Shown piece after piece: positions 1 to 64,000 of a stretch of DNA of 64,000 nucleotides. The position numbers and the translations under genes were made by a program. The notes beneath the pieces were generated by a model. The model saw only the letters and a program-made list of their open reading frames with translations, had not been told where the DNA came from and did not search any database. The stretch's first letter is position 1. The number at the start of each line of letters is the position of its first letter. This DNA is from an uncultured Bacilli bacterium (GTDB lineage Bacteria; Bacillota_I; Bacilli_A; RF39; UBA660), in the NCBI GenBank assembly GCA_947591505.1, contig CANQDM010000001.1, positions 25,316-89,315 on the forward strand, read 5' to 3'.

Positions 1-305
1 AAAAAATTAGTATATTTAAAATATAATAGGCTACTTATAATACCTAGAATGGCAATAATAAAGAAAATTAATTTTATATTTTTTTTATCATTATAATAAT
101 TAATAAATAAACCACAGACATAACTAAACAAAACTGTAAAAAACATTAAAATTATATATTTTGGTTCACCCCAGGCATAAAAAATTAGAGAAAATATTAA
201 AAGTATTATATTTCTAAATTTTATAAATTTTTTGGGTATAATAAAATATATTATTAATAATAATGGTAAAAAAGTAAATAGAAATGTCAAACTACTAAAT
301 AACAT
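1..305 (-). CDS. MBOAT family membrane O-acyltransferase (AlgI/DltB-like), N-terminal 101 codons; gene continues beyond window start
   Basis: Manual minus-strand translation from the ATG at 305-303 is open to position 1: MLFSSLTFLFTFLPLLLIIYFIIPKKFIKFRNIILLIFSLIFYAWGEPKYIILMFFTVLFSYVCGLFINYYNDKKNIKLIFFIIAILGIISSLLYFKYTNF. This matches the typical MBOAT N-terminus (YAWGEP motif). RBS AGGAGGG lies 4 nt upstream. A DHHW gene sits immediately upstream, the usual MBOAT partner. Confidence 0.7.
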   Translation of the reverse strand, partial: MLFSSLTFLFTFLPLLLIIYFIIPKKFIKFRNIILLIFSLIFYAWGEPKYIILMFFTVLFSYVCGLFINYYNDKKNIKLIFFIIAILGIISSLLYFKYTNF

Positions 306-314
306 ATAACCCTC

Positions 315-1451
315 CTATAACATAAAAGCATCTGAAGTAAAATAATCTATATTACCAATAAGTAAAACTTTATCTATATCATTTGCTGTTATAAAATTAT
401 TAAAATCAAATTTATAACCCATTTCTGTTTCAAACTTTCTTAAATCAACATTGTAAGTTTTATTAAAATGAGAACTAATTAAATCATTTATGGCATTATC
501 ATAAGACTCACCAATAATAAGTAAATTCTCTCTTTCTGGGTGATGATAATCAAATTCAATTAAACCGTAATCCATTCCATAAAACTCAGCATAAGTGGTT
601 TTACTAGGATTATTTTTAATTATTTCTTGTTTATTTGTATAACTTTGTTGAAGTTTATCATTAATATATACATCATAATTAAGATTGGCAAAATCATAAT
701 AACAAAGATTTTCTCTAAATATTAAAGAGCCACCAATTAATGTGTTTTTTGAACCACTAACTCTACTATTAAGGCATATTTCTTTTTGATATTTAATTGG
801 CTCTGATAAATTTAATAAATTTACTAAATCTAAATAAGCCTTATAAGATCCTTTATAATTCCAATGATGATCAGTTTTATAAAAATAATCTTGAAATTCC
901 GTAAAATTATTAATTGTAAATTTTTGCGTTTTTATATTAGAATTAATATTATCTTTAATATATTCATAGGCATTTAATTTAGCATTATTAGTAAAATCTA
1001 TATCCGTATCTTTTTCTATATAATATAAATATATATTATTTTTATCTTTTAATATATTGTCATAATTTTCTATTTTAGCATCTAATTTGGCTTTTATATT
1101 ATCAAAAGAATATGTATTATATACTAAATTATTTTTATACAAGTAAATTCCATTATCTAAATAATGATAACCTTGATCTTGAAAACTAAAATAAATATTC
1201 TTTTCTTCTAAAGCAATTGTTTTTTCCACTAACTTCATAATACTTGTAAGTGGTAATTGATCTGCCAATGCTAATTCATAATTATTTTGAAAATCACCAT
1301 TTAAAAAACTTTTAACTGAAAATTGAGGAATTTGATATGCTGTTCTATTCTCCCTATAATTATTTTGATTTTGTGATAGATAAGGCTTAATACCCCCCCC
1401 GAAAATAATTAAGACAAAAATGATTAAAAATAAAATGTTTACTTTTTTCAT
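315..1451 (-). CDS. DHHW family protein (SGNH/AlgX-AlgJ-like O-acyl transfer partner of MBOAT), N-terminal signal anchor
   Basis: 378-aa ORF with N-terminal TM and a DHHW motif (KTDHHWNYKG). Adjacent to an MBOAT gene. Confidence 0.75.
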   Translation of the reverse strand: MKKVNILFLIIFVLIIFGGGIKPYLSQNQNNYRENRTAYQIPQFSVKSFLNGDFQNNYELALADQLPLTSIMKLVEKTIALEEKNIYFSFQDQGYHYLDNGIYLYKNNLVYNTYSFDNIKAKLDAKIENYDNILKDKNNIYLYYIEKDTDIDFTNNAKLNAYEYIKDNINSNIKTQKFTINNFTEFQDYFYKTDHHWNYKGSYKAYLDLVNLLNLSEPIKYQKEICLNSRVSGSKNTLIGGSLIFRENLCYYDFANLNYDVYINDKLQQSYTNKQEIIKNNPSKTTYAEFYGMDYGLIEFDYHHPERENLLIIGESYDNAINDLISSHFNKTYNVDLRKFETEMGYKFDFNNFITANDIDKVLLIGNIDYFTSDAFML

Positions 1452-1475
1452 ATCGATTCTCCTCTATTTTTTGCT

Positions 1476-2585
1476 CTAATTAAAATATTTTATTATGGCA
1501 TCAACTATTCTTTTACTAGCATAACCATCACCATATGGATTAGATGCCTTACTCATTTTTTCATATGCCAATTTATCTTCTAATAATTTTTTGGTTTCTC
1601 TATATATTACTTCTTCATCAGTTCCAACGAGTTTTAATGTTCCTGCTTCAATACCTTCTGGTCTTTCCGTTGTATCTCTTAAAACTAATACTGGTTTACC
1701 TAAAGATGGTGCTTCTTCTTGAATTCCTCCTGAATCACTTAATATTAAATAACTTTTATTTTGAAAATTATGAAAATCAAATACTTCAAGAGGTTCAATT
1801 AAATGTACTCGATTGCAACCTACAAATATTTCATTTGCTACATCTCTAACTTTAGGATTTAAATGAATGGGATAAATAACTTTAACATCAGGAAATTCAT
1901 CTACTACTCTTTTAATTCCTTTAAAAATTCTTCGCATTGGTTCACCTAAGTTTTCTCTTCTGTGAGCAGTTAGTAAAATCATTCTTTCACCATCTTTAAT
2001 CCATTCTAATTCCGGATGAGTATAATTATCAGAAATTGTTGTACTCATCGCATCTATTACCGTATTACCGGTAACATATATTTTATCTTCAAGAATATTT
2101 TCTTTCATTAAATTATCTTTACTCAAATTAGTTGGCGCAAAATACATATCAGTCATGCAATCAACCATTTGCCTGTTCATCTCTTCCGGATAGGGACTAT
2201 ATTTATCATTGGTTCTAAGACCAGCTTCTACATGACCAATAGCAATTTGTTTATAAAATGCTGCAAGTGCTCCTGCAAAAGTTGTTGTTGTATCACCATG
2301 CACTAAAACTATATCTGGCCTACATTCATCAAGCACTTCTTCTAATCCTTTTAATACTTTAGTTGTTATATCACTAAGAGTTTGTCCTTTACTCATAATA
2401 TTTAAATCATAATCGGGTCTTATTTTAAAAGTTTCTAATACTTGATCAAGCATTTCCCGATGTTGAGCGGTAACACAAACAATGCTTTCAATTTCTCGTC
2501 TACTTTCTAACTCTTTTACAAGGGGAGCCATTTTAATAGCCTCAGGTCTTGTTCCAAATATACTCATTACTTTAATTTTTTTCAT
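1476..2585 (-). CDS. wecB: UDP-N-acetylglucosamine 2-epimerase (non-hydrolysing)
   Basis: 369 aa. The N-terminus MKKIKVMSIFGTRPEAIKMAPLV and overall length are typical of WecB/MnaA. Confidence 0.9.
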   Translation of the reverse strand: MKKIKVMSIFGTRPEAIKMAPLVKELESRREIESIVCVTAQHREMLDQVLETFKIRPDYDLNIMSKGQTLSDITTKVLKGLEEVLDECRPDIVLVHGDTTTTFAGALAAFYKQIAIGHVEAGLRTNDKYSPYPEEMNRQMVDCMTDMYFAPTNLSKDNLMKENILEDKIYVTGNTVIDAMSTTISDNYTHPELEWIKDGERMILLTAHRRENLGEPMRRIFKGIKRVVDEFPDVKVIYPIHLNPKVRDVANEIFVGCNRVHLIEPLEVFDFHNFQNKSYLILSDSGGIQEEAPSLGKPVLVLRDTTERPEGIEAGTLKLVGTDEEVIYRETKKLLEDKLAYEKMSKASNPYGDGYASKRIVDAIIKYFN

Positions 2586-2746
2586 AAAAGCCTCTTTTTC
2601 TATTCAAAAAATAAAAATATTTAATATTCTAAAATATGATAAACATCTTTTTATATATGATAACATAAAAATATACAAAAAAATAGTTAAAAAAAGATTG
2701 TCACTAAATTTTAATTTAAGCCACAATCCTTAAAATAATAATTAAT

Positions 2747-4297
2747 TTATGCCTTTTCTTCGTGATATTCTTGTTCCGTATTTACATTCCAAATATTATC
2801 TTTATTCTTTTCTCCATTCAAAATGTTTTTAACTGTTTCAAAAGATGTAACCATTGAATGATCCATATTATTATATCTATGTTGGCCATTTCTACCAACA
2901 CAATAAAGATTATTATAATTATTTAAATAATTAATTAACTTATCAATACTTTGATAGGTATCGAAATATGCTGGATATGCTTTCTTTACTTTTTCGCGGT
3001 GCGCATCTAAAACATCTTTTTCATCAATTATTCCCATTTTTATTAGTTCATTTTTGGCAAATTCAATACATTTTTTATCACTTAAATTCCAAAATTCATC
3101 GCCTTCGTTACAGAAATATTCTAAACCAATCCAGATTGTTTTATCAACATTTTTAACCATATAAGGGCTCCAGTTGTTAAATATTTGAATTCTCCCTAAT
3201 TTAACATCTGGTTCTTGAACATATATCCAACAATCTGGTACTATATTTCCTAATGTTTTAATATCAGTTTCATTTTTTAAATTCAATTTTTTTACTAATA
3301 AACCAACGGTAACAAAATCACGATAAGGAAGGCCAACCGCTATATCATGAATATCTTTTGGCACATCATTCATACCAGCAATTAAATCTTTAAGAGGCAT
3401 ACTAGAAATAAATATATCGCCACTTATTTCTTTTTCTTCATCTCCTACTTTACAAATTACAGATTTAATTCTATTATTCTTTTGCTTAATTTTAATTACT
3501 GAATGATTCTTTAAAAATTCCCCCCCCGATTTTTCAATTTTATCTGCCACAGTTTCCCAAAGCTCTCCTGGGCCATACTTAGGATATTTAAATTCTTCAA
3601 TTAAAGATGTTTCAACATTTTTACTTTTTATGTGAAATACTTTTTTAAACATATCTTTTATTACCGCAGAAATTGATAATCCTTTTACTCTTTGACTACC
3701 CCAATCTGCGGATATTTGCGATGGATGTCGACCCCATAATTTTTCCGTATATTTTTCAAAAAACATACTATATAATTTCTTACCAAAACGATTTATATAA
3801 AAATTTTCTAGAGAATCTTCTTCTTTTTTAATTACTGTACTTTTTAAATAACTACATCCTGCAGTAAAAGTTCTACCTAAGCCCATATTCTTAAAAGTTT
3901 GGAATTTCATACTAATAGGGTAATCAAAGAATTTCTTTAAATAATAAATTCTTGATACCCGATGACGAAGTAACATTACTTGATCTTCTTTTTCGGGATC
4001 TGGTCCACCTTTTACTAAATTCTTCTCTCTTTTTAATTTTTTATCATCATATGATGGCTTACCTTGGGTTGGCATAACTTCTTCCCAAAAATTAATAACA
4101 TCTTGATCTTTAGAAAAGAAACGATGACCACCTATATCCATTCTGTTACCTTTATATCTAACAGTTCGAGAAATACCTCCTACATCTTTAGATTCTTCTA
4201 AAATAACTACTTCATAATCTTTACTTTTTTTAAGTAGTTCATAACCAGCAGTTAAACCTGCTGGACCTGCCCCAATAATTACAACTTTCTTCTTCAT
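2747..4297 (-). CDS. NAD(P)/FAD-dependent oxidoreductase (amine-oxidase/UDP-galactopyranose-mutase-like superfamily)
   Basis: 516 aa. N-terminal Rossmann dinucleotide motif [17 protein letters not shown]...E(x)GG. Embedded in the glycan locus. Confidence 0.6.
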
Positions 4298-4306
4298 AAA
4301 TACCTC

Positions 4307-6280
4307 CTATTTCACCACTTTATAAAGAATTTTTCTTGCGCCAAAATTCCAAATAAATACTAATAATGTCGATATAATCTTACTCAATAAATAATAAATA
4401 CTACATATACTTGTAAATATCCAAATTAGTAAAGTATCAATTCCTAAACCTAACACACCTATTATAGCATAAATAATAAATTCTTTTCTTTTAGTTATAC
4501 TTGTTTTTTCTTGGAAAACAAACTTTTTGCTTAATAGATAATTAACTATTAATCCCAAAGTAAATGCTAAAATATTTGATATTATATAGTGTATCCTAAA
4601 TAAATCAGTAAATACATAAAGCATACCAATATTAACAACTGCAGCTATGCCACCAACAAATATATATCTTATAAATTGAATAAGGGTATTATCTGTTTTA
4701 TCTGTAAAATACTTTTTCATTAATTTTTTCGTTTTTGATTCTTTATTTGATAAATCTTTTGGCATAAAATTAGATAAACTATAAATTAATAATGGTAAAG
4801 CACAAATTGCTTGAGAATATACAAATCTATACTCTTCTCCTGTTATAAGCAACATTATAACTGCCGTATTAGAAAGAACTAAAGCAAAAGGCAATAAATA
4901 TTTAAAATTCAATTTTGCTTTTTTTAATACTAAGGCTAAAGCAAATAAAATTATACATAATCCATCACCAAAGCCATTAAAAATTAATCGCAGAGGACTA
5001 TTAGTAACTAAGTTATTATAATCAATAACATATTGTAAATACTTATTACTTATATCTTCCATAACTCCTTTTTCAGCAATTTCCCCACTATTACTATACA
5101 TTATTAAAGGAAGATTTGGATAACTACGTTCTATTTGCCAAATTGGACTAGTCATATTTAAAAACGATTTTACAAATAATGCCGGTGAATGAATAGATTT
5201 ATTAAACCATATTTTTAAAATATTATTAAAATTTTTTTCAACTGAATGCCGATAATCTTTAGCAGTATATTTTATATTATTAAAATTGCGAGGATTATAT
5301 TCAAGTTTCCAATTTTTTAACGGGGTAATATTATCTAATATTAATAACTCTTTTTCGGAAAAAGATGGTAAATCATTATTGTAATAATATGATATTTGTC
5401 CCATTAAAAGTCCAACCATTTCAGATTTTCCACCCGTTTTATTATCAATGTTAAAATATTTATATACAGGATTAAAAATTATAAAACTACTTATTAATAT
5501 AGCTCCTAAACTTATTAAAGAAAATTTTCTGAATTTCGGATAAAAAATTATAATACCTAAATATAATATAAAGAAAGTTACTATCCCGTTGTGGCGGAAA
5601 AATAATATTGGTAAACTACTAATTATAAACATAATTTTATTTTTATGATTTTTTAACCATTCACCATCACTTATAACAATATTTATCATATATAATGTTG
5701 CTAAAAATATTCCCCAAGAAAAAGTTACATCCTTCCACATATATACACAATATCTTAAAAATAAAGGATTAAGAATTATTAATAATAATATTGCTAAAGT
5801 TTGTCTAAAATTCAAAAAGTTTTTTCTTAAAAAGTGGCAAAAATATAATAATATGCCAAATATGATTAAAGATTGCCAAATAACTGAAGATATTAAACCT
5901 TTATAAAATAATTGGGGCAATTTATACATTACTAAAGTGTGCATTGCGGGATGCCAATTATTATAAGTATTATTCATGGCTTGATTATATTGACCTATTA
6001 CATCAGGAGATATTGCCCCAGGATAATGGGCAATAACTGTAAATGATAATGCTAATAATATTAAACCACCAAAAATAAAATATTCCCGCTTTTTGATTTC
6101 TTTTTTATTGAAATTTATTTTACTGGCAATGCTCCAACCAAAATTAACTAAAATAAAAACAATTATAAAACATATTGCAAAAAGAAAATAATTTATACCA
6201 CTATAACTATTCCAAGTAATAGATAAAGAAAAGAAAAAAGACAATAGTAATTTTAAAAAAAGATCTAATTTATTTTGCAT
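4307..6280 (-). CDS. large polytopic membrane protein (GT-C-like/DUF) fused to a C-terminal GtrA-like domain
   Basis: 657 aa with many predicted TM segments. The last ~120 aa resemble the GtrA family: IRYIFVGGIAAVVNIGMLYVFTD...LSKKFVF. Confidence 0.55.
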   Translation of the reverse strand: MQNKLDLFLKLLLSFFFSLSITWNSYSGINYFLFAICFIIVFILVNFGWSIASKINFNKKEIKKREYFIFGGLILLALSFTVIAHYPGAISPDVIGQYNQAMNNTYNNWHPAMHTLVMYKLPQLFYKGLISSVIWQSLIIFGILLYFCHFLRKNFLNFRQTLAILLLIILNPLFLRYCVYMWKDVTFSWGIFLATLYMINIVISDGEWLKNHKNKIMFIISSLPILFFRHNGIVTFFILYLGIIIFYPKFRKFSLISLGAILISSFIIFNPVYKYFNIDNKTGGKSEMVGLLMGQISYYYNNDLPSFSEKELLILDNITPLKNWKLEYNPRNFNNIKYTAKDYRHSVEKNFNNILKIWFNKSIHSPALFVKSFLNMTSPIWQIERSYPNLPLIMYSNSGEIAEKGVMEDISNKYLQYVIDYNNLVTNSPLRLIFNGFGDGLCIILFALALVLKKAKLNFKYLLPFALVLSNTAVIMLLITGEEYRFVYSQAICALPLLIYSLSNFMPKDLSNKESKTKKLMKKYFTDKTDNTLIQFIRYIFVGGIAAVVNIGMLYVFTDLFRIHYIISNILAFTLGLIVNYLLSKKFVFQEKTSITKRKEFIIYAIIGVLGLGIDTLLIWIFTSICSIYYLLSKIISTLLVFIWNFGARKILYKVVK

Positions 6281-6411
6281 AATTACTCCTTAAAATTATT
6301 ATATAATATAGAATTTTGAAAAGCAATAAATAGCGTAAATAATTTTTTAACATTTAATTCTATATTATTATAAGTTAAATTGCTAAATCTTAAAGTTATA
6401 TTAATTCTAAT

Positions 6412-7404
6412 TTAATTTTTTTTATGATTAAAAGTAAATACTAATTTAGCTATGTATTTATTAAAACTAAGTAAATATATACCCTTTAGACCATTAGAAA
6501 GAAAATATTTATTTTTTCTATAATTAGGAAAATTCTTTTTAACATTATTTATAGCTTCATTAACTGCTTTTATAAAATCTTTTTTTTCTAATAATGCTGC
6601 TTGTTTAATAAAAGTTGCATATAAATACCTTACATAACAATATTCTAATTCTTCAAAATATTCATCATAATAATTATTTTTTTTATAATAATCTATGATT
6701 CCATTCATATTGCTAATATAATCAAATATTTTAACATTTGCTTTTTTAGATATTGTACCTGTTCTTTGCGTATAATTTAAAAAGTAATCTTTTACAACAC
6801 CTAGTTTATTTATTTTAGGTATTAATCTACAAGTAAATTCTACATCTTCAAATAATATGCCTTTTTTAAATCTAAAATTATTAGCAAATATTTCTTTTTT
6901 ATATATTTTATTACAAGCTGAAGGATAGATATTTATTAGTAATTTTTTTATATCTTCTTTATTTTCTATATCTTCTTTAATATTCGAATTAACTAATTCA
7001 ATTTTATTAGTATCTTCATAAATATATTTTAAATTACATACAACAATATCATAATTATTTTCTATTGCTTTGTTATACATTTTAGCAAACATATCTTCAT
7101 CAACATAATCGTCAGAATCAATAAAGGCAATATAATCACCAGTAGCATGTTGAAGGCCATAATTACGAGCATCAGAAAGCCCACCATTTTCTTTAATAAA
7201 CTTTTTTATCTTTTGAGGATATTTTTTAGCGTATTTATCTATAATCTTTTGACTATTATCTGGTGAACCATCATTAACGATTATAATTTCAATTTCTTTT
7301 AAAGTTTGATTTACTAAACTATCTAGGCATATTTCTAAATAATTTTCTACATTATAGACTGGTACTATTATACTAACTTTTTTCTTCATTTTTACAATAT
7401 TCAC
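6412..7404 (-). CDS. family 2 glycosyltransferase
   Basis: VSIIVPVYNVENYLEICLDSLVNQTL...IIIVNDGSPDNS and DSDD motifs. Confidence 0.9.
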   Translation of the reverse strand: MNIVKMKKKVSIIVPVYNVENYLEICLDSLVNQTLKEIEIIIVNDGSPDNSQKIIDKYAKKYPQKIKKFIKENGGLSDARNYGLQHATGDYIAFIDSDDYVDEDMFAKMYNKAIENNYDIVVCNLKYIYEDTNKIELVNSNIKEDIENKEDIKKLLINIYPSACNKIYKKEIFANNFRFKKGILFEDVEFTCRLIPKINKLGVVKDYFLNYTQRTGTISKKANVKIFDYISNMNGIIDYYKKNNYYDEYFEELEYCYVRYLYATFIKQAALLEKKDFIKAVNEAINNVKKNFPNYRKNKYFLSNGLKGIYLLSFNKYIAKLVFTFNHKKN

Positions 7405-7433
7405 TATCTTTTAATATTAAAAGAAGTTCCTCC

Positions 7434-8993
7434 TTACTTTTTATGTTTTTTAGATAATTCTTTAACAAGTTCTTTATTATGTTTATGAGCATTTTGAGGT
7501 CTTACTAATTTACTAGTATATTTACGAGTTCTTAATTTTAAATCTATATCCTCTTTTTTATTAATAAATAGGTAATTACAATGAAAAATAATTGGCAAAT
7601 ATATTATTATTAATGAAGTTTGCAAAAACATATATCCTGTTGTATAAGTTAATAATATAAATAAAGATAAAGAAATTAATAAAATATATTCCTCTTCATA
7701 ATGAAACAATTTTCCTTTAATAAATTGACACGCTAATCTAAAAATAGAAATTAAATAAATAAATAATAATGGTAAATAAAGTATTACAAATGGTATAATT
7801 CCATAATTAAATAATAGAGAAAATATATCATTTTCCATATACAAATTATCTGGTTGATTACAAAAACCAATACCAAATATTTTATATTTCCAATTAATGT
7901 TTAAAAAAATGTTACCATTATATATAATTTCATTATTACGATTATTAAAGCCAGATAAATTATTATTTTTGGTTACTTTTTCTAAATAATCAAGAGAATT
8001 TTTAACCTTATTTAAATAATATTTTTTCTCTTTTGTATATTTTATATTGTTACCTTTTTTGTTTTCTTCCTCTACTTTATTAATAGTTGTATCAACTTTT
8101 TGACTAATTTTACCTTCACTTATTTCTAAATCATCATACATAGAAATAGTATTTTTATAAGAATAAGTATACTTATAACTAAAGAAACAGCCTAATAACA
8201 ATACTATTAGAATTATGATTGAATAAAATTCATTTTTATTTTTAGAAAATATTACTTTTAATAGTTCATAGGCAAATAATAATACTAAGATTATAATAAT
8301 ACTATACGTACTTGATTTAGTACCAATAAATATATAGCATAAACCACACATAACTATAAAAGCACACATCCACCATTTATTATTACTTTTCTTATATTCT
8401 AACCATACTAATGGAATTGTTAAAGCACCCAAATGGTTTATTAAATGTGAAGGAACTAACCAACTTTTAAAACCATAGTTAACACCATTAGAATAAGATA
8501 AAGCACTCGTGTTTGTTATTAGTGATAAAGCAAAAAAGGCATAATATATTATAGCAGATATAGCGATACATTTTATTAATTTATTACTATCAAAATTAAA
8601 ATCTTCTTTATATTTGAACAAAGTAATTAATATTTCCAAGAGCATAGTTATATAGACAATTTGAATTAATTTTTTTACTTCTTCACTAAAAGTACTAACA
8701 GAAAATACAAAAAAGTTATTTTTTATTAAAAGCAAGTGAACAACAGAATAGCCTAAAATTAAAAACATTAATAGTACATATAAATTTTTATCTTTTTTAA
8801 TAAAAATAACATATATCATTAAATATAAATATACAATACCAACAATTAATGGCTTTAATATTGTGCTTAAAGACATATTAAAATTATATTTAACTCGCAT
8901 CAAATATGTTAAAGTATCCAAAAAAGGCGAAATAAGAATAACTAAATATAGTAATTTATAAATATTTTTATTTAATTTGTCAATATTTTTCAT
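7434..8993 (-). CDS. O-antigen polymerase/ligase-like (Wzy-type) polytopic membrane protein
   Basis: 519 aa, >10 hydrophobic segments with one large hydrophilic loop. Lies in the polysaccharide locus next to a Wzx gene. Confidence 0.45.
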   Translation of the reverse strand: MKNIDKLNKNIYKLLYLVILISPFLDTLTYLMRVKYNFNMSLSTILKPLIVGIVYLYLMIYVIFIKKDKNLYVLLMFLILGYSVVHLLLIKNNFFVFSVSTFSEEVKKLIQIVYITMLLEILITLFKYKEDFNFDSNKLIKCIAISAIIYYAFFALSLITNTSALSYSNGVNYGFKSWLVPSHLINHLGALTIPLVWLEYKKSNNKWWMCAFIVMCGLCYIFIGTKSSTYSIIIILVLLFAYELLKVIFSKNKNEFYSIIILIVLLLGCFFSYKYTYSYKNTISMYDDLEISEGKISQKVDTTINKVEEENKKGNNIKYTKEKKYYLNKVKNSLDYLEKVTKNNNLSGFNNRNNEIIYNGNIFLNINWKYKIFGIGFCNQPDNLYMENDIFSLLFNYGIIPFVILYLPLLFIYLISIFRLACQFIKGKLFHYEEEYILLISLSLFILLTYTTGYMFLQTSLIIIYLPIIFHCNYLFINKKEDIDLKLRTRKYTSKLVRPQNAHKHNKELVKELSKKHKK

Positions 8994-8997
8994 AGTT

Positions 8998-10422
8998 TTA
9001 TTCTCCTTCCCTGGTTAAAATTTTTTTCAACATATTTATAATATCATATTTTATGAGTAAATACACAATAAATATGGTACGTATTAAAATTATTATTACA
9101 ACATTATGGAAACAAATTTTAGTAAAAACATAAATAACTAATGCTAAAATTAAATAAATAAATTCACTTTTTAATTTGGTTAACTTATAAACCTTACCTT
9201 TTAAAATATATTTAGAATTACAGTAATGTAATAAGAATAAAACAAAATATGATACTAACGTAGTATAGGCAGCGACTTTATATCCAAATTTTGGGACAAA
9301 AATATAATTTAAAACAATGTTTAATATTGCTGCTAAAATAGTATTTATGGTAATATTAATAGTTTTCTTTCTATAAATGGCATAGTTAACATATAATTGA
9401 TATAAAAATACAAATAAATAACCTAAACATAAAATAGGAATTATTGATAAACTATCGTAAAAATCAGATCCAACAATTAATTTTACAGCGTTCTCTGAAT
9501 AAAAAATTATTATAATACACACAAAAAATATAAATTGAGCATATTTTTTGATAATATTTTCAACTTTTGTATAGTCACCATTATTTTGATAAAAAACTGG
9601 TGCCCAAGAATAATTAAGAGAATTTATTACTAACAATAACACTTCCCCAATTTTAGTGGCTAAACTATACATACCTGTACTTGCTAAATTGCCATATTGA
9701 TTTATTACTAATTTATCAAAATATGTTAACACATAATTTGATAAAGAATGCAATACTAAAGGCAAAGAAAATATTAATGCTACTTTAACATTAGATAATT
9801 TTGCTTTTTCTTTTAATAGTGATTTATTTTTAAAGAATATGTATAATAAAAATAAGAAATTTATTATCATAATAGTAATAATTCTTATAAAACCGCCATT
9901 AGTATTTTTTAACATCAAAATAAGAAATATAGATATAACTGTATTTAATAATAAAGGAATAGTTTTAAAAATCATATGCATTTTGGCATTTTGGGTAGCA
10001 ATTAAATGGGTTTCATAAAAATCTAAAAAAATACCAATATAACTACCTATTATTATTAAATAATATAAAAATATATCTATATTTAAAAAAGATGAAATTT
10101 CTTTAGAGAAAAGCAAAAAGAATGGAAGTAAAATACCATTAAAAATAAATATAAATAAACATATTGACTTAACATAACTTCGATAATTCGTTTGCTTATC
10201 ATAATAATATCTTGAAATTGAAGAAGATATTGATACAGATAATATAATAGTTAACATACTCACTGTTGAGGTATAAAAATTAACTGCTCCATATTCTGTT
10301 GGATTTAATATATAAGTTAATACAGTAACTGATAAAAATGATATTATTAAAGTTATAATGTTAGAAATAGTATAATAAAATGCATTTTTCAGTATCTTTT
10401 TTTCTTCAATTTTTGGCTGCAT
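8998..10422 (-). CDS. Wzx-type oligosaccharide flippase (MOP/polysaccharide biosynthesis protein family)
   Basis: 474 aa, ~12-14 TM, typical Wzx-like N-terminus. Sits in a glycosyltransferase cluster. Confidence 0.7.
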   Translation of the reverse strand: MQPKIEEKKILKNAFYYTISNIITLIISFLSVTVLTYILNPTEYGAVNFYTSTVSMLTIILSVSISSSISRYYYDKQTNYRSYVKSICLFIFIFNGILLPFFLLFSKEISSFLNIDIFLYYLIIIGSYIGIFLDFYETHLIATQNAKMHMIFKTIPLLLNTVISIFLILMLKNTNGGFIRIITIMIINFLFLLYIFFKNKSLLKEKAKLSNVKVALIFSLPLVLHSLSNYVLTYFDKLVINQYGNLASTGMYSLATKIGEVLLLVINSLNYSWAPVFYQNNGDYTKVENIIKKYAQFIFFVCIIIIFYSENAVKLIVGSDFYDSLSIIPILCLGYLFVFLYQLYVNYAIYRKKTINITINTILAAILNIVLNYIFVPKFGYKVAAYTTLVSYFVLFLLHYCNSKYILKGKVYKLTKLKSEFIYLILALVIYVFTKICFHNVVIIILIRTIFIVYLLIKYDIINMLKKILTREGE

Positions 10423-10469
10423 TATAACTCTCCATTCTAATGTATTCGGTTTATTTTTTTAAAAAAATT

Positions 10470-10735
10470 AGTCGTAATGTCTTTCCTCTCTGCCTTTACT
10501 ACAGCATCGTATAAAACGGGGGTCTAATATTACAGTTTCTAAAGAAAGGCTGTTATCTTCTACTATAACATCACAGCAAAATTTTTCAGTAACATTTATT
10601 ATTTCTGTATCATTTGTTGTGACATATAAATCATTTATATATTTACTTTTATGTGCATTATTTATTGCCTAACTTATTATTTTTTTAGGCCTTGATGGTA
10701 TTATTGCTAGAACCTCTATATTACCACCTTTAGGT
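10470..10735 (-). pseudogene. frameshifted/truncated remnant of a CMP-N-acylneuraminate-type cytidylyltransferase (CTP_transf_3; NeuA/PseF/LegF-like)
   Basis: Manual translation of the minus strand gives LPKGGNIEVLAIIPSRPKK, then a frameshift, then AINNAHKSKYINDLYVTTNDTEIINVTEKFCCDVIVEDNSLSLETVILDPRFIRCC, then a stop. Both fragments match conserved N-terminal blocks of acylneuraminate cytidylyltransferases. The region has locally higher GC and no intact ORF. Confidence 0.55.
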
Positions 10736-10797
10736 AATTATAGCATAAAAAGAAAATAATGTAAAACCAGTAAACTGCTCTTATAACCATATTAATA

Positions 10798-11838
10798 TTA
10801 ATGGGCATACTTTAAAAATTTAAAATACTTAGTTTTTTCTAATTTTAAAATAATAAAACTAGCAAGTAAACAACACGTTAAAGTTATAATAAAATTAAAT
10901 ATACCTATCACCATAAAATCACTAGTAAAATGTTTTAAAATATATGCTACTACAGGAGCAACTGAAGCATGAAGAGGAAAAGTTATAGTACTTATATTTC
11001 TAAATATTTTGTTGTGTTTTAAATTAATGCTAATATTCAATAATAATTTAAAAATCATTACACAAATGGGTATTAAAAATAAGTAACAATCATTCGTAAA
11101 CATTCCACTTAAATTATAAACATATTTCCATTCCATATATAAAAGTAAGATAAATATTATTAAACTTAAGCAAAATGTTTTTTTATATTTTATTTTATAA
11201 TTTATTTTTTTATCAGCAAACATTTTACCCATAAAAATCCAAAATAAAGCAACTGGAAAACTAAATACTGGGGAAGAGAAAAACATTGTATAAGTTTGTA
11301 CTATATTATTTATAAATTCATTATTAACATAAAATGTACTATAACTGGATATTAAACAACAAATAATATTAATTAAGAAAAAGATAACAAACAAAATTTT
11401 ATTATTAACTTTTTTAGAAGCATTATAAACAATGAGAGTTGCCCAAATAGATGCAACAATAAACCAGGAGGCAATAAATGTACTAGAAAATAAAGTATTA
11501 GAAAAAATATTGGTAATAATATGAAAAATACTATCAACACCAATAACCCAATCTTTTCTAAAATATATAGTTAATGGTAATAAAACTATGAACCAAAACA
11601 AATATAACTTTAATTGTCTTATAAAATAATTTTTTATAACTTGATCTTTTTGATCTATTGATGAGGCATTTACCCTATCAAATAAAAGAAAAGAAGAAAT
11701 CATAAAAAATAATGGTACAGCAATTCTCAACCATGGAAACAAATAAGTTTGAAATAAAGCAGTATGAATTGCCACTATCATTATTGAAAGAATAAATTTA
11801 GCCAAATCTAAAATATCATATCTTTTTAATTTTTCCAT
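10798..11838 (-). CDS. acyltransferase family 3 membrane protein (OatA/O-acetyltransferase-like)
   Basis: 346 aa, polytopic. N-terminus RYDILDLAKFILSIMIVAIHT is typical of Acyl_transf_3. Confidence 0.7.
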   Translation of the reverse strand: MEKLKRYDILDLAKFILSIMIVAIHTALFQTYLFPWLRIAVPLFFMISSFLLFDRVNASSIDQKDQVIKNYFIRQLKLYLFWFIVLLPLTIYFRKDWVIGVDSIFHIITNIFSNTLFSSTFIASWFIVASIWATLIVYNASKKVNNKILFVIFFLINIICCLISSYSTFYVNNEFINNIVQTYTMFFSSPVFSFPVALFWIFMGKMFADKKINYKIKYKKTFCLSLIIFILLLYMEWKYVYNLSGMFTNDCYLFLIPICVMIFKLLLNISINLKHNKIFRNISTITFPLHASVAPVVAYILKHFTSDFMVIGIFNFIITLTCCLLASFIILKLEKTKYFKFLKYAH

Positions 11839-11859
11839 TAAAAATTTTCTCCTAAAAAA

Positions 11860-13191
11860 TTATGATTTCTTCTTTTCCATTTCTAGTAGTTTTAACAAAA
11901 TTATTACTATGACAAAGCTTAATAACATGCTTACTGCTGGGGCGGTTAAAATATGCCCTGCAATTAATGAAATCATTATTAATAAAGCAAAAACAAAGGC
12001 ATTAGAAACAATATCCCAATTGATTTTTTTCATCTTAATCAGGCGCTTAATAATATTAATAGTAGTTAAAATATATGGTAATAGATATAATATAAAGCCA
12101 ATTATACCACAATGAAAAAATATGTCTAAGAAATCTATTTCAATGGTTTTTTCTATACTTTTATTATTTACTTCCGTGGTATTAATAAAACCTATTCCTA
12201 AAATTTGTGATGATACTCTTGAGTTTGCATATATTTCTTTAGTGTTTAAAAAATAAATTTGTCGACCACTTAATATTATATTTAAAATTCCTTGATAATT
12301 AGCATCAGTATTTTGATTGTTTTGGTAGGTTGCTGGCTTTTTATTAGGCTTTTGAGGAGTAGTTACTAGATTTTTATCATCAGTTAACATTTTGTTAATG
12401 TTACCAATAATAACCCCTTTGAATGTGGCTAATACAGAAAAACAAATTATTACTAGAATAAATATAACATTTTTCCAATTACGACTGATTATCCATCTAA
12501 TTAAATAATATAATAAAACAATAAATAAGCCTAAAAAAGCCACTTTAGTACCAATTAATAACATTAAATAACAGTATATTAAAATTAACCATAGATTTCT
12601 TAATCTGTTATTAACTGCAATATTTAAAAATTCAAAAATTAATATTATGGTAATAGGTCCTAATTCATTAGCGGCATAAAACCAGCCTGTAAAACCATCT
12701 TTTTGATTAAAAAAATATGATGAAAAACCTGTATTAGTTATAAATGGAATAAATAATAAAATTAAATATTCAACAAATAATACGCCAAATATTTTCTCAA
12801 TATCTTTTATTTTAATTTTACTTTCAACAGTATAAATATACAATAATATCGTAACAATAGGAAAATAGAATATTTTAAATACATTTAATAATTCACTAAT
12901 AATATTACTTATCGATAATACACTATATCTATTTAATATAAATAAACCACCCCAAATAAATAACATACCTAAATATATTATAAACAATTTTTTTAATTTA
13001 CTATTTTTAGTTTTAAACAAGAAAAAATAAAGTAAGTAAAGTAAAAAAACACCTTTAAAGATAACTCCAATAGATATGGATATTACAAAATATCTTTGAA
13101 TAAAAGAATTTATAACATCAAGTATTGGACATAAAATCATATATCCAAATAATATATAATAATTTAATCTATCTTTATTAACCTTTTTCAT
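11860..13191 (-). CDS. O-antigen polymerase/ligase family membrane protein (second Wzy-like)
   Basis: 443 aa, polytopic, with a large extracytoplasmic loop before the last TM helices. Confidence 0.45.
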   Translation of the reverse strand: MKKVNKDRLNYYILFGYMILCPILDVINSFIQRYFVISISIGVIFKGVFLLYLLYFFLFKTKNSKLKKLFIIYLGMLFIWGGLFILNRYSVLSISNIISELLNVFKIFYFPIVTILLYIYTVESKIKIKDIEKIFGVLFVEYLILLFIPFITNTGFSSYFFNQKDGFTGWFYAANELGPITIILIFEFLNIAVNNRLRNLWLILIYCYLMLLIGTKVAFLGLFIVLLYYLIRWIISRNWKNVIFILVIICFSVLATFKGVIIGNINKMLTDDKNLVTTPQKPNKKPATYQNNQNTDANYQGILNIILSGRQIYFLNTKEIYANSRVSSQILGIGFINTTEVNNKSIEKTIEIDFLDIFFHCGIIGFILYLLPYILTTINIIKRLIKMKKINWDIVSNAFVFALLIMISLIAGHILTAPAVSMLLSFVIVIILLKLLEMEKKKS

Positions 13192-13220
13192 TTCTTCACC
13201 ACATTTTTTACATTATAACA

Positions 13221-13943
13221 TTATTTAACATTTCGCTTCAACTTTTTAATTTTAAAAATAAATTTTACATTATTTTGGTAAAATCTTTTTATTCTTTTAG
13301 GTTCTACTACTATCCGATATAACCATTCAATATTTAATTTTTGAAACATTTTAGGAGCTCTTTTTTTAACACCACTCATGACATCAAAAGAACCTCCTAC
13401 TCCTACAAATATCCCTTTATTAAAATCGTTTAAATGCTTGTAGATTAATTCCTCTTGTAAAGGCATTCCTAATGCTACTAAACATACATCTGGTTTTTCT
13501 TTTTTGATTTTCTCAAAGAATTCATCTTTATTTTCCACATAGCCATTCATACATGTTCCTAATTTAATTTTTGGATAATCTTTCTTAATTACTTGAATTA
13601 ATTTATTTAATACTTCTTCTTTGGCTCCTAATAAACATAATTTATAATTGTTTTGATTACATATATCTAATAATTTAATTGCTAAATCCACTCCTGTTAT
13701 TCTCTCTTCTACTGCATAGCCTAAAATATTAGCACTCTTTTTAAGACTTATGCCATCGGCAATAATAGTAGTGTTTTTATCAAGCAATAATTTATTGACA
13801 TTTTTTATTTTTTCGCCATAGCAAAAAATTTCTGGATTTGCTGTTACAATAAACATTCTCTTCTTTTTACTTAAATTTTTTTCAACTAAGTTATAAAAAG
13901 ATAAAGTATCTTGCAAATAAATTTTCTCAAAGTAATTTAACAT
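13221..13943 (-). CDS. WecB/TagA/CpsF family (GT26) glycosyltransferase, probable N-acetylmannosamine(uronate) transferase
   Basis: 240 aa. FVGVGGSFDV motif and overall size. A UDP-GlcNAc 2-epimerase is in the same locus. Confidence 0.85.
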   Translation of the reverse strand: MLNYFEKIYLQDTLSFYNLVEKNLSKKKRMFIVTANPEIFCYGEKIKNVNKLLLDKNTTIIADGISLKKSANILGYAVEERITGVDLAIKLLDICNQNNYKLCLLGAKEEVLNKLIQVIKKDYPKIKLGTCMNGYVENKDEFFEKIKKEKPDVCLVALGMPLQEELIYKHLNDFNKGIFVGVGGSFDVMSGVKKRAPKMFQKLNIEWLYRIVVEPKRIKRFYQNNVKFIFKIKKLKRNVK

Positions 13944-13950
13944 ATAAACC

Positions 13951-14925
13951 TCACTTTATTTTTTTCTTTACTACTAATATTATTTTTATTATATTATACC
14001 ATTTTAAATTTAGCAATTTATAAATAATTTTTTTATTAGAACTCATATATTGTAAATAAGAATTGTTTTGATAATTAGGAAAATTATTACTTAAATAATC
14101 CCTAAGTTTATTAATTATCTTTATTTTATTTTTTCTTTTATCTTTAGCAAGTATTACTCTACAAATACCTGCTATGTAGATATGATAAATCGCTAAAAAT
14201 TCTAACTTTTCATAGATATTATCATATATTTTTCGACTTTTAAAATATTTAATCATTTCATCAAACGAAAGTAAAATATCAGTATTCTTAACTATATTAG
14301 AATTATTCATAGTTGAACCTGTACGCAATACATAATTATATAAGGCATCATCTATAAAAGATATTTTGATGTTATCTAGTAATATCTTTACTAAAAAATC
14401 AATATCTTCATACCAAACATTACATCTAAATTGCAAATTATTTTTAATAATTAAATCTTTTTTAAAAATTTTATTACAAACACCCATACTGCCTAATAAA
14501 ATTTTTAAATCTTTATTAGGAAAATTATTATTATCAATACTTATTTTATTAGTTAAAGAAATATTATTCATGCCACAAATTACCACATCACTATCATCTT
14601 CTTTAGCTTTATTATACATTTTAGTAAACATATCTAAATCAATATAATCATCAGAATCAACAAAGGCAATATATTCACCTTGAGCATGTTTTAAACCATA
14701 ATTGCGCGCTGATCCTTGGCCCCCATTTTTTTTATTAAAGGCTTTTATTTTTGCGGGATATTTTTTAACATATTTATCTATTATTTTGGACGAATTATCT
14801 AAACTACCATCATTTACCACAATAATTTCTAATTCTTTTAAGGTTTGATTTACTAAACTATCTAAGCATTTTGCTAAATAATCTGCAACGTTATATACAG
14901 GTACTATTACACTTACTTTTATCAT
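13951..14925 (-). CDS. family 2 glycosyltransferase
   Basis: VSVIVPVYNVADYL...EIIVVNDGSLDNS; DSDD. Confidence 0.9.
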   Translation of the reverse strand: MIKVSVIVPVYNVADYLAKCLDSLVNQTLKELEIIVVNDGSLDNSSKIIDKYVKKYPAKIKAFNKKNGGQGSARNYGLKHAQGEYIAFVDSDDYIDLDMFTKMYNKAKEDDSDVVICGMNNISLTNKISIDNNNFPNKDLKILLGSMGVCNKIFKKDLIIKNNLQFRCNVWYEDIDFLVKILLDNIKISFIDDALYNYVLRTGSTMNNSNIVKNTDILLSFDEMIKYFKSRKIYDNIYEKLEFLAIYHIYIAGICRVILAKDKRKNKIKIINKLRDYLSNNFPNYQNNSYLQYMSSNKKIIYKLLNLKWYNIIKIILVVKKKIK

Positions 14926-16043
14926 TTAAATAAATTCTCCCACTTTTTTACAATATTATCTATCTTATATATTTTGCTTTCTTCATAAGCATTTTTGCTA
15001 AATTCTTTTAATTTATTTTGATTGTTTAATAACTCATTAATTTTTTTAGCCATTTCTTTTACTGATCTATTTTTAATTAAATAACCAGTTTTATTATTTT
15101 TGACAATTTCTTTTGGACCAGTTAATATATCAAAAGATATAACAGGAAGACCACAACTATATGCCTCGACTAAAACCAAGGCAAAAGATTCTCTAAAAGA
15201 ACTCATAACATATAAATCGGATTTAGCCATATATTTATATACTTCTTTAATATTAACAAAACCAGGCATTATAACATTGTTTTTCAAATTATATTCTTTA
15301 ATTTTACTAGTGAGTAATTCTTGCTCTTCTCCACTACCTAATAAATATAATTTAAGAGTGGGATTATCTTTCACTGCTAAATGCATTACTTCAATTAAAC
15401 TAGTAAAATCTTTTATCGGGTCAAATCTACCGACAGCGATAATGGCATTATTATTAAGTTTACTTTTTACCGTTATATTTTCAATACTATTTTCTATTCT
15501 GACAATTTTAACATTACTATTTTTAAACCATTCATTATACATATTTTCTTGATATTTATTAACTACTACTACATAATCTAGATTATGATATCCTTTAGTA
15601 ATTTCTCTTTGATATTTTTTATCATCAAAGAAATTATGCTCTTCAGTAATTTTTAATTTACTTTTATTGCCATATTTACTTAATAATTTAGCATATTCAG
15701 TTCGAGTAGAAAAATAAATATCAGCATCATTTAATAATATTTCTTCTTTCATTAATTTACTTTTTAAATATAATATTTTTATTGCTTTAAGACCTTCTTT
15801 AAAACATTTAAATAAACGCAATTGTTTTAAATATTGCTTAAATTCTTCTCTGTTTGGTTTGCCATTATATAAGTATTTTATTTTAATACGATTGGAAATT
15901 TTATAAGCAGGATTTTTTTCTAACTTATAAAATGATATTATCTCAATATTATATTTATCACACAAATTATTAGCCATTGTAATAGTTTGTTTTTCTACTC
16001 CACCATATCCTAAATGTAACATTAATATTTTAACCTTTTTCAT
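14922..16043 (-). CDS. family 4 (GT-B, GT1/GT4) glycosyltransferase
   Basis: 373 aa. C-terminal GT-B retaining-type region (FVNIKEVYKYMAKSDLYVMSSFRESFALVLVEAYSCGLPVIS). Confidence 0.85.
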   Translation of the reverse strand: MKKVKILMLHLGYGGVEKQTITMANNLCDKYNIEIISFYKLEKNPAYKISNRIKIKYLYNGKPNREEFKQYLKQLRLFKCFKEGLKAIKILYLKSKLMKEEILLNDADIYFSTRTEYAKLLSKYGNKSKLKITEEHNFFDDKKYQREITKGYHNLDYVVVVNKYQENMYNEWFKNSNVKIVRIENSIENITVKSKLNNNAIIAVGRFDPIKDFTSLIEVMHLAVKDNPTLKLYLLGSGEEQELLTSKIKEYNLKNNVIMPGFVNIKEVYKYMAKSDLYVMSSFRESFALVLVEAYSCGLPVISFDILTGPKEIVKNNKTGYLIKNRSVKEMAKKINELLNNQNKLKEFSKNAYEESKIYKIDNIVKKWENLFK

Positions 16044-16055
16044 ATTTTCACCCTG

Positions 16056-17009
16056 CTACTTAGTCTTTAATTTAGATTTAATATTTAATAATAATTTAGA
16101 AATATTAAATAGCCCCCTATAATTTAATTTTGCTATTATTTTGCGATTTCTACTAATTTCTTTATAAAATGGTAATTTCCAATAACTTTTAATATTATTT
16201 TTACAATAATTTTGTAATTGTTTTAACACATCTTTTCTACTTTTACTTTTTTGAAAGTTCACTCTATTTATTGAATCAATTAATATATGTTGAAATATTA
16301 AGAAAGAAATTAAATTATTATCACCAACATTATTTTTCTTTGCATATTTTATTAAATCATCAATAGAAGTGATTATATCTAGATGTTTTAATGAATCATT
16401 GTTATTGGTAATAGACCCAAAATGAACATTACAATTATAAAGGCTTTCACTTATTATAGTAATTTTAGGATTTTTTAGCAATAGTTTAGTAGTAAAATTT
16501 AAATCTTCATACCATATTCCTTCAAGAAACTTAATGTTAGCAATTATATCTTTTTTAAATAATTTATTACATACTGAAGGTGTTACTTCATAAATAGAAT
16601 TATACTTTGTGCAATTTAAATTCACCCTACTACCATTATCATAATTATTACACATATCACAAATAACAATATCGCTTTTATTTTTTTTAGCATTATTATA
16701 CATTTTTTCTAAAGCATCATTCATAAGCCAATCATCAGAATCAACAAAACTTATATATTCACCTTTAGCATATTTTAAACCATAATTACGCGCTGAACTT
16801 AAACCCCCATTAGATTTTGAAAATGATTTAATTTTAGTGGAATATTTTTTTTGATATTTATCTATAATTTTTTGTGAATTATCTGGACTTCCATCATTTA
16901 TAACAATAATTTCAATATCTTTTAAAGTTTGATGCACTAAACTATCTAAACATTTAGTCAAATATTTTTCCACATTATAAACTGGCACTATCACACTTAC
17001 TTTTATCAT
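16056..17009 (-). CDS. family 2 glycosyltransferase
   Basis: VSVIVPVYNVEKYL...EIIVINDGSPDNS; DSDD. Confidence 0.9.
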   Translation of the reverse strand: MIKVSVIVPVYNVEKYLTKCLDSLVHQTLKDIEIIVINDGSPDNSQKIIDKYQKKYSTKIKSFSKSNGGLSSARNYGLKYAKGEYISFVDSDDWLMNDALEKMYNNAKKNKSDIVICDMCNNYDNGSRVNLNCTKYNSIYEVTPSVCNKLFKKDIIANIKFLEGIWYEDLNFTTKLLLKNPKITIISESLYNCNVHFGSITNNNDSLKHLDIITSIDDLIKYAKKNNVGDNNLISFLIFQHILIDSINRVNFQKSKSRKDVLKQLQNYCKNNIKSYWKLPFYKEISRNRKIIAKLNYRGLFNISKLLLNIKSKLKTK

Positions 17010-18748
17010 TTTAAACTCCTAAAATCTTTAATTATTTCTTCATATCTATTTTTAATCATTTTTGTTTCTTTGGCAATATTTATTTTTTTATTTTTAACTA
17101 AATTATGATTTTCTAATCTATCTTTATGCATATCATATACTTCTTTAATATTTACTTCATCATTTAATACTTCCGCAAAAACTTCATAATTATCATTTCT
17201 AATACCTAGTTGAATTGGTCTTCTTTTAATATCTGGACATCCACCACCCATAAATTCTAAAGTAGCATAATCTCTGCCATTAAATTTAAGAAGGGACTCT
17301 CCTTTAAAAAATTTAGGCTTTTTAATACCCGCTAAATCAAGTAAAGTTGCCGGTATATCTTTGGTAGCTAAATATTTCTTAATCATTCTTGGCTTGATGT
17401 TTTTATTATAGACAATAAAAGGTACATTATAATTTTCGCGATAATTACTTATTACATATTTTTCTCTAAGGGGATAAAAATAATAAGAAAAACCATGATC
17501 AGCAGTTATAACTACACTTGTATTATCTAATAAATTACTTTTTTCTAAATATTCAAATATATTTTTTATAATACTATCACAATATAAAAGAGATAAATCA
17601 TAGGAAAGAGTACCACAATAATCTTTAGGTAAATTATGAATATATTCATTAATTTTATTAAACTCTTCTTTAATTATTTTTTTATCATTGGTATCATAAG
17701 AAAAGAAATTTTCTGTATAATGCGCATCATCAATATGGACATAACCCATCCAAGGCTTTTTCTCATCTTTATTTTTCTCTAACCAATCTATTGTTAAATT
17801 AGCCACAGTACGAAAAGACCGTTGGTGTTTAAATAAATCATAATGGTCATTAATACGATTCATGATATCTTTATCAAAAATTAGATTTTTATAAGCCGCT
17901 AGTAAACCTTTTACAATTTCTTTGTTCGTAATATTTCGAAATAATTTCCTATAAGGAAACTTTGCATTTTTTATATTATAATGTTTTTGAATTTTTTCTA
18001 TTTCTATAAATGTATCTTGATAATTTTCATGAAACCATTTTCGAAATTCATCATCATTAACTTTATCAATATAATCATAATTTTTAATTTTAAATAAGCG
18101 ATGTTCTTTTCCCATTTCCATTAACTCTTGCAAATATGAATATTGATTTTTTTGTAATAATTTCAGTTCTTTTTGCACAATCTTAATATTTTCAGTTAAA
18201 TTAGCACTGTCAATACAATCATTTAAAAGGATAGTTTTTTTGTCATTGTTTTTAAATAATGTTAATATTTCAATCCAAGCTTTAAGATTATCCTCTAACA
18301 TATCTAATAACATTTGATTTTCTTGTTCTGTTGTTTTTTTATCTAAAAATAATTTTTGATAATATTCAAAACGATAACTCCATAACTGATTTATATCATA
18401 ATTTTCTATATAATTATATTCTTCTGCATCATAATGAACATAGGAAGGATAAATTGTAGGATAATAATTGGCAAAAAAAGTTTTATAGCCTTTTTGACTA
18501 AATTCTGTCATAACTGATGTTTTATTTTTAAATCTTTGCATATATCCTCCTTTGTCCATTGTATCTAATGAGCCAAGTAAAGACATAAGTGCTGCCTCGG
18601 TGTAGGGAGCCTCAGCATACATTTTATCACCAGAAATAGATTTTTTTCTTAAATTATTTAAAAATGGGGCTTTATTTTTACTCATTGGTGAATTAAATAG
18701 CTGATCATTAGTTATAGAATCTAAAACAATAAATAAAACGTTTTTCAT
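17006..18748 (-). CDS. sulfatase-like hydrolase/transferase (alkaline phosphatase superfamily; LTA-synthase/phospho-transferase-like catalytic domain without TM anchor)
   Basis: 580 aa. The N-terminus VLFIVLDSITNDQLF (metal/nucleophile region) and length fit the sulfatase domain. No N-terminal hydrophobic segments. Confidence 0.6.
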   Translation of the reverse strand: MKNVLFIVLDSITNDQLFNSPMSKNKAPFLNNLRKKSISGDKMYAEAPYTEAALMSLLGSLDTMDKGGYMQRFKNKTSVMTEFSQKGYKTFFANYYPTIYPSYVHYDAEEYNYIENYDINQLWSYRFEYYQKLFLDKKTTEQENQMLLDMLEDNLKAWIEILTLFKNNDKKTILLNDCIDSANLTENIKIVQKELKLLQKNQYSYLQELMEMGKEHRLFKIKNYDYIDKVNDDEFRKWFHENYQDTFIEIEKIQKHYNIKNAKFPYRKLFRNITNKEIVKGLLAAYKNLIFDKDIMNRINDHYDLFKHQRSFRTVANLTIDWLEKNKDEKKPWMGYVHIDDAHYTENFFSYDTNDKKIIKEEFNKINEYIHNLPKDYCGTLSYDLSLLYCDSIIKNIFEYLEKSNLLDNTSVVITADHGFSYYFYPLREKYVISNYRENYNVPFIVYNKNIKPRMIKKYLATKDIPATLLDLAGIKKPKFFKGESLLKFNGRDYATLEFMGGGCPDIKRRPIQLGIRNDNYEVFAEVLNDEVNIKEVYDMHKDRLENHNLVKNKKINIAKETKMIKNRYEEIIKDFRSLK

Positions 18749-18752
18749 ATAC

Positions 18753-20207
18753 TCACCTATTTTTCTTTAAAATCCCCAAAAATTTATTTATTATAATATA
18801 TATATTTTCATCTTTTACTAAAATAAGAACACCACCATATAGTAACATACTAATAGTTATAATTATTAAAATATTTAAATAAAAGCCCAAATTAATAAAT
18901 TTAACTAAAATTGTTATAGGTATAAATAGTAAAGATAAAAATAAATATAATACATTTTGTTTGGAAAAAATATGTAATTTAATTTTTAATTTATTACGAA
19001 CATATCGATTTTGGAAAATTATTATTAATAATTCCGCTATGGTAGTGGTAATCATCGCTGTACTTGGATTAAATACTTTAAGTAGCACTAATAAAGAATT
19101 AAGAACTAAATTAATTACCCCACAAATAAGAGATATTTTTAAAATCCTTTTTTCTTGATTATTGGGATACATTACTAAATTTGTATAAACTGATTCACAG
19201 CTAATAATTATTCGCATAATACAAGCAATAACTAAAGGTAATACACAAGCACTATATTTTTCCCCAGCATAAATAAATATAACTTCATTGGCTAATGCTA
19301 AAACACCAAAACACATAGGAATAATTACAAAAAGTAATGATGAAAATATTTTATTTAATGAATATTCATAATTTTCTTTTGAATCATTAGCAACTTGGTA
19401 AGAAAGTCTTGGAATAGAAATGTTTATTATTGAATAGGGGATTGAAACCAAAGTTCCCATTATATAATATGGAATATAATAATAACTAACAGCCACTCCA
19501 TTTACAAATTTTCCTAACATTATTTTATCTAATTGACTATATAATAAGCCTATATCAGAAATAATTAATATAGTAGCTAAAGGTATAATATATTTTTTTA
19601 ATTTAATTTCTGAAAAATCAAATTTAATATATTTTTTGGCATAGATGAAACTAACAAAATTATTAGCAAAATTAACTAAAGAAACTATTATTGCATATAG
19701 AGGAACATCAGTTGGCTTTCTTAATAGTAAAAAGATTGATATTAAATAAAGAATTTTAATTATAACACTTTTAATTGTAATAAATTTATAATTTTCAACA
19801 GCTTCATTAACAAATTCAATATAAAATATATTGCCGACAAATTGAATTGTCATGATTATATATAATAGTAAAGCTAAACCAGATGAAGTAAAAAAGGCAT
19901 AGATTAAATAAATGGCACAAACTATTACATTTGATAAAATAGAAATAACAAATAAATTAGTAAATAATTTCGACACTTTCTCTTTATTGTCACGTATTTT
20001 ACTTATTTCTCTAATACCAAAAGTATATAAACCAAAAGAGCCAAAAGTTAAAAATACTTGAAATTCGGCAAAAACAGCATTATAAGTTCCATATAATTCG
20101 ACATCAAGTAATCTTACAACAAATGGTCCAACAAATAAAGGAACAACAATATTGACAAAACTTAAAATAGATTTATATATTGTATTTTTAAATAATGACT
20201 TTTTCAT
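18753..20207 (-). CDS. Wzx-type flippase / polysaccharide biosynthesis protein (second copy)
   Basis: 484 aa, polytopic MOP-like. Confidence 0.7.
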   Translation of the reverse strand: MKKSLFKNTIYKSILSFVNIVVPLFVGPFVVRLLDVELYGTYNAVFAEFQVFLTFGSFGLYTFGIREISKIRDNKEKVSKLFTNLFVISILSNVIVCAIYLIYAFFTSSGLALLLYIIMTIQFVGNIFYIEFVNEAVENYKFITIKSVIIKILYLISIFLLLRKPTDVPLYAIIVSLVNFANNFVSFIYAKKYIKFDFSEIKLKKYIIPLATILIISDIGLLYSQLDKIMLGKFVNGVAVSYYYIPYYIMGTLVSIPYSIINISIPRLSYQVANDSKENYEYSLNKIFSSLLFVIIPMCFGVLALANEVIFIYAGEKYSACVLPLVIACIMRIIISCESVYTNLVMYPNNQEKRILKISLICGVINLVLNSLLVLLKVFNPSTAMITTTIAELLIIIFQNRYVRNKLKIKLHIFSKQNVLYLFLSLLFIPITILVKFINLGFYLNILIIITISMLLYGGVLILVKDENIYIIINKFLGILKKNR

Positions 20208-20276
20208 TTTTTATTCCTTTCACTATGATTAAATTATAACATTTATAAGTATAGAATGCTACTTAAAGAGAACTAG

Positions 20277-21140
20277 CTAACAGTCCTTTTTTAAATATTC
20301 AAGATAACTTTTTCTGGTATTTAAATAATAACAATGGGGAGCTACTCTTTTATCTTTAGGCGGAAGCTCCATATAGTTACCATACATATTGTGTAAATAT
20401 GCATCACTATCTATAGGAATATTAGCTTCAATATCTTCAAACTTAGCTAATTTTCCTTTGCCAAAATAGGCAAGCTTTTGAATTTCCCGATTACCATATG
20501 CCCCACAAAAAGAACCAACATATTTGCAACTATCAAAGTCTAATTTTTGAGAAAATTTATTTGCTATCTCTAACATATTACAATTAATATATTGTAGCGA
20601 TAATAAAAAATAATAAAAATATCTTATCTTATTTCTTATTCCCTTAGTTTTTAATTTTTGGTTTTTAAAATTATATATTTCTTTTAATTTAAAAAATTTA
20701 TGTAAATTTTTAATAGCTTGTTTTTCGGTATTTCCCATGCCATCTAGAGGAAAAACATCAATAAATATGCCTTTATTAATATTTAAATTAGTATCATTTT
20801 CTTCTATAAAAGTCGTATTACTATTTCTAATTTTAGCAAAAAGATTATAATAATTTTTTTCGGTTTTAATCGTTTGAACAAATAAATATTTAGGCAATAA
20901 CTTTTGCGCCTTTGCTAAAAATATTTCATAATCTTTTCTAGGCATTGCTACATCAATATCATCATCCCAAGGAATAAAGCCTTGATGTCTAACACATCCT
21001 ATCGCGGTACCCCCAACTAAGTAATAGCGTAAATTTAACTTTTGACAAACTTTAATAAATTCTTTTAAAATATTTAATTCTACATTGTGTAATTCAGTTA
21101 ATTCTTTTTTGCTTATTTTCATATTATTCACTCTTTTCAT
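20277..21140 (-). CDS. licD: LicD family phosphotransferase (CDP-alcohol/phosphocholine-type transferase to glycan)
   Basis: YYLVGGTAIGCVRHQGFIPWDDDIDVAMPRKDY matches the LicD signature. Confidence 0.8.
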   Translation of the reverse strand: MKRVNNMKISKKELTELHNVELNILKEFIKVCQKLNLRYYLVGGTAIGCVRHQGFIPWDDDIDVAMPRKDYEIFLAKAQKLLPKYLFVQTIKTEKNYYNLFAKIRNSNTTFIEENDTNLNINKGIFIDVFPLDGMGNTEKQAIKNLHKFFKLKEIYNFKNQKLKTKGIRNKIRYFYYFLLSLQYINCNMLEIANKFSQKLDFDSCKYVGSFCGAYGNREIQKLAYFGKGKLAKFEDIEANIPIDSDAYLHNMYGNYMELPPKDKRVAPHCYYLNTRKSYLEYLKKDC

Positions 21141-21431
21141 TTGTATTCTTCACATTATAAAAATTGAAAATATTATAATCACTTTTTTTAATATAATAAA
21201 TCGTAACATTAAAGATATATATTAACTCTTGGCGTAATTTTCATTTTAATAGTTGGTGATGAAAATATTCTTTATCAAATGTACTAATAATCCACTTTGA
21301 AGAATTAAAATAGCTATTATCATATCAAAAAAGTGGAATAGCTAAAAAGAAACACTCAACTCATTTATCACACCTATAACATTATAAATGATAAACAAAG
21401 AAAAAGAAAGTATTTTAACTTTCAAAAATTT

Positions 21432-22211
21432 TTATATTGGTAATAGTAATCTTAAAGCAAATTTCCATAAAGGCATTTTTTTAGAAATATTTAATCTAGG
21501 TAATTTTAAATTATCATCTTTAATATCAATTTTGCGATGGTTTTTATCTGGACCAAATGTAAATGCTAATTTAAAGTTATTATCTTTTAAGGCTTTAACA
21601 TAATCATCATTATATGCTCCAAACGGATATGCTAAATATCTAGTTTTATATACTTTATCCATCTTTTTAATATCATTGTTTACTTCTTCATAAGTTTTCT
21701 CGCCACGAATATGTAAATCATAAGTATGAGATGCTATTTCTATATTAGGATATTCTTTTTTTATTTTTTCTATAGTATCCATATTAAAATATTGTTCATT
21801 ATCACCATTTTCAACATATTTGCCAACAACAAAAACCACACCGTTCATATTATATTTCTTTAATATAGCAAAAGCATATTTATAATTATTATAATAACCA
21901 TCATCAAATGTAATTAAAACACTTTTATGACTCTTTTTACATTGTTTATTTTTCCAACAATTTAAATCTTTTAAGGTAAGTGATTTATAGCCCATTTTCT
22001 TTAACAATTTTATTTCCTCTTCAAATTTTTCTAAATCAATAATCATACTATCATTAGTAGCATTTTCTTTTTTTGGCAAAACAGCATGATATCCTAAAAC
22101 AGCAATTTTATTATCATTACCTATATAAATAGATGTTACTATTATACTTAATAATACTAATATAGACATTAAAATTATTATTGTTCTCTTTTTCATTAAT
22201 ACTTTCCTCAT
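21432..22211 (-). CDS. polysaccharide deacetylase (NodB homology domain), membrane anchored
   Basis: N-terminal TM, then the TFDDGY motif and a His-containing NodB block (ASHTYDLH). Confidence 0.8.
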   Translation of the reverse strand: MRKVLMKKRTIIILMSILVLLSIIVTSIYIGNDNKIAVLGYHAVLPKKENATNDSMIIDLEKFEEEIKLLKKMGYKSLTLKDLNCWKNKQCKKSHKSVLITFDDGYYNNYKYAFAILKKYNMNGVVFVVGKYVENGDNEQYFNMDTIEKIKKEYPNIEIASHTYDLHIRGEKTYEEVNNDIKKMDKVYKTRYLAYPFGAYNDDYVKALKDNNFKLAFTFGPDKNHRKIDIKDDNLKLPRLNISKKMPLWKFALRLLLPI

Positions 22212-22217
22212 TTTTTA

Positions 22218-23111
22218 TTACACATCATATATTTTATCTATTTGTTTTAGCTCATTAAAGGTATCTATTTCAATTATATCTTCAAAATGACATTCTCTAA
22301 TAGTAATTTTATAATTATTCTTTTTAACATCTAATTGTACTTGTTCCCAATATTTTTCTTTACCACCAGGAGATAAGTAAACTTCTTCAATATCTTGCGC
22401 TAATTTTTTACCATCTTCTTCATTATAATAAGATATACCTACCATTTGATAGCAGTTAATTCCCCCAATTTTTTCATTTACTATAATGTTATTTTTAACT
22501 TCTACACACCAATCTTCTGTTCTTGCAACTGGTATACCTAAAAAATTACTAGAATATTCATATTTTTGGATTAAATTAGGATTTGATAAATATAAATCGG
22601 ATTCTAAAACATAAGCATTTTCTAATAAATCTTTAGCAAGATAAGCAGATGATATATTATTAGCTTCATTATATTTAACATTTTCGATAAATTTAATATT
22701 AGGGTATTTATGTAATAATATTTCAAATTGTTCTCCTAAATAACCTCTTACAATATAGATTTCTTCAATCCCAGCTTTAACTACAGCATCAAGAAGTGTC
22801 TCAATAATTCTTTTACCATGAACAAGGACTAAAGGCTTGGGAGTATTTAGGGTAATTGGTACCATTCTAGAGCCAAAGCCTGCTGCTAAAAAGATAGCTC
22901 TTTTTACTCTATATGGTTCTAGTACTGCTAAACCTTTTTTAGTAATTGCATTATTTTCATCAATTAATTTTTCATTTAATAATTCATTAATTATTTTATT
23001 TACTAGCCCTACTGATATATTAGTAAAATTGGCAATATCTCTTTGCGATATTTTATTTTTATTTTTTTCAATTGTTACTAAAACATCAAATTGTTTTTTA
23101 GTTAGCTTCAT
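22218..23111 (-). CDS. winged-HTH domain fused to LicC-like sugar/alcohol-phosphate nucleotidyltransferase (CTP:phosphocholine cytidylyltransferase family)
   Basis: Residues 1-65 look like a MarR/wHTH fold (ISQRDIANFTNISVGLVNKIINEL). They are followed by AIFLAAGFGSRMVPITLNTPKPLV, the GxGxR nucleotidyltransferase motif, with a LicC-like remainder. Confidence 0.7.
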   Translation of the reverse strand: MKLTKKQFDVLVTIEKNKNKISQRDIANFTNISVGLVNKIINELLNEKLIDENNAITKKGLAVLEPYRVKRAIFLAAGFGSRMVPITLNTPKPLVLVHGKRIIETLLDAVVKAGIEEIYIVRGYLGEQFEILLHKYPNIKFIENVKYNEANNISSAYLAKDLLENAYVLESDLYLSNPNLIQKYEYSSNFLGIPVARTEDWCVEVKNNIIVNEKIGGINCYQMVGISYYNEEDGKKLAQDIEEVYLSPGGKEKYWEQVQLDVKKNNYKITIRECHFEDIIEIDTFNELKQIDKIYDV

Positions 23112-24687
23112 ACATATACTCCCTTCTATTATCTTTTCTATTTATTAAATATATAACTCCTTTTATTATAATATTAAATATTAAAATGATTAATGATATT
23201 ATTGCTGCTTCTCCTAGCATCATATTACCTTCATAATTATTAATTAATAAAGATAATGGCATTGTTCTTGTATTAAATAAGAAAGTGACTGCCGAAATAG
23301 TTATCATTGAGTTAACAAAGAAATAACTGAGCATTTCTCTAATTGTTTTTTTTGTACACGGAATAATAACATCTTTAATTATTTTAAATAAACTTATATT
23401 ACAAGTTTTAGCTACTACTTCATAATTAGGATTAACTTTTTGCATGGCATTATAGGCCATTAGATAAGGTGTTGCAATAAAGTGAATAATATTAACTAAA
23501 ATAAGAATAGTAAAAGTATTATAAATAAATGTGCCATTAAAACTAATAGTATAAGATAAACCTAAAACTATACCAGGTATAGCTAGAGAACATATAGTAA
23601 GTAAATGTAGTAATTTAACAAATTTATTTTTAACTCTAGCTGTAACATAAGCTGTAAAATAACTAATTATTGTCCCAAATATAGCTACCATTATTGAGAT
23701 AAATAAAGAATTAAAAATATAATCAGTTATACCACTAGCAAATACATAATTAATATGATTAAAAGAAAATCTATTATTTAAAACAACATTATCAACAAAA
23801 GCATAATAAATAAATGAACCAAGTAAAACAGTAATAAAAATTATTACAAAATATAAACCTATTTTAGTAAAAATATCTCGCAATTTATTTTGTCTAACAT
23901 GGTATTTTTTAGTCTCTCCATCACTACTTGTATAATCTTTAAAGAAGGTATCAAATAAGAATGATATTAAAGCTGGTATAAGTAAAAATAAACCAATCAT
24001 TGTTCCCTTAGAATAATTAAGTAGGCCAATTACTTCTTTGTATAGTAATACTGGTAATGTAATAAATTTACCACCAACAGCTAAAGGCACACCATAATCA
24101 GTAAATATCATCGTAAATACGGCAAAAAATGAAGATAATAAAGGTTTCTTTAAATAACATAATGTTACCTTTTTAAATGTTTGCCATTTATTAAGTCCTA
24201 GAATTTCTGCTGTATCATACATATTATTATCAATATAATTATAACCATCATCAATAATTAAAAAGGCAATTGGAAAAGAATAAATAACTGAACCCATAAT
24301 TATACCTAAACTACCAATGATATTAAAATTAAATATTCGAGAAATTATTCCATTAGTACCAAATAAATTTATTAAACCTAGACCATGAGATATTGATGGT
24401 ATTAACATCGGCAGTGTTATTAATAATTTTAAAATCGATTTATGTTTAATATTAGTTCTATTTAAAGTAAAAGATAAAAAGAATGCTAGTAATACTGATA
24501 TAACTGTAGCAATACTAGTTACAAATAATGAATTAAACATAGCTTCTTTAAATGCCCCAGATGTAATTAGATTTTGAAAACTATTATTACTAAAATCAAT
24601 TTGTAATAACATATTTATTAAAGGAAATACTACAGATATTAATAAAAATATAAAAATAAAGATACTTAATTTACTTCTCTTTTGCAT
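23098..24687 (-). CDS. ABC importer permease, fused two-domain type (ThiP/FbpB/PhnUV-like)
   Basis: 529 aa with two EAA-loop-containing ABC TM type-1 halves. Confidence 0.75.
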   Translation of the reverse strand: MQKRSKLSIFIFIFLLISVVFPLINMLLQIDFSNNSFQNLITSGAFKEAMFNSLFVTSIATVISVLLAFFLSFTLNRTNIKHKSILKLLITLPMLIPSISHGLGLINLFGTNGIISRIFNFNIIGSLGIIMGSVIYSFPIAFLIIDDGYNYIDNNMYDTAEILGLNKWQTFKKVTLCYLKKPLLSSFFAVFTMIFTDYGVPLAVGGKFITLPVLLYKEVIGLLNYSKGTMIGLFLLIPALISFLFDTFFKDYTSSDGETKKYHVRQNKLRDIFTKIGLYFVIIFITVLLGSFIYYAFVDNVVLNNRFSFNHINYVFASGITDYIFNSLFISIMVAIFGTIISYFTAYVTARVKNKFVKLLHLLTICSLAIPGIVLGLSYTISFNGTFIYNTFTILILVNIIHFIATPYLMAYNAMQKVNPNYEVVAKTCNISLFKIIKDVIIPCTKKTIREMLSYFFVNSMITISAVTFLFNTRTMPLSLLINNYEGNMMLGEAAIISLIILIFNIIIKGVIYLINRKDNRREYMYEAN

Positions 24688-25448
24688 TATAAATCAATCC
24701 CTGTACATTTTTCTATTGATCTTACTTTTTCGACTAAATGATCTTGAACAAATGATTTAACATAATCATTTATTGGCTTATTAAATATATTATGAGGAGT
24801 ATCTATTTGTTCAATATTTCCCTCTTTCATAATCATAACTCGATCAGATAATGAGAAGGCTTCTTCTTGATCATGGGTAATAAAAATCATCGTAGTATTA
24901 AACTTCTTTTGGATTTCTTTTAATTCTTTTTTCAAGATTAATTTATTATCAGCATCTAATGCCGATAAGGCTTCATCAAATAAAATTATATCAGGATTTA
25001 ATGCGAGCGTTCTTGCAATTGCTACTCTTTGCATTTGACCACCAGAAAGCTCATGGGGATATTTATTTAAATGTTCTTCCATATTTAACATTTTTAAAAT
25101 ATCTAAGCTTTTTTCTTCGGCTTTTTTCTTATTTTTTAATTTTATATTTAAAGCATACATAACATTATTTAAAACTGTCATATTAGGAAATAAAGCATAG
25201 TTTTGAAAAACTATGCCCATATTTCTTTTAGCGGGATCTAATTTATTAATATTCTTACCATTTTTAATAATTTCACCACTATCTAATGTTTCAATACCAA
25301 TAAGTATTTTTAAAAGTGTTGTTTTACCACAGCCAGATGGCCCTAAAATAGATAAGAATTCACCATCATTAACAGTAAAAGAAATATTATTTAGAACAGT
25401 TTTTTTATTGTATGTCTTGCTTAAGTTTTTAACTTCAAGACTAACCAT
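24687..25448 (-). CDS. ABC transporter ATP-binding protein (short PotA/ThiQ-like, no C-terminal regulatory domain)
   Basis: Walker A GPSGCGKTT, signature LSGGQMQR, Walker B ILFDEALSALD; 253 aa. Confidence 0.9.
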   Translation of the reverse strand: MVSLEVKNLSKTYNKKTVLNNISFTVNDGEFLSILGPSGCGKTTLLKILIGIETLDSGEIIKNGKNINKLDPAKRNMGIVFQNYALFPNMTVLNNVMYALNIKLKNKKKAEEKSLDILKMLNMEEHLNKYPHELSGGQMQRVAIARTLALNPDIILFDEALSALDADNKLILKKELKEIQKKFNTTMIFITHDQEEAFSLSDRVMIMKEGNIEQIDTPHNIFNKPINDYVKSFVQDHLVEKVRSIEKCTGIDL

Positions 25449-26421
25449 TTACCTCACTACTCCATTTTTCTGTTAATTCATCTTTTAGTTTGTTATCATC
25501 TATGCCTTTCATATCAGCCATTTTTAAATCAGTTGGATAATTATCAACATTATTTTTTTGATTTTTTAAAATAACATCAGGCATAAAATTTTCTTTATCA
25601 TATTTATTAAAATCATTTAAAATCCATTCAAATACTTCTTTTAAATGTTCTTTATTTTCTCTATTCTTAATAATAGAAATTGATGTTGTATTATAAGGCG
25701 CACCAGTCTTTAAAGTAACAATTTTAAAATCATACCCATCATTAATATCTTTAGCGCCTTGAGATGTCATACCCATCGCAATAGCAATTTCGCCTTGTTT
25801 AAGTAAGTTTGTTGGACCAGATCCTGATGTAGTAAATTCACGAACATTACTTTTTAACTTTTTAAAATAAGCTAAGGCATCTTTTTCACCCATAATATTT
25901 ACGGCATTTAAATAAAAGGCATAACCCGTACCAGAAGTTGATGGATCTGGCATAGAAATTAAATTCTTATAATCTTTTTTTAATAAATCTTCATAAGTTT
26001 CAGGTACATCTAATTTATGTTCTTTAAAATATTTGTTATCTATTATTAGATTCATAGTGTATTTATCCCAAATATAATATTTGTTAGAACTAATAACACC
26101 ATCTTCATAAATATCAGTACTAAAATCTGATAAATCTGCAAAATAATCTTTTAAATTTTCCATATGTGATGTTTCTAAACCTAGTATAATATCAGCCTCA
26201 ATATTTTCTTTTTCATTTTCTATTTTAGCCGCTACATTACCAGTAGCCATTTGTTGAACTACAATGTTCAAATCTGGAAACTTTTCTTTAATTTGTTCTT
26301 TTAAAGCTTGATTCCTTTCTTCTTCCATTGATGAATATATAACTATTGATTCACTCTTACCACAACCAGCTATTAACATTGTTAAAAATAGCCCCATAAT
26401 TATTGCAAACACTTTTTTCAT
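25441..26421 (-). CDS. ABC importer substrate-binding lipoprotein (ThiB/FbpA/PhnS/PotD-like cluster)
   Basis: Lipobox LIAGCGK. IVIYSS...KFPDLNIVV fits the iron/thiamine/aminoethylphosphonate SBP pattern. Confidence 0.75.
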   Translation of the reverse strand: MKKVFAIIMGLFLTMLIAGCGKSESIVIYSSMEEERNQALKEQIKEKFPDLNIVVQQMATGNVAAKIENEKENIEADIILGLETSHMENLKDYFADLSDFSTDIYEDGVISSNKYYIWDKYTMNLIIDNKYFKEHKLDVPETYEDLLKKDYKNLISMPDPSTSGTGYAFYLNAVNIMGEKDALAYFKKLKSNVREFTTSGSGPTNLLKQGEIAIAMGMTSQGAKDINDGYDFKIVTLKTGAPYNTTSISIIKNRENKEHLKEVFEWILNDFNKYDKENFMPDVILKNQKNNVDNYPTDLKMADMKGIDDNKLKDELTEKWSSEVNG

Positions 26422-26446
26422 AGTTCACTCCCCGTTCAATATAACT

Positions 26447-26475
26447 ACTATATCGCAAAAAAATGAACACGTCAA
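26447..26475 (-). promoter_or_regulatory. sigma-A-like promoter of the ABC-LicC-deacetylase operon (-35 TTGACG, 17-nt spacer, -10 TATAGT)
   Basis: Read on the minus strand. Positioned ~25 nt upstream of the RBS GGGGAG of the SBP gene. Confidence 0.45.
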
Positions 26476-26479
26476 CCAT

Positions 26480-26512
26480 TAGATAAAAAAAGAAAGATTT
26501 TTCACTTTCTTT
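26480..26512 (-). terminator. Rho-independent terminator of the cadherin-like protein gene (hairpin AAAGAAAG-loop-CTTTCTTT plus U-tract), overlapping its stop codon
   Basis: Inverted repeat followed by T-run on the minus strand. Confidence 0.5.
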
Positions 26513-27965
26513 TGCGTTTTTTTCTTTTTCTATCCTCTTCTAAAATATTATATTCTTCTTCGTCCTCTTCATCATTAACAACTTCTATTTCGTTAACATC
26601 TTTTTCTTCAACTGCTTCTTCTATTTCTTTCTTTTTATTTTTCTTTTCTTTTGGCTTTTCTTCATCTAATATAGAATCATTTGCCAATTTATTCTTTTTT
26701 CTTTTGTTCATATTTAAAGTAATAATACAAATTAGAGATAAGAATAGACCAACACCAAAGGCAATAATAACATAGAAATATAAATTGTTTTGTTTAAGAA
26801 GAGCATCAGTTAATTCTTGATCATATAATGTAAATGTCTTATTAACTGTATCATAAGTATAAAAATCTTTTTTACCAGTAGCAACATTCATCCCATAAAC
26901 AACATAGAATTTAGAATTATCATTAAGTCTAAATACTTCATAATTTTGACCATCTATTTTAACATTTGCTTTAGTAAGTTTATCTAACTTGCCATCATAA
27001 TTTAAAATGACAATATTTAAACTAGTCCCTACTATTTCTTTATACTTAGTATATTTACCATTATTATAAATAAAGTTTACTATTTTACCTTCGCTATCTT
27101 TTAGTCCTACTAAAGTATAATTTATTTTATCATTATGACATGCGGGAATAGTAAATTCCCCAATTGTAACTTCACTTTCCGCATACAAGGAAGGACAAGT
27201 ATAGTTTTCTCTTAATTTAATTACAGTATAATCTACGCCAGCATCACTTACATTAATGGGATGTTCGTCAATTACATTAACAATTAAATTATAAGTTTTT
27301 TCACTACCATTTTCCGCTCTTACAACAATTTTTATATTATTAGCGCCTTCAACTAATTCAACTTCACCAGCACCACTTACTGATGCTCTGCTATCATTTT
27401 TAGTAGCTTTAATATTTACTGTCTTAGTACCTTCTGGAACCGTTACAGAATAATCTAAAACATCTTTTTTAAACTCTGGTGTTATTTCAAAGCCTTCTAC
27501 TTCTAAACCCTTTAAATTATTATCTTTAGAATAAGATGCTTCTAATTCTTTTTGGGTAATAATTGAAATAGTTTTAGAACCAGGACTTAAAGTTATAGCA
27601 CTTTCATCAGTTGCATATGCTTCATAATTACTTATTTTTAAATTAGTTGAGCCTGATTTTTTTGCTTGAAATGTAAATGTATATTTTTTAGAACTAACTC
27701 CAGTTGCAACTGAATCAACCATTTTATTGCCACCAAATTCAGTTGATGCTGAAGTTAATTGTAAATAATTGCTATCATAATCTAAAGACATTGACCAACT
27801 ACCAATAGATACATCACTAGACAAAGTAACAGTAACTGTTACCTTATTACCAACTACTACTTTATTAGTACTACTAATGGTAACTGATCCTGATGCTGCA
27901 TTTGTTATAAGTGGTAAAGCAAAAGCAGCAATTAATGTCAATAATAATAATCTTATTTTTTTCAT
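26502..27965 (-). CDS. cell-surface protein with cadherin-like beta-sandwich domain(s), C-terminal TM anchor and poly-Lys/Arg tail
   Basis: Signal peptide, Ig-like segments (LKGLEVEGFEITPEFKKDVLDYSVTV...YNLIVNV), C-terminal hydrophobic helix, then a KRKKRKRK tail. Confidence 0.55.
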   Translation of the reverse strand: MKKIRLLLLTLIAAFALPLITNAASGSVTISSTNKVVVGNKVTVTVTLSSDVSIGSWSMSLDYDSNYLQLTSASTEFGGNKMVDSVATGVSSKKYTFTFQAKKSGSTNLKISNYEAYATDESAITLSPGSKTISIITQKELEASYSKDNNLKGLEVEGFEITPEFKKDVLDYSVTVPEGTKTVNIKATKNDSRASVSGAGEVELVEGANNIKIVVRAENGSEKTYNLIVNVIDEHPINVSDAGVDYTVIKLRENYTCPSLYAESEVTIGEFTIPACHNDKINYTLVGLKDSEGKIVNFIYNNGKYTKYKEIVGTSLNIVILNYDGKLDKLTKANVKIDGQNYEVFRLNDNSKFYVVYGMNVATGKKDFYTYDTVNKTFTLYDQELTDALLKQNNLYFYVIIAFGVGLFLSLICIITLNMNKRKKNKLANDSILDEEKPKEKKNKKKEIEEAVEEKDVNEIEVVNDEEDEEEYNILEEDRKRKKRKRK

Positions 27966-27985
27966 AAAATTTCCTTTCTATATTT

Positions 27986-29704
27986 TTATTGATTAATACT
28001 GGAAATACCAGCAATACTTTTTTGAACTTGTAATAAATCTAGGGCATTTATTTTTCCATCTCCTGATGTATCACCAGCTAAAGATTTTGCACCGCTCAAA
28101 GAATAAATGCCAGCAATATTCTTTTGTACTTGTAGTAAATCTAGAGCATTTATTTTTCCATCTCCTGATGTATCACCATGAATTATTACTGTTAAAGTTT
28201 CATTTGTTTCCGCATTTTTTACTGTTATTTTATAACCAGTCCCAATAATACCATCACTAACTGCATTACCATCGACATTTTTTATTGTTACTGAATTTGC
28301 TCCTGCTATACTTTCAATTGTGTTTTTTACATTTTTAATACTCGTATCAGCATTTATGCCAGAAATATATCCACTTGAATATTTATAACCACTACTAACT
28401 ATTATAGTACTTATAGCAAGTTTTGATGGATCAGTACTATCTGGAGTGGAAACAGCGCCACTATTAACTGTATAGTTTGAATTATCCATATTATTATATA
28501 TAGGAATATAGAAAACAAAACTATTAGACAATAATCCAAGTTTACTATATGAATTATAAGTTGATTTAGCTTCACTAGATGGGGCTTGAATATTAGTCAT
28601 ATATTGATGACTATATACATTTCCATTATTTGGAACTACATTATATTTTTGCAAATATCCAGAGTATTGACCAGCTTGAATATATGAAGAATAAATACTA
28701 TCAGCACCGCCTTTTAAAGCATTTTCTAATCCTTTCCAATTATGATTTTTAGCATAAGCTAATCCACATTCCGTTGGACTTTTGCCAGTAGCACATGTAT
28801 CACTAACACCATAATTATAAAAATTATAATAGTCTTCATAACCAGGATATACGCCACTATATAAATTATATTCGCTTGTCTTGGCTCCTAGTTCTTGTAA
28901 TACTCTGCTAGCAATAAAAACAGGGCTTACTTTAGATTTTTTACCAGCATTAACTAAAGCACCACCAAAATCATGATTCAATTCAACATGATATTTATAG
29001 AACGCTGCATGATCTATAACATCTATTGCAGCAGGTTTATAAGCATTTGTCAATTTATCGTTATAACTTAAATGTTCAAATTGAAAAATATATTTTTCAT
29101 TAAGCCAATTACGAGGATCCATATAATAAGCTACTGCAGTTGAAGAGGCTGGATACCAACTTTTAGAATATGGATTTTTACAAGATTTATCAATATTTGA
29201 AGGATCACTATTTTCAATATAACTTGTACCACATTCACTTTCTTTATTAACTGCAGTACTCCAATCAAGGCCAGTTAAAACAGCTTTAAAGTCCCAATTA
29301 GGGTATTTACTTTTAAGTTCACATAATCCTGGCCAATAAGTGGCAGGAAATCCAGCAATTGAAAATTCTTTTTCACAATTAGTAGTTGGATTTACATTAT
29401 ATACCAATTCTTTTTTTTCAACATATTTACTACAAACATAACCTGAAGCACTTGCCTCATAATAAATTTTATACCATCCACCACTGCAACCTTTTTCATC
29501 TTTATATAATTCATCACTAACCATATTATATTCAGCATTTTTTACTAAAGTTTTTACACTACTATAATTAGTTCCGGGACCTTGTCTTAAATAAACCCCT
29601 GAACCAGTTATTTTTGCGCGATAAGACATAGCATAACTAATATTTACATTAATCATAAACAAAATAGCAAATAAACAAATATACTTTAAATACTTCTTTT
29701 GCAT
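27986..29704 (-). CDS. secreted SH3b-domain cell-wall hydrolase-like protein (glucosaminidase-like core) with C-terminal tandem dockerin-type Ca-binding repeats
   Basis: Signal peptide, then an SH3b-like block (YRAKITGSGVYLRQGPGTNYSS...GWYKIYY). Central domain contains ASRVLQELGA. The C-terminus has two copies of GDTSGDGKINALDLLQVQK(N/S)IAGI, matching the dockerin D-x-x-x-D-G-x-I-N-x-x-D loop plus helix. Confidence 0.55.
   Translation of the reverse strand: MQKKYLKYICLFAILFMINVNISYAMSYRAKITGSGVYLRQGPGTNYSSVKTLVKNAEYNMVSDELYKDEKGCSGGWYKIYYEASASGYVCSKYVEKKELVYNVNPTTNCEKEFSIAGFPATYWPGLCELKSKYPNWDFKAVLTGLDWSTAVNKESECGTSYIENSDPSNIDKSCKNPYSKSWYPASSTAVAYYMDPRNWLNEKYIFQFEHLSYNDKLTNAYKPAAIDVIDHAAFYKYHVELNHDFGGALVNAGKKSKVSPVFIASRVLQELGAKTSEYNLYSGVYPGYEDYYNFYNYGVSDTCATGKSPTECGLAYAKNHNWKGLENALKGGADSIYSSYIQAGQYSGYLQKYNVVPNNGNVYSHQYMTNIQAPSSEAKSTYNSYSKLGLLSNSFVFYIPIYNNMDNSNYTVNSGAVSTPDSTDPSKLAISTIIVSSGYKYSSGYISGINADTSIKNVKNTIESIAGANSVTIKNVDGNAVSDGIIGTGYKITVKNAETNETLTVIIHGDTSGDGKINALDLLQVQKNIAGIYSLSGAKSLAGDTSGDGKINALDLLQVQKSIAGISSINQ
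28040..28200. repeat. near-identical tandem DNA duplication (~70-bp unit) encoding the two dockerin segments
   Basis: ...gtaataaatctagggcatttatttttccatctcctgatgtatcacca... recurs as ...gtagtaaatctagagcatttatttttccatctcctgatgtatcacca... Confidence 0.7.
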
Positions 29705-29867
29705 ATTCTATGCCTACTTTCTTATATTATTTTACCATAAATTTTGATGTATTTTGTCAATTTGCAATAATTATTGTCAAATCTTTTCATAATATTGACA
29801 TATTTACTCTATATTTTTTATATATTTTATATTATAATAGCATTATTAAAAGAAAAGGGAGATAGTT

Positions 29868-30209
29868 ATGGGCAAAACATTTGATGGTATTGATATATTT
29901 TTCATTGTACTTATTTCCATTTATCTAATTGTTCTCGTTTTATTTATTACAATCTTTATATGCAATTATTATGAAGTTAAAATCAATTTAAAACCAACTA
30001 AGAATAAAAACAATAAAGCAAAAAATAATGCCAAGCAAACTAAAAAAAGTAGTAAAACATCTAATAATAAAAAAGCTACTTCTACTAATAAAAAGAAAAA
30101 AAATAATAAAAAAACTACCAAGACTACCAATAAAAAGAAAAATTATAAAGCTAATGTTTCTTATGTTAAAAATAATCCAAAAAAGAAAGAGAGAAAAACA
30201 ACTAAATAG
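29868..30209 (+). CDS. small membrane-anchored lysine/asparagine-rich protein (hypothetical)
   Basis: 113 aa. Strong RBS AAGGGAG, N-terminal TM helix, K/N/T-rich tail. Confidence 0.4.
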   Translation: MGKTFDGIDIFFIVLISIYLIVLVLFITIFICNYYEVKINLKPTKNKNNKAKNNAKQTKKSSKTSNNKKATSTNKKKKNNKKTTKTTNKKKNYKANVSYVKNNPKKKERKTTK

Positions 30210-30834
30210 TTTTCTCTCTTTTTATCTCTTTAGTTTCTCTATTTAATGCTTTGGCTAAATACTCACCATTAACACTAAAATGAATTAATAAATCTAATAT
30301 ATCTTCTCTATCTTTTACTAGAGGAATAACTTTTTCTAATGGTAAAGTATTAATTAACATTAAATAATATATTATTTCTTGAACAAGTTTTATACCATTC
30401 TCATCAATAAAAGTATTTTCTAAATATTCTTGCCATTCAGGTAGTAATTCCATTTTTACCCCTATATGAGAATTCACTAATAATATATTATCAATAGTAT
30501 TGTTTACTTCTTTACTACTACTAGTTTTTTTAACAATTTCTAATTGTGGTTCTTTTTCTTCAACTTTTTCTGAAACCATTTTATTATTAATTGGATATTC
30601 TTCTAAATCAGCTAATTTTTTATCACAAATCATAGGAATAAAAATTAAACCATTCATACCTACAGCAAATGCTATAGGAAATCCCAAAACATTAAGAATA
30701 TTTAAACCATTTACTCCGCTATAATTTCCTAAACTAATTCCACAACCAACTATAGAACAAAATATTAAAAAGCCATTACAAAATGCACTACTCTTAATAA
30801 TATTCAATATTTTCTTTTTTTTCTCTTTATTCAT
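30202..30834 (-). CDS. hypothetical membrane protein
   Basis: 210 aa. RBS AAGGGGGA 7 nt upstream. Two N-terminal TM segments. Confidence 0.5.
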   Translation of the reverse strand: MNKEKKKKILNIIKSSAFCNGFLIFCSIVGCGISLGNYSGVNGLNILNVLGFPIAFAVGMNGLIFIPMICDKKLADLEEYPINNKMVSEKVEEKEPQLEIVKKTSSSKEVNNTIDNILLVNSHIGVKMELLPEWQEYLENTFIDENGIKLVQEIIYYLMLINTLPLEKVIPLVKDREDILDLLIHFSVNGEYLAKALNRETKEIKREKTI

Positions 30835-30907
30835 AAAAAAATCCCCCTTTGGAATTAGGAGTTATTATAGCACAATCAAATATTTTGTCAATTTTATTTG
30901 TTACCAA

Positions 30908-32539
30908 GATGTAGTAAACTAGATGTGGGAAAATAAATTTTTTCTAAAATAAAAGAGAAAACACTCAAAATTTTAAAAACAGTTATATAATTAAATTATC
31001 AAAAATAAATATACTGACCTTGATACGAACTCGAAGTTCAAAGGTTTTAAGGAGTTGTTTTCTCAATGAATATATTAACACTTTTTAATTCATTTGTTAA
31101 CCATTTATCAAATATTTTAGATAATAATTTATTCCTGCATGAATTAGAACATAATCTTTCTGATTCAACTAATTCTTTAAATCTTGATATTTTAAAACAA
31201 ATTTTGGAATATTTAGATTTAGAATATAAAAATTCTAAAGAAAGAAAGGAGAAGTATTATGTCCAGCAAACTAGAGAAAGAACTTTAATCACTTCCTTAG
31301 GTATTGTTACCTTTAATAAAACTTATTACAAATCTAAAAAGAAAATTAATGGTAAATACCAATATTATAGTTATTTAGAAGATTATATTGGCATTGATAA
31401 ATGGGCTAAACTTTCTTTATCTGCTGAAGTTGCTTTAATAAACAACGCTTTAGATAATGGGTGTTCTTGGGCTTCTAAAAATTCTATCCCTAATTATATT
31501 GTTTCCAGACAAACCATTTCTCAAAAAATTAAAAATATTAACTATAATTATGTCGAACCTCTTAAGAAAAGAAACACCCCTTCAACTATTTATATTGAAG
31601 CTGATGAAGTTCATGCCAATCTTCAATTTAAACATTCCAATTTCAAAAAGAATAAAATTGTTCCTGTTATTCTTACTCACGAAGGGCATCTTGAAGACTT
31701 TGCTAAGAAAAAACAACTTAAAAATACTCATTATATCGCTTCTTCTATTTTGAAAACTAATCTTCTTTGGAATGAAACATATAATTATCTTGATTCTATT
31801 TATAATCTTGACGAAGTTAATACTATATTTATTTCTGGTGATGGTGGTGCTTGGATTAAAGGTTATGATGAAGCTTTTCCTAATGCTATTTATGTCCTTG
31901 ATAAATTTCATTATCGTAAAGCTTTAAATTCTATCTTTAAAAGACAATCTCCTTTAACTGAAATTGCTGATGAATATCTTCACAGTAATATGATTGATGA
32001 ATTTAAAATCCTTGTTAAATCTCAAATTGAACTTTTCCCTGATCAAAAGGATTTATTTCTTAAAAATCAAAAATATCTTTTAAATAATATTGAAGGTATT
32101 ATTAATCAACATCATCCTTTATACAACTGTCCTTGTTCTATGGAAGGTCATATCTCTAACAAATATGCTAAATTTATTACTTCTAGACCTCATTCTTATT
32201 CTTCTGATGGTCTGGAAAATACTATTCAACTTCTTACTATGAAAGCTAACAACATTTCCCTTAATGAACAAATTTATCACAATTTTAAATATGGTTCCTC
32301 TTTTTACAAAAAACTTAATCTTCAAAAATTTATTTCTAATTTTAGATTACAATCTAATCACCATTTTGATAATCTTCAAAAATATAATATTGAACATTCC
32401 ATTGATAATTCTTCTTTCTCTCTAAAAGATAACTATCGACTTGATTATTTTCTTTCTAAAAGAAATTAAAAAAATACAAATTTAATTATATAACTTGTAT
32501 TTTTTCTCTTATTTTTTCCAACATTTACTTTACATCACC
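30908..32539 (+). mobile_element. insertion sequence, ISLre2/ISL3-like (1632 bp) with imperfect terminal IRs and a 9-bp direct repeat TGTTACCAA (30899-30907 / 32540-32548)
   Basis: Single 467-aa transposase ORF. Left end GATGTAGTAAACTAGATG compares with the reverse complement of the right end GGTGATGTAAAGTAAATG. Identical 9-bp flanking repeat. Confidence 0.5.
31066..32469 (+). CDS. DDE transposase (ISLre2/UPF0236- or ISL3-like)
   Basis: 467 aa with IYIEADEVH..., FISGDGGAWIKG, and AIYVLDKFHYRKALN (the D-x-FH block seen in ISL3/ISLre2 transposases). Confidence 0.5.
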   Translation: MNILTLFNSFVNHLSNILDNNLFLHELEHNLSDSTNSLNLDILKQILEYLDLEYKNSKERKEKYYVQQTRERTLITSLGIVTFNKTYYKSKKKINGKYQYYSYLEDYIGIDKWAKLSLSAEVALINNALDNGCSWASKNSIPNYIVSRQTISQKIKNINYNYVEPLKKRNTPSTIYIEADEVHANLQFKHSNFKKNKIVPVILTHEGHLEDFAKKKQLKNTHYIASSILKTNLLWNETYNYLDSIYNLDEVNTIFISGDGGAWIKGYDEAFPNAIYVLDKFHYRKALNSIFKRQSPLTEIADEYLHSNMIDEFKILVKSQIELFPDQKDLFLKNQKYLLNNIEGIINQHHPLYNCPCSMEGHISNKYAKFITSRPHSYSSDGLENTIQLLTMKANNISLNEQIYHNFKYGSSFYKKLNLQKFISNFRLQSNHHFDNLQKYNIEHSIDNSSFSLKDNYRLDYFLSKRN

Positions 32540-32613
32540 TGTTACCAAAAAGAAAGATTTCTCTCTAATGAATTAGATTGTATTATACTAGTGTTGATGA
32601 GAGAAACCTAACA

Positions 32614-33207
32614 TTAATTTTCTTGTTCACTATCACTATCTGGCAAAGTGCCATGAATTACTGTATATAGTTCATCTAAAGCACATTGAACATCAGTACA
32701 ATTAGTATATGATACTTCTGTACATTGATCACCAGTACAATTTGGCGGAATTTTTATAATATTATTATAAATTAATAAATCAGCAGATGGATAATCATAA
32801 TATAGTGTACAATATACTTCTTTGTTAGTTTTAATATTAACACCTATTTTCCCTCTAGATATAGCATTTGCTACAGCTTGACCATTTTTATCAATACAAT
32901 AGCTTTTGGTAAGATTTAAAGCATATCCTTTAGGAAAACTATTTTTGTCTTGCGCTATATGAGTATCACTTGCTTCTATTCCAGTATATGCTTTATAACC
33001 ACCTTTATCATCTGGAACCATTATGGCAAGCATACCTTTATTTTGCATTTCTCTCAATCTTACTTCAGGTAGGTTACTTATTTTATTTAATAATTTTGGC
33101 ACAAAAAGTACTGTTACAAATACAAGTAATAAAGCTACGATAATAGCTATTTCTTTTTTATTTAGTTTTTTTATTTCTTCTAATAATTTATTAATTTTCT
33201 TTTTCAT
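32614..33207 (-). CDS. hypothetical membrane-anchored, Cys-containing extracytoplasmic protein
   Basis: 197 aa. N-terminal TM IAIIVALLLVFVTVLFV. Confidence 0.4.
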   Translation of the reverse strand: MKKKINKLLEEIKKLNKKEIAIIVALLLVFVTVLFVPKLLNKISNLPEVRLREMQNKGMLAIMVPDDKGGYKAYTGIEASDTHIAQDKNSFPKGYALNLTKSYCIDKNGQAVANAISRGKIGVNIKTNKEVYCTLYYDYPSADLLIYNNIIKIPPNCTGDQCTEVSYTNCTDVQCALDELYTVIHGTLPDSDSEQEN

Positions 33208-33304
33208 CTACTAGTCTCTTTTCTACTATATATTCATTATAACATTAATTATGGTAATTTAATACATATTTTTAGCAAAAAAATAAGAGTTGTGTAAACC
33301 CTTA

Positions 33305-33853
33305 TTAATTTAAATCATAATTATATACACCATGTATCTTTAATAAATCATCTTCCGTAGGTTGTTCAACCACATATTTATCATCTTCTTTAGTTACTGT
33401 AAATATAATCGTATATTCAACTCTTTCAGTAGTATCTTTCATTTTATCTAGTTTATAATCCGTATATTTTTCGGGATCATATTCACCTTTATCATTATTA
33501 AACTCATCACGATTATTTTCTAAATATATGGAAGCATCATCTTGAGCTTTATATAAATCATATACTTCTATTTTAACTGTTACATAACTTACTTCATTAT
33601 CATATTCTTCTTCTAATATTTCATAAGATAAATCTTTATATTGTTTTTTTAAGATATCTCGATATTTTTCTTTTTGCTTTTCCGTTAAATCTTCTTTTTC
33701 GACTTGACTTTCTAAGTCTATTAAAACTTCACTATCTAGTGTTTTATATTGTTTTAAATAATTTTCGGTAGCCATTCTCGCATTACTTTCACCACAAGCA
33801 GTAAGTAATAAAATCATTAATAATAAAGGTAGTATTTTTTTCAAACTAATCAC
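33305..33853 (-). CDS. lipoprotein (hypothetical)
   Basis: Lipobox LLTACGE; acidic 182-aa protein. Confidence 0.5.
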   Translation of the reverse strand: MISLKKILPLLLMILLLTACGESNARMATENYLKQYKTLDSEVLIDLESQVEKEDLTEKQKEKYRDILKKQYKDLSYEILEEEYDNEVSYVTVKIEVYDLYKAQDDASIYLENNRDEFNNDKGEYDPEKYTDYKLDKMKDTTERVEYTIIFTVTKEDDKYVVEQPTEDDLLKIHGVYNYDLN

Positions 33854-33886
33854 ATCCTAACTTTATTATTAACTAACTAATTATTT

Positions 33887-34519
33887 TTATACATTATTAT
33901 AAGACATCTTAATTAAGTCATAAATATGATATTCCTTTTTAGTTAAATTACCATCTAACTTATGAAGCATTTTATTTTTCATTTCTATTACATTATCATT
34001 TAGTTCATTAAACCATTCTAAATAAATATATTTAAGTTTACTATAATTTTTATTTTTATAAATACTTTCTATTTCCGTTTTAATTAATTTTTTTACTTTT
34101 AACTCTTGTCTAGTATCTTTTAATATTTTATCTTTTTTGATTACTTCGTAATCTAGTTTACTAACAGATATATTATACATAAATTCATTAATACTAATTT
34201 CATCATCTAAAAATATACTGCTTTTACTAGTTACTATTCCTTCATCATTAAACTCTATTGCTATATTATTTTTGCCATCACTAAATATGGAGGCATATTT
34301 TAAAGTATTATTTTGTTTTAATTTTGTTTTATCCAAAATAGTTTTTAAAAATTCTTTCGTTACTTTAACAATATCAAAAAGTAAATGATGCATTGTTTTA
34401 CCATCAACATGAATAATAGGAATCTTTTTAATATATTCTACGGCATCATTTTCATCCCATTCATAAAACATATAAAAACTATCTTGAAAATTTAATAAAA
34501 TATCATAGTAATAATCCAT
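33887..34519 (-). CDS. hypothetical protein
   Basis: 210-aa ORF, no recognisable motif. Confidence 0.4.
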   Translation of the reverse strand: MDYYYDILLNFQDSFYMFYEWDENDAVEYIKKIPIIHVDGKTMHHLLFDIVKVTKEFLKTILDKTKLKQNNTLKYASIFSDGKNNIAIEFNDEGIVTSKSSIFLDDEISINEFMYNISVSKLDYEVIKKDKILKDTRQELKVKKLIKTEIESIYKNKNYSKLKYIYLEWFNELNDNVIEMKNKMLHKLDGNLTKKEYHIYDLIKMSYNNV

Positions 34520-34718
34520 TTTGTTTATTCCTTCCTAAAGATAAAATAATTAAAATTATACCAATAAAAAACAAATCGCAATAAATACTTCTAATAATAA
34601 AATAAACAAATTCGAAAAAACTATACCCTACAATTAACAAATTTAAGTAAAGAGTAATAAAAAATAAGCCAACTGTAGCTAAAATAAAACCAATCATAAA
34701 TAAACAAATATTAAACAT
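34503..34718 (-). CDS. small two-TM membrane protein (hypothetical)
   Basis: 71 aa, hydrophobic, overlaps the downstream gene start. Confidence 0.3.
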   Translation of the reverse strand: MFNICLFMIGFILATVGLFFITLYLNLLIVGYSFFEFVYFIIRSIYCDLFFIGIILIILSLGRNKQNGLLL

Positions 34719-34782
34719 ACTATCTATAATATTCTATTTCTATTTTAGAAAAAATATTATATAATTAATTAAGGTGATAACA

Positions 34783-35592
34783 ATGGATTATTTGAAATAT
34801 ATTATTTTAGGCTTTATTCAAGGTATAACGGAACCACTACCAATATCTTCTAGTGGACATATCTTTTTATTTAAAAATTTATTTAATACAGATATCTTTC
34901 AAAATTCCTTTAGTTTTGAAATAATATCTAACTTTGGTTCATTTTTGGCTATTCTATTTATTTTTAGAAAAGAAATAATAGAACTTATTAAAAATTTCTT
35001 TGGCTTTTTATTTAGTAAAAAGAATAAGGAAGAAAATAAAGAAGGTTTTATCTATATAATGAAATTAGTAGTATCTACTATTCCTGTAGGTATTGCCGGA
35101 TTTTTACTTAATGATTATTTAGAGAGTCATTTTAATTCTTTAAAAATTTTAGGTTTTACTTTTTTATTTACAGCTTTAATGCTTTATTTAGTCAGAAATA
35201 TTAATGGTAAAAAAACAAGTAAAGATATTACTTGGAAAGACGCCATTATTATTGGTTTATTTCAAATGGTTACCATAATACCTGGTATATCAAGAAGCGG
35301 CACCGTTTTAGTGGCTTGTTTAATTTGTAAGTTAAAAAGAGATGATGCCCTAAAATATACTTTCTTGTTATATTTTCCAGTAAGTGTTGGAACAATGCTT
35401 CTTAAAGTTCCTGATTTACTTGAAACTAGCACATCTCTATTATTACCATATCTAAGCGGTATGTTAGTGGCTTTAGTAATAACATATCTATCTTACAAAT
35501 GGCTTAGCAATATTGTTAAAAATGGTAAATTATGGCATTTCTCTATTTATTGTATGTGCCTTGCTTTATTTATCTTTATATATTTTAGATAA
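34783..35592 (+). CDS. uppP: undecaprenyl-diphosphate phosphatase
   Basis: ISRSGTVL motif plus SSGH motif. RBS AAGGTGA 5 nt before the ATG at 34783. The ORF track begins at GTG 34774. Confidence 0.85.
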   Translation: MDYLKYIILGFIQGITEPLPISSSGHIFLFKNLFNTDIFQNSFSFEIISNFGSFLAILFIFRKEIIELIKNFFGFLFSKKNKEENKEGFIYIMKLVVSTIPVGIAGFLLNDYLESHFNSLKILGFTFLFTALMLYLVRNINGKKTSKDITWKDAIIIGLFQMVTIIPGISRSGTVLVACLICKLKRDDALKYTFLLYFPVSVGTMLLKVPDLLETSTSLLLPYLSGMLVALVITYLSYKWLSNIVKNGKLWHFSIYCMCLALFIFIYFR

Positions 35593-35683
35593 TTATTTAA
35601 TATAAAAGATTGGCTTAAATACTAGTCAATCTTTTATATTAATTTTATATAGTTTAATACAAAAATAGGAGTCTCAATTAAAC

Positions 35684-37873
35684 TTAATTCTTTTTTCTTA
35701 ATGTTCTTTTTAAAGTGTTTTTATTGACATAATTTTGAAGAGGTAAAGAAAGGGAACCTTCATAATTTATATATACTTCATGCATAGCCCTTGTAATAGC
35801 AACATAAAGTAATTTTAAATCAATATTAGATAGACCATATGTAACATCATTACCATTAGCAATAATTACTGCATCAAATTCTAATCCTTTGGCTAAGTAA
35901 GAAGGAACTATGCATAATCCTCCTTTATATTCTGTATTTTGTTCAGTAATTAAAGCAATATCTAAACCATATTTTTGCAATTTGGTATAAATATCTTTTC
36001 CTGATTTTAAATCTTTTGTAATAATAGCTATAGTAAGATAATCTTTATCTAATAAGTGTTTAATTTCCATAATTAAAGTAGGAATACTATTATTTTTGGT
36101 AATTTCATTTATTTTTATTTCTTCTTTACTTCGAGCAATACATAGAGCTTCCATATATCCTAATTCTTTTAAAACTTCATTAGCTAAATCCGAAATTTCC
36201 GTAGTAATTCTATAACTTTTATTAAGAACTAATAAATTAGCTTCTTGATTAAAGACTAAATCATTTAAAACTTTCCAATTCTTAATAGATGTATAATCAT
36301 AAATAGATTGATTAATATCTCCAAAAACATCAAAATAGGATTTAGGAAAAATCTTTTTTAACACATAATATTGGGCCAAACTTAAATCTTGACCTTCATC
36401 AATAACTAGGTGTTGGTAGTTTTTGAATTTACCACTACCATTTAATAAAAAACTAATTAAAGCCAAAGGGGCCAAATCATCATAACTTACTTTTTTACCA
36501 TTAAGATTGCTATTTATTTCCTCTTTTAATTCTTGATTATTTAAATTATTTATAAATTCTTCATATAAAGTTAATGGTTTTATTTTTAAAAAGGAAAAAT
36601 ATTCTTTTAAAGTATTAGGACAACCTTTTTTTATTTCTTGACTCATCCTATCATGATATGCCAATATTTCTTTTCTTCTTTCACTATCCTTTGGCAAAGA
36701 TAAATACTCATCTCGATAACGAAGCCATAAATCATGAATTAAATCATCAGCATTATCTTTTATTTCCTTTGTTAAATTTTTAATAAAGATGCTGACTTTT
36801 TCATTATAGCTTAAAGATGTATTTAAAAATTTATTATAAATTATTTGTAATTTTTCTTTATTTACTAAAGTTAATCCTTCATAAGTAATATCTTTTTGTA
36901 AATGATGAATGACATAATTTTCAATATAATTTTCAAGTAAATGTAAAAATTCTAAAGAGTTTTTATACTTAATAATATTTAAATCACTTTTATTATTTAA
37001 AACATTTTCTAAAGTTACATTTCTACTAGTAAACCGTACATTACCAATTAAACTAGTAGCAATTTCTTCAAAAGTATACTCACATACATTTTTTATATCT
37101 AAATCAGGTAATAAGTCCGCAATAAAATTTAAAAAATATTTATTAGGACCAATAATCATAAATTCTTCATCTTTAATATTCCGTTCATTATTATATAAAA
37201 GATACGCTATTCGATGTAAAGCAACCGTTGTTTTACCTGAACCTGCCACTCCTTCAATAATATTATGTTCCATTAATGGTCTTCTAATAATTTGGTTTTG
37301 CTCTTTTTGAATAGTGGCAATAATGCTTTTTAATCTAGCATCTAAATTTTCTTCTAAATATTCAACTAAAATATTATCATCAGATAAAACATCTTCTTCT
37401 GCCACTTTTTTTAATATGCCATCTTTAATAATAATTTGTCTTTTACTTAAAATATCGCCCTTATATTTTTGATTGTTAAAATCATATTCGCATGGTCCAA
37501 TACTATAATCGTAATATAAAGAACATATAGGGCTACGCCAATCATAACAAATGCTTTCATTATCCGAAGAAGTAATAGATTTTTTACCAATATAAATTAA
37601 ATTAAATTCACCTGTATCTTTACTTTTAAATTCAAAACGGCCAAAATAAGGATTATTTAAAACACTTTTAAGTCTACTTACTTCAGTAGCATACATACTC
37701 ATTAAAGCTTGTCTATTAAATTGGGTTCCTCTTTGTCCCTCTTTAAAACCAATTTTAAAATTCTCTTGCTTTTTAAAATTTTCTTCTGCTATAGTAATTT
37801 TTTCTTGAATTAAAGAAATAACTTCTTTTAATTTTTTTTCTTCATATGCAAATATATCTTCATTCATAACCAT
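35684..37873 (-). CDS. helD: HelD-type (helicase IV-like) UvrD-family ATPase
   Basis: 729 aa. Walker A GVAGSGKTTVALHRIAYLLY; UvrD-like C-terminus. Confidence 0.75.
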   Translation of the reverse strand: MVMNEDIFAYEEKKLKEVISLIQEKITIAEENFKKQENFKIGFKEGQRGTQFNRQALMSMYATEVSRLKSVLNNPYFGRFEFKSKDTGEFNLIYIGKKSITSSDNESICYDWRSPICSLYYDYSIGPCEYDFNNQKYKGDILSKRQIIIKDGILKKVAEEDVLSDDNILVEYLEENLDARLKSIIATIQKEQNQIIRRPLMEHNIIEGVAGSGKTTVALHRIAYLLYNNERNIKDEEFMIIGPNKYFLNFIADLLPDLDIKNVCEYTFEEIATSLIGNVRFTSRNVTLENVLNNKSDLNIIKYKNSLEFLHLLENYIENYVIHHLQKDITYEGLTLVNKEKLQIIYNKFLNTSLSYNEKVSIFIKNLTKEIKDNADDLIHDLWLRYRDEYLSLPKDSERRKEILAYHDRMSQEIKKGCPNTLKEYFSFLKIKPLTLYEEFINNLNNQELKEEINSNLNGKKVSYDDLAPLALISFLLNGSGKFKNYQHLVIDEGQDLSLAQYYVLKKIFPKSYFDVFGDINQSIYDYTSIKNWKVLNDLVFNQEANLLVLNKSYRITTEISDLANEVLKELGYMEALCIARSKEEIKINEITKNNSIPTLIMEIKHLLDKDYLTIAIITKDLKSGKDIYTKLQKYGLDIALITEQNTEYKGGLCIVPSYLAKGLEFDAVIIANGNDVTYGLSNIDLKLLYVAITRAMHEVYINYEGSLSLPLQNYVNKNTLKRTLRKKN

Positions 37874-37886
37874 TCCCCCTCAATTA

Positions 37887-38504
37887 TTAATCTAGATATT
37901 TATTTATTTCTTCTAAATCTTCAATTGTTTCGATATCTTCTTCTTTTTTAGTAGTAAACAATAAAGAATGCCAACCATATAATCTTGGTTTTACATAATC
38001 ACTATTTAAATTATCCCCAATATGAATAAATTCAGCACTTTTACAGTTTAATTTCTTTTCAATTACGCGATAACTTTCCTCATCACTTTTTGTATAGCCC
38101 ATTTCATAAGAATAAAAAATATCATCGACAACATCTTTTAAACAATCAATACTTGTTTTTTGTAAATTACTCGTGTTAGAAAATAAAATTACTTTATATC
38201 CTCTTTTTTTAAAGTCTTTAATAACTTCTATATCATGAGAACTAACTTTTTCTTTGGAATCACAATATTTATTTTTAATAAACTCTACTATATCATTATT
38301 AGAAGTGATATCTAAATTAACACAAAATTTATTAACTAATTCTTCTAAAGAACCTTTTTGTTTTTGAAAAACATCTTTAAAACTTTTTCGAACTAAATCA
38401 AGATCTTTATTTACTAATTTGGCTAATTCTTTAATACTATGATCTTTATCATAATTACCTTTAAGTAAAGTTCCCCCTATATCAAGAGATATTACCTTTA
38501 TCAT
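37887..38504 (-). CDS. HAD-superfamily hydrolase
   Basis: Motif I LDIGGTL, motif II SNTSN, motif IV GDNLNSD. Confidence 0.7.
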   Translation of the reverse strand: MIKVISLDIGGTLLKGNYDKDHSIKELAKLVNKDLDLVRKSFKDVFQKQKGSLEELVNKFCVNLDITSNNDIVEFIKNKYCDSKEKVSSHDIEVIKDFKKRGYKVILFSNTSNLQKTSIDCLKDVVDDIFYSYEMGYTKSDEESYRVIEKKLNCKSAEFIHIGDNLNSDYVKPRLYGWHSLLFTTKKEEDIETIEDLEEINKYLD

Positions 38505-39021
38505 ATTCTTCCCATCCCTTTTTAATTACTTCGGTAATAAAATCATTTTTACCTTTAGTATATTTAGGTCTTTCGTCTTTATATAATTTAGCTAATTCTT
38601 TTTTTAAATCGGCATATTTTTGAATATATTCAGGATGTTCAATTAAATATTTTTTAAAGATTATTTGATCATAATATGTTTTACTACCTTTTTCTGTAAA
38701 ATGTAGATAATGAGTTCTTGCATCTTCTGGTCCTTTAGCAAAGAACATCCGATCTTCAACTCCTTGAGGGCCTCTATTTTCATAATCGTAATTTTTTAAA
38801 ATATCCTCTATTTTGGGAATATCTTTTAAACTTTTAATAACCACTAAAATATCAATAACTGGTTTAGCACATAAACCTTTAATAGATGTACTACCTACAT
38901 GATGAATTTCCAAAATGTAATCTTTCAAAACTTCTTTTAATAATTTTTCTTCTTGTTCATATTCTTGAGCCCAATTATCATCAAATGGAACTAATTCCAC
39001 AATTCCTCTTTTTAACGCCAT
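38482..39021 (-). CDS. GrpB family protein (nucleotidyltransferase-fold)
   Basis: HHVGSTSI...PVIDILV and overall ~180-aa GrpB pattern. Confidence 0.65.
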   Translation of the reverse strand: MALKRGIVELVPFDDNWAQEYEQEEKLLKEVLKDYILEIHHVGSTSIKGLCAKPVIDILVVIKSLKDIPKIEDILKNYDYENRGPQGVEDRMFFAKGPEDARTHYLHFTEKGSKTYYDQIIFKKYLIEHPEYIQKYADLKKELAKLYKDERPKYTKGKNDFITEVIKKGWEEYDKGNIS

Positions 39022-39066
39022 AAATAACCCTTCTTTCTAAAAAAATTATAACATGTTCCTCTTAAT

Positions 39067-39900
39067 TTAACAATTATTATGTCTTTCACCTATTTTTAAC
39101 TTTAATTTTTTATAAATTTCTCTATCATCTTCTAAACCAATTTTATCAGTCCTTGGATCGTGAAAATCTGATCCCTTAGTAATTAATAAATTATTTTTTA
39201 AACAAAAGAGAGCTAAATCATTAGAATAAGCTAAATTCATTTTTAAGTTCTCTACTTCAACTCCCATTAATCCTAAATCTTTCAAATCTAAAATTGTACT
39301 TTTTAAATCTTGAATAGATAAATTTAAAATATTGGGATGAGCAAGAATGCTTACACCTTTATACCGATTAATAAGTCTTATAACTTCTTGCGGTTTAATT
39401 TTTTTATTAGGAACATAATATTTTTGTCCTAGGCCAATTAAATTTTGATAAGCACTTAAAACATCCGAAACATAATGTTTATAAATCAAATATTTTACTA
39501 ATTTTCTTTTATCTAATATATTATAATTAAAATTATTTTCCGCTAAATATTTGATAACTTTATATTCACTGATATCATAACCATCATTTTGTAATAAATT
39601 AATAACTTTTAAGGTCACTAATTCATTTTGAAATTTAATCCTTTTTAAAAAATAATTTAATTCTTGAGGATTCAAAATACCATATCCTAAAATATGCATA
39701 TTGGTAACTGTTGTATTAAATTCAATACCATTAATTATCTCTATATCGCTATTATTTTCTTGAATTTCTGAAGAAGCAAAGTCATGATCTGTTATGGCAA
39801 TTGCAGAACAATTATTTTGTAAAGCCAATGATATCACTTCTTTATTAGATAAAGAACCATCAGAATTATTCGTATGTAAATGTAAATCAATTTTTCCCAT
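39067..39900 (-). CDS. PHP-domain phosphoesterase
   Basis: IDLHLHTNNSDGSLS N-terminus, with HD/His clusters downstream. Confidence 0.8.
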   Translation of the reverse strand: MGKIDLHLHTNNSDGSLSNKEVISLALQNNCSAIAITDHDFASSEIQENNSDIEIINGIEFNTTVTNMHILGYGILNPQELNYFLKRIKFQNELVTLKVINLLQNDGYDISEYKVIKYLAENNFNYNILDKRKLVKYLIYKHYVSDVLSAYQNLIGLGQKYYVPNKKIKPQEVIRLINRYKGVSILAHPNILNLSIQDLKSTILDLKDLGLMGVEVENLKMNLAYSNDLALFCLKNNLLITKGSDFHDPRTDKIGLEDDREIYKKLKLKIGERHNNC

Positions 39901-39918
39901 ATTTCCCCCTTTAGACTT

Positions 39919-41016
39919 CTATTCAATAATTTTCTTAAAGTCTTCTGAATCTATTTTAAAAAATTGACAATCTTCATAAAATTTTAAAGTACTATCATGA
40001 CTATCAGAGCCAATCGTTTTTAATAATTTTTTTTGCTCTAATAGATGATAAAAATTACTACGATCATTATAAGGACTACGAATATTTAATTCTAATCCTC
40101 TAATATGAGGATTTTCGGTAATTAATTTAGATACAACTGCTAATTTGTTTTCTGAAGGATGAGCAAAATAAGTAGGATAATATTTATTTAACTCATTAAT
40201 TTTTAGCTGCCCATAAGAATTAACTGATAAACTACCGCACTTTGGCATAGGCCACCAATCATCATCAACTTCTCTTACAGCTAACATTGAAAGTAAAAAT
40301 CTAACTTTGTATTGATTTTCAGGAATATCTAAATATTTTTCTCTTAATTCTTGATAACGCTTAGCTTTATATAATTTTCGATCCTCATAAATATCTATAG
40401 CATTATATTTTTCTAATAATTTTAAAATTTTAAAATTAGTAATCTTTTGCGGTTCAAATTTGGAAATAAGATAAGAACATATCGTATCATATTCTGGAAA
40501 CAAAGAAAATTCTTGTAAATATTTTAAATATTCTTCATAAGATATTTTTAAATTATTATTTTTTAAAACTTCTTGAATAGCTAAATTAGCTTCTAATCTT
40601 TGAAATTGAATTTTACTTCTATTAAATGAAGCATCATAATTGGTTTTAATATCTTTTTTTATTCTTTCATCTGCTGGATTAACAAATAATTGTAAGATAT
40701 GACATTGATTCCCGTATTCTCTATTATCAATCGTAAATTCTACCCCAGGAATTATTAAAGGATCAGTAAAATCTTTTTTTAATATTCCTTTTAATTCTTC
40801 ATAAGAATCTAGGGAATCATGATCTGTTATACTAATAACATCAAAGCCTTTTTTCTTAGTGGTTTTTAATATTTCTTTTATACTTTGCTTGCCATCGGCA
40901 CTATAATTAGAATGAATATGTAAATCAATTTGAAGTTCTTTCTTAGTTAAAGTAAGCTCTTTTAATTTTATTTTTAAATTTTTTAAATAAACATCCCAAA
41001 ATTCATAATCACTCAT
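39919..41016 (-). CDS. PHP-domain phosphoesterase (larger paralogue)
   Basis: IDLHIHSNYSADGKQS; ...ISITDHD.... Confidence 0.8.
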   Translation of the reverse strand: MSDYEFWDVYLKNLKIKLKELTLTKKELQIDLHIHSNYSADGKQSIKEILKTTKKKGFDVISITDHDSLDSYEELKGILKKDFTDPLIIPGVEFTIDNREYGNQCHILQLFVNPADERIKKDIKTNYDASFNRSKIQFQRLEANLAIQEVLKNNNLKISYEEYLKYLQEFSLFPEYDTICSYLISKFEPQKITNFKILKLLEKYNAIDIYEDRKLYKAKRYQELREKYLDIPENQYKVRFLLSMLAVREVDDDWWPMPKCGSLSVNSYGQLKINELNKYYPTYFAHPSENKLAVVSKLITENPHIRGLELNIRSPYNDRSNFYHLLEQKKLLKTIGSDSHDSTLKFYEDCQFFKIDSEDFKKIIE

Positions 41017-42970
41017 TTTTTACTCTCCTTAACTTTAGACCTTTTTTATCCTCTATCTTTAAATTACATAAATCTATTATATCATTTAAACTTTGTCCAT
41101 TCACTAGAAAATTTTCATTCTTACCATGAAGAGATAAATTATCATGATAACCTAAAACAGTTACATCACTTAATCGCTCTTTTAATAAGGCAGAAATAAC
41201 TAAAGGATAACCCATAAACAAATAAATTATGGGAATATTTTCGGGGAAAAAATAAGCAAATTCTTCATCATCTAATGCTTTTCTACTTGTCTTATCTAAT
41301 ATTTTCGGTTCAGAGACATAAACTACTTTTAAATTATATTCTTTTTCTAAATATTCATAAGCCGACATGCCTAAATCTAACATATAATCACCAGTAGCTA
41401 CTAATATTAAATCAGGATTAGCATTATCTTTGACAGTAGCAATTTTTGCATCTTTAAGAGAAGGATAAGTTTTTTGATGCCTTTTAGAAGATATAAATAT
41501 ATTAACAATATCTTTTTTATTTTTTTCTTTTTCGATATCTAATATCAGACTTTCTTCATCAGCTGGATAAAAAATATTATAAAAATTATCATCTCTTAAT
41601 AAAAAATCATTAACAAAAGAAGGATTTTGATGTGAATAAGTATTTTCTAAATAAGTAGAAGTTAATAAATAATTCATACTAGGAATTTCTTTAGGTGTTT
41701 TAAAAAATAATTTTTGTCTTAAATATTTATCATATTGCATAAGCATACTACTAATAAGAGGCATAAAACCTTCATAAGCAATATACATGCCAAAATTACC
41801 AGCCATAGTATAGCCAAAATATAAAGCTTGTAAAACGTTTTCTGACAAAAGTTCAATAGTATATTTTGATAAAGATCCTAATTGATTAGAAAATATTTCA
41901 TCAGGTGAAAAAATTATGCCATTGTTATTTTGCATTAAATTGGTTAAATATTCCGGCAATTTCGTTTTTTCTTTTAAAATATTATTCTTTACTTCTTTGG
42001 GATTTAAAATAGGACTGGCAGTAGCAAATAAGGAAAACTCTTTACATAATTTATCATTTTGATCAAATATTTCTCCCTCATAATGAGACCATAACTTTTT
42101 TATAGCTTCTCTTTTTAAATTTTCTTCTAAGTTTTTAAAAGGATCTTTATGAACATTAATATTACCTTCTAAAGGTTTACCGAAAACACTAGGTAAAGTA
42201 AAACCTTTTGATGATTTAAAAATTATTAGTGGTGCATCTTCTTTTAAAGTGCTTTCTAAACTATTTTGAAAATCTTTAACATTTTCTAAAAGATTAGGAT
42301 TATCAATGGCATCAACAAAATGAACTTGATAACCAAAAGTTTGAAAATAATTAATTAATTCTGAGTCATTTAATCGACTTAAAAATGATGCCGACCCCAT
42401 TTTTAAACCATTTAAATTAATAATTGGTAAAACTTTAGCTGTAGTTTTAATTAATTTATTAAGTTGCCAAGAAGCACTAAGAGTTCCCGTTTCAGCTTCA
42501 CCATCACCAATAATACAAGGAACTATTTGAACCTCTTTATTATTTAAAGCATAGCCATAAGAAGTAGCAAGGGAATAACCAAGTTCTCCGCCATCATAAA
42601 TAGTTTCTGGATAACCTGGATTTATTTCTGAACGCACTAATCCACCAAAAGATGCAATTAAATTATTTAGTCCTTTTCTATCTAAAGAATAATTAGAATC
42701 ATATCTATTAAGTGTATTATTAAGCCATAAATTAGTAATCAAAGAAAGACCTGCATGGCCAGGACCTATGACTATTTGATTTTTTAAATTTTGATGATTT
42801 AAAAAATAATAAAGATTAGCTAAAATAAAATTCATAGACATACAAGTACCTAAATGACCAGATGCATAATTTTTTAAAGTAAAATCTCCATATTTAGATA
42901 AATACATTAAACTAATAGCCACTTTATTAGAAGCATAAAAATATTTTTTAATTATTTCTTCTTTTATCAT
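41009..42970 (-). CDS. phosphoketolase-family TPP enzyme, short form (653 aa)
   Basis: Blocks GHLGTCMSMNFILANLYYF, VIGPGHAGLSL, DGGELGYSL, GDGEAETG and LPIINLNGLKM align with conserved Xfp phosphoketolase motifs. Confidence 0.75.
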   Translation of the reverse strand: MIKEEIIKKYFYASNKVAISLMYLSKYGDFTLKNYASGHLGTCMSMNFILANLYYFLNHQNLKNQIVIGPGHAGLSLITNLWLNNTLNRYDSNYSLDRKGLNNLIASFGGLVRSEINPGYPETIYDGGELGYSLATSYGYALNNKEVQIVPCIIGDGEAETGTLSASWQLNKLIKTTAKVLPIINLNGLKMGSASFLSRLNDSELINYFQTFGYQVHFVDAIDNPNLLENVKDFQNSLESTLKEDAPLIIFKSSKGFTLPSVFGKPLEGNINVHKDPFKNLEENLKREAIKKLWSHYEGEIFDQNDKLCKEFSLFATASPILNPKEVKNNILKEKTKLPEYLTNLMQNNNGIIFSPDEIFSNQLGSLSKYTIELLSENVLQALYFGYTMAGNFGMYIAYEGFMPLISSMLMQYDKYLRQKLFFKTPKEIPSMNYLLTSTYLENTYSHQNPSFVNDFLLRDDNFYNIFYPADEESLILDIEKEKNKKDIVNIFISSKRHQKTYPSLKDAKIATVKDNANPDLILVATGDYMLDLGMSAYEYLEKEYNLKVVYVSEPKILDKTSRKALDDEEFAYFFPENIPIIYLFMGYPLVISALLKERLSDVTVLGYHDNLSLHGKNENFLVNGQSLNDIIDLCNLKIEDKKGLKLRRVKNE

Positions 42971-42971
42971 T

Positions 42972-44024
42972 TTAAATCTTTCTAACCTTTTTATCAGCTA
43001 CATATAAACTTCGAAAATTTTCCCAATCTTTAGGTCTTAAATTAGAACTCTCAAAAATAGCATTTAACATTGCTTTTGCTTTTAAATAATACTCAATATC
43101 TTTAGCTTCCTTAACACGATAGGCTTCTTGTTCTAAAGTATAATCTTGAAATACTTGAACAATCGGAAATTTATTAATACTATCTTTAAAATAATTAAAG
43201 TATTTAGCTACAACTTCTAAATTTTCCAAACCTAATATATATAAAAAGGTAGCGGTAACATTTAAAGATTTAGCATATTCTAATAAACATTTCGCTTTTT
43301 CTAAAGTGAGTTTTGCTTTCTCTGGACGCATAAATTTTTCTCTTTCTAAAAATTTTTCAATGGTTAAAAAAAGGCCAAAATTAGGAATGTTTTGCGTTAA
43401 ATCCTTAATTTTAGCATAAGTGGTTAATTGCGAACCAATATAATTTAAATTACCAGTAAATCCCATTTCTTGAAAAGACTCATTAAGCATTAACAAATGA
43501 TTTATTAATTCATCTTCGTTAAGGAAACAACCAGTACAAATCGTAATATCTTTAATTTTTCCTAAAGAGGCAATATTATTTTCTTTTAAAAGATTTTCAA
43601 AATATTCTTGAACATTATCTTTTTTTTGAAAATCATAATTATCATCTTCAGTTAAACTATAAGTACCACAAAATTTACAACCGGCACATTTGCTACGAGA
43701 ATTAGAATTAAAAGTTATTGCTTGATAGTTATTGCGAAAATAAGTTGATGTACATGTATCTTTTTCAATATTTTGAACTTGACCTACTAATGTGTCTTCT
43801 AAATATAAATTATCATTTTCTAAAGTAAAAGGTGAGTTAGGATAAGTATTTACACAAACTGCAAAATAATAGGTTTGCGATGAATTTAACATTTTTAAAT
43901 TAAATCTAATTCGGTTATCTGAAGTCTTAGCATATTTAATTCCATATCTATTTAAAGCAATAGCTAAAACATTTTCTAAAGATACATCGTATTTTAAAGC
44001 TAAACTTTGATAATATTCCAACAT
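42972..44024 (-). CDS. hypothetical protein with CxxCxxC cysteine cluster (possible Fe-S protein)
   Basis: 350 aa; SRSKCAGCKFCG plus ICTGC further on. Confidence 0.35.
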   Translation of the reverse strand: MLEYYQSLALKYDVSLENVLAIALNRYGIKYAKTSDNRIRFNLKMLNSSQTYYFAVCVNTYPNSPFTLENDNLYLEDTLVGQVQNIEKDTCTSTYFRNNYQAITFNSNSRSKCAGCKFCGTYSLTEDDNYDFQKKDNVQEYFENLLKENNIASLGKIKDITICTGCFLNEDELINHLLMLNESFQEMGFTGNLNYIGSQLTTYAKIKDLTQNIPNFGLFLTIEKFLEREKFMRPEKAKLTLEKAKCLLEYAKSLNVTATFLYILGLENLEVVAKYFNYFKDSINKFPIVQVFQDYTLEQEAYRVKEAKDIEYYLKAKAMLNAIFESSNLRPKDWENFRSLYVADKKVRKI

Positions 44025-44103
44025 TTTCTCACACTATCTTTCTCAAATAAAATATAGCAAGAAAAAGATTAATTGTACAATATATTATTTTAATAACCCC
44101 TAT

Positions 44104-44979
44104 TTATATTATTAATAACGATTTTAATATTTCAATAAATTTTTTAATAGTTTTATTGATATTTTTAGAGTTATAAATAATTGTAATATTATCGGTAGGT
44201 AAATTTTCAAATTTATTAAGAATAATAATTTCCCTATTCTCTATTTCTGAAGCCACAAATTTTTGGTTAATATAGCCAATTCCTATTCCTTTTAAGATTA
44301 ATTTTTTTAATAAAAGCGAATTAGGAAGTTCCATTACGATATTATGCTTAACATTTTTACTAATTAAATAGTCATCAATTATTCTTCTTTTTTCGGATTT
44401 ATTAGGTAAAATTAACGGATAAGTATATGTTTCATCTTGAAAGCTATCTTTATTTTTTAAATAAAATTCTTGGGAACAAGCTAAAACATTTTTAACTTCT
44501 ACAATTTTTTCGACAATTATTTGTTTGTCAAATTTATAAAATAAAGGATAACGACAAATTATTATATCCAACTCTCCTTTTTTTAATTTTTGAAAAAGTT
44601 CCGTATCCGCTGAAAAGTCTAACTTTAAATTTATATTGGGATATATACTTTTAAATTTATAAATTACTTCTTCTAAATAATTATCGGCAATAAAACGTAG
44701 ACAACCAATATTTATTTCTTCTTTTTCCATTTCACCCGTTAAAATATAAATGATATCTTTTAATTTTAAATATAATTCTTGTCCTTTATTAGTAAGTTTA
44801 ATCTCATTATTTAATCTAATAAATAATGGAGTATCTAATTCATTTTCTAATTTTTGAACACTTATACTTAAAGCCGATTGGGAAATTTTAACATGTTCAC
44901 TTGCTTTGGTAAAGCTTTCATATTTAGCCACATAGTAAAAATTGCGATATAAATTTAAATTAATATTAAAATTATCCAT
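44104..44979 (-). CDS. LysR-family transcriptional regulator
   Basis: N-terminal HTH (FTKASEHVKISQSALSISVQKLENEL) and a LysR substrate-binding-domain-sized C-terminus. Confidence 0.85.
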   Translation of the reverse strand: MDNFNINLNLYRNFYYVAKYESFTKASEHVKISQSALSISVQKLENELDTPLFIRLNNEIKLTNKGQELYLKLKDIIYILTGEMEKEEINIGCLRFIADNYLEEVIYKFKSIYPNINLKLDFSADTELFQKLKKGELDIIICRYPLFYKFDKQIIVEKIVEVKNVLACSQEFYLKNKDSFQDETYTYPLILPNKSEKRRIIDDYLISKNVKHNIVMELPNSLLLKKLILKGIGIGYINQKFVASEIENREIIILNKFENLPTDNITIIYNSKNINKTIKKFIEILKSLLII

Positions 44980-45138
44980 ATATCCTCCCTTTTTAATTAA
45001 GTAATATTATACTAAATATTTTTAAAAACGCCAAACATTCTGAGATTACCTCCCCGAAATTTCAGATTTTTGGTAATGTCTAACACAACATTCATAAGCA
45101 TCTATTATAAATAGATCTTTTTATTTGTTTATACATTC

Positions 45139-45163
45139 AAAAAAGAGAAAATCAATTTCTCTT
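45139..45163 (-). terminator. Rho-independent terminator after tyrS (AGAGAAA-loop-TTTCTCT plus U6)
   Basis: Inverted repeat plus T-tract immediately 3' of the tyrS stop codon on the minus strand. Confidence 0.55.
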
Positions 45164-46390
45164 CTAAGCAAATATACCTAAATAATATTTCTTTTTACCT
45201 TTTTTTATTAAGTATACTTTATTATCAATAGCTGAATCTTTTGTAACCATATACATATTATCAGTTATTTTTTTATTATTTAAACTAATGGCATTACCAC
45301 TGATGAGTTCTCTTGCTTCTCTTTTAGATGAACAAATACTACTACTAACTAGTAAGTCTTCTAAAGGTAATTCTTCTTTGATAGCAATTTGTTCCATATC
45401 TTTAAAATTATCTAAAATATCACTTGCTGATAACTTAGTTATATCTTCACTAAATAAGGCTTTACTCATCATTTTGGCTTTATTAAATTCTTCTTCGCCA
45501 TGTAAGAAAGTAATTATTTCCCTGGCAAGTGACTCTTGGGCTATTCTTAGTTCTGGCTTTTCTTTATGCTTATGTTCTATTTCTTCAATTTCTTCTTTAG
45601 ATAAGAATGTCAATCTCTTTAAATAGTCAATTACTATTTCATCACTAGTATTAATTAAAAATTGATATAATTCATAACTAGATGTTTTATTTTTATCAAG
45701 CCATAGAGCATTACCTTCGGTTTTACCAAATTTAACGCCACTCGCATCAAGGACTAAAGGCATTGTCATACCATATAATTCTACGTCTTCTTTTTTTCTG
45801 GCTAGTTCTATTCCCGTTGTAATATTTCCCCATTGATCAGAACCTGCGACTTGTAAAGTTACCCCCTTATCTTTATATAAATGAACAAAATCCATTCCTT
45901 GTAAAATTGTATAAGCAAATTCACAGAAAGTTATACCTGAGTCTAATCTTCTATTAATAATATCTTTATCAAGCATATAATTAACATTGATATATTTACC
46001 ATAATCTCTTAAAAAATCGAGAATACTTAAATCTTTAGTCCAGTCATAATTGTTAACTACTTCAAAGCCAAATATTTCTTTAGCTTGTTTAGATAAACAT
46101 GCAACGTTTTCTAATACTTGTTCTTTAGAAATCATTTGTCTTTCATTTGATGGTTTAGGATCGCCAATTAAACCAGTAGCTCCTCCAATAAGAAGGATTG
46201 GCTTATGACCATATTTAGCAAGTCTAGTCGCAATCAAAAATGAGGAAAAGTGGCCAATATGCATTGAATCAGCAGTTGGATCAGTACCAATGTAAAAAGT
46301 TAATTTCTCTTCATTTAATTTTTTTTCTAACTCGGGACTACTAATATCTTTGATAAGTCCTCGCCATTTTAAATCTTCAAAACAATTCAT
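45164..46390 (-). CDS. tyrS: tyrosine--tRNA ligase
   Basis: HIGH motif (ADSMHIGHF), KMSKS-type KFGKT, C-terminal S4-like domain; 408 aa. Confidence 0.95.
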   Translation of the reverse strand: MNCFEDLKWRGLIKDISSPELEKKLNEEKLTFYIGTDPTADSMHIGHFSSFLIATRLAKYGHKPILLIGGATGLIGDPKPSNERQMISKEQVLENVACLSKQAKEIFGFEVVNNYDWTKDLSILDFLRDYGKYINVNYMLDKDIINRRLDSGITFCEFAYTILQGMDFVHLYKDKGVTLQVAGSDQWGNITTGIELARKKEDVELYGMTMPLVLDASGVKFGKTEGNALWLDKNKTSSYELYQFLINTSDEIVIDYLKRLTFLSKEEIEEIEHKHKEKPELRIAQESLAREIITFLHGEEEFNKAKMMSKALFSEDITKLSASDILDNFKDMEQIAIKEELPLEDLLVSSSICSSKREARELISGNAISLNNKKITDNMYMVTKDSAIDNKVYLIKKGKKKYYLGIFA

Positions 46391-46550
46391 AACTCATCTC
46401 TCCTTTAAATAAAAAAATTCAAAAATTAAGATTTAAGGACGAATTATTAATCCGCGGTACCACCTTAATTTATGAATTATCATACACTTTATACTTATAA
46501 CGTAAGTAAACGATTTAGCTCCAGAGTTGTAAATTCCTTCATCACTAACA
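46391..46550 (-). promoter_or_regulatory. T-box leader upstream of tyrS (T-box AAUUAAGGUGGUACCGCGG at 46452-46470; candidate UAC specifier in ...CGUUUACUUACG...)
   Basis: Near-consensus T-box sequence (plus-strand ccgcggtaccacc at 46452-46464), a GA/K-turn-like UGAUGAAGG block, and a UAC-containing loop. A sigma-A-like promoter (-35 TTGCTA, -10 TATAAT) lies at 46556-46584. Confidence 0.75.
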
Positions 46551-46634
46551 ATTCAATTATAAAATAATTTCTTTAATTTAGCAAATTATTTTTAATATTT
46601 AAGGCATTATTGACATATACCTTCTAAATTTTAT

Positions 46635-47114
46635 TCATTTTTTACAAATTAATTCTTGCTTCATTATTTTTTCAATATAATCAATATTAGTAAAAAATAA
46701 ATCGAATCCCTTACTTTTTAATATTAATAATTCTTTTAAATTACTTTTAATTTCTTTTTTGACTGAACTAACAGCTGCTGTTGGTATATTCTTTTGCATA
46801 TGTATATGATCAATATATTTTTCTATAATAGGGAAAGCATTTTGAAGTAATACTGCCTGATATTTGCCACCAATTTTCCTTATCAGTATACTCTTACATT
46901 TACCATATTTTTTTATCTTTTGATTTATGATTTTTTGATATTTACTTATTTTAGAACTTAGAGGTACTAGCCATAGTATTTCATTATTTTTTAATGCTAA
47001 ATACATTGGTCTTGTATTATCAAAATGATTTTTAAGCAATGTATTATCATTTGCAACTATAAAAAAATCTTCTTTAATATGATATAAATAGCCCTCTTTA
47101 ATTATTATTATCAC
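46635..47114 (-). CDS. ToxN/AbiQ-family type III toxin (endoribonuclease)-like protein
   Basis: ~160-167 aa. Blocks NTRPMYLAL, WLVPLSS and NAFPIIEKY resemble ToxN/AbiQ (TRPYVGIL, YLAPLTS/FAPLSS, MIPIIE). The ORF track starts at TTG 47138, which abuts the terminator hairpin. GTG 47114 is the more plausible start. Confidence 0.6.
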   Translation of the reverse strand: MIIIIKEGYLYHIKEDFFIVANDNTLLKNHFDNTRPMYLALKNNEILWLVPLSSKISKYQKIINQKIKKYGKCKSILIRKIGGKYQAVLLQNAFPIIEKYIDHIHMQKNIPTAAVSSVKKEIKSNLKELLILKSKGFDLFFTNIDYIEKIMKQELICKK

Positions 47115-47124
47115 CTCGCTTTCT

Positions 47125-47156
47125 ATTAAAAACAACAAAAAAAGGATATATCCTTA
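47125..47156 (-). terminator. Rho-independent terminator between antitoxin repeats and toxin (perfect palindrome AAGGATA/TATCCTT plus UUUUUUUGUUGUUUUU)
   Basis: 14-nt perfect palindrome at 47141-47154 followed (minus strand) by a U-rich tract. Confidence 0.65.
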
Positions 47157-47162
47157 AAATAT

Positions 47163-47274
47163 ATCCCTTTTACAACCGGATTAATTTATTACTCGCGCCA
47201 TCCGGTAGCGAGAAACATTTGACAATCGGAATAATTTATTACTCGCACCATCCGAGAGCGAGAAACATAAACAC
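47163..47274 (-). ncRNA. candidate type III antitoxin RNA: ~2.2 tandem direct repeats of ~50 nt
   Basis: 47176-47225 ccggattaatttattactcgcgccatccggtagcgagaaacatttgacaa versus 47226-47274 tcggaataatttattactcgcaccatccgagagcgagaaacataaacac (~88% identity), plus a partial copy at 47165-47175. Non-coding, sitting between a promoter and a terminator. Confidence 0.6.
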
Positions 47275-47289
47275 ATTCATTGAATGTAT

Positions 47290-47325
47290 TTAAAGTATAT
47301 TACATAATTATCTATTTTACAAGTA
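47290..47325 (-). promoter_or_regulatory. sigma-A-like promoter for the repeat RNA/toxin transcript (-35 TTGTAA, 17 nt, -10 TATACT), followed by the palindrome ACATTCA/TGAATGT
   Basis: Read on the minus strand upstream of the repeats. Confidence 0.35.
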
Positions 47326-47330
47326 TTTTA

Positions 47331-48053
47331 TTACATTTCTATATCAACGTTATGATATATTTCAGTTACATCATCAATATCATCTAACATTTTATAAAGC
47401 TTCTTAAAGTTTTCCGTATCTTCTTCATTTAATGTAACTTTATCTTTAGAAAACATACCTACTTGATCAATTTCATAGTCAACATCAGGAATAATACTTT
47501 CCACAACATCTTTTACTCTATCATGATCATTGGGTTTCATCGTAATAGTTATTTCGCCATCTTCATCTTCATAATCAATAATTTCAATACCTTCATTTAA
47601 TAACTTTTCAAATATTTCTTCACTATTTTGTGATTTAAATGTTAGTACCCCAATATAATCATAATTATAAGATACTGAATTTGTTACTCCTAGACTTTTA
47701 CCTACTTTATTAAAAGCTGTTCTTACCTCACCAACAGTACGATTAACATTATCTGTTAAAGTTTTAACAATTAAAGTAGATGCACCAGGGCCAAAACCTT
47801 CGTATACTACTTCAGAATAATCTTCGCCCCCTACACCTTTGGCTTTTTCTACTGCTCTATTGATAATATCACTAGGTACTTGACTCTTTTTGGCCTTTTC
47901 AATAATTCTTTTTAAAGTAATATTAACATCAGGATCTGGTAATCCTTTTTTGGCTGCTAGATAAATTTCTTTAGCAAAAGTTGTATAAATTTTACCTCTA
48001 GCTGCTCCCGTTTTTTGAATACTATATTTTCTAACTTCATATGCTCTTCCCAT
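47331..48053 (-). CDS. yebC: YebC/PmpR family DNA-binding transcriptional regulator
   Basis: MGRAYEVRKYSIQKTGAARGKIYT... is a highly conserved YebC N-terminus; 240 aa. Confidence 0.9.
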   Translation of the reverse strand: MGRAYEVRKYSIQKTGAARGKIYTTFAKEIYLAAKKGLPDPDVNITLKRIIEKAKKSQVPSDIINRAVEKAKGVGGEDYSEVVYEGFGPGASTLIVKTLTDNVNRTVGEVRTAFNKVGKSLGVTNSVSYNYDYIGVLTFKSQNSEEIFEKLLNEGIEIIDYEDEDGEITITMKPNDHDRVKDVVESIIPDVDYEIDQVGMFSKDKVTLNEEDTENFKKLYKMLDDIDDVTEIYHNVDIEM

Positions 48054-48063
48054 AAATTACCTC

Positions 48064-49107
48064 CTAAAAAATTTTTAAACTACGCACAAATTCATAAATA
48101 AAATGTTTCTTGTTTAAATTTTTTTTCACATATTTTATTTCTTTTAACACTTTATAAACATTAAAGTAAGTAGCACCTTCCTTTATCATAATATATTCTA
48201 AAGCTTTTAAAATTAATTCTTTATTATCTTTAGCTTTAAAATACCTTTTAACTTTTTTATATAAATCACTATTTACTTTGCGTGCCAACATATTATACAA
48301 CAACATACCATGTTTTTGAAAGAGAAAATTATAACCATCATAATTTTTTAATACTTTTAAAGTATCATAATAACCTAATTTAATATTTTCTCGTATTCTA
48401 TTTTTATTAACACTTAACATACTGCCCAGAAACCTAGATGGGCTTAATGTAACAACTTTACTTTTATCTTTTACTTTTCTACTTAAACCAATTCCTTGAA
48501 CTTCAATGACATATACTTTATCATACCCTTTATTAAGCAACATATTAACAGGTTTATTATCATAAAATCCCCCATCAATATAATACTTTTCATCGATTAA
48601 TTTACCCATTTTAAAGACTGGTAAATTACAACTAGCTAAGATATATTCAGGTATTTTTCCTTCTTTCATATCTTCTTTAAATAAATATAAAGGTTTTAAG
48701 TCGTTAGTTCTAACAGTAACGAGGCCATAATCCATATGACTTTTTCTAATTAGTTTTTCATCAATCATTTCATCTAAAATTTTTTTTAAATTACTATTAT
48801 CAATTCCTTTATTTTTAACAATTAAAGTCATTTCTTCAATGCCATAGATAAGTTCTTTAAATAAATTTTTATTATTAACACTATCTATGTATTTAGAATT
48901 AAAATTAAGTAAAGCACCGACATCAACATTTTGCCAAAATTCATACAACTCAGCTTCCTTACCGCTTACTATCATTGCCGCATTAAAAGAGCCAATTGAT
49001 GTACCTACTACTCCATCTAATTTAATTTTGCATTTTTTAAATGCGAGAAAGGCTCCAACTTGGTAAGCACCCTTAACTCCACCACCTGCTAGTACTAATC
49101 CTGTCAT
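48064..49107 (-). CDS. patatin-like phospholipase
   Basis: Oxyanion GGGVKG and nucleophile GTSIGS (GxSxG); DGG later. Confidence 0.8.
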   Translation of the reverse strand: MTGLVLAGGGVKGAYQVGAFLAFKKCKIKLDGVVGTSIGSFNAAMIVSGKEAELYEFWQNVDVGALLNFNSKYIDSVNNKNLFKELIYGIEEMTLIVKNKGIDNSNLKKILDEMIDEKLIRKSHMDYGLVTVRTNDLKPLYLFKEDMKEGKIPEYILASCNLPVFKMGKLIDEKYYIDGGFYDNKPVNMLLNKGYDKVYVIEVQGIGLSRKVKDKSKVVTLSPSRFLGSMLSVNKNRIRENIKLGYYDTLKVLKNYDGYNFLFQKHGMLLYNMLARKVNSDLYKKVKRYFKAKDNKELILKALEYIMIKEGATYFNVYKVLKEIKYVKKNLNKKHFIYEFVRSLKIF

Positions 49108-49118
49108 ATAATCATTCC

Positions 49119-50048
49119 TTATTTACTTCTTTTTAATAATACTAATGGTTTCGCAATAATTTTTTGAAATCCACGATATTTTCCTTTAGTTTTTAGCCTT
49201 TTATAATAGTTATAAAGTGAATCATGTCGATAATGAATAATATTATCTAATTCATCACTATCAGTGAGTACAGGGCTTTTATAAGTTTTGCCTAAAAATA
49301 TTCTAGATAGAATATAACGCATGCTTAAACCATAATTATTTAATATATTTTTTAGAATTTCATTATAAATTACTCTTCCTTCTTCACCCATGCCAATATT
49401 ATATGTTTTCTTATTTACTTCTTTTACATGATCTATTACTTTAACAAAAGCATAAGCTGCATCAATATTAGTTGTTACCTCAACCACCAAATTTTTCTTA
49501 ACATTATAAATAAATGGTTCTCCAGTTAAATTATTTAAAACAAGTGGAACTCTTAAAATAGTATAATTTTTAAGTTTACTAGTAATTAATTTTTCACAAT
49601 TGTATTTAATATAACTAAAATTAGTTAATTCTGATTCTTTAATAGCCTCTTTAACACTAGCGCTTAAAGTATTGTCATAAATAGACGTACTGGAAGCATA
49701 AATTAAATGACAACCTTTATTTTCTTTATTAATAACATCAATAATATAACTTAGGGCATCATATTCTATAAATTCTCCAAGATTTTTATTAAAATCACTA
49801 AGTGGTGGTAATACAGATGCTAAATAAATAATATAATCATGACCCTTAACTAAACTATACATAAGTATTTCATCATTAACATCGCCATATACTACATTAA
49901 TTCTATTTTTATACTTTTTTAAATTTTTTATAGATTTTTTGTTATTTAAATCTAGAGCTGTTATTTCATATTTTCCTTCACTAAGTAAATATTTTATAAC
50001 ATTTAAACCTATACTACCAGCAGCCCCAGTTACTAATACTTTCTTCAT
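49119..50048 (-). CDS. NAD-dependent epimerase/dehydratase family (SDR) protein
   Basis: VLVTGAAGSIGLNVIKYLL Rossmann motif; 309 aa. Confidence 0.75.
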   Translation of the reverse strand: MKKVLVTGAAGSIGLNVIKYLLSEGKYEITALDLNNKKSIKNLKKYKNRINVVYGDVNDEILMYSLVKGHDYIIYLASVLPPLSDFNKNLGEFIEYDALSYIIDVINKENKGCHLIYASSTSIYDNTLSASVKEAIKESELTNFSYIKYNCEKLITSKLKNYTILRVPLVLNNLTGEPFIYNVKKNLVVEVTTNIDAAYAFVKVIDHVKEVNKKTYNIGMGEEGRVIYNEILKNILNNYGLSMRYILSRIFLGKTYKSPVLTDSDELDNIIHYRHDSLYNYYKRLKTKGKYRGFQKIIAKPLVLLKRSK

Positions 50049-50061
50049 AATACATATCCCC

Positions 50062-50787
50062 TTACATTAAATAGGTAATTATTAATATAACCATCCCTAT
50101 AATTATACCATAAATAACTTCTTTTTTCCTTAAATACTCCTTAATTTCATTAAATAATTCAAAAATTAAAATATACAAAAGCATACCAAAAGTAAGAGAT
50201 AAGAATATATTTGTTAGCATACTACTTAAATTACCAAATATTAATATTATTAATGCTCCGATTAGAGAACTAGAACATAAAAGCATAACTAATAAAATAT
50301 TATTTTTATTTTTTGATAAAGAATTTCCTATTTGAAATCCTAGTGGTATATTATGAAGAGCAATACTAATCATCATTAAAATACCAGATTTTAAATCATT
50401 TAAAGTAATGCTATATAAAGTTAATCCTTCAATCATGTTATGAATAGCCAAAGAAATTATGGTAATCATGCCAATATGTTGTAAATGCAAATTATGATCT
50501 TTTTTATCATCATTTATATCATGATGCTCATGATGATGATGGGGAATTAATATATCTAAAATTATTAAAAGAGCAAAACCTAATATAGCAAATAATAAAG
50601 TATAAATATTAAATTCATCTAATAATTCTGGTAATAAATCAAAAAATAATAAACCAATTAACACAATAAATGCTAAAGAGGTTGTAAATAAAGACATTTT
50701 TTCTTTATTTTTTACTTTTTCAAAGAAAATAATACCAATTAGAAAAAATAAGCCAATTAAAATTGTTAAAATTATGCCATATAACAT
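50062..50787 (-). CDS. ZIP-family metal (zinc) transporter
   Basis: His-rich loop HHHHEHHD and HNxxEG motifs (IHNMIEGL, LHNIPLGF), ~8 TM, 241 aa. Confidence 0.75.
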   Translation of the reverse strand: MLYGIILTILIGLFFLIGIIFFEKVKNKEKMSLFTTSLAFIVLIGLLFFDLLPELLDEFNIYTLLFAILGFALLIILDILIPHHHHEHHDINDDKKDHNLHLQHIGMITIISLAIHNMIEGLTLYSITLNDLKSGILMMISIALHNIPLGFQIGNSLSKNKNNILLVMLLCSSSLIGALIILIFGNLSSMLTNIFLSLTFGMLLYILIFELFNEIKEYLRKKEVIYGIIIGMVILIITYLM

Positions 50788-50910
50788 AAAATCACCAATT
50801 AAATTTTATCATTAATTAGTATTAATTAAAAGATATAAAAGTTCGTTATTATTTACATCCTACATATAATAATGTATAATAAGGATACTTAAAGAAAGGA
50901 GGAAAAAACA

Positions 50911-52059
50911 ATGAAAAAATTAGCGATTAAAGCTATTTCTGGTTTATTTTTAGCTACTGGAGTTGTTACTGCTGGTATTTATGGTATTTCTAAAATAGAT
51001 AATAAAAGTTTATCTTATGAAGTAAATAGTAAAGAGGCTTTAAAATATAATCAAAATAATATTGTTGAAAATAATTTAGAAACTGAAACAAAAAATAATG
51101 TTACTGAAACTAAAGCTGCAGAAGAAAAAGTAGAAACAGCAATTCAAGAATATGAAAAAGCAGTTGAAGCTAAAAAAGCTTGTGAAGAAGAATTAAAAAA
51201 TGTTACAAATGCTGAAGATAAAGCCAAATTTGAAGAAAAATTAAAAGTTTTAGAAGAAAAAGTTAAAAAAACTGAAACTGTAAAGAAAGAAGCAGAAAAA
51301 ACTTTAGAGGAAGTTAAAAATGTTGAAGAAACTGAAGAAGTAAAAGAAAATAATAGCAATAAGACTTCTAATAATACAACTACTATAGAAATTCCTAGTC
51401 AAAATACAAATGATTTAGAAACAGTTCAAACTGCCGTAGAAAAAACAATAAATGCTAAAAATATGACAGTTAATAACAATATTGAAAAATCAACTAGAAA
51501 ATTTGATAAAACAACAGGAAACGAATATGCTGAATATCGTAAAAGTTTTAGTATTACAGAAAAAGCTGGTACTCTATACTCATATAAAATGAATAGTACT
51601 AAAACTATTTCTTTATTTAAAGAAAGTGGTACTAGTGAATGGAAAATGGTATTTAGTGGTAAAAGATCTCTAGGAGTTATTGAATTAGAATTACTTAAAA
51701 ACATTAAAAGTGTAGAAAAAAATAATGATGTTTATAACGTAACTATTTCACACAAAAATGCTAAAACGTGGTTATCTACTTATTATGGAAAATCATTATC
51801 TAAAACTAATGATATAACTATAGCTGTTAAAATTAATAATGGTTATGTACAATCTATAGAAGGTAATGTTGATATTGAAATTGATTTAGATTTAAGCAAT
51901 ATCAATTCTACTAATATCCCAACTAGAAATAGTATTGGCATTGATGATAGTACAATCGAAGCATTAGAGACTGAATATCAAGCAAAGAAAGATTGTGAAC
52001 GTGAAAATGATTATTGGGTTTGTGGCCCTCATAAACATGTAAATCAATATAATTTCTAA
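50911..52059 (+). CDS. secreted coiled-coil protein (hypothetical), signal peptide
   Basis: RBS AAGGAGG. Signal peptide, K/E-rich heptad region, then a Ser/Thr/Asn-rich C-terminal half. Confidence 0.55.
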   Translation: MKKLAIKAISGLFLATGVVTAGIYGISKIDNKSLSYEVNSKEALKYNQNNIVENNLETETKNNVTETKAAEEKVETAIQEYEKAVEAKKACEEELKNVTNAEDKAKFEEKLKVLEEKVKKTETVKKEAEKTLEEVKNVEETEEVKENNSNKTSNNTTTIEIPSQNTNDLETVQTAVEKTINAKNMTVNNNIEKSTRKFDKTTGNEYAEYRKSFSITEKAGTLYSYKMNSTKTISLFKESGTSEWKMVFSGKRSLGVIELELLKNIKSVEKNNDVYNVTISHKNAKTWLSTYYGKSLSKTNDITIAVKINNGYVQSIEGNVDIEIDLDLSNINSTNIPTRNSIGIDDSTIEALETEYQAKKDCERENDYWVCGPHKHVNQYNF

Positions 52060-52075
52060 ATGAATATAACAAATT

Positions 52076-52108
52076 AAAAATCCACCCCTAAAAGAGGTGG
52101 ATTTTCTC
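52076..52108 (+). terminator. Rho-independent terminator (TCCACC-loop-GGTGGA plus T-tract)
   Basis: Hairpin 52081-52101 followed by TTTTC, 20 nt after the stop of the 50911..52059 gene. Confidence 0.6.
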
Positions 52109-52109
52109 A

Positions 52110-52850
52110 ATGGCCTATAAGGCCTGTTACTGGCTGCCACCATTTGGTGGCTTTTTTAGTCTGCCAATCGCCTTTGTCACTCTTACTTACCCGTAAACGG
52201 GTCTTTATATTCCTTCAGACTTCTCTTGTCTTGCAATCTGTCTTCTTCCTCTTGGTTTTGAATATATTTCTTTATTGTTGCTTTATTTAATCCTACTGTA
52301 CTCACATAATATCCTTCTGACCAAAAATGTCTATTTCCATAGTTGTATTTCAAATTTGCATGCTCTTCAAATATCATCAAACTACTTTTTCCCTTTAAAT
52401 ATCCCATAAATGATGATACACTTATTTTTGGTGGTATCTTCACCAACATGTGGATATGATCTGAACATGCATTTGCTTCGACTATCTCTACTCCTTTATA
52501 TTCACATAATCGTCTTAAATATCGTCCTATATCTCTCCTTAATTTTCCATATATTGCTTTTCTTCTATATTTTGGCGAAAATATGATATGATATGAACAA
52601 TTCCATTTTGTATGTGACAACGTACTTTCTTCATCATTTCTCCTCATCTTCATTAAAATATCACTCCTTCTGATTTTTGGCTTGGTTGGCAGACCTAAGT
52701 CTATTATATCAGAAGGAGTGATATTTTTTTCTCATCGCTATCGCTTCTTCATGTCTCACCCGCATAGCGGGTGGATTTATTCCACGACCTTTCTGGTCGT
52801 GGCAATTCTGATGAATTGCTTATTAAAAAAAGATGGCGCCAAACCATCTT
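52110..52850 (-). mobile_element. IS200/IS605-family element (TnpA only), approximate boundaries, with subterminal hairpins
   Basis: Y1 HUH transposase ORF plus flanking GC-rich hairpins (GCCACC-ATTT-GGTGGC at 52136-52151, CCACGACC-TTTC-TGGTCGTGG at 52785-52805, CACCCGC-ATAGC-GGGTGG). No IR/TSD is expected for this family. Confidence 0.55.
52183..52653 (-). CDS. tnpA: IS200/IS605 family transposase TnpA (HUH Y1)
   Basis: 156 aa; HIHMLVKIPPK (HxH) and SEGYYVSTVG (catalytic Tyr region). Confidence 0.9.
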   Translation of the reverse strand: MKMRRNDEESTLSHTKWNCSYHIIFSPKYRRKAIYGKLRRDIGRYLRRLCEYKGVEIVEANACSDHIHMLVKIPPKISVSSFMGYLKGKSSLMIFEEHANLKYNYGNRHFWSEGYYVSTVGLNKATIKKYIQNQEEEDRLQDKRSLKEYKDPFTGK

Positions 52851-52851
52851 T
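52825..52851 (-). terminator. bidirectional hairpin terminator (AAAGATGG-loop-CCATCTTT flanked by A/T runs) directly after the stop of the giant repeat protein gene
   Basis: Inverted repeat with U-tracts on both strands. Confidence 0.5.
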
Positions 52852-55518
52852 TTATTTACTTCTAATGCATCCTTTGGATTGAAATATAAGTTCTCCTTCT
52901 ACTCTTTTATTAACATTATTTATTTGGTCATAATCACGATAATTTCTAAATATTAATGATATATCCCAACGGTGTTCAGACATAGTATTTGTAGATGCAT
53001 CATTAGAAATTGTAACTTCACCAATTTTATAATCTTTTCCTTTAATATTTACTAAATCAATATTATAAGGTTGTAAATTATTCGTATCACTACTACCTTC
53101 TAATCTTAATATAAGTTGTTCATTTAAATCATATAATTTACCATTCTTAGTATATTTATTTGTAAAGGTATTCTTTTGAGTTTTAAAGATAATATCATAG
53201 GTACATGTTGTAATATCCTCATAAGATTTCAAATAAACAGTCGAATATGCTTTATCACTTGAAATTTCTATATAATTAGCCATACTTGCTGAAGGTTTAT
53301 GCATTTGCTCAGCAGTAACAGATAAGTTAATATCTTTAGGCTCCATTATTGTAAATAATGCATTTGGTTCATCATCTTCATCATCACAATATTTATCGCA
53401 TATACCATCACCATTAGTATCACAGTACTTATCACATTTATCGTCATCATTATTATCACAGTTTAAATCGCACTTACCATCTTTATTGGTATCACAGTTT
53501 AAATCACATTTGCCATCTTTATTGGTGTCACAATTTAAATCACATTTGTCATCTTTATTGGTATCACAGTTTAAGTCACATTTTCCATCTTTATCGGTAT
53601 CACAGTTTAAGTCACATTTACCATCTTTGTCATTATCACAATTGTAATCGCATTTGCCATCTTTATTGGTATCGCAATTTAAATCACATTTGCCATCTTT
53701 ATTGGTGTCACAATTTAAATCACATTTGCCATCTTTATCATTATCACAATTATAATCACATACATGGTCTTTATTTATATCACAATTGTAATCACATCGG
53801 CCATCTTTATCATTATCACAGTTGTAATCACATTTATCATCACCATCGGTATCACAATTCCAATCGCATTTACTGTCCTTATCGGTATCACAATTATAAT
53901 CGCATTTTCCATCTTTATTAGAATCACAATTTAAATCGCATTTTCCATCCCTATTGGTATCACAGTTTAAATCGCATTTTCCATCACCATCGGTATCACA
54001 ATTAATTGGACAAGTAAATTCACAATAGGTGTCACATTTTCCATCACCATCATCATCACAGAACAAATCACAAACTTTATCATTATTCGTGTCACAATTT
54101 AAATCACATTTACCATCTTTATCGGTATCACAATTTAAATCACATTTATTATCGCCATTTGTATCAATATTTAAATCAGGATCTTTATCACCATCGACAT
54201 CTATATTAATGTCAGGGTATCCATCTTTATCAATATCACAATTTAAGTCGCATTTTCCATCACCATCGGTATCTTGATTCATTGGATTTCGATCAGGATT
54301 ACCATCCGTTTCAGCCTCTACATCTGGTTTTTTATCACGGTTAGTATCAATTTCAATATTCTCTTCAACATGAGTATCACAATTGACATCACATTTACCA
54401 TCTTTATCAATATCAAGGTTAGTATCTGGTACACCATTACCATCGGTATCAATATTTAAATCAGGTTTCATATTATCATTAGTATCAATATTAACATCTG
54501 GTTTACCATCACCATTAATATCAACATTAACATCTGGATAGCCATCTTTATTAACATCACAGTTTAAATCGCATTTTCCATCGTTATCTAAATCTTGATT
54601 AGTTGAATTTTGATTTGGCTTACCATCAGTTTCAGCTTCAATATCTGGATCTTTATCTCGATCAGTATCAACCCACATATTTTTTTCAACATGAGTATCA
54701 CAATTGATATCGCATTTTCCATCTTTATCAAAATCTATATTAGTATCTGGTACACCATTACCATCAGTATCAATATTTATATCTGGTTTCTTGTTATCGT
54801 TAGTATCAATATTAACATCTGGTTTACCATCACCATCTATATCGATATTATAATCTGGATAATGGTCATCATTAATATCACAGTTTAAATCGCATTTACC
54901 ATCGTTATCTAAATCTTGATTAAGTAAATTTCGATCTGGATGATTATCAGTTTCGGCATCCACATCAGGATCTTTATCGCCATCAGTATCAATTGGTGTT
55001 TTTTTATCAACATCATCATCAATATTTATATCGGGTTCATTATCACCATTTATATCGATATTGACGTCTGGTTTACCATCGCCATCGGTATCAATGTTTA
55101 AATCTGGCATTTCATTATCATTTGCATCAATATTTATATCTGGTTTACCATCACCATCTAAATCAATATTATAATCTGGATGATTATCACCATCAACATC
55201 ACAATTTAAATCACACTTACCATCGCCATCTAAATCTTGATTAATAAAGTTTTTATCTGGTTTACCATCGTTATCTACATCAATATTAAAAAATGCTTTA
55301 TTTTTAATATTACCATAAGTAATATTAATGTCTGGTAAACCATCACCATCGGTATCACGATTTAACAAAACATTACCGCTACCACCAAAATTACTACCGC
55401 CAAAAAATTCAAGAGTAAAAGTAGTAATAATTAAAATCAAACACAAAATCATTATAATCATCATTATAACTAGTGCCATTAATTTTTTCTTCTTTAATTC
55501 ATCATCTTGAACAAACAT
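52852..55518 (-). CDS. 888-aa secreted/anchored Asp-rich calcium-binding repeat protein: thrombospondin type-3-like repeats, then ~25 Cys-containing 12-residue repeats (CDxNCDxxKDGK), then a unique ~200-aa C-terminal domain
   Basis: Start reassigned to the ATG at 55518 (RBS AGGGGG 9 nt upstream). The ORF-track start at 55596 would overlap the upstream gene. N-terminal TM LMALVIMMIIMILCLILIITTF. First half repeats DxDGDGKPDxNID. Second half is near-perfect CDLNCDTNKDGK units. Confidence 0.8.
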   Translation of the reverse strand: MFVQDDELKKKKLMALVIMMIIMILCLILIITTFTLEFFGGSNFGGSGNVLLNRDTDGDGLPDINITYGNIKNKAFFNIDVDNDGKPDKNFINQDLDGDGKCDLNCDVDGDNHPDYNIDLDGDGKPDINIDANDNEMPDLNIDTDGDGKPDVNIDINGDNEPDINIDDDVDKKTPIDTDGDKDPDVDAETDNHPDRNLLNQDLDNDGKCDLNCDINDDHYPDYNIDIDGDGKPDVNIDTNDNKKPDINIDTDGNGVPDTNIDFDKDGKCDINCDTHVEKNMWVDTDRDKDPDIEAETDGKPNQNSTNQDLDNDGKCDLNCDVNKDGYPDVNVDINGDGKPDVNIDTNDNMKPDLNIDTDGNGVPDTNLDIDKDGKCDVNCDTHVEENIEIDTNRDKKPDVEAETDGNPDRNPMNQDTDGDGKCDLNCDIDKDGYPDINIDVDGDKDPDLNIDTNGDNKCDLNCDTDKDGKCDLNCDTNNDKVCDLFCDDDGDGKCDTYCEFTCPINCDTDGDGKCDLNCDTNRDGKCDLNCDSNKDGKCDYNCDTDKDSKCDWNCDTDGDDKCDYNCDNDKDGRCDYNCDINKDHVCDYNCDNDKDGKCDLNCDTNKDGKCDLNCDTNKDGKCDYNCDNDKDGKCDLNCDTDKDGKCDLNCDTNKDDKCDLNCDTNKDGKCDLNCDTNKDGKCDLNCDNNDDDKCDKYCDTNGDGICDKYCDDEDDEPNALFTIMEPKDINLSVTAEQMHKPSASMANYIEISSDKAYSTVYLKSYEDITTCTYDIIFKTQKNTFTNKYTKNGKLYDLNEQLILRLEGSSDTNNLQPYNIDLVNIKGKDYKIGEVTISNDASTNTMSEHRWDISLIFRNYRDYDQINNVNKRVEGELIFQSKGCIRSK
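53390..54100. repeat. tandem 36-bp coding repeat array (near-identical units, e.g. gtcacaatttaaatcacatttgccatctttattggt), part of a larger degenerate repeat region extending to ~55300
   Basis: Many consecutive 36-bp units with 0-4 mismatches are visible directly in the sequence between ~53440 and ~53800. Confidence 0.8.
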
Positions 55519-55531
55519 AAAACACTGCCCC

Positions 55532-56245
55532 CTAACCTTCATTATTAATTTGAATTTGTTGCTCATTTTGACCTTCAACAGGCATACTTTGAACATTCAA
55601 TTTCAAATACATTAACTTTCCTATTTCCGTTGCTGGTGTGGTATCAGCTAACCAAACATAAACTTTTAAGACTCTTGTTGTAGGCTCAGTTCCTGATTCA
55701 TTTATTGTTGCTTTATTTATTCGACTTTTTAAAATAGGATAAACATCTTGCCCACTAGAAACAAATTGCGTAATTTTCATATTATATGCTGGCTCTCCTG
55801 TTTCATCAGGATTTAAATTTAACCATCCTGAATTATCTAGGCTTTCTTCATAAATGCCAATGATTAAATTATCAAAAGAAACTAATCCTACATCTTTACT
55901 TTCGGGAGGAATATTATCTTCATCATAACTTATTGAAACAATAAAATTAGCATCTATATTGCCATTATTGGAAATAGTTAACGTAGCACAATCTTTTTCC
56001 TCATTATTTAAAATAGATTCAGGGGATGTTGGTAATGTTTCTTCTGTAGGGAAAACTTCAGTCTTGGCCATTGATGTAGCAGATGCTGAAACATTTAAAG
56101 TTCCTGTTGATATTGCTTGAACTGTTGACTTTGATTCAATCGAAAAAAATGCTGAATATGAGTAACTCAACGAAATAATTGTAAGTACGAGAACAGATAA
56201 TATAATAAATTTTGTATTACGTTTTACCTTTTTATCCGACTTCAC
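55532..56245 (-). CDS. TasA/CalY/camelysin-family protein (peptidase M73-like) with SipW-cognate-type signal peptide
   Basis: GTG start with RBS AAGGTGA. The N-terminus KFIILSVLVLTIISLSYSYSAFFSIESKSTVQAISTGTLNV matches the TasA-type pattern (h-region, AFF(S/N)D, xSGTLxL). 237 aa. Confidence 0.65.
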   Translation of the reverse strand: MKSDKKVKRNTKFIILSVLVLTIISLSYSYSAFFSIESKSTVQAISTGTLNVSASATSMAKTEVFPTEETLPTSPESILNNEEKDCATLTISNNGNIDANFIVSISYDEDNIPPESKDVGLVSFDNLIIGIYEESLDNSGWLNLNPDETGEPAYNMKITQFVSSGQDVYPILKSRINKATINESGTEPTTRVLKVYVWLADTTPATEIGKLMYLKLNVQSMPVEGQNEQQIQINNEG

Positions 56246-56375
56246 TATTATTCACCTTATTTTAATATTAACACATTATCTTAAATCAAACAACATTAAA
56301 TTTAAATTTTGTAACAATTTATTTGATTTTAACCTTTCGTAATGCTATAATTATTTAGTTTGTAGGTGATTTTGT

Positions 56376-58184
56376 ATGGAAATTAGAAATGTTGCAATTA
56401 TTGCCCATGTTGACCATGGTAAAACGGCATTAGTTGATGAAATATTAAAATATGTTGGTACATTTAGAGAAAATCAAGATGCTGCTAATTTTTCAATGGA
56501 TTCTAATCAAATTGAAAAGGAACGTGGTATCACTATTTTAGCTAAAACCACATCTATTATATATAATAATGTTAAGATTAATATCTTGGATACCCCAGGA
56601 CATGCTGACTTTGGCGGCGAAGTTGAGCGTATTATGAAAATGGTTGATGGTGTTATTCTTGTTGTTGATGCTTATGAAGGGCCAATGCCTCAAACAAGAT
56701 TTGTGTTAAAGAAAGCTATTGAAGCCGGCGTTAAACCTATTGTTGTTATTAATAAAGTTGATAAACCAACAGCAAGAATTAAAGATGTTAATGATGAAGT
56801 ATTAGGATTATTCCTAGATTTAGGTGCTTCAGATGAACAATTAGATTTCAAAGTTGCTTATGCATCAGCTCTAAATGGTACATCAAGTTTAGATCCAGAT
56901 ATTAATACGCAAGAAAAATCATTTAAATGTATTCTTGATTTAATAGTAAATGAAATAAAAGCTCCAGAAGGTGATGTTAATAAAGCATTCCAATTTCAAC
57001 CAGCTCTTTTAGATTACAATGATTATGTTGGTCGTATTGCCATAGGTCGCATTTTCAATGGTAAAGTTAAAGTTGGCCAAATGGTTAACTGTTTAAGACT
57101 TGATGGCACAGAAAAACAATTTAGAGTCCAAAAATTATTTGGGTTTACTGCTCTATCTAAAGTTGAAGTTGAAGAAGTTACTGCAGGTGATATTTGTGCT
57201 ATTGCGGGTCTTGAAGATATTTCTGTTGGTGAAACTTTAACAGAAGTTGGCAATCATGAAAGACTTCCTATAATTCATATTGATGAGCCAACCTTGCAAA
57301 TGACTTTTGGGGTAAATACTTCCCCATTCTCTGGTAATGATGGTAAACTTCTTACATCAAGAAAAATTGAAGAAAGACTAATGAAAGAAACACAAAAAGA
57401 TGTTTCCTTAAAAGTTGAACAATTAGATTCGGAAAATTTCTTAGTATCTGGTCGTGGTGAGCTTCATCTATCTATATTAATTGAAAATATGCGCAGGGAA
57501 GGATTTGAATTACAAGTATCTAAACCTAAAGTTATTTTAAAAGAAATTGATGGTAAAATTTGTGAACCATATGAAGAATTACAAATTGAAGTTGATGATG
57601 AATATATGGGCGGCGTTATTGAAGAATTAAGCTCTCGTGGTGCTGTAATGAATGATATGAATCATATAGGTTCTCTAACTAGAATTAATTACACTATTCC
57701 ATCTCGTGGTTTAATTGGTTTTGCGACTAACTTTATGACTCTTACTAAAGGATATGGTATTATGAATCATACTTTTAAAGAATATGGTCCAAAAGCTAGT
57801 GTTGAACTTGGCGAAAGAAAATTAGGTGTTCTTGTATCTAGTGAAACTGGTAAATCAACTGCCTATGGTATTGGTCAACTTGAAGATCGTGGTGTTATGT
57901 TTATTGAACCAAATACTGAAGTTTATGAAGGCATGATTGTTGGTGAATGTAATCGTGATAATGACCTTGCAATCAATGTTGTTAAAGGTAAAGAGCTTAC
58001 TAATACCAGAGCTGCTTTCTCTGATAAAACTGTTGTCTTAAAAAGACCTAGACCTATTACCCTAGAATATGCGCTAGATTATATTAACCAAGATGAACTA
58101 GTTGAAGTTACTCCAAACTTTATAAGACTTAGAAAAGTTATACTTAATACTGAACTTAGAAAAAAAGCTGATGCTAAAAAATAG
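56376..58184 (+). CDS. typA: translational GTPase TypA/BipA
   Basis: [38 protein letters not shown] and NKVDKP G-motifs; 602 aa. Confidence 0.95.
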
Positions 58185-58208
58185 TATCAGTTTTTCATTT
58201 TTATAATA

Positions 58209-59258
58209 TTATACCACTGGATCTTGAATTTGATTATTTCCTAGTTTATTAGTCTCCTTTATATTAATAAGTTCAGATTTCTCAAAAATAGATGCAATAG
58301 AATCTTCATCAATATTATATAAACTATTTTGAAATGTAAATTCATATAAATGATTTAGTAATAACTTTTCGGGCGTTTTAATCATAACTGTTTTTTTATC
58401 TGTTTGATATAAAGACAATGTAACATAATAAATATTTTCTTCTTCGCCTTGCATTAAATCTTCCACCATATAAGTTTTAGTAAAACTTTTCTTATTAGAA
58501 ATATTACCACATACACCATTATTATAAGATTTTGAAGTTGCCATATCATTTGGACCGATATAGATATCATTATTATCATCTAAAGTATGGCATTTAATAA
58601 TAGTTATTTCATTATTACGATACTCAGTTGTGCCACCGTCCCACAAAACGTATTTATTAACATTATTCATTTTGCTAATTATTTTATCTAAACCATCATC
58701 AATGTTCTTACCGGATTTTTTAATATAATTTTTTAAATTTATATTATCATTAATAGATAAATCATCTAAACAATAATAATAAATTGTTTTATCTTTACTT
58801 GTATAATATTTAGTAATTTTCCCCGTACAATTTGGTGTTATTTTAGTATTAAAATGTACTTTGTCGTTATAAAGTTTAATATTTTTTCCATAATAATAAC
58901 CACCTAAAAATAATAAAGTTAAAATAATAGAAATACCAATAATAATTATTATAATACTTAATATTTTTTGCTTTGTTTCATATTTTTTAAATAAACCAAA
59001 TATATTAAAAAAGTTCTCTTCGGCATTTTTCGAATAATCTTTATTTTTTATCTTTTCACCACTTAATAATTCATTAACGTTAATATCTAATATTTCACAA
59101 ATTGGTTTTAAAAGTGCCATATCCATAAGACATATCCCTCGTTCCCATTTTGATACAGCATTTATACTTACACCAAGTTTATTTGAAAGATCTTCTTGAG
59201 TTAATTTTTTATCTTTACGACATTCTGAAATAAATTTACCAATACGCTCTTGATTCAT
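58209..59258 (-). CDS. XRE-family HTH transcriptional regulator with a single TM helix and extracytoplasmic C-terminal domain
   Basis: HTH LTQEDLSNKLGVSINAVSKWERG, TM ILSIIIIIIGISIILTLLFLGG, ~200-aa C-terminal domain. Confidence 0.7.
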   Translation of the reverse strand: MNQERIGKFISECRKDKKLTQEDLSNKLGVSINAVSKWERGICLMDMALLKPICEILDINVNELLSGEKIKNKDYSKNAEENFFNIFGLFKKYETKQKILSIIIIIIGISIILTLLFLGGYYYGKNIKLYNDKVHFNTKITPNCTGKITKYYTSKDKTIYYYCLDDLSINDNINLKNYIKKSGKNIDDGLDKIISKMNNVNKYVLWDGGTTEYRNNEITIIKCHTLDDNNDIYIGPNDMATSKSYNNGVCGNISNKKSFTKTYMVEDLMQGEEENIYYVTLSLYQTDKKTVMIKTPEKLLLNHLYEFTFQNSLYNIDEDSIASIFEKSELINIKETNKLGNNQIQDPVV

Positions 59259-59354
59259 ATCATCACCTCTTATTTAAAAGATAACACTTTTTTTATGCAT
59301 TTAACACACACCTATGGTTGAATTAAAAAAAGTCTTTAAAAGACTTAATAACTA

Positions 59355-59431
59355 TGGTAACCCGTACGGGGTTCGAACCCGTGAATGCTGCGCTGAGAAC
59401 GCAGTGTGTTAAGCCACTTCACCAACGGGCT
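59355..59431 (-). tRNA. tRNA-Glu, anticodon CUC
   Basis: Minus-strand sequence AGCCCGTTGGTGAAGTGGCTTAACACACTGCGTTCTCAGCGCAGCATTCACGGGTTCGAACCCCGTACGGGTTACCA. The 7-bp acceptor includes G2-U71. T-arm ACGGG/TTCGAAC/CCCGT. Anticodon stem CTGCG/CGCAG with loop TTCTCAG, so anticodon CTC. The acceptor and T-arm closely resemble Bacillus tRNA-Glu. A CCA end is encoded. Confidence 0.75.
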
Positions 59432-59496
59432 AAAAATGACTAAATTAATATTAACATAAACTACTCATTTAAGCAAATATTTCTTTAATTTTTTTG

Positions 59497-59525
59497 TTGA
59501 TTAGCGAACATATATTTGATATAAT
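59497..59525 (+). promoter_or_regulatory. strong sigma-A-type promoter (-35 TTGATT, 17 nt, extended -10 TGaTATAAT)
   Basis: Consensus-like hexamers with a TG extension, 60 nt upstream of a small ORF. Confidence 0.5.
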
Positions 59526-59585
59526 TATTATGGAACACTTGGTAGTTGGGTGATGCCAAACTTCAAATTGAAGGGAGGCGGTAAA

Positions 59586-59669
59586 ATGAGTAAAAAAGAT
59601 TTTTTAATCGCAACTTTATTCATTCTTATTTTCTTATTAGTGTTATTACTATTTATAGTTTTAATATGA
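59586..59669 (+). CDS. 27-aa hydrophobic peptide (MSKKDFLIATLFILIFLLVLLLFIVLI), candidate small membrane protein/type-I-toxin-like
   Basis: RBS AAGGGAGG 7 nt upstream, own promoter, followed by two hairpins (59676-59702 and 59721-59747 plus T6). Confidence 0.4.
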   Translation: MSKKDFLIATLFILIFLLVLLLFIVLI

Positions 59670-59719
59670 AAAGAGTCACCTAACTCAGCAATGAATTAGG
59701 TGAACCATATTTATTGGCA

Positions 59720-59757
59720 ACACTCAACACGTTCAAACTGAGTGTTCCTTTTTTATT
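59720..59757 (+). terminator. Rho-independent terminator (ACACTCA-12 nt loop-TGAGTGT plus TCCTTTTTT)
   Basis: Inverted repeat followed by a T-tract downstream of the small ORF. Confidence 0.55.
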
Positions 59758-59831
59758 TTATGCAAATTGCTTTGCTATATTCATTTTAACACAAATGCTT
59801 ATCAATTACAAGATTGCAAACATTTTCTTAT

Positions 59832-61092
59832 GGCAATCGCATAAAAAAATAATGTAAAATTATGGTACAATTACTTTTTATAATAAAAAAAATCATGTAT
59901 TCTTATAATAGGGACGGTGTAAGAATATATGAAATCATTAATTAATCATTTTGAAATATTAGAAGATCCAAGAGATATAAGAGGAAAAAAACATAATTTA
60001 GCAAATATATTAGTAATGACTGTATATGGTATTTTATGTGGATATACAGATTTTGAAAATATGGCTGATTTTTTAGAAGTCCATGAAGATTATTTTACTA
60101 ATCTTTTATCATTAGAAAATGGTATTCCATCTCATGATACTTTTTCTAGAGTCTTTTCTCTAATTGATAGTAAAAATTTTTTGAATATATTTATTGATTG
60201 GATAAAAGAAATTGTAGATAAAAACGGACAACATTTATGTATTGATGGTAAAGCAATAAAAAGTGCTAGAGATGCCATAAATGGTGGTAATACTCCTTAT
60301 ATAGTTTCAGGTTTTCTTGCTGATATAGGTATATCTATTGGTCAAGTTAAAGTAAATGATAAATCTAATGAAATTACTGCTATACCTGATTTAATTAATC
60401 TTTTAGATATTGAAGGTAAAATTATTACAATTGATGCCATCGGTACTCAAGAAGATATTTGCAATTTAATTACTAGTAAAGATAAAAAAGGAGATTATAT
60501 TTTAAAAGTTAAAGATAATCAAAAAGACTTAAAAGATGATATTAAAACTTATTTCGATTTAGGACTTAAAAGAGATGATACTGATATTATTATTTGGGAT
60601 ACTGATTATGAAAAAGATCATGGAAGAATAGAAAAAAGAATGTATTATCTATCATATAATATTGATTGTATAACTGACAAAAATAAATGGAAATCTGTAA
60701 AAGCAATTGGTAGAATTGATGTTTATCGTGAAGAAAATGGACAAGTTAAAACAACAAAACATTATTATATTTTAAGTAATACATTTGATATTAATACATT
60801 CATAAAAACATCTAGAGAACATTGGAATATAGAATGTTCCTTACATTGGCGATTAGATGTAATTATGGATGAAGATCATTCTAGGAATAGAATTGGATAT
60901 TCTATCGATAATTTATCTTTAATTCGTAAAATTGTCTTTAATCTTGCTAGACTTGATAATTCTATGGGAAAACTTACATTAAAGAAAAAAATGACTCGAT
61001 ATATAAGCGATTTCAATAATATTGAAAATCTTATATTCAATGTCATTCCTTCTTTGTAATTCTACTTTACGTTAAATTTTTATGCGATTGCC
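59832..61092 (+). mobile_element. ISAs1-family insertion sequence (~1261 bp) with 16-bp perfect terminal inverted repeats GGCAATCGCATAAAAA
   Basis: Left 59832-59847 ggcaatcgcataaaaa; right 61077-61092 tttttatgcgattgcc (exact reverse complement). One transposase ORF. Confidence 0.7.
59929..61059 (+). CDS. ISAs1-family transposase (H-repeat-associated protein-like)
   Basis: The N-terminus FEILEDPRDIRGKKHNLANILVMTVYGILCG matches the ISAs1 signature DPR..RGK.H.L.DIL; 376 aa; DDE-like blocks. Confidence 0.75.
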   Translation: MKSLINHFEILEDPRDIRGKKHNLANILVMTVYGILCGYTDFENMADFLEVHEDYFTNLLSLENGIPSHDTFSRVFSLIDSKNFLNIFIDWIKEIVDKNGQHLCIDGKAIKSARDAINGGNTPYIVSGFLADIGISIGQVKVNDKSNEITAIPDLINLLDIEGKIITIDAIGTQEDICNLITSKDKKGDYILKVKDNQKDLKDDIKTYFDLGLKRDDTDIIIWDTDYEKDHGRIEKRMYYLSYNIDCITDKNKWKSVKAIGRIDVYREENGQVKTTKHYYILSNTFDINTFIKTSREHWNIECSLHWRLDVIMDEDHSRNRIGYSIDNLSLIRKIVFNLARLDNSMGKLTLKKKMTRYISDFNNIENLIFNVIPSL

Positions 61093-61097
61093 TTATT

Positions 61098-63737
61098 TTA
61101 AATATTCTCATTTCTAATTGTTTCAATGGTATTTTGTTTATTTATTTTACTCATTGAGTATTTCATAATACAAGTAATAAGTAAGAATACAAAGATAATC
61201 GTAATTAGTATGGCCTTTATTGGAATGTTATAAATACCAGTTTCATCTTTTAAAGCCATAAATATTAAATATGATAATATTAGACCAATTGGAATACCAA
61301 ACAATAATGATTTTAAGCCCATAAAGATACTTTCTAATCTAACCATGCGATTAAATTCTCTTTTAGTCATGCCAATTGACTTTAACATCGCAAATTCTTG
61401 TCTTCTTAATTCCATACTAGTAGTAATAGTATTAAAGATATTCGTAATACCAATTAGAGATATAACAATGATAAAACCATATAAGAAAATACCTATTAAA
61501 GTAAATAAATTATGCATCATATTATAATCTTCTTCGGTATTATTTAAATAATACTCGTCATCTTTTAATATTTCATCAATATTATCTTGTAATTTAGAAG
61601 CATCATTTGATTTAATATAAAGATATCCTTGATCATCTTTTTCAAAATATTTATCCCATAATTCATCACTAACAATAACAATACTTTCATATTCTCTTGT
61701 ACTTAAACTAAATGGATTTTCATCTGTTACTAAGGCAACTTTTAAATCAAAATTTTTATCATTGCCAATAAATGAAATAACATCATTTTTCTGATAGTCA
61801 TACATTCTGTAACGATAATCTTTATTATTTAAAGAATATAATACTCTATCTAGTAAGATACCTTTATCTTTAACATCGTCATATTTTAAGCCTAATTTTT
61901 TAAGATATTTTTGATATGCATCATTTCCTATGGCCATAATTCTGATATTTTGATAAGTATCATTATTATAGCCTGTTAAATCTTGATGCTTTTTATTAAT
62001 TTTAACATTTTTAATTTCGGCTTGATATTCTCTTTGAATAGCATAATCTTCGATAGTATCTAAACTAGTTATTTCGGAAATTTTTTTAACTGCTTCATTA
62101 TTTTCTAAGTAAACATAAATATTATAATCTTCATCTTTAAATTGATTTTTAACTGTATCAAATGCCATATTCATAAATGAAGATAAGGCAATAAAAGTAG
62201 CAACTGATACCACAATTGAAATTACGGTAGTGCGATATTTTCTTTTATTTCGCTTTAAATTTTTATAAGATATTTCTCCTCCTATGCCAAATAAGTTCTT
62301 AATAATTTTAGGACATTTTATCTTTTTTGCTTTTATTTTAATATCAGCACTATTTCTAATTGACTCTATTGGTGATACTTTGGCAGCCTTTTGAGCACTT
62401 CTAATAGCAGATAAATAAATAGTTATAATACCAATGATAATAGCTATAATAATGGCTATAATTGAGAATGAAAAGTTGAGCATTTCACCATTAATTGCAG
62501 TAGAAAGGAAATAATTGGAAACAATAATTAGGATGTAGGATGCAAAGAGACCTGCTAAAATACCTAAAGGAATACCTATAATACCTAAAATAGTGGCTTC
62601 ATAAAAGACATTTTTCTTAATTTGTTTTTTAGTTGCTCCAATACTTCGAAGCATGCCGTATTGTTTCGTTTTCTCAGATACACTAATATCAAAACTGTTT
62701 TTAATACAAAAGACAGAAGTCACAACAATAATTAAACAAACAATGAATACTACTACACCTAAACCACTTATACTAGAATCTTTAATCGGATTGTTTTCGA
62801 GTTTAATTAAATAATTGTTTTCTTGAAATTTGTATTTTACATGATCTAATTCATAAAGTATATGATCACTTTCTGATTCTGATAATACTTCACCACTATG
62901 ATAAAGAATAAATAAATCTTCATCAAAACCTAAAATACCAGCGGTAATCTTTAAATTATTTTTAATTCCACTTTTAGTATATCTAGCATAAACATCAACA
63001 GTACTATTAAATTCATTATCTTTTTCAAAAGTAATAAAAGTATAGCCTGGCGCAGAATAACTTTCAACATTATAAGGAGGTCTTTCAATAATACCTACTA
63101 TTTTATAAGTAATGCTTTTCGTATTAGTAATATTTTCAATACTTTTATTATAATCATTACTTTCTAATATTTTACCATTGACATCTGCTATAACCTCCGT
63201 TGAATCATCTGGTATGTAAGGATCGTTTTGCGTTAATATAGTGCCATCACTTGATACTCTGTCACCCACATTTAAAGTAATAGTATCTCCTATATTATAA
63301 GTTACTCTACCATTAGTTTTAAGATGGGTTGGAATTACTATTTCATTTTCATTCTCTGGTAGTTTCCCATCAACTAATTTAACCCCTAAATTTTCTAATG
63401 ATTTTTGGGAAAATCCTTTAATAAAAATATAAGGTTTATTGGGATTTTTCGAATTATCAAGTTTAGCATAACCAATATTTTTGGTTAAAAATATTTCTTC
63501 AATACTCCGATTATTTTGAAAATTCTTTAAATCATTTACTGGAACATCATAATATGCCACATGAAAGTTTCCTTGTTCACTTGTTTCAAATGAAATTAAA
63601 GAGTTAATTAAACTAACATATAGAGATGATACTGCCGTTATAAGAGATACTGATAAAATAATCCCAATAATGGTGACAATAGTTCTCTTCTTATTTAAAA
63701 GAAGATTTTTCTTAGTTAATTTTTTTAACAAATTCAT
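61098..63737 (-). CDS. ABC transporter permease, FtsX-like (MacB-type, two FtsX domains with large extracytoplasmic loops)
   Basis: 879 aa; two 4-TM FtsX-like modules. An ABC ATPase gene follows 19 nt upstream in operon orientation. Confidence 0.8.
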   Translation of the reverse strand: MNLLKKLTKKNLLLNKKRTIVTIIGIILSVSLITAVSSLYVSLINSLISFETSEQGNFHVAYYDVPVNDLKNFQNNRSIEEIFLTKNIGYAKLDNSKNPNKPYIFIKGFSQKSLENLGVKLVDGKLPENENEIVIPTHLKTNGRVTYNIGDTITLNVGDRVSSDGTILTQNDPYIPDDSTEVIADVNGKILESNDYNKSIENITNTKSITYKIVGIIERPPYNVESYSAPGYTFITFEKDNEFNSTVDVYARYTKSGIKNNLKITAGILGFDEDLFILYHSGEVLSESESDHILYELDHVKYKFQENNYLIKLENNPIKDSSISGLGVVVFIVCLIIVVTSVFCIKNSFDISVSEKTKQYGMLRSIGATKKQIKKNVFYEATILGIIGIPLGILAGLFASYILIIVSNYFLSTAINGEMLNFSFSIIAIIIAIIIGIITIYLSAIRSAQKAAKVSPIESIRNSADIKIKAKKIKCPKIIKNLFGIGGEISYKNLKRNKRKYRTTVISIVVSVATFIALSSFMNMAFDTVKNQFKDEDYNIYVYLENNEAVKKISEITSLDTIEDYAIQREYQAEIKNVKINKKHQDLTGYNNDTYQNIRIMAIGNDAYQKYLKKLGLKYDDVKDKGILLDRVLYSLNNKDYRYRMYDYQKNDVISFIGNDKNFDLKVALVTDENPFSLSTREYESIVIVSDELWDKYFEKDDQGYLYIKSNDASKLQDNIDEILKDDEYYLNNTEEDYNMMHNLFTLIGIFLYGFIIVISLIGITNIFNTITTSMELRRQEFAMLKSIGMTKREFNRMVRLESIFMGLKSLLFGIPIGLILSYLIFMALKDETGIYNIPIKAILITIIFVFLLITCIMKYSMSKINKQNTIETIRNENI

Positions 63738-63756
63738 CTATTTTCACCCCTTAGAC

Positions 63757-64000
63757 TATTTTGCCATCTTCTAGTTTTATAATCCGATCGGCATATTTAG
63801 CAATTTCCATATTATGGGTAATCATAATAATGGTTTGTTTTAACTCTTTATTAGATTTTTGCAAAAGCTTAACAATTTCATCACTTGCTTTAGAATCTAG
63901 GTTACCAGTTGGTTCATCTGCTAAAATAATGGTTGGATTAGTAATTAAAGCCCTTCCAATACTAGTTCTTTGTTGTTGTCCACCAGAAAGTTCATTAGGT
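63757..64000 (-). CDS. ABC transporter ATP-binding protein (MacB/LolD-like), C-terminal part; gene continues beyond window end
   Basis: Minus-strand translation ...[81 protein letters not shown] shows the ABC signature, Walker B and H-loop. Confidence 0.85.

Follow-up and report, generated by a model that had tools for sequence, protein, structure and literature searches.

A conserved two-gene operon of uncultured gut Bacilli that may encode a divergent TasA-type surface fiber with a stalked subunit

We describe a conserved two-gene operon, without prior annotation, in a 64-kb window (the whole stretch of DNA that was analyzed) from an uncultured gut Bacilli lineage with very AT-rich DNA (∼24% GC). 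The operon most likely builds a surface fiber of the TasA type, and its second gene is best read as a stalked anchor or initiator subunit of a donor-strand-exchange fiber. With moderate confidence, we propose more specifically that the fiber is a divergent TasA-superfamily polymer and that the second gene product is its stalked, membrane-tethered base.

Both genes lie on the minus strand, a small gene (A) ahead of one for an 888-aa repeat protein with an N-terminal transmembrane (TM) segment (B), as a sequence-only reading of this DNA had claimed (Table 1). Gene A was read as an open reading frame with a GTG start and AAGGTG before it. The open reading frame of gene B spans 52852–55596 at its longest; we adopted the start at 55518, which agrees with an MFVQ(D/E)DELKKKK start conserved in homologues. 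The gap between the genes contains a GGGGG ribosome-binding site and measures 13 nt; the close adjacency described earlier holds, but the spacing had been given as 14 nt. An intrinsic terminator follows gene B, with an equivalent hairpin and T-run at ∼15 of 17 related loci. Next comes the IS200 element that had already been placed 3′ of gene B, with a full-length match to the Y1 transposase of the IS200/IS605 group (Y1_Tnp, PF01797; 52183–52653, E = 2.2e-40, 138 bits). Every related locus has genes A and B side by side; these loci come from metagenome-assembled genomes (MAGs) of uncultured gut Bacilli. Given the 13-nt gap, the terminator after gene B, and this adjacency, co-transcription of the pair, as suggested earlier, is plausible.

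Table 1. Features of the A–B locus, in positions of the window
Feature	Position	Strand	Description or basis
Gene A, small subunit, 237 aa	55532..56245	(-)	Divergent TasA superfamily member: predicted jelly-roll core, TasA-type N-terminal region
Gene A residues 14–31, hydrophobic signal/TM segment ending SYS	56153..56206	(-)	Alignment of A homologues; hhalign register versus TasA
Gene A residues 32–52, AFFSIESKSTVQAISTGTLNV, putative N-terminal donor-strand arm	56090..56152	(-)	Conservation, low pLDDT, alignment to TasA
Gene B, stalked subunit, 888 aa	52852..55518	(-)	Open reading frame, conserved start; directly 3′ of gene A at every related locus
Gene B residues 13–31, TM/signal-anchor helix after KKKK	55426..55482	(-)	AF2 helix, conservation
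Gene B residues 32–40, TTFTLEFFG motif, consensus [ST]-F-T-[FL]-[EDN]-x-F-G	55399..55425	(-)	N-terminal alignment
Gene B residues 55–451, proximal stalk, ∼3.6 copies of a 107-aa super-repeat	54166..55356	(-)	Tandem Repeats Finder, 321 nt x 3.6, score 1186; unit lists
Gene B residues 452–714, distal stalk, Cys-type 12-mer array (D-T-[ND]-K-D-G-K-C-D-[LY]-N-C)	53377..54165	(-)	Tandem Repeats Finder, unit lists
Gene B residues 715–888, C-terminal all-beta jelly-roll	52855..53376	(-)	Shares homology with the B-type small-subunit core
Intrinsic terminator, AAAAAGATGG-loop-CCATCTTTTT + T-run	52827..52853	(-)	Overlaps gene B stop codon; closes the bicistronic operon

The fold of gene A points to the TasA superfamily (TasA, AbpA, AbpX, CanA, tafi, and threads), its jelly-roll (beta-sandwich) core being structurally nearest to subunits of the TasA type. 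Foldseek returned 8aur_A as the sole match at E ≤ 1e-3, and the TasA fiber was the specific top structural match by two methods, with only 12%–13% identity in the structural alignments. Gene A resembles the jelly-roll subunits of the TasA/TapA/SipW system of Bacillus subtilis and of CalY/camelysin in B. cereus, being structurally nearest the TasA fiber. An extended A-family profile (125 sequences) aligned with TasA in the correct register over 71 columns, which take in the signal junction and both the GTLxV and NNGSL strands (hhalign, E = 4.1e-4, like our other sequence links a modest single-comparison value of the order of 1e-4; probability only 35%), and profile-detectable homology of the A family to TasA is therefore marginal. 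The 23-sequence profile alone was not significant against TasA (E = 0.22), nor was a direct comparison of A1 with A2.

No TasA/camelysin or SipW-cognate signal model in Pfam or NCBIfam was reached by either protein. Gene A had no match to Peptidase_M73 (PF12389; gathering cut-off 22.5 bits) even at E ≤ 1, and TIGR04088, the SipW-cognate signal model (cut-off 19 bits at the N terminus), matched the N terminus of neither A nor B at E ≤ 10. Two distant A-family members scored just below these thresholds: P0137 and P0141 with 21.5 and 17.6 bits for Peptidase_M73, and P0141 with 15.6 bits for TIGR04088. Of the earlier description of gene A as a TasA/CalY-type protein with a SipW-cognate signal peptide, a distant TasA relationship is thus supported, whereas the family-model membership and the SipW-type signal are not.

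The likeness to TasA extends to the N-terminal region, where SYS/AFFSIESKS..STGTLNV of gene A stands in register with TWA/AFNDIKSKD..ASGTLDL of TasA (slash, cleavage site, predicted for gene A), and the two proteins have an N-x-G-x-[LI] strand in common. The hydrophobic segment of gene A is followed by ...SYSYS-AFFSIESKSTVQAISTGTLNV. Mature TasA begins AFNDIK (PMC10151520), and cleavage of gene A at SYS/AFF is predicted from its alignment with TWA/AFN. Across 22 homologues, the SYSAFFS block at the signal/arm junction (residues 29–35) is 97% identical, with S29, Y30, S31, A32, F33, and F34 invariant; identity is 61% in the arm and 64% in the TM segment versus 51% in the core. Residues 25–46 have a pLDDT of <50 in the monomer model, and the arm aligns with TasA residues 28–47, which contain the donor strand (PMC9674648). 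The invariance of the arm and its low pLDDT are indirect hints that gene A may polymerize by N-terminal donor-strand exchange.

Neither sipW nor tapA was found in the window, as the sequence-only reading had stated. None of the open reading frames of the 64-kb window carried a type-I signal-peptidase motif (GxSMxP, SGSM, or GDSM), and phmmer searches for SipW combined with the motif search found none in the open reading frames of the window or of related loci L001–L024 (flanks ≤10 kb). Most characterized TasA-superfamily loci encode a signal peptidase. Unlike the tapA–sipW–tasA operon, with its dedicated type-I enzyme (SipW/S26B) in or beside the locus, the A–B operon and its ±10-kb surroundings lack sipW. 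We count the lack of a linked peptidase, together with the curated TasA/SipW models not being reached, against the fiber reading.

The C-terminal domain of gene B (174 aa), previously taken to be unique, turned out to have homologues among small proteins that carry TasA-type signals. Its profile matched (E = 1.9e-8 and 8.7e-6) open reading frames of a related lineage (locus L028) that start with a TM segment and TFAYFTA, and that occupy the syntenic site beside an A-family gene. With its stalk excised, gene B is collinear with them from end to end, including the two invariant Cys of the domain (772 and 884) and a Q..N.GK..G...C tail; the domain also carries an F-R-N-Y motif. In these stalk-less relatives (∼210 aa), a TFAYFTA-type signal scoring 16.9–17.0 bits with TIGR04088 (cut-off 19) precedes a short arm and a jelly-roll that has a single conserved pair of Cys. 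At L028, they form a multi-paralogue cluster, as is typical of pilus loci. Since the C-terminal domain is homologous to these TFAYFTA-signal proteins, gene B appears to be a second TasA-like subunit type whose N-terminal arm is followed by an inserted repeat stalk. The B and A family profiles aligned with E = 2e-4 over 96 columns that run partly through hydrophobic TM segments; B against TasA was not significant.

At the N terminus of gene B, AF2 predicts a helix over residues 3–41 (pLDDT 85–88) containing a conserved hydrophobic segment of ∼19–22 residues. Among 21 homologues, this TM segment is better conserved than the core (60% versus 44% identity), and the arm beyond it is poorly conserved (28%, versus 61% for the gene A arm); both observations count for the anchor reading. 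The outer end of the TM segment carries a TFT[LF][ED]xFG motif, 56% conserved and represented here by TTFTLEFFG, the counterpart of TFAYFTA in the B-type paralogues without a stalk.

Between arm and jelly-roll lie ∼660 residues of 12-residue Asp-rich units, 20 of them Pro-type, [DN]x[DNA]x[DN]xxPDxx[IVL...], and 27 Cys-type, [DN]x[DN]x[DN]xxCDxxC. Both types had been recognized from the sequence, at counts of ∼12 and ∼25 that proved too low. Tandem Repeats Finder reported a 36-nt period and higher-order periods of 72, 108, and 321 nt, with scores up to 1186. The proximal super-repeat consists of Pro-type 12-mers (DxDGDGKPDxNI), among which Cys-type units are scattered singly. The 20 distal units (residues 464–711) differ in synonymous codons (TGT/TGC, GGA/GGC/GGT) but all keep D1, D5, C8, D9, and C12, and are therefore not fresh duplications. 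Gene B as a whole is 23.1% Asp, 12.6% Asn, and 6.6% Cys (59 Cys). Pro8 and Ile/Val12 are the sole hydrophobic positions of the unit and are jointly Cys8 and Cys12 in Cys-type units; of the 893 stalk Cys in 21 homologues, 884 lie four residues from another Cys, forming CxxxC pairs.

The exact motif Dx[DN]xDG occurs 28 times in the stalk, compared with 1.8 ± 1.3 (maximum 7) in 1000 composition-preserving shuffles. Together with a downstream acidic ligand, this places the units in a motif class that binds Ca2+ alike in 12 or more unrelated folds (PMC3123361), and Ca2+ binding by the stalk is predicted. The motif is common to the calcium loops of EF-hands, integrin FG-GAP repeats, dockerins, and thrombospondin type-3 repeats; the stalk has it at 12-residue spacing with an invariant D9, and its loops run head to tail without a flanking helix or strand, unlike the known Dx[DN]xDG loops. 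Nor does the stalk belong to the EF-hand, TSP_3, or FG-GAP families by HMM: EF-hand_1 matched one fragment only (E = 8), FG-GAP calcium-loop matches were weak, and a canonical EF-hand, with its flanking helices, has Glu/Asp at position 12, where the stalk has Ile, Val, or Cys. Because AF2 gives no confident fold (pLDDT ∼30, no helices predicted), the stalk could simply be disordered.

The stalk is a variable spacer. Gene B homologues are 668–1599 aa long in MAGs, with 251- and 314-aa forms in short-read assemblies, and all length variants have the same ends; repeats may be collapsed in the short-read MAG assemblies from which the repeat numbers derive. Four lineages retain the module without any stalk Cys, implying an ancestral repeat unit that lacked Cys.

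We weighed other roles for the two proteins. Gene B might serve the same fiber but be cleaved like A and act as its initiator or tip, not its anchor, which we consider unlikely. A freed FTLEFFG... segment would then complement the first A subunit, just as TapA and TafC supply the first donor strand in the TasA and tafi systems (PMC9674648, PMC10151520, PMC11821415), and the stalk and jelly-roll would hang as an adhesin from the far end of the fiber or would cross-link fibers. The near-threshold SipW-type signals of the stalk-less relatives suggest that ancestral B was a cleaved subunit, and conservation of the motif at the outer TM end suggests a recognition site. Yet the arm after that motif is the poorly conserved part, the N terminus of B itself escapes TIGR04088, and the long conserved hydrophobic segment is more like a stable TM anchor; cleavage of B would, moreover, leave the fiber of a two-gene module without an identifiable cell tether. 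A scenario without any fiber seems to us distinctly improbable: A and B would be separate surface proteins in one operon, B a membrane-anchored adhesin presenting a ligand-binding jelly-roll on an acidic spacer and A its monomeric beta-sandwich partner. The Ser-Asp stalk of staphylococcal MSCRAMMs holds a ligand-binding domain out in this manner. The B stalk is likewise long, acidic, and highly variable in length, and would hold a beta-sandwich off the cell; the sole NCBIfam matches of B were to the SD-repeat parts of ClfA, ClfB, SdrC, and SdrD (107–121 bits), and no dedicated peptidase is linked. These scores lie ∼10-fold below the cut-offs of 999–2500 and reflect Asp-rich composition only, so B and the MSCRAMMs are not homologous; MSCRAMM stalks are dipeptide repeats with a C-terminal LPXTG wall anchor, whereas B has structured-looking 12-mers and an N-terminal TM segment. 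A simple anchor would also leave unexplained the nearly invariant SYSAFFS junction that lines up with TasA at its cleavage site and donor strand, and the specific structural match of A to the TasA fiber and the kinship of the B core with small TasA-type-signal proteins in a multi-paralogue cluster likewise argue for a fiber.

Turning to the stalk itself, it is very unlikely that it serves metal capture or buffering, as a surface "metallothionein" for Zn2+, Fe2+, or Cd2+ with CxxxC thiolates and carboxylates as ligands, coupled to a downstream ZIP importer. Gene B does offer 27 CxxxC pairs and ∼200 acidic residues, the reducing gut lumen favors free thiolates, and a ZIP-family importer gene follows 50–150 nt after gene B on the same strand in most related loci, as one does after the L028 cluster. 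Against this coupling, a terminator stands after B, and at nearly all loci the ZIP gene comes with a TGnTAnAAT −10 element of its own; synteny runs on beyond it through housekeeping genes (epimerase, patatin, YebC, and TyrRS), so the adjacency of B and ZIP looks like conserved gene order. In the window, the IS200 and a convergent gene part the two, and the four lineages without stalk Cys keep the module. Hardly credible, in our judgment, is genuine homology of the stalk units with the thrombospondin type-3 (TSP3) repeats of eukaryotes or bacteria, as a "calcium wire" acquired or inherited. The sequence-only reading had drawn this link, and a D-x-D-x-D-G-x-x-D core and paired Cys are indeed common to both, but the resemblance is one of motif: neither TSP_3 nor bacterial TSP3 Pfam models matched the full protein (E ≤ 1) or four stalk fragments (E ≤ 10), and phmmer against all PDB chain sequences, thrombospondins included, gave no relevant stalk match. 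The stalk period is strictly 12 residues with CxxxC inside the unit, whereas TSP3 has 13- and 23-residue motifs and inter-repeat disulfides, and a Cys-free ancestral unit also speaks against common descent.

The preferred reading, a donor-strand-exchange fiber tethered by gene B, has parallels in characterized systems. Native TasA fibers are donor-strand-exchange polymers of folded subunits, which makes the "amyloid-type" label applied earlier to gene A outdated (PMC9674648). Like the TasA system, the A–B locus combines a major subunit with one accessory protein that has a related N-terminal motif; B is not TapA-like, being a second jelly-roll subunit type with its calcium-motif stalk. Anchor and tip subunits are already known from TasA-superfamily loci: haloarchaeal tafi has a TafC tip, TafE adapter, TafA shaft, and TafF membrane anchor, AbpX loci have SLH or LPXTG anchors, and the AbpX clade has been proposed to be acidic and Ca2+-responsive, a further likeness to the A–B locus (PMC11821415; bioRxiv 10.64898/2026.01.04.697558). 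In both cases, as we propose here, a shaft subunit is accompanied by a homologous subunit bearing a membrane or wall tether. The tafi and AbpX loci usually contain SPase I and several accessory genes, whereas A–B is a minimal two-gene module, and no Tat motif was evident in the N termini read at A–B loci. TafF has its TM segment at the C terminus, adjoining the acceptor domain; gene B has it at the N terminus, and in the gene B family a repeat stalk of up to ∼1400 residues separates TM segment and acceptor domain.

In the mechanism that we favor, gene A would be the polymerizing subunit, exported and cleaved at SYS/AFF, and its arm (AFFS...STGTLNV) would insert as a donor strand into the following subunit's jelly-roll, as in TasA. 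Gene B would have arisen from a stalk-less subunit type by insertion of the Dx[DN]xDG-type repeats between arm and jelly-roll. Each stalk unit probably binds one Ca2+ through D1, D/N3, D5, and D9, and the stalk, disordered without calcium, would extend into an acidic rod outside the cell. Cys8 and Cys12 may form an intra-unit staple, either a disulfide, which is doubtful in a strict gut anaerobe, or, in the anoxic gut, a metal site with thiolate ligands. B would keep its N-terminal TM helix, its stalk would cross the wall, and its C-terminal jelly-roll would take up the donor strand of an A subunit, making B the membrane-tethered base of the fiber in a role like that of TafF in tafi or of the SLH and LPXTG anchors in AbpX loci.

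The A–B pair is a module of the TasA superfamily, divergent and unusual in having one subunit split by a stalk; we infer its functional parts throughout. The sequence-only reading had described a small TasA-type fibre protein paired with a large repeat protein; we confirmed this observation, with small differences in counts, and found partial support for its interpretation. In this very AT-rich window (GC ~20%–31%), gene A encodes the putative TasA-like subunit and gene B a subunit with a repeat stalk. The short gap expected before B is present but measures 13 nt, not 14. B is preceded by a GGGGG ribosome-binding site, and its start codon is at the position common to all homologues (MFVQ[DE]DELKKKK).

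Features of the A–B pair and its neighborhood in the window
Feature	Coordinates	Strand	Description
ZIP-family metal transporter	50062-50787	minus	His-rich loop
382-aa protein	50911-52059	plus	N-terminal signal or TM, Lys/Glu-rich coiled-coil region, C-terminal domain
IS200-type Y1 transposase	52183-52653		Complete; Y1_Tnp, E 2e-40
IS200/IS605-type element	52183-52800		156-aa Y1 transposase plus GC-rich hairpin at 52756-52774
Hairpin and T-run	52827-52853		Directly after B stop codon
Gene B	52852-55518	minus	888 aa, from ATG at 55518
Gene A	55532-56245	minus	237 aa
bipA/typA	56376-58184	plus	A–B pair sits between bipA/typA and IS200
349-aa protein	58209-59258	minus	N-terminal XRE-type HTH, one TM, extracellular domain; membrane-bound regulator type
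tRNA-Glu(CTC)	59355-59431	minus
ISAs1-like DDE transposase	59929-61059	plus	DDE_Tnp_1_assoc and DDE_Tnp_1; adjoins tRNA-Glu(CTC)

The IS200 reported 3′ of B was recovered, placed between the B terminator and the 382-aa gene, which is convergent to B. In loci L007 and L009, the closest relatives, the 382-aa homologue directly follows B without an IS between them, so the IS in the window is a recent insertion that left the operon intact. The 382-aa protein had no Pfam match, and its gene was restricted to these closest relatives (87% identity in L007 and 82% in L009); a weak partial match was seen in L017 (30% identity over ~200 residues). The ISAs1-like transposase is a second mobile element <8 kb from the operon. 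The gene for the 349-aa XRE-type protein, just beyond bipA, was absent at that position in the listed gene tables of L001, L002, and L004.

Gene A had 23 close homologues, all of them unannotated and lacking Pfam domains, and 257 relatives emerged when 1.84 billion representatives were searched with a profile. In all close homologues, an invariant S-Y-S-A-F-F block follows the hydrophobic segment and is itself followed by ..STGTLxV. An AlphaFold model of A on the homologue alignment was an all-beta sandwich (pLDDT 76.8), with residues 25–46 unplaced. Compared with TasA using hhalign, the 23-sequence A profile aligned to the right region at a nonsignificant E of 0.22; the 125-sequence A-family alignment reached E 4.1e-4 over 71 columns. 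This alignment pairs SYS-AFFSIESKS with TWA-AFNDIKSKD, GTLxV with GTLDL, and I-x-N-x-G-x-[LI] with FENNGSL. The TasA query was checked against 8aur_A, and its mature start, AFNDIK, agrees with the literature (PMC10151520). The TasA segment aligned to the arm of A (the putative N-terminal donor-strand segment) is the N-terminal donor strand, which inserts into the next subunit (PMC9674648).

Distant A-family members scored 21.5 bits against Peptidase_M73, the TasA/camelysin Pfam model (cut-off 22.5), and 15.6 bits against TIGR04088, the SipW-cognate signal model (cut-off 19). Direct comparison of A1 (the profile of gene A and its close homologues) with A2 was not significant; significance was reached only with the widened A family and the stalk-less B paralogues described below. 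A1 found nothing in the PDB. Judged by these profiles, gene A is a distant, divergent TasA-superfamily subunit, with sequence links to TasA of ~1e-4 in single comparisons; the earlier TasA-type assignment thus stands at the level of the family profile, with no curated model reached. A type IV pilin reading was set aside: The N-termini consist of KKKK, a hydrophobic segment, and then the motif, with no G-F(T/S)LxE prepilin motif.

B ends in a conserved 174-residue domain that contains an F-R-N-Y motif and two invariant Cys and is modeled as an all-beta jelly-roll (pLDDT mostly 71–85 from about residue 750). This domain had been called unique, but it has counterparts in L028 (GCA_964404455.1), a related lineage with stalk-less B-type paralogues. 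At the syntenic site, upstream of ZIP-epimerase-patatin-YebC, L028 has an A-family gene of 375 aa and, after it, four ORFs of ~210 aa, each of which starts with a hydrophobic segment and TFAYFTA, TYAYFAA, or TFAYFFA. Two of the ORFs match the B C-terminal domain profile (E 1.9e-8 and 8.7e-6), and two score 17 bits against TIGR04088 (cut-off 19). Once the stalk is excised, all B proteins are collinear with these small proteins from N- to C-terminus: the TM, then TFT[LF][ED]xFG opposite TFAYFTA, then a short xLNV strand, and finally the core (the jelly-roll domain that would accept a donor strand), in which both Cys and the Q..N.GK..G...C tail line up. The combined B profile also matched the A family (E 2e-4, 96 columns). 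Together, the collinearity and the B/A match indicate that B is subunit-like, with ~660 repeat residues inserted between arm and core.

The L028 cluster (L028:8001-12197) comprises five genes and resembles the A–B system in a multi-subunit form. Four of the genes encode stalk-less B-type paralogues; the fifth encodes an A-family protein that has gained a CarboxypepD_reg domain and is a candidate tip adhesin.

The stalk is an undescribed repeat type in which 12-residue Dx[DN]xDG loops, combined with CxxxC, follow one another head to tail. Its unit consensus is D1-x-[DN]3-x-D5-G6-x-[P/C]8-D9-x-N11-[IV/C]12, and Tandem Repeats Finder detected a 36-nt period with higher-order periods of 72, 108, and 321 nt (3.6 copies and a score of 1186 for the last). 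Asp makes up 23% of protein B, Asn 13%, and Cys 6.6%. Both repeat types anticipated from the sequence are present, at 20 Pro-type units (Pro8 with Ile/Val12) and 27 Cys-type units (Cys8 with Cys12) rather than ~12 and ~25. There are 28 exact Dx[DN]xDG motifs spaced at multiples of 12, compared with 1.8 ± 1.3 in composition-preserving shuffles. The 20 distal units all carry D1, D5, C8, D9, and C12, with synonymous differences in their codons (TGT/TGC, GGA/GGC/GGT), a pattern of purifying selection on old copies and not of recent duplication. Among 21 homologues, 884 of 893 stalk Cys are paired at a distance of exactly four residues, and the nine unpaired Cys are mostly at cut edges of the analyzed region. 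Pairing was scored by a register-free CxxxC count, because a register-based count is confounded by the 4-residue Asp periodicity. Pro8 and Ile/Val12 are therefore swapped jointly for Cys8 and Cys12, which argues that unit positions 8 and 12 would touch each other.

Neither A nor B had a Pfam match above cut-off. NCBIfam matched B only to MSCRAMM Ser-Asp stalks, far below threshold (107–121 bits against cut-offs of 999–2500), and stalk fragments gave weak matches to FG-GAP calcium loops; MSCRAMM, FG-GAP, PilJ_C, and HYDIN matches to both proteins and the stalk fragments were dismissed as compositional or weak. The earlier suggestion of thrombospondin type-3 repeats did not hold up: Stalk fragments had no TSP_3 or EF-hand match even at E ≤ 10 and no sequence relative among PDB chains, and the resemblance lies in the Dx[DN]xDG calcium loop. 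This loop is widespread (PMC3123361). AF2 prediction of full-length B gave a stalk pLDDT of ~30 and no usable stalk model. The B C-terminal domain found nothing when used as the sole query in a homologue search, and its 20-sequence profile matched only four short or truncated proteins. The 888-aa B had no exact match in the protein collection, and no full-length B from any MAG was returned by the domain searches, indicating that the B family is under-counted in word-indexed searches.

Gene A is immediately followed by gene B in all related loci recovered, their sources being MAGs of uncultured Bacilli from rabbit, goat, and other guts. B length in MAGs ranges from 668 to 1599 aa, with repeat counts resting on short-read assemblies; the apparently complete 251- and 314-aa forms in such assemblies, which have the same gene context, may be assembly collapses. 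Stalk Cys are absent in four lineages and form 9–53 CxxxC pairs in the others. Three homologues use an 18-residue unit, CDxNCDDGSxGG..., and in these (L013:873-3422, L020:10644-13889, and L022:7770-10781) the Gly-rich unit CDxNCDDGSxGGxxxDGx brings up to 105 Cys, keeping the CDxNCD core and largely losing the Dx[DN]xDG loop (2–16 motifs). One MAG (Lapin-011__bin94) has two diverged A–B copies (L007 and L021), whose A proteins share 79% and 31% identity with A of the window. As the sequence-only reading noted, the window has no sipW, and we found no type-I signal peptidase there or, at related loci, up to 10 kb from the pair; no signal peptidase was found in the neighborhoods of the distant A-family members P0137 and P0055.

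We propose that A would be exported, cut between SYS and AFF, and polymerized by TasA-like donor-strand exchange (PMC9674648), with B contributing a homologous core as acceptor, carried on a long acidic stalk. Each 12-mer probably takes up one Ca2+ via D1, D/N3, D5, and D9, in which case the stalk would become rigid only once outside the cell; the paired Cys may staple units through a disulfide or metal. We favor a role for B as the base that tethers the fibre to the membrane, since conservation is higher in its TM helix than in its core (60% versus 44% identity), its arm is poorly conserved (28%, versus 61% for A), and other TasA-superfamily loci have anchor subunits, such as TafF of tafi (PMC11821415) and the SLH or LPXTG anchors of AbpX loci (bioRxiv 10.64898/2026.01.04.697558). 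The main alternative to such a tether is that B is cleaved and serves as a TapA/TafC-like initiator or tip (PMC10151520).

Less likely are a non-fibre reading, with B acting as an adhesin on a stalk, and a reading in which the stalk captures metal. Functional coupling to the ZIP transporter would draw on gene order: In most relatives (17 related loci), the ZIP gene lies 3′ of A–B and shares their strand, and adjacency is kept even beside the L028 cluster. We largely reject it, because terminators and separate promoters divide the genes. A hairpin and T-run follow B in ~15 of 17 loci, and ZIP has its own extended −10 element (TGnTAnAAT). A–B is thus a bicistronic unit, and ZIP adjacency is conserved gene order. 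Beyond the favored tethered base, we regard as a long shot a bolder reading, in which arm and core of one donor-strand-exchange subunit are split by a calcium-gated, Cys-stapled, length-tunable stalk (~2 to >100 units), and B–B or A–B exchange, if B is processed, yields a polymer or network like "beads on an elastic string" and not a rigid fibre. Were this improbable reading true, donor-strand-exchange matrices would gain a new architecture, its stiffness governed by extracellular Ca2+ together with redox or metal state, and assembly would depend on a signal peptidase that is general and unlinked.

Recognition of TasA-type donor-strand-exchange fibres as a cross-domain route to biofilm scaffolds and pili is recent. 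The A–B locus would take the TasA superfamily into an uncultured AT-rich clade of gut Bacilli from metagenomes of rabbit, goat, and other guts, a clade in which no curated model detects it, as a minimal two-gene module without a linked signal peptidase. The coupled switch from Pro8/Ile12 to Cys8/Cys12 marks two positions in necessary contact, and the repeat array would be useful for the study or design of Ca2+-responsive rods. A subunit split by a stalk of variable length offers a testable model for how a fibre may be tethered through the Gram-positive wall.
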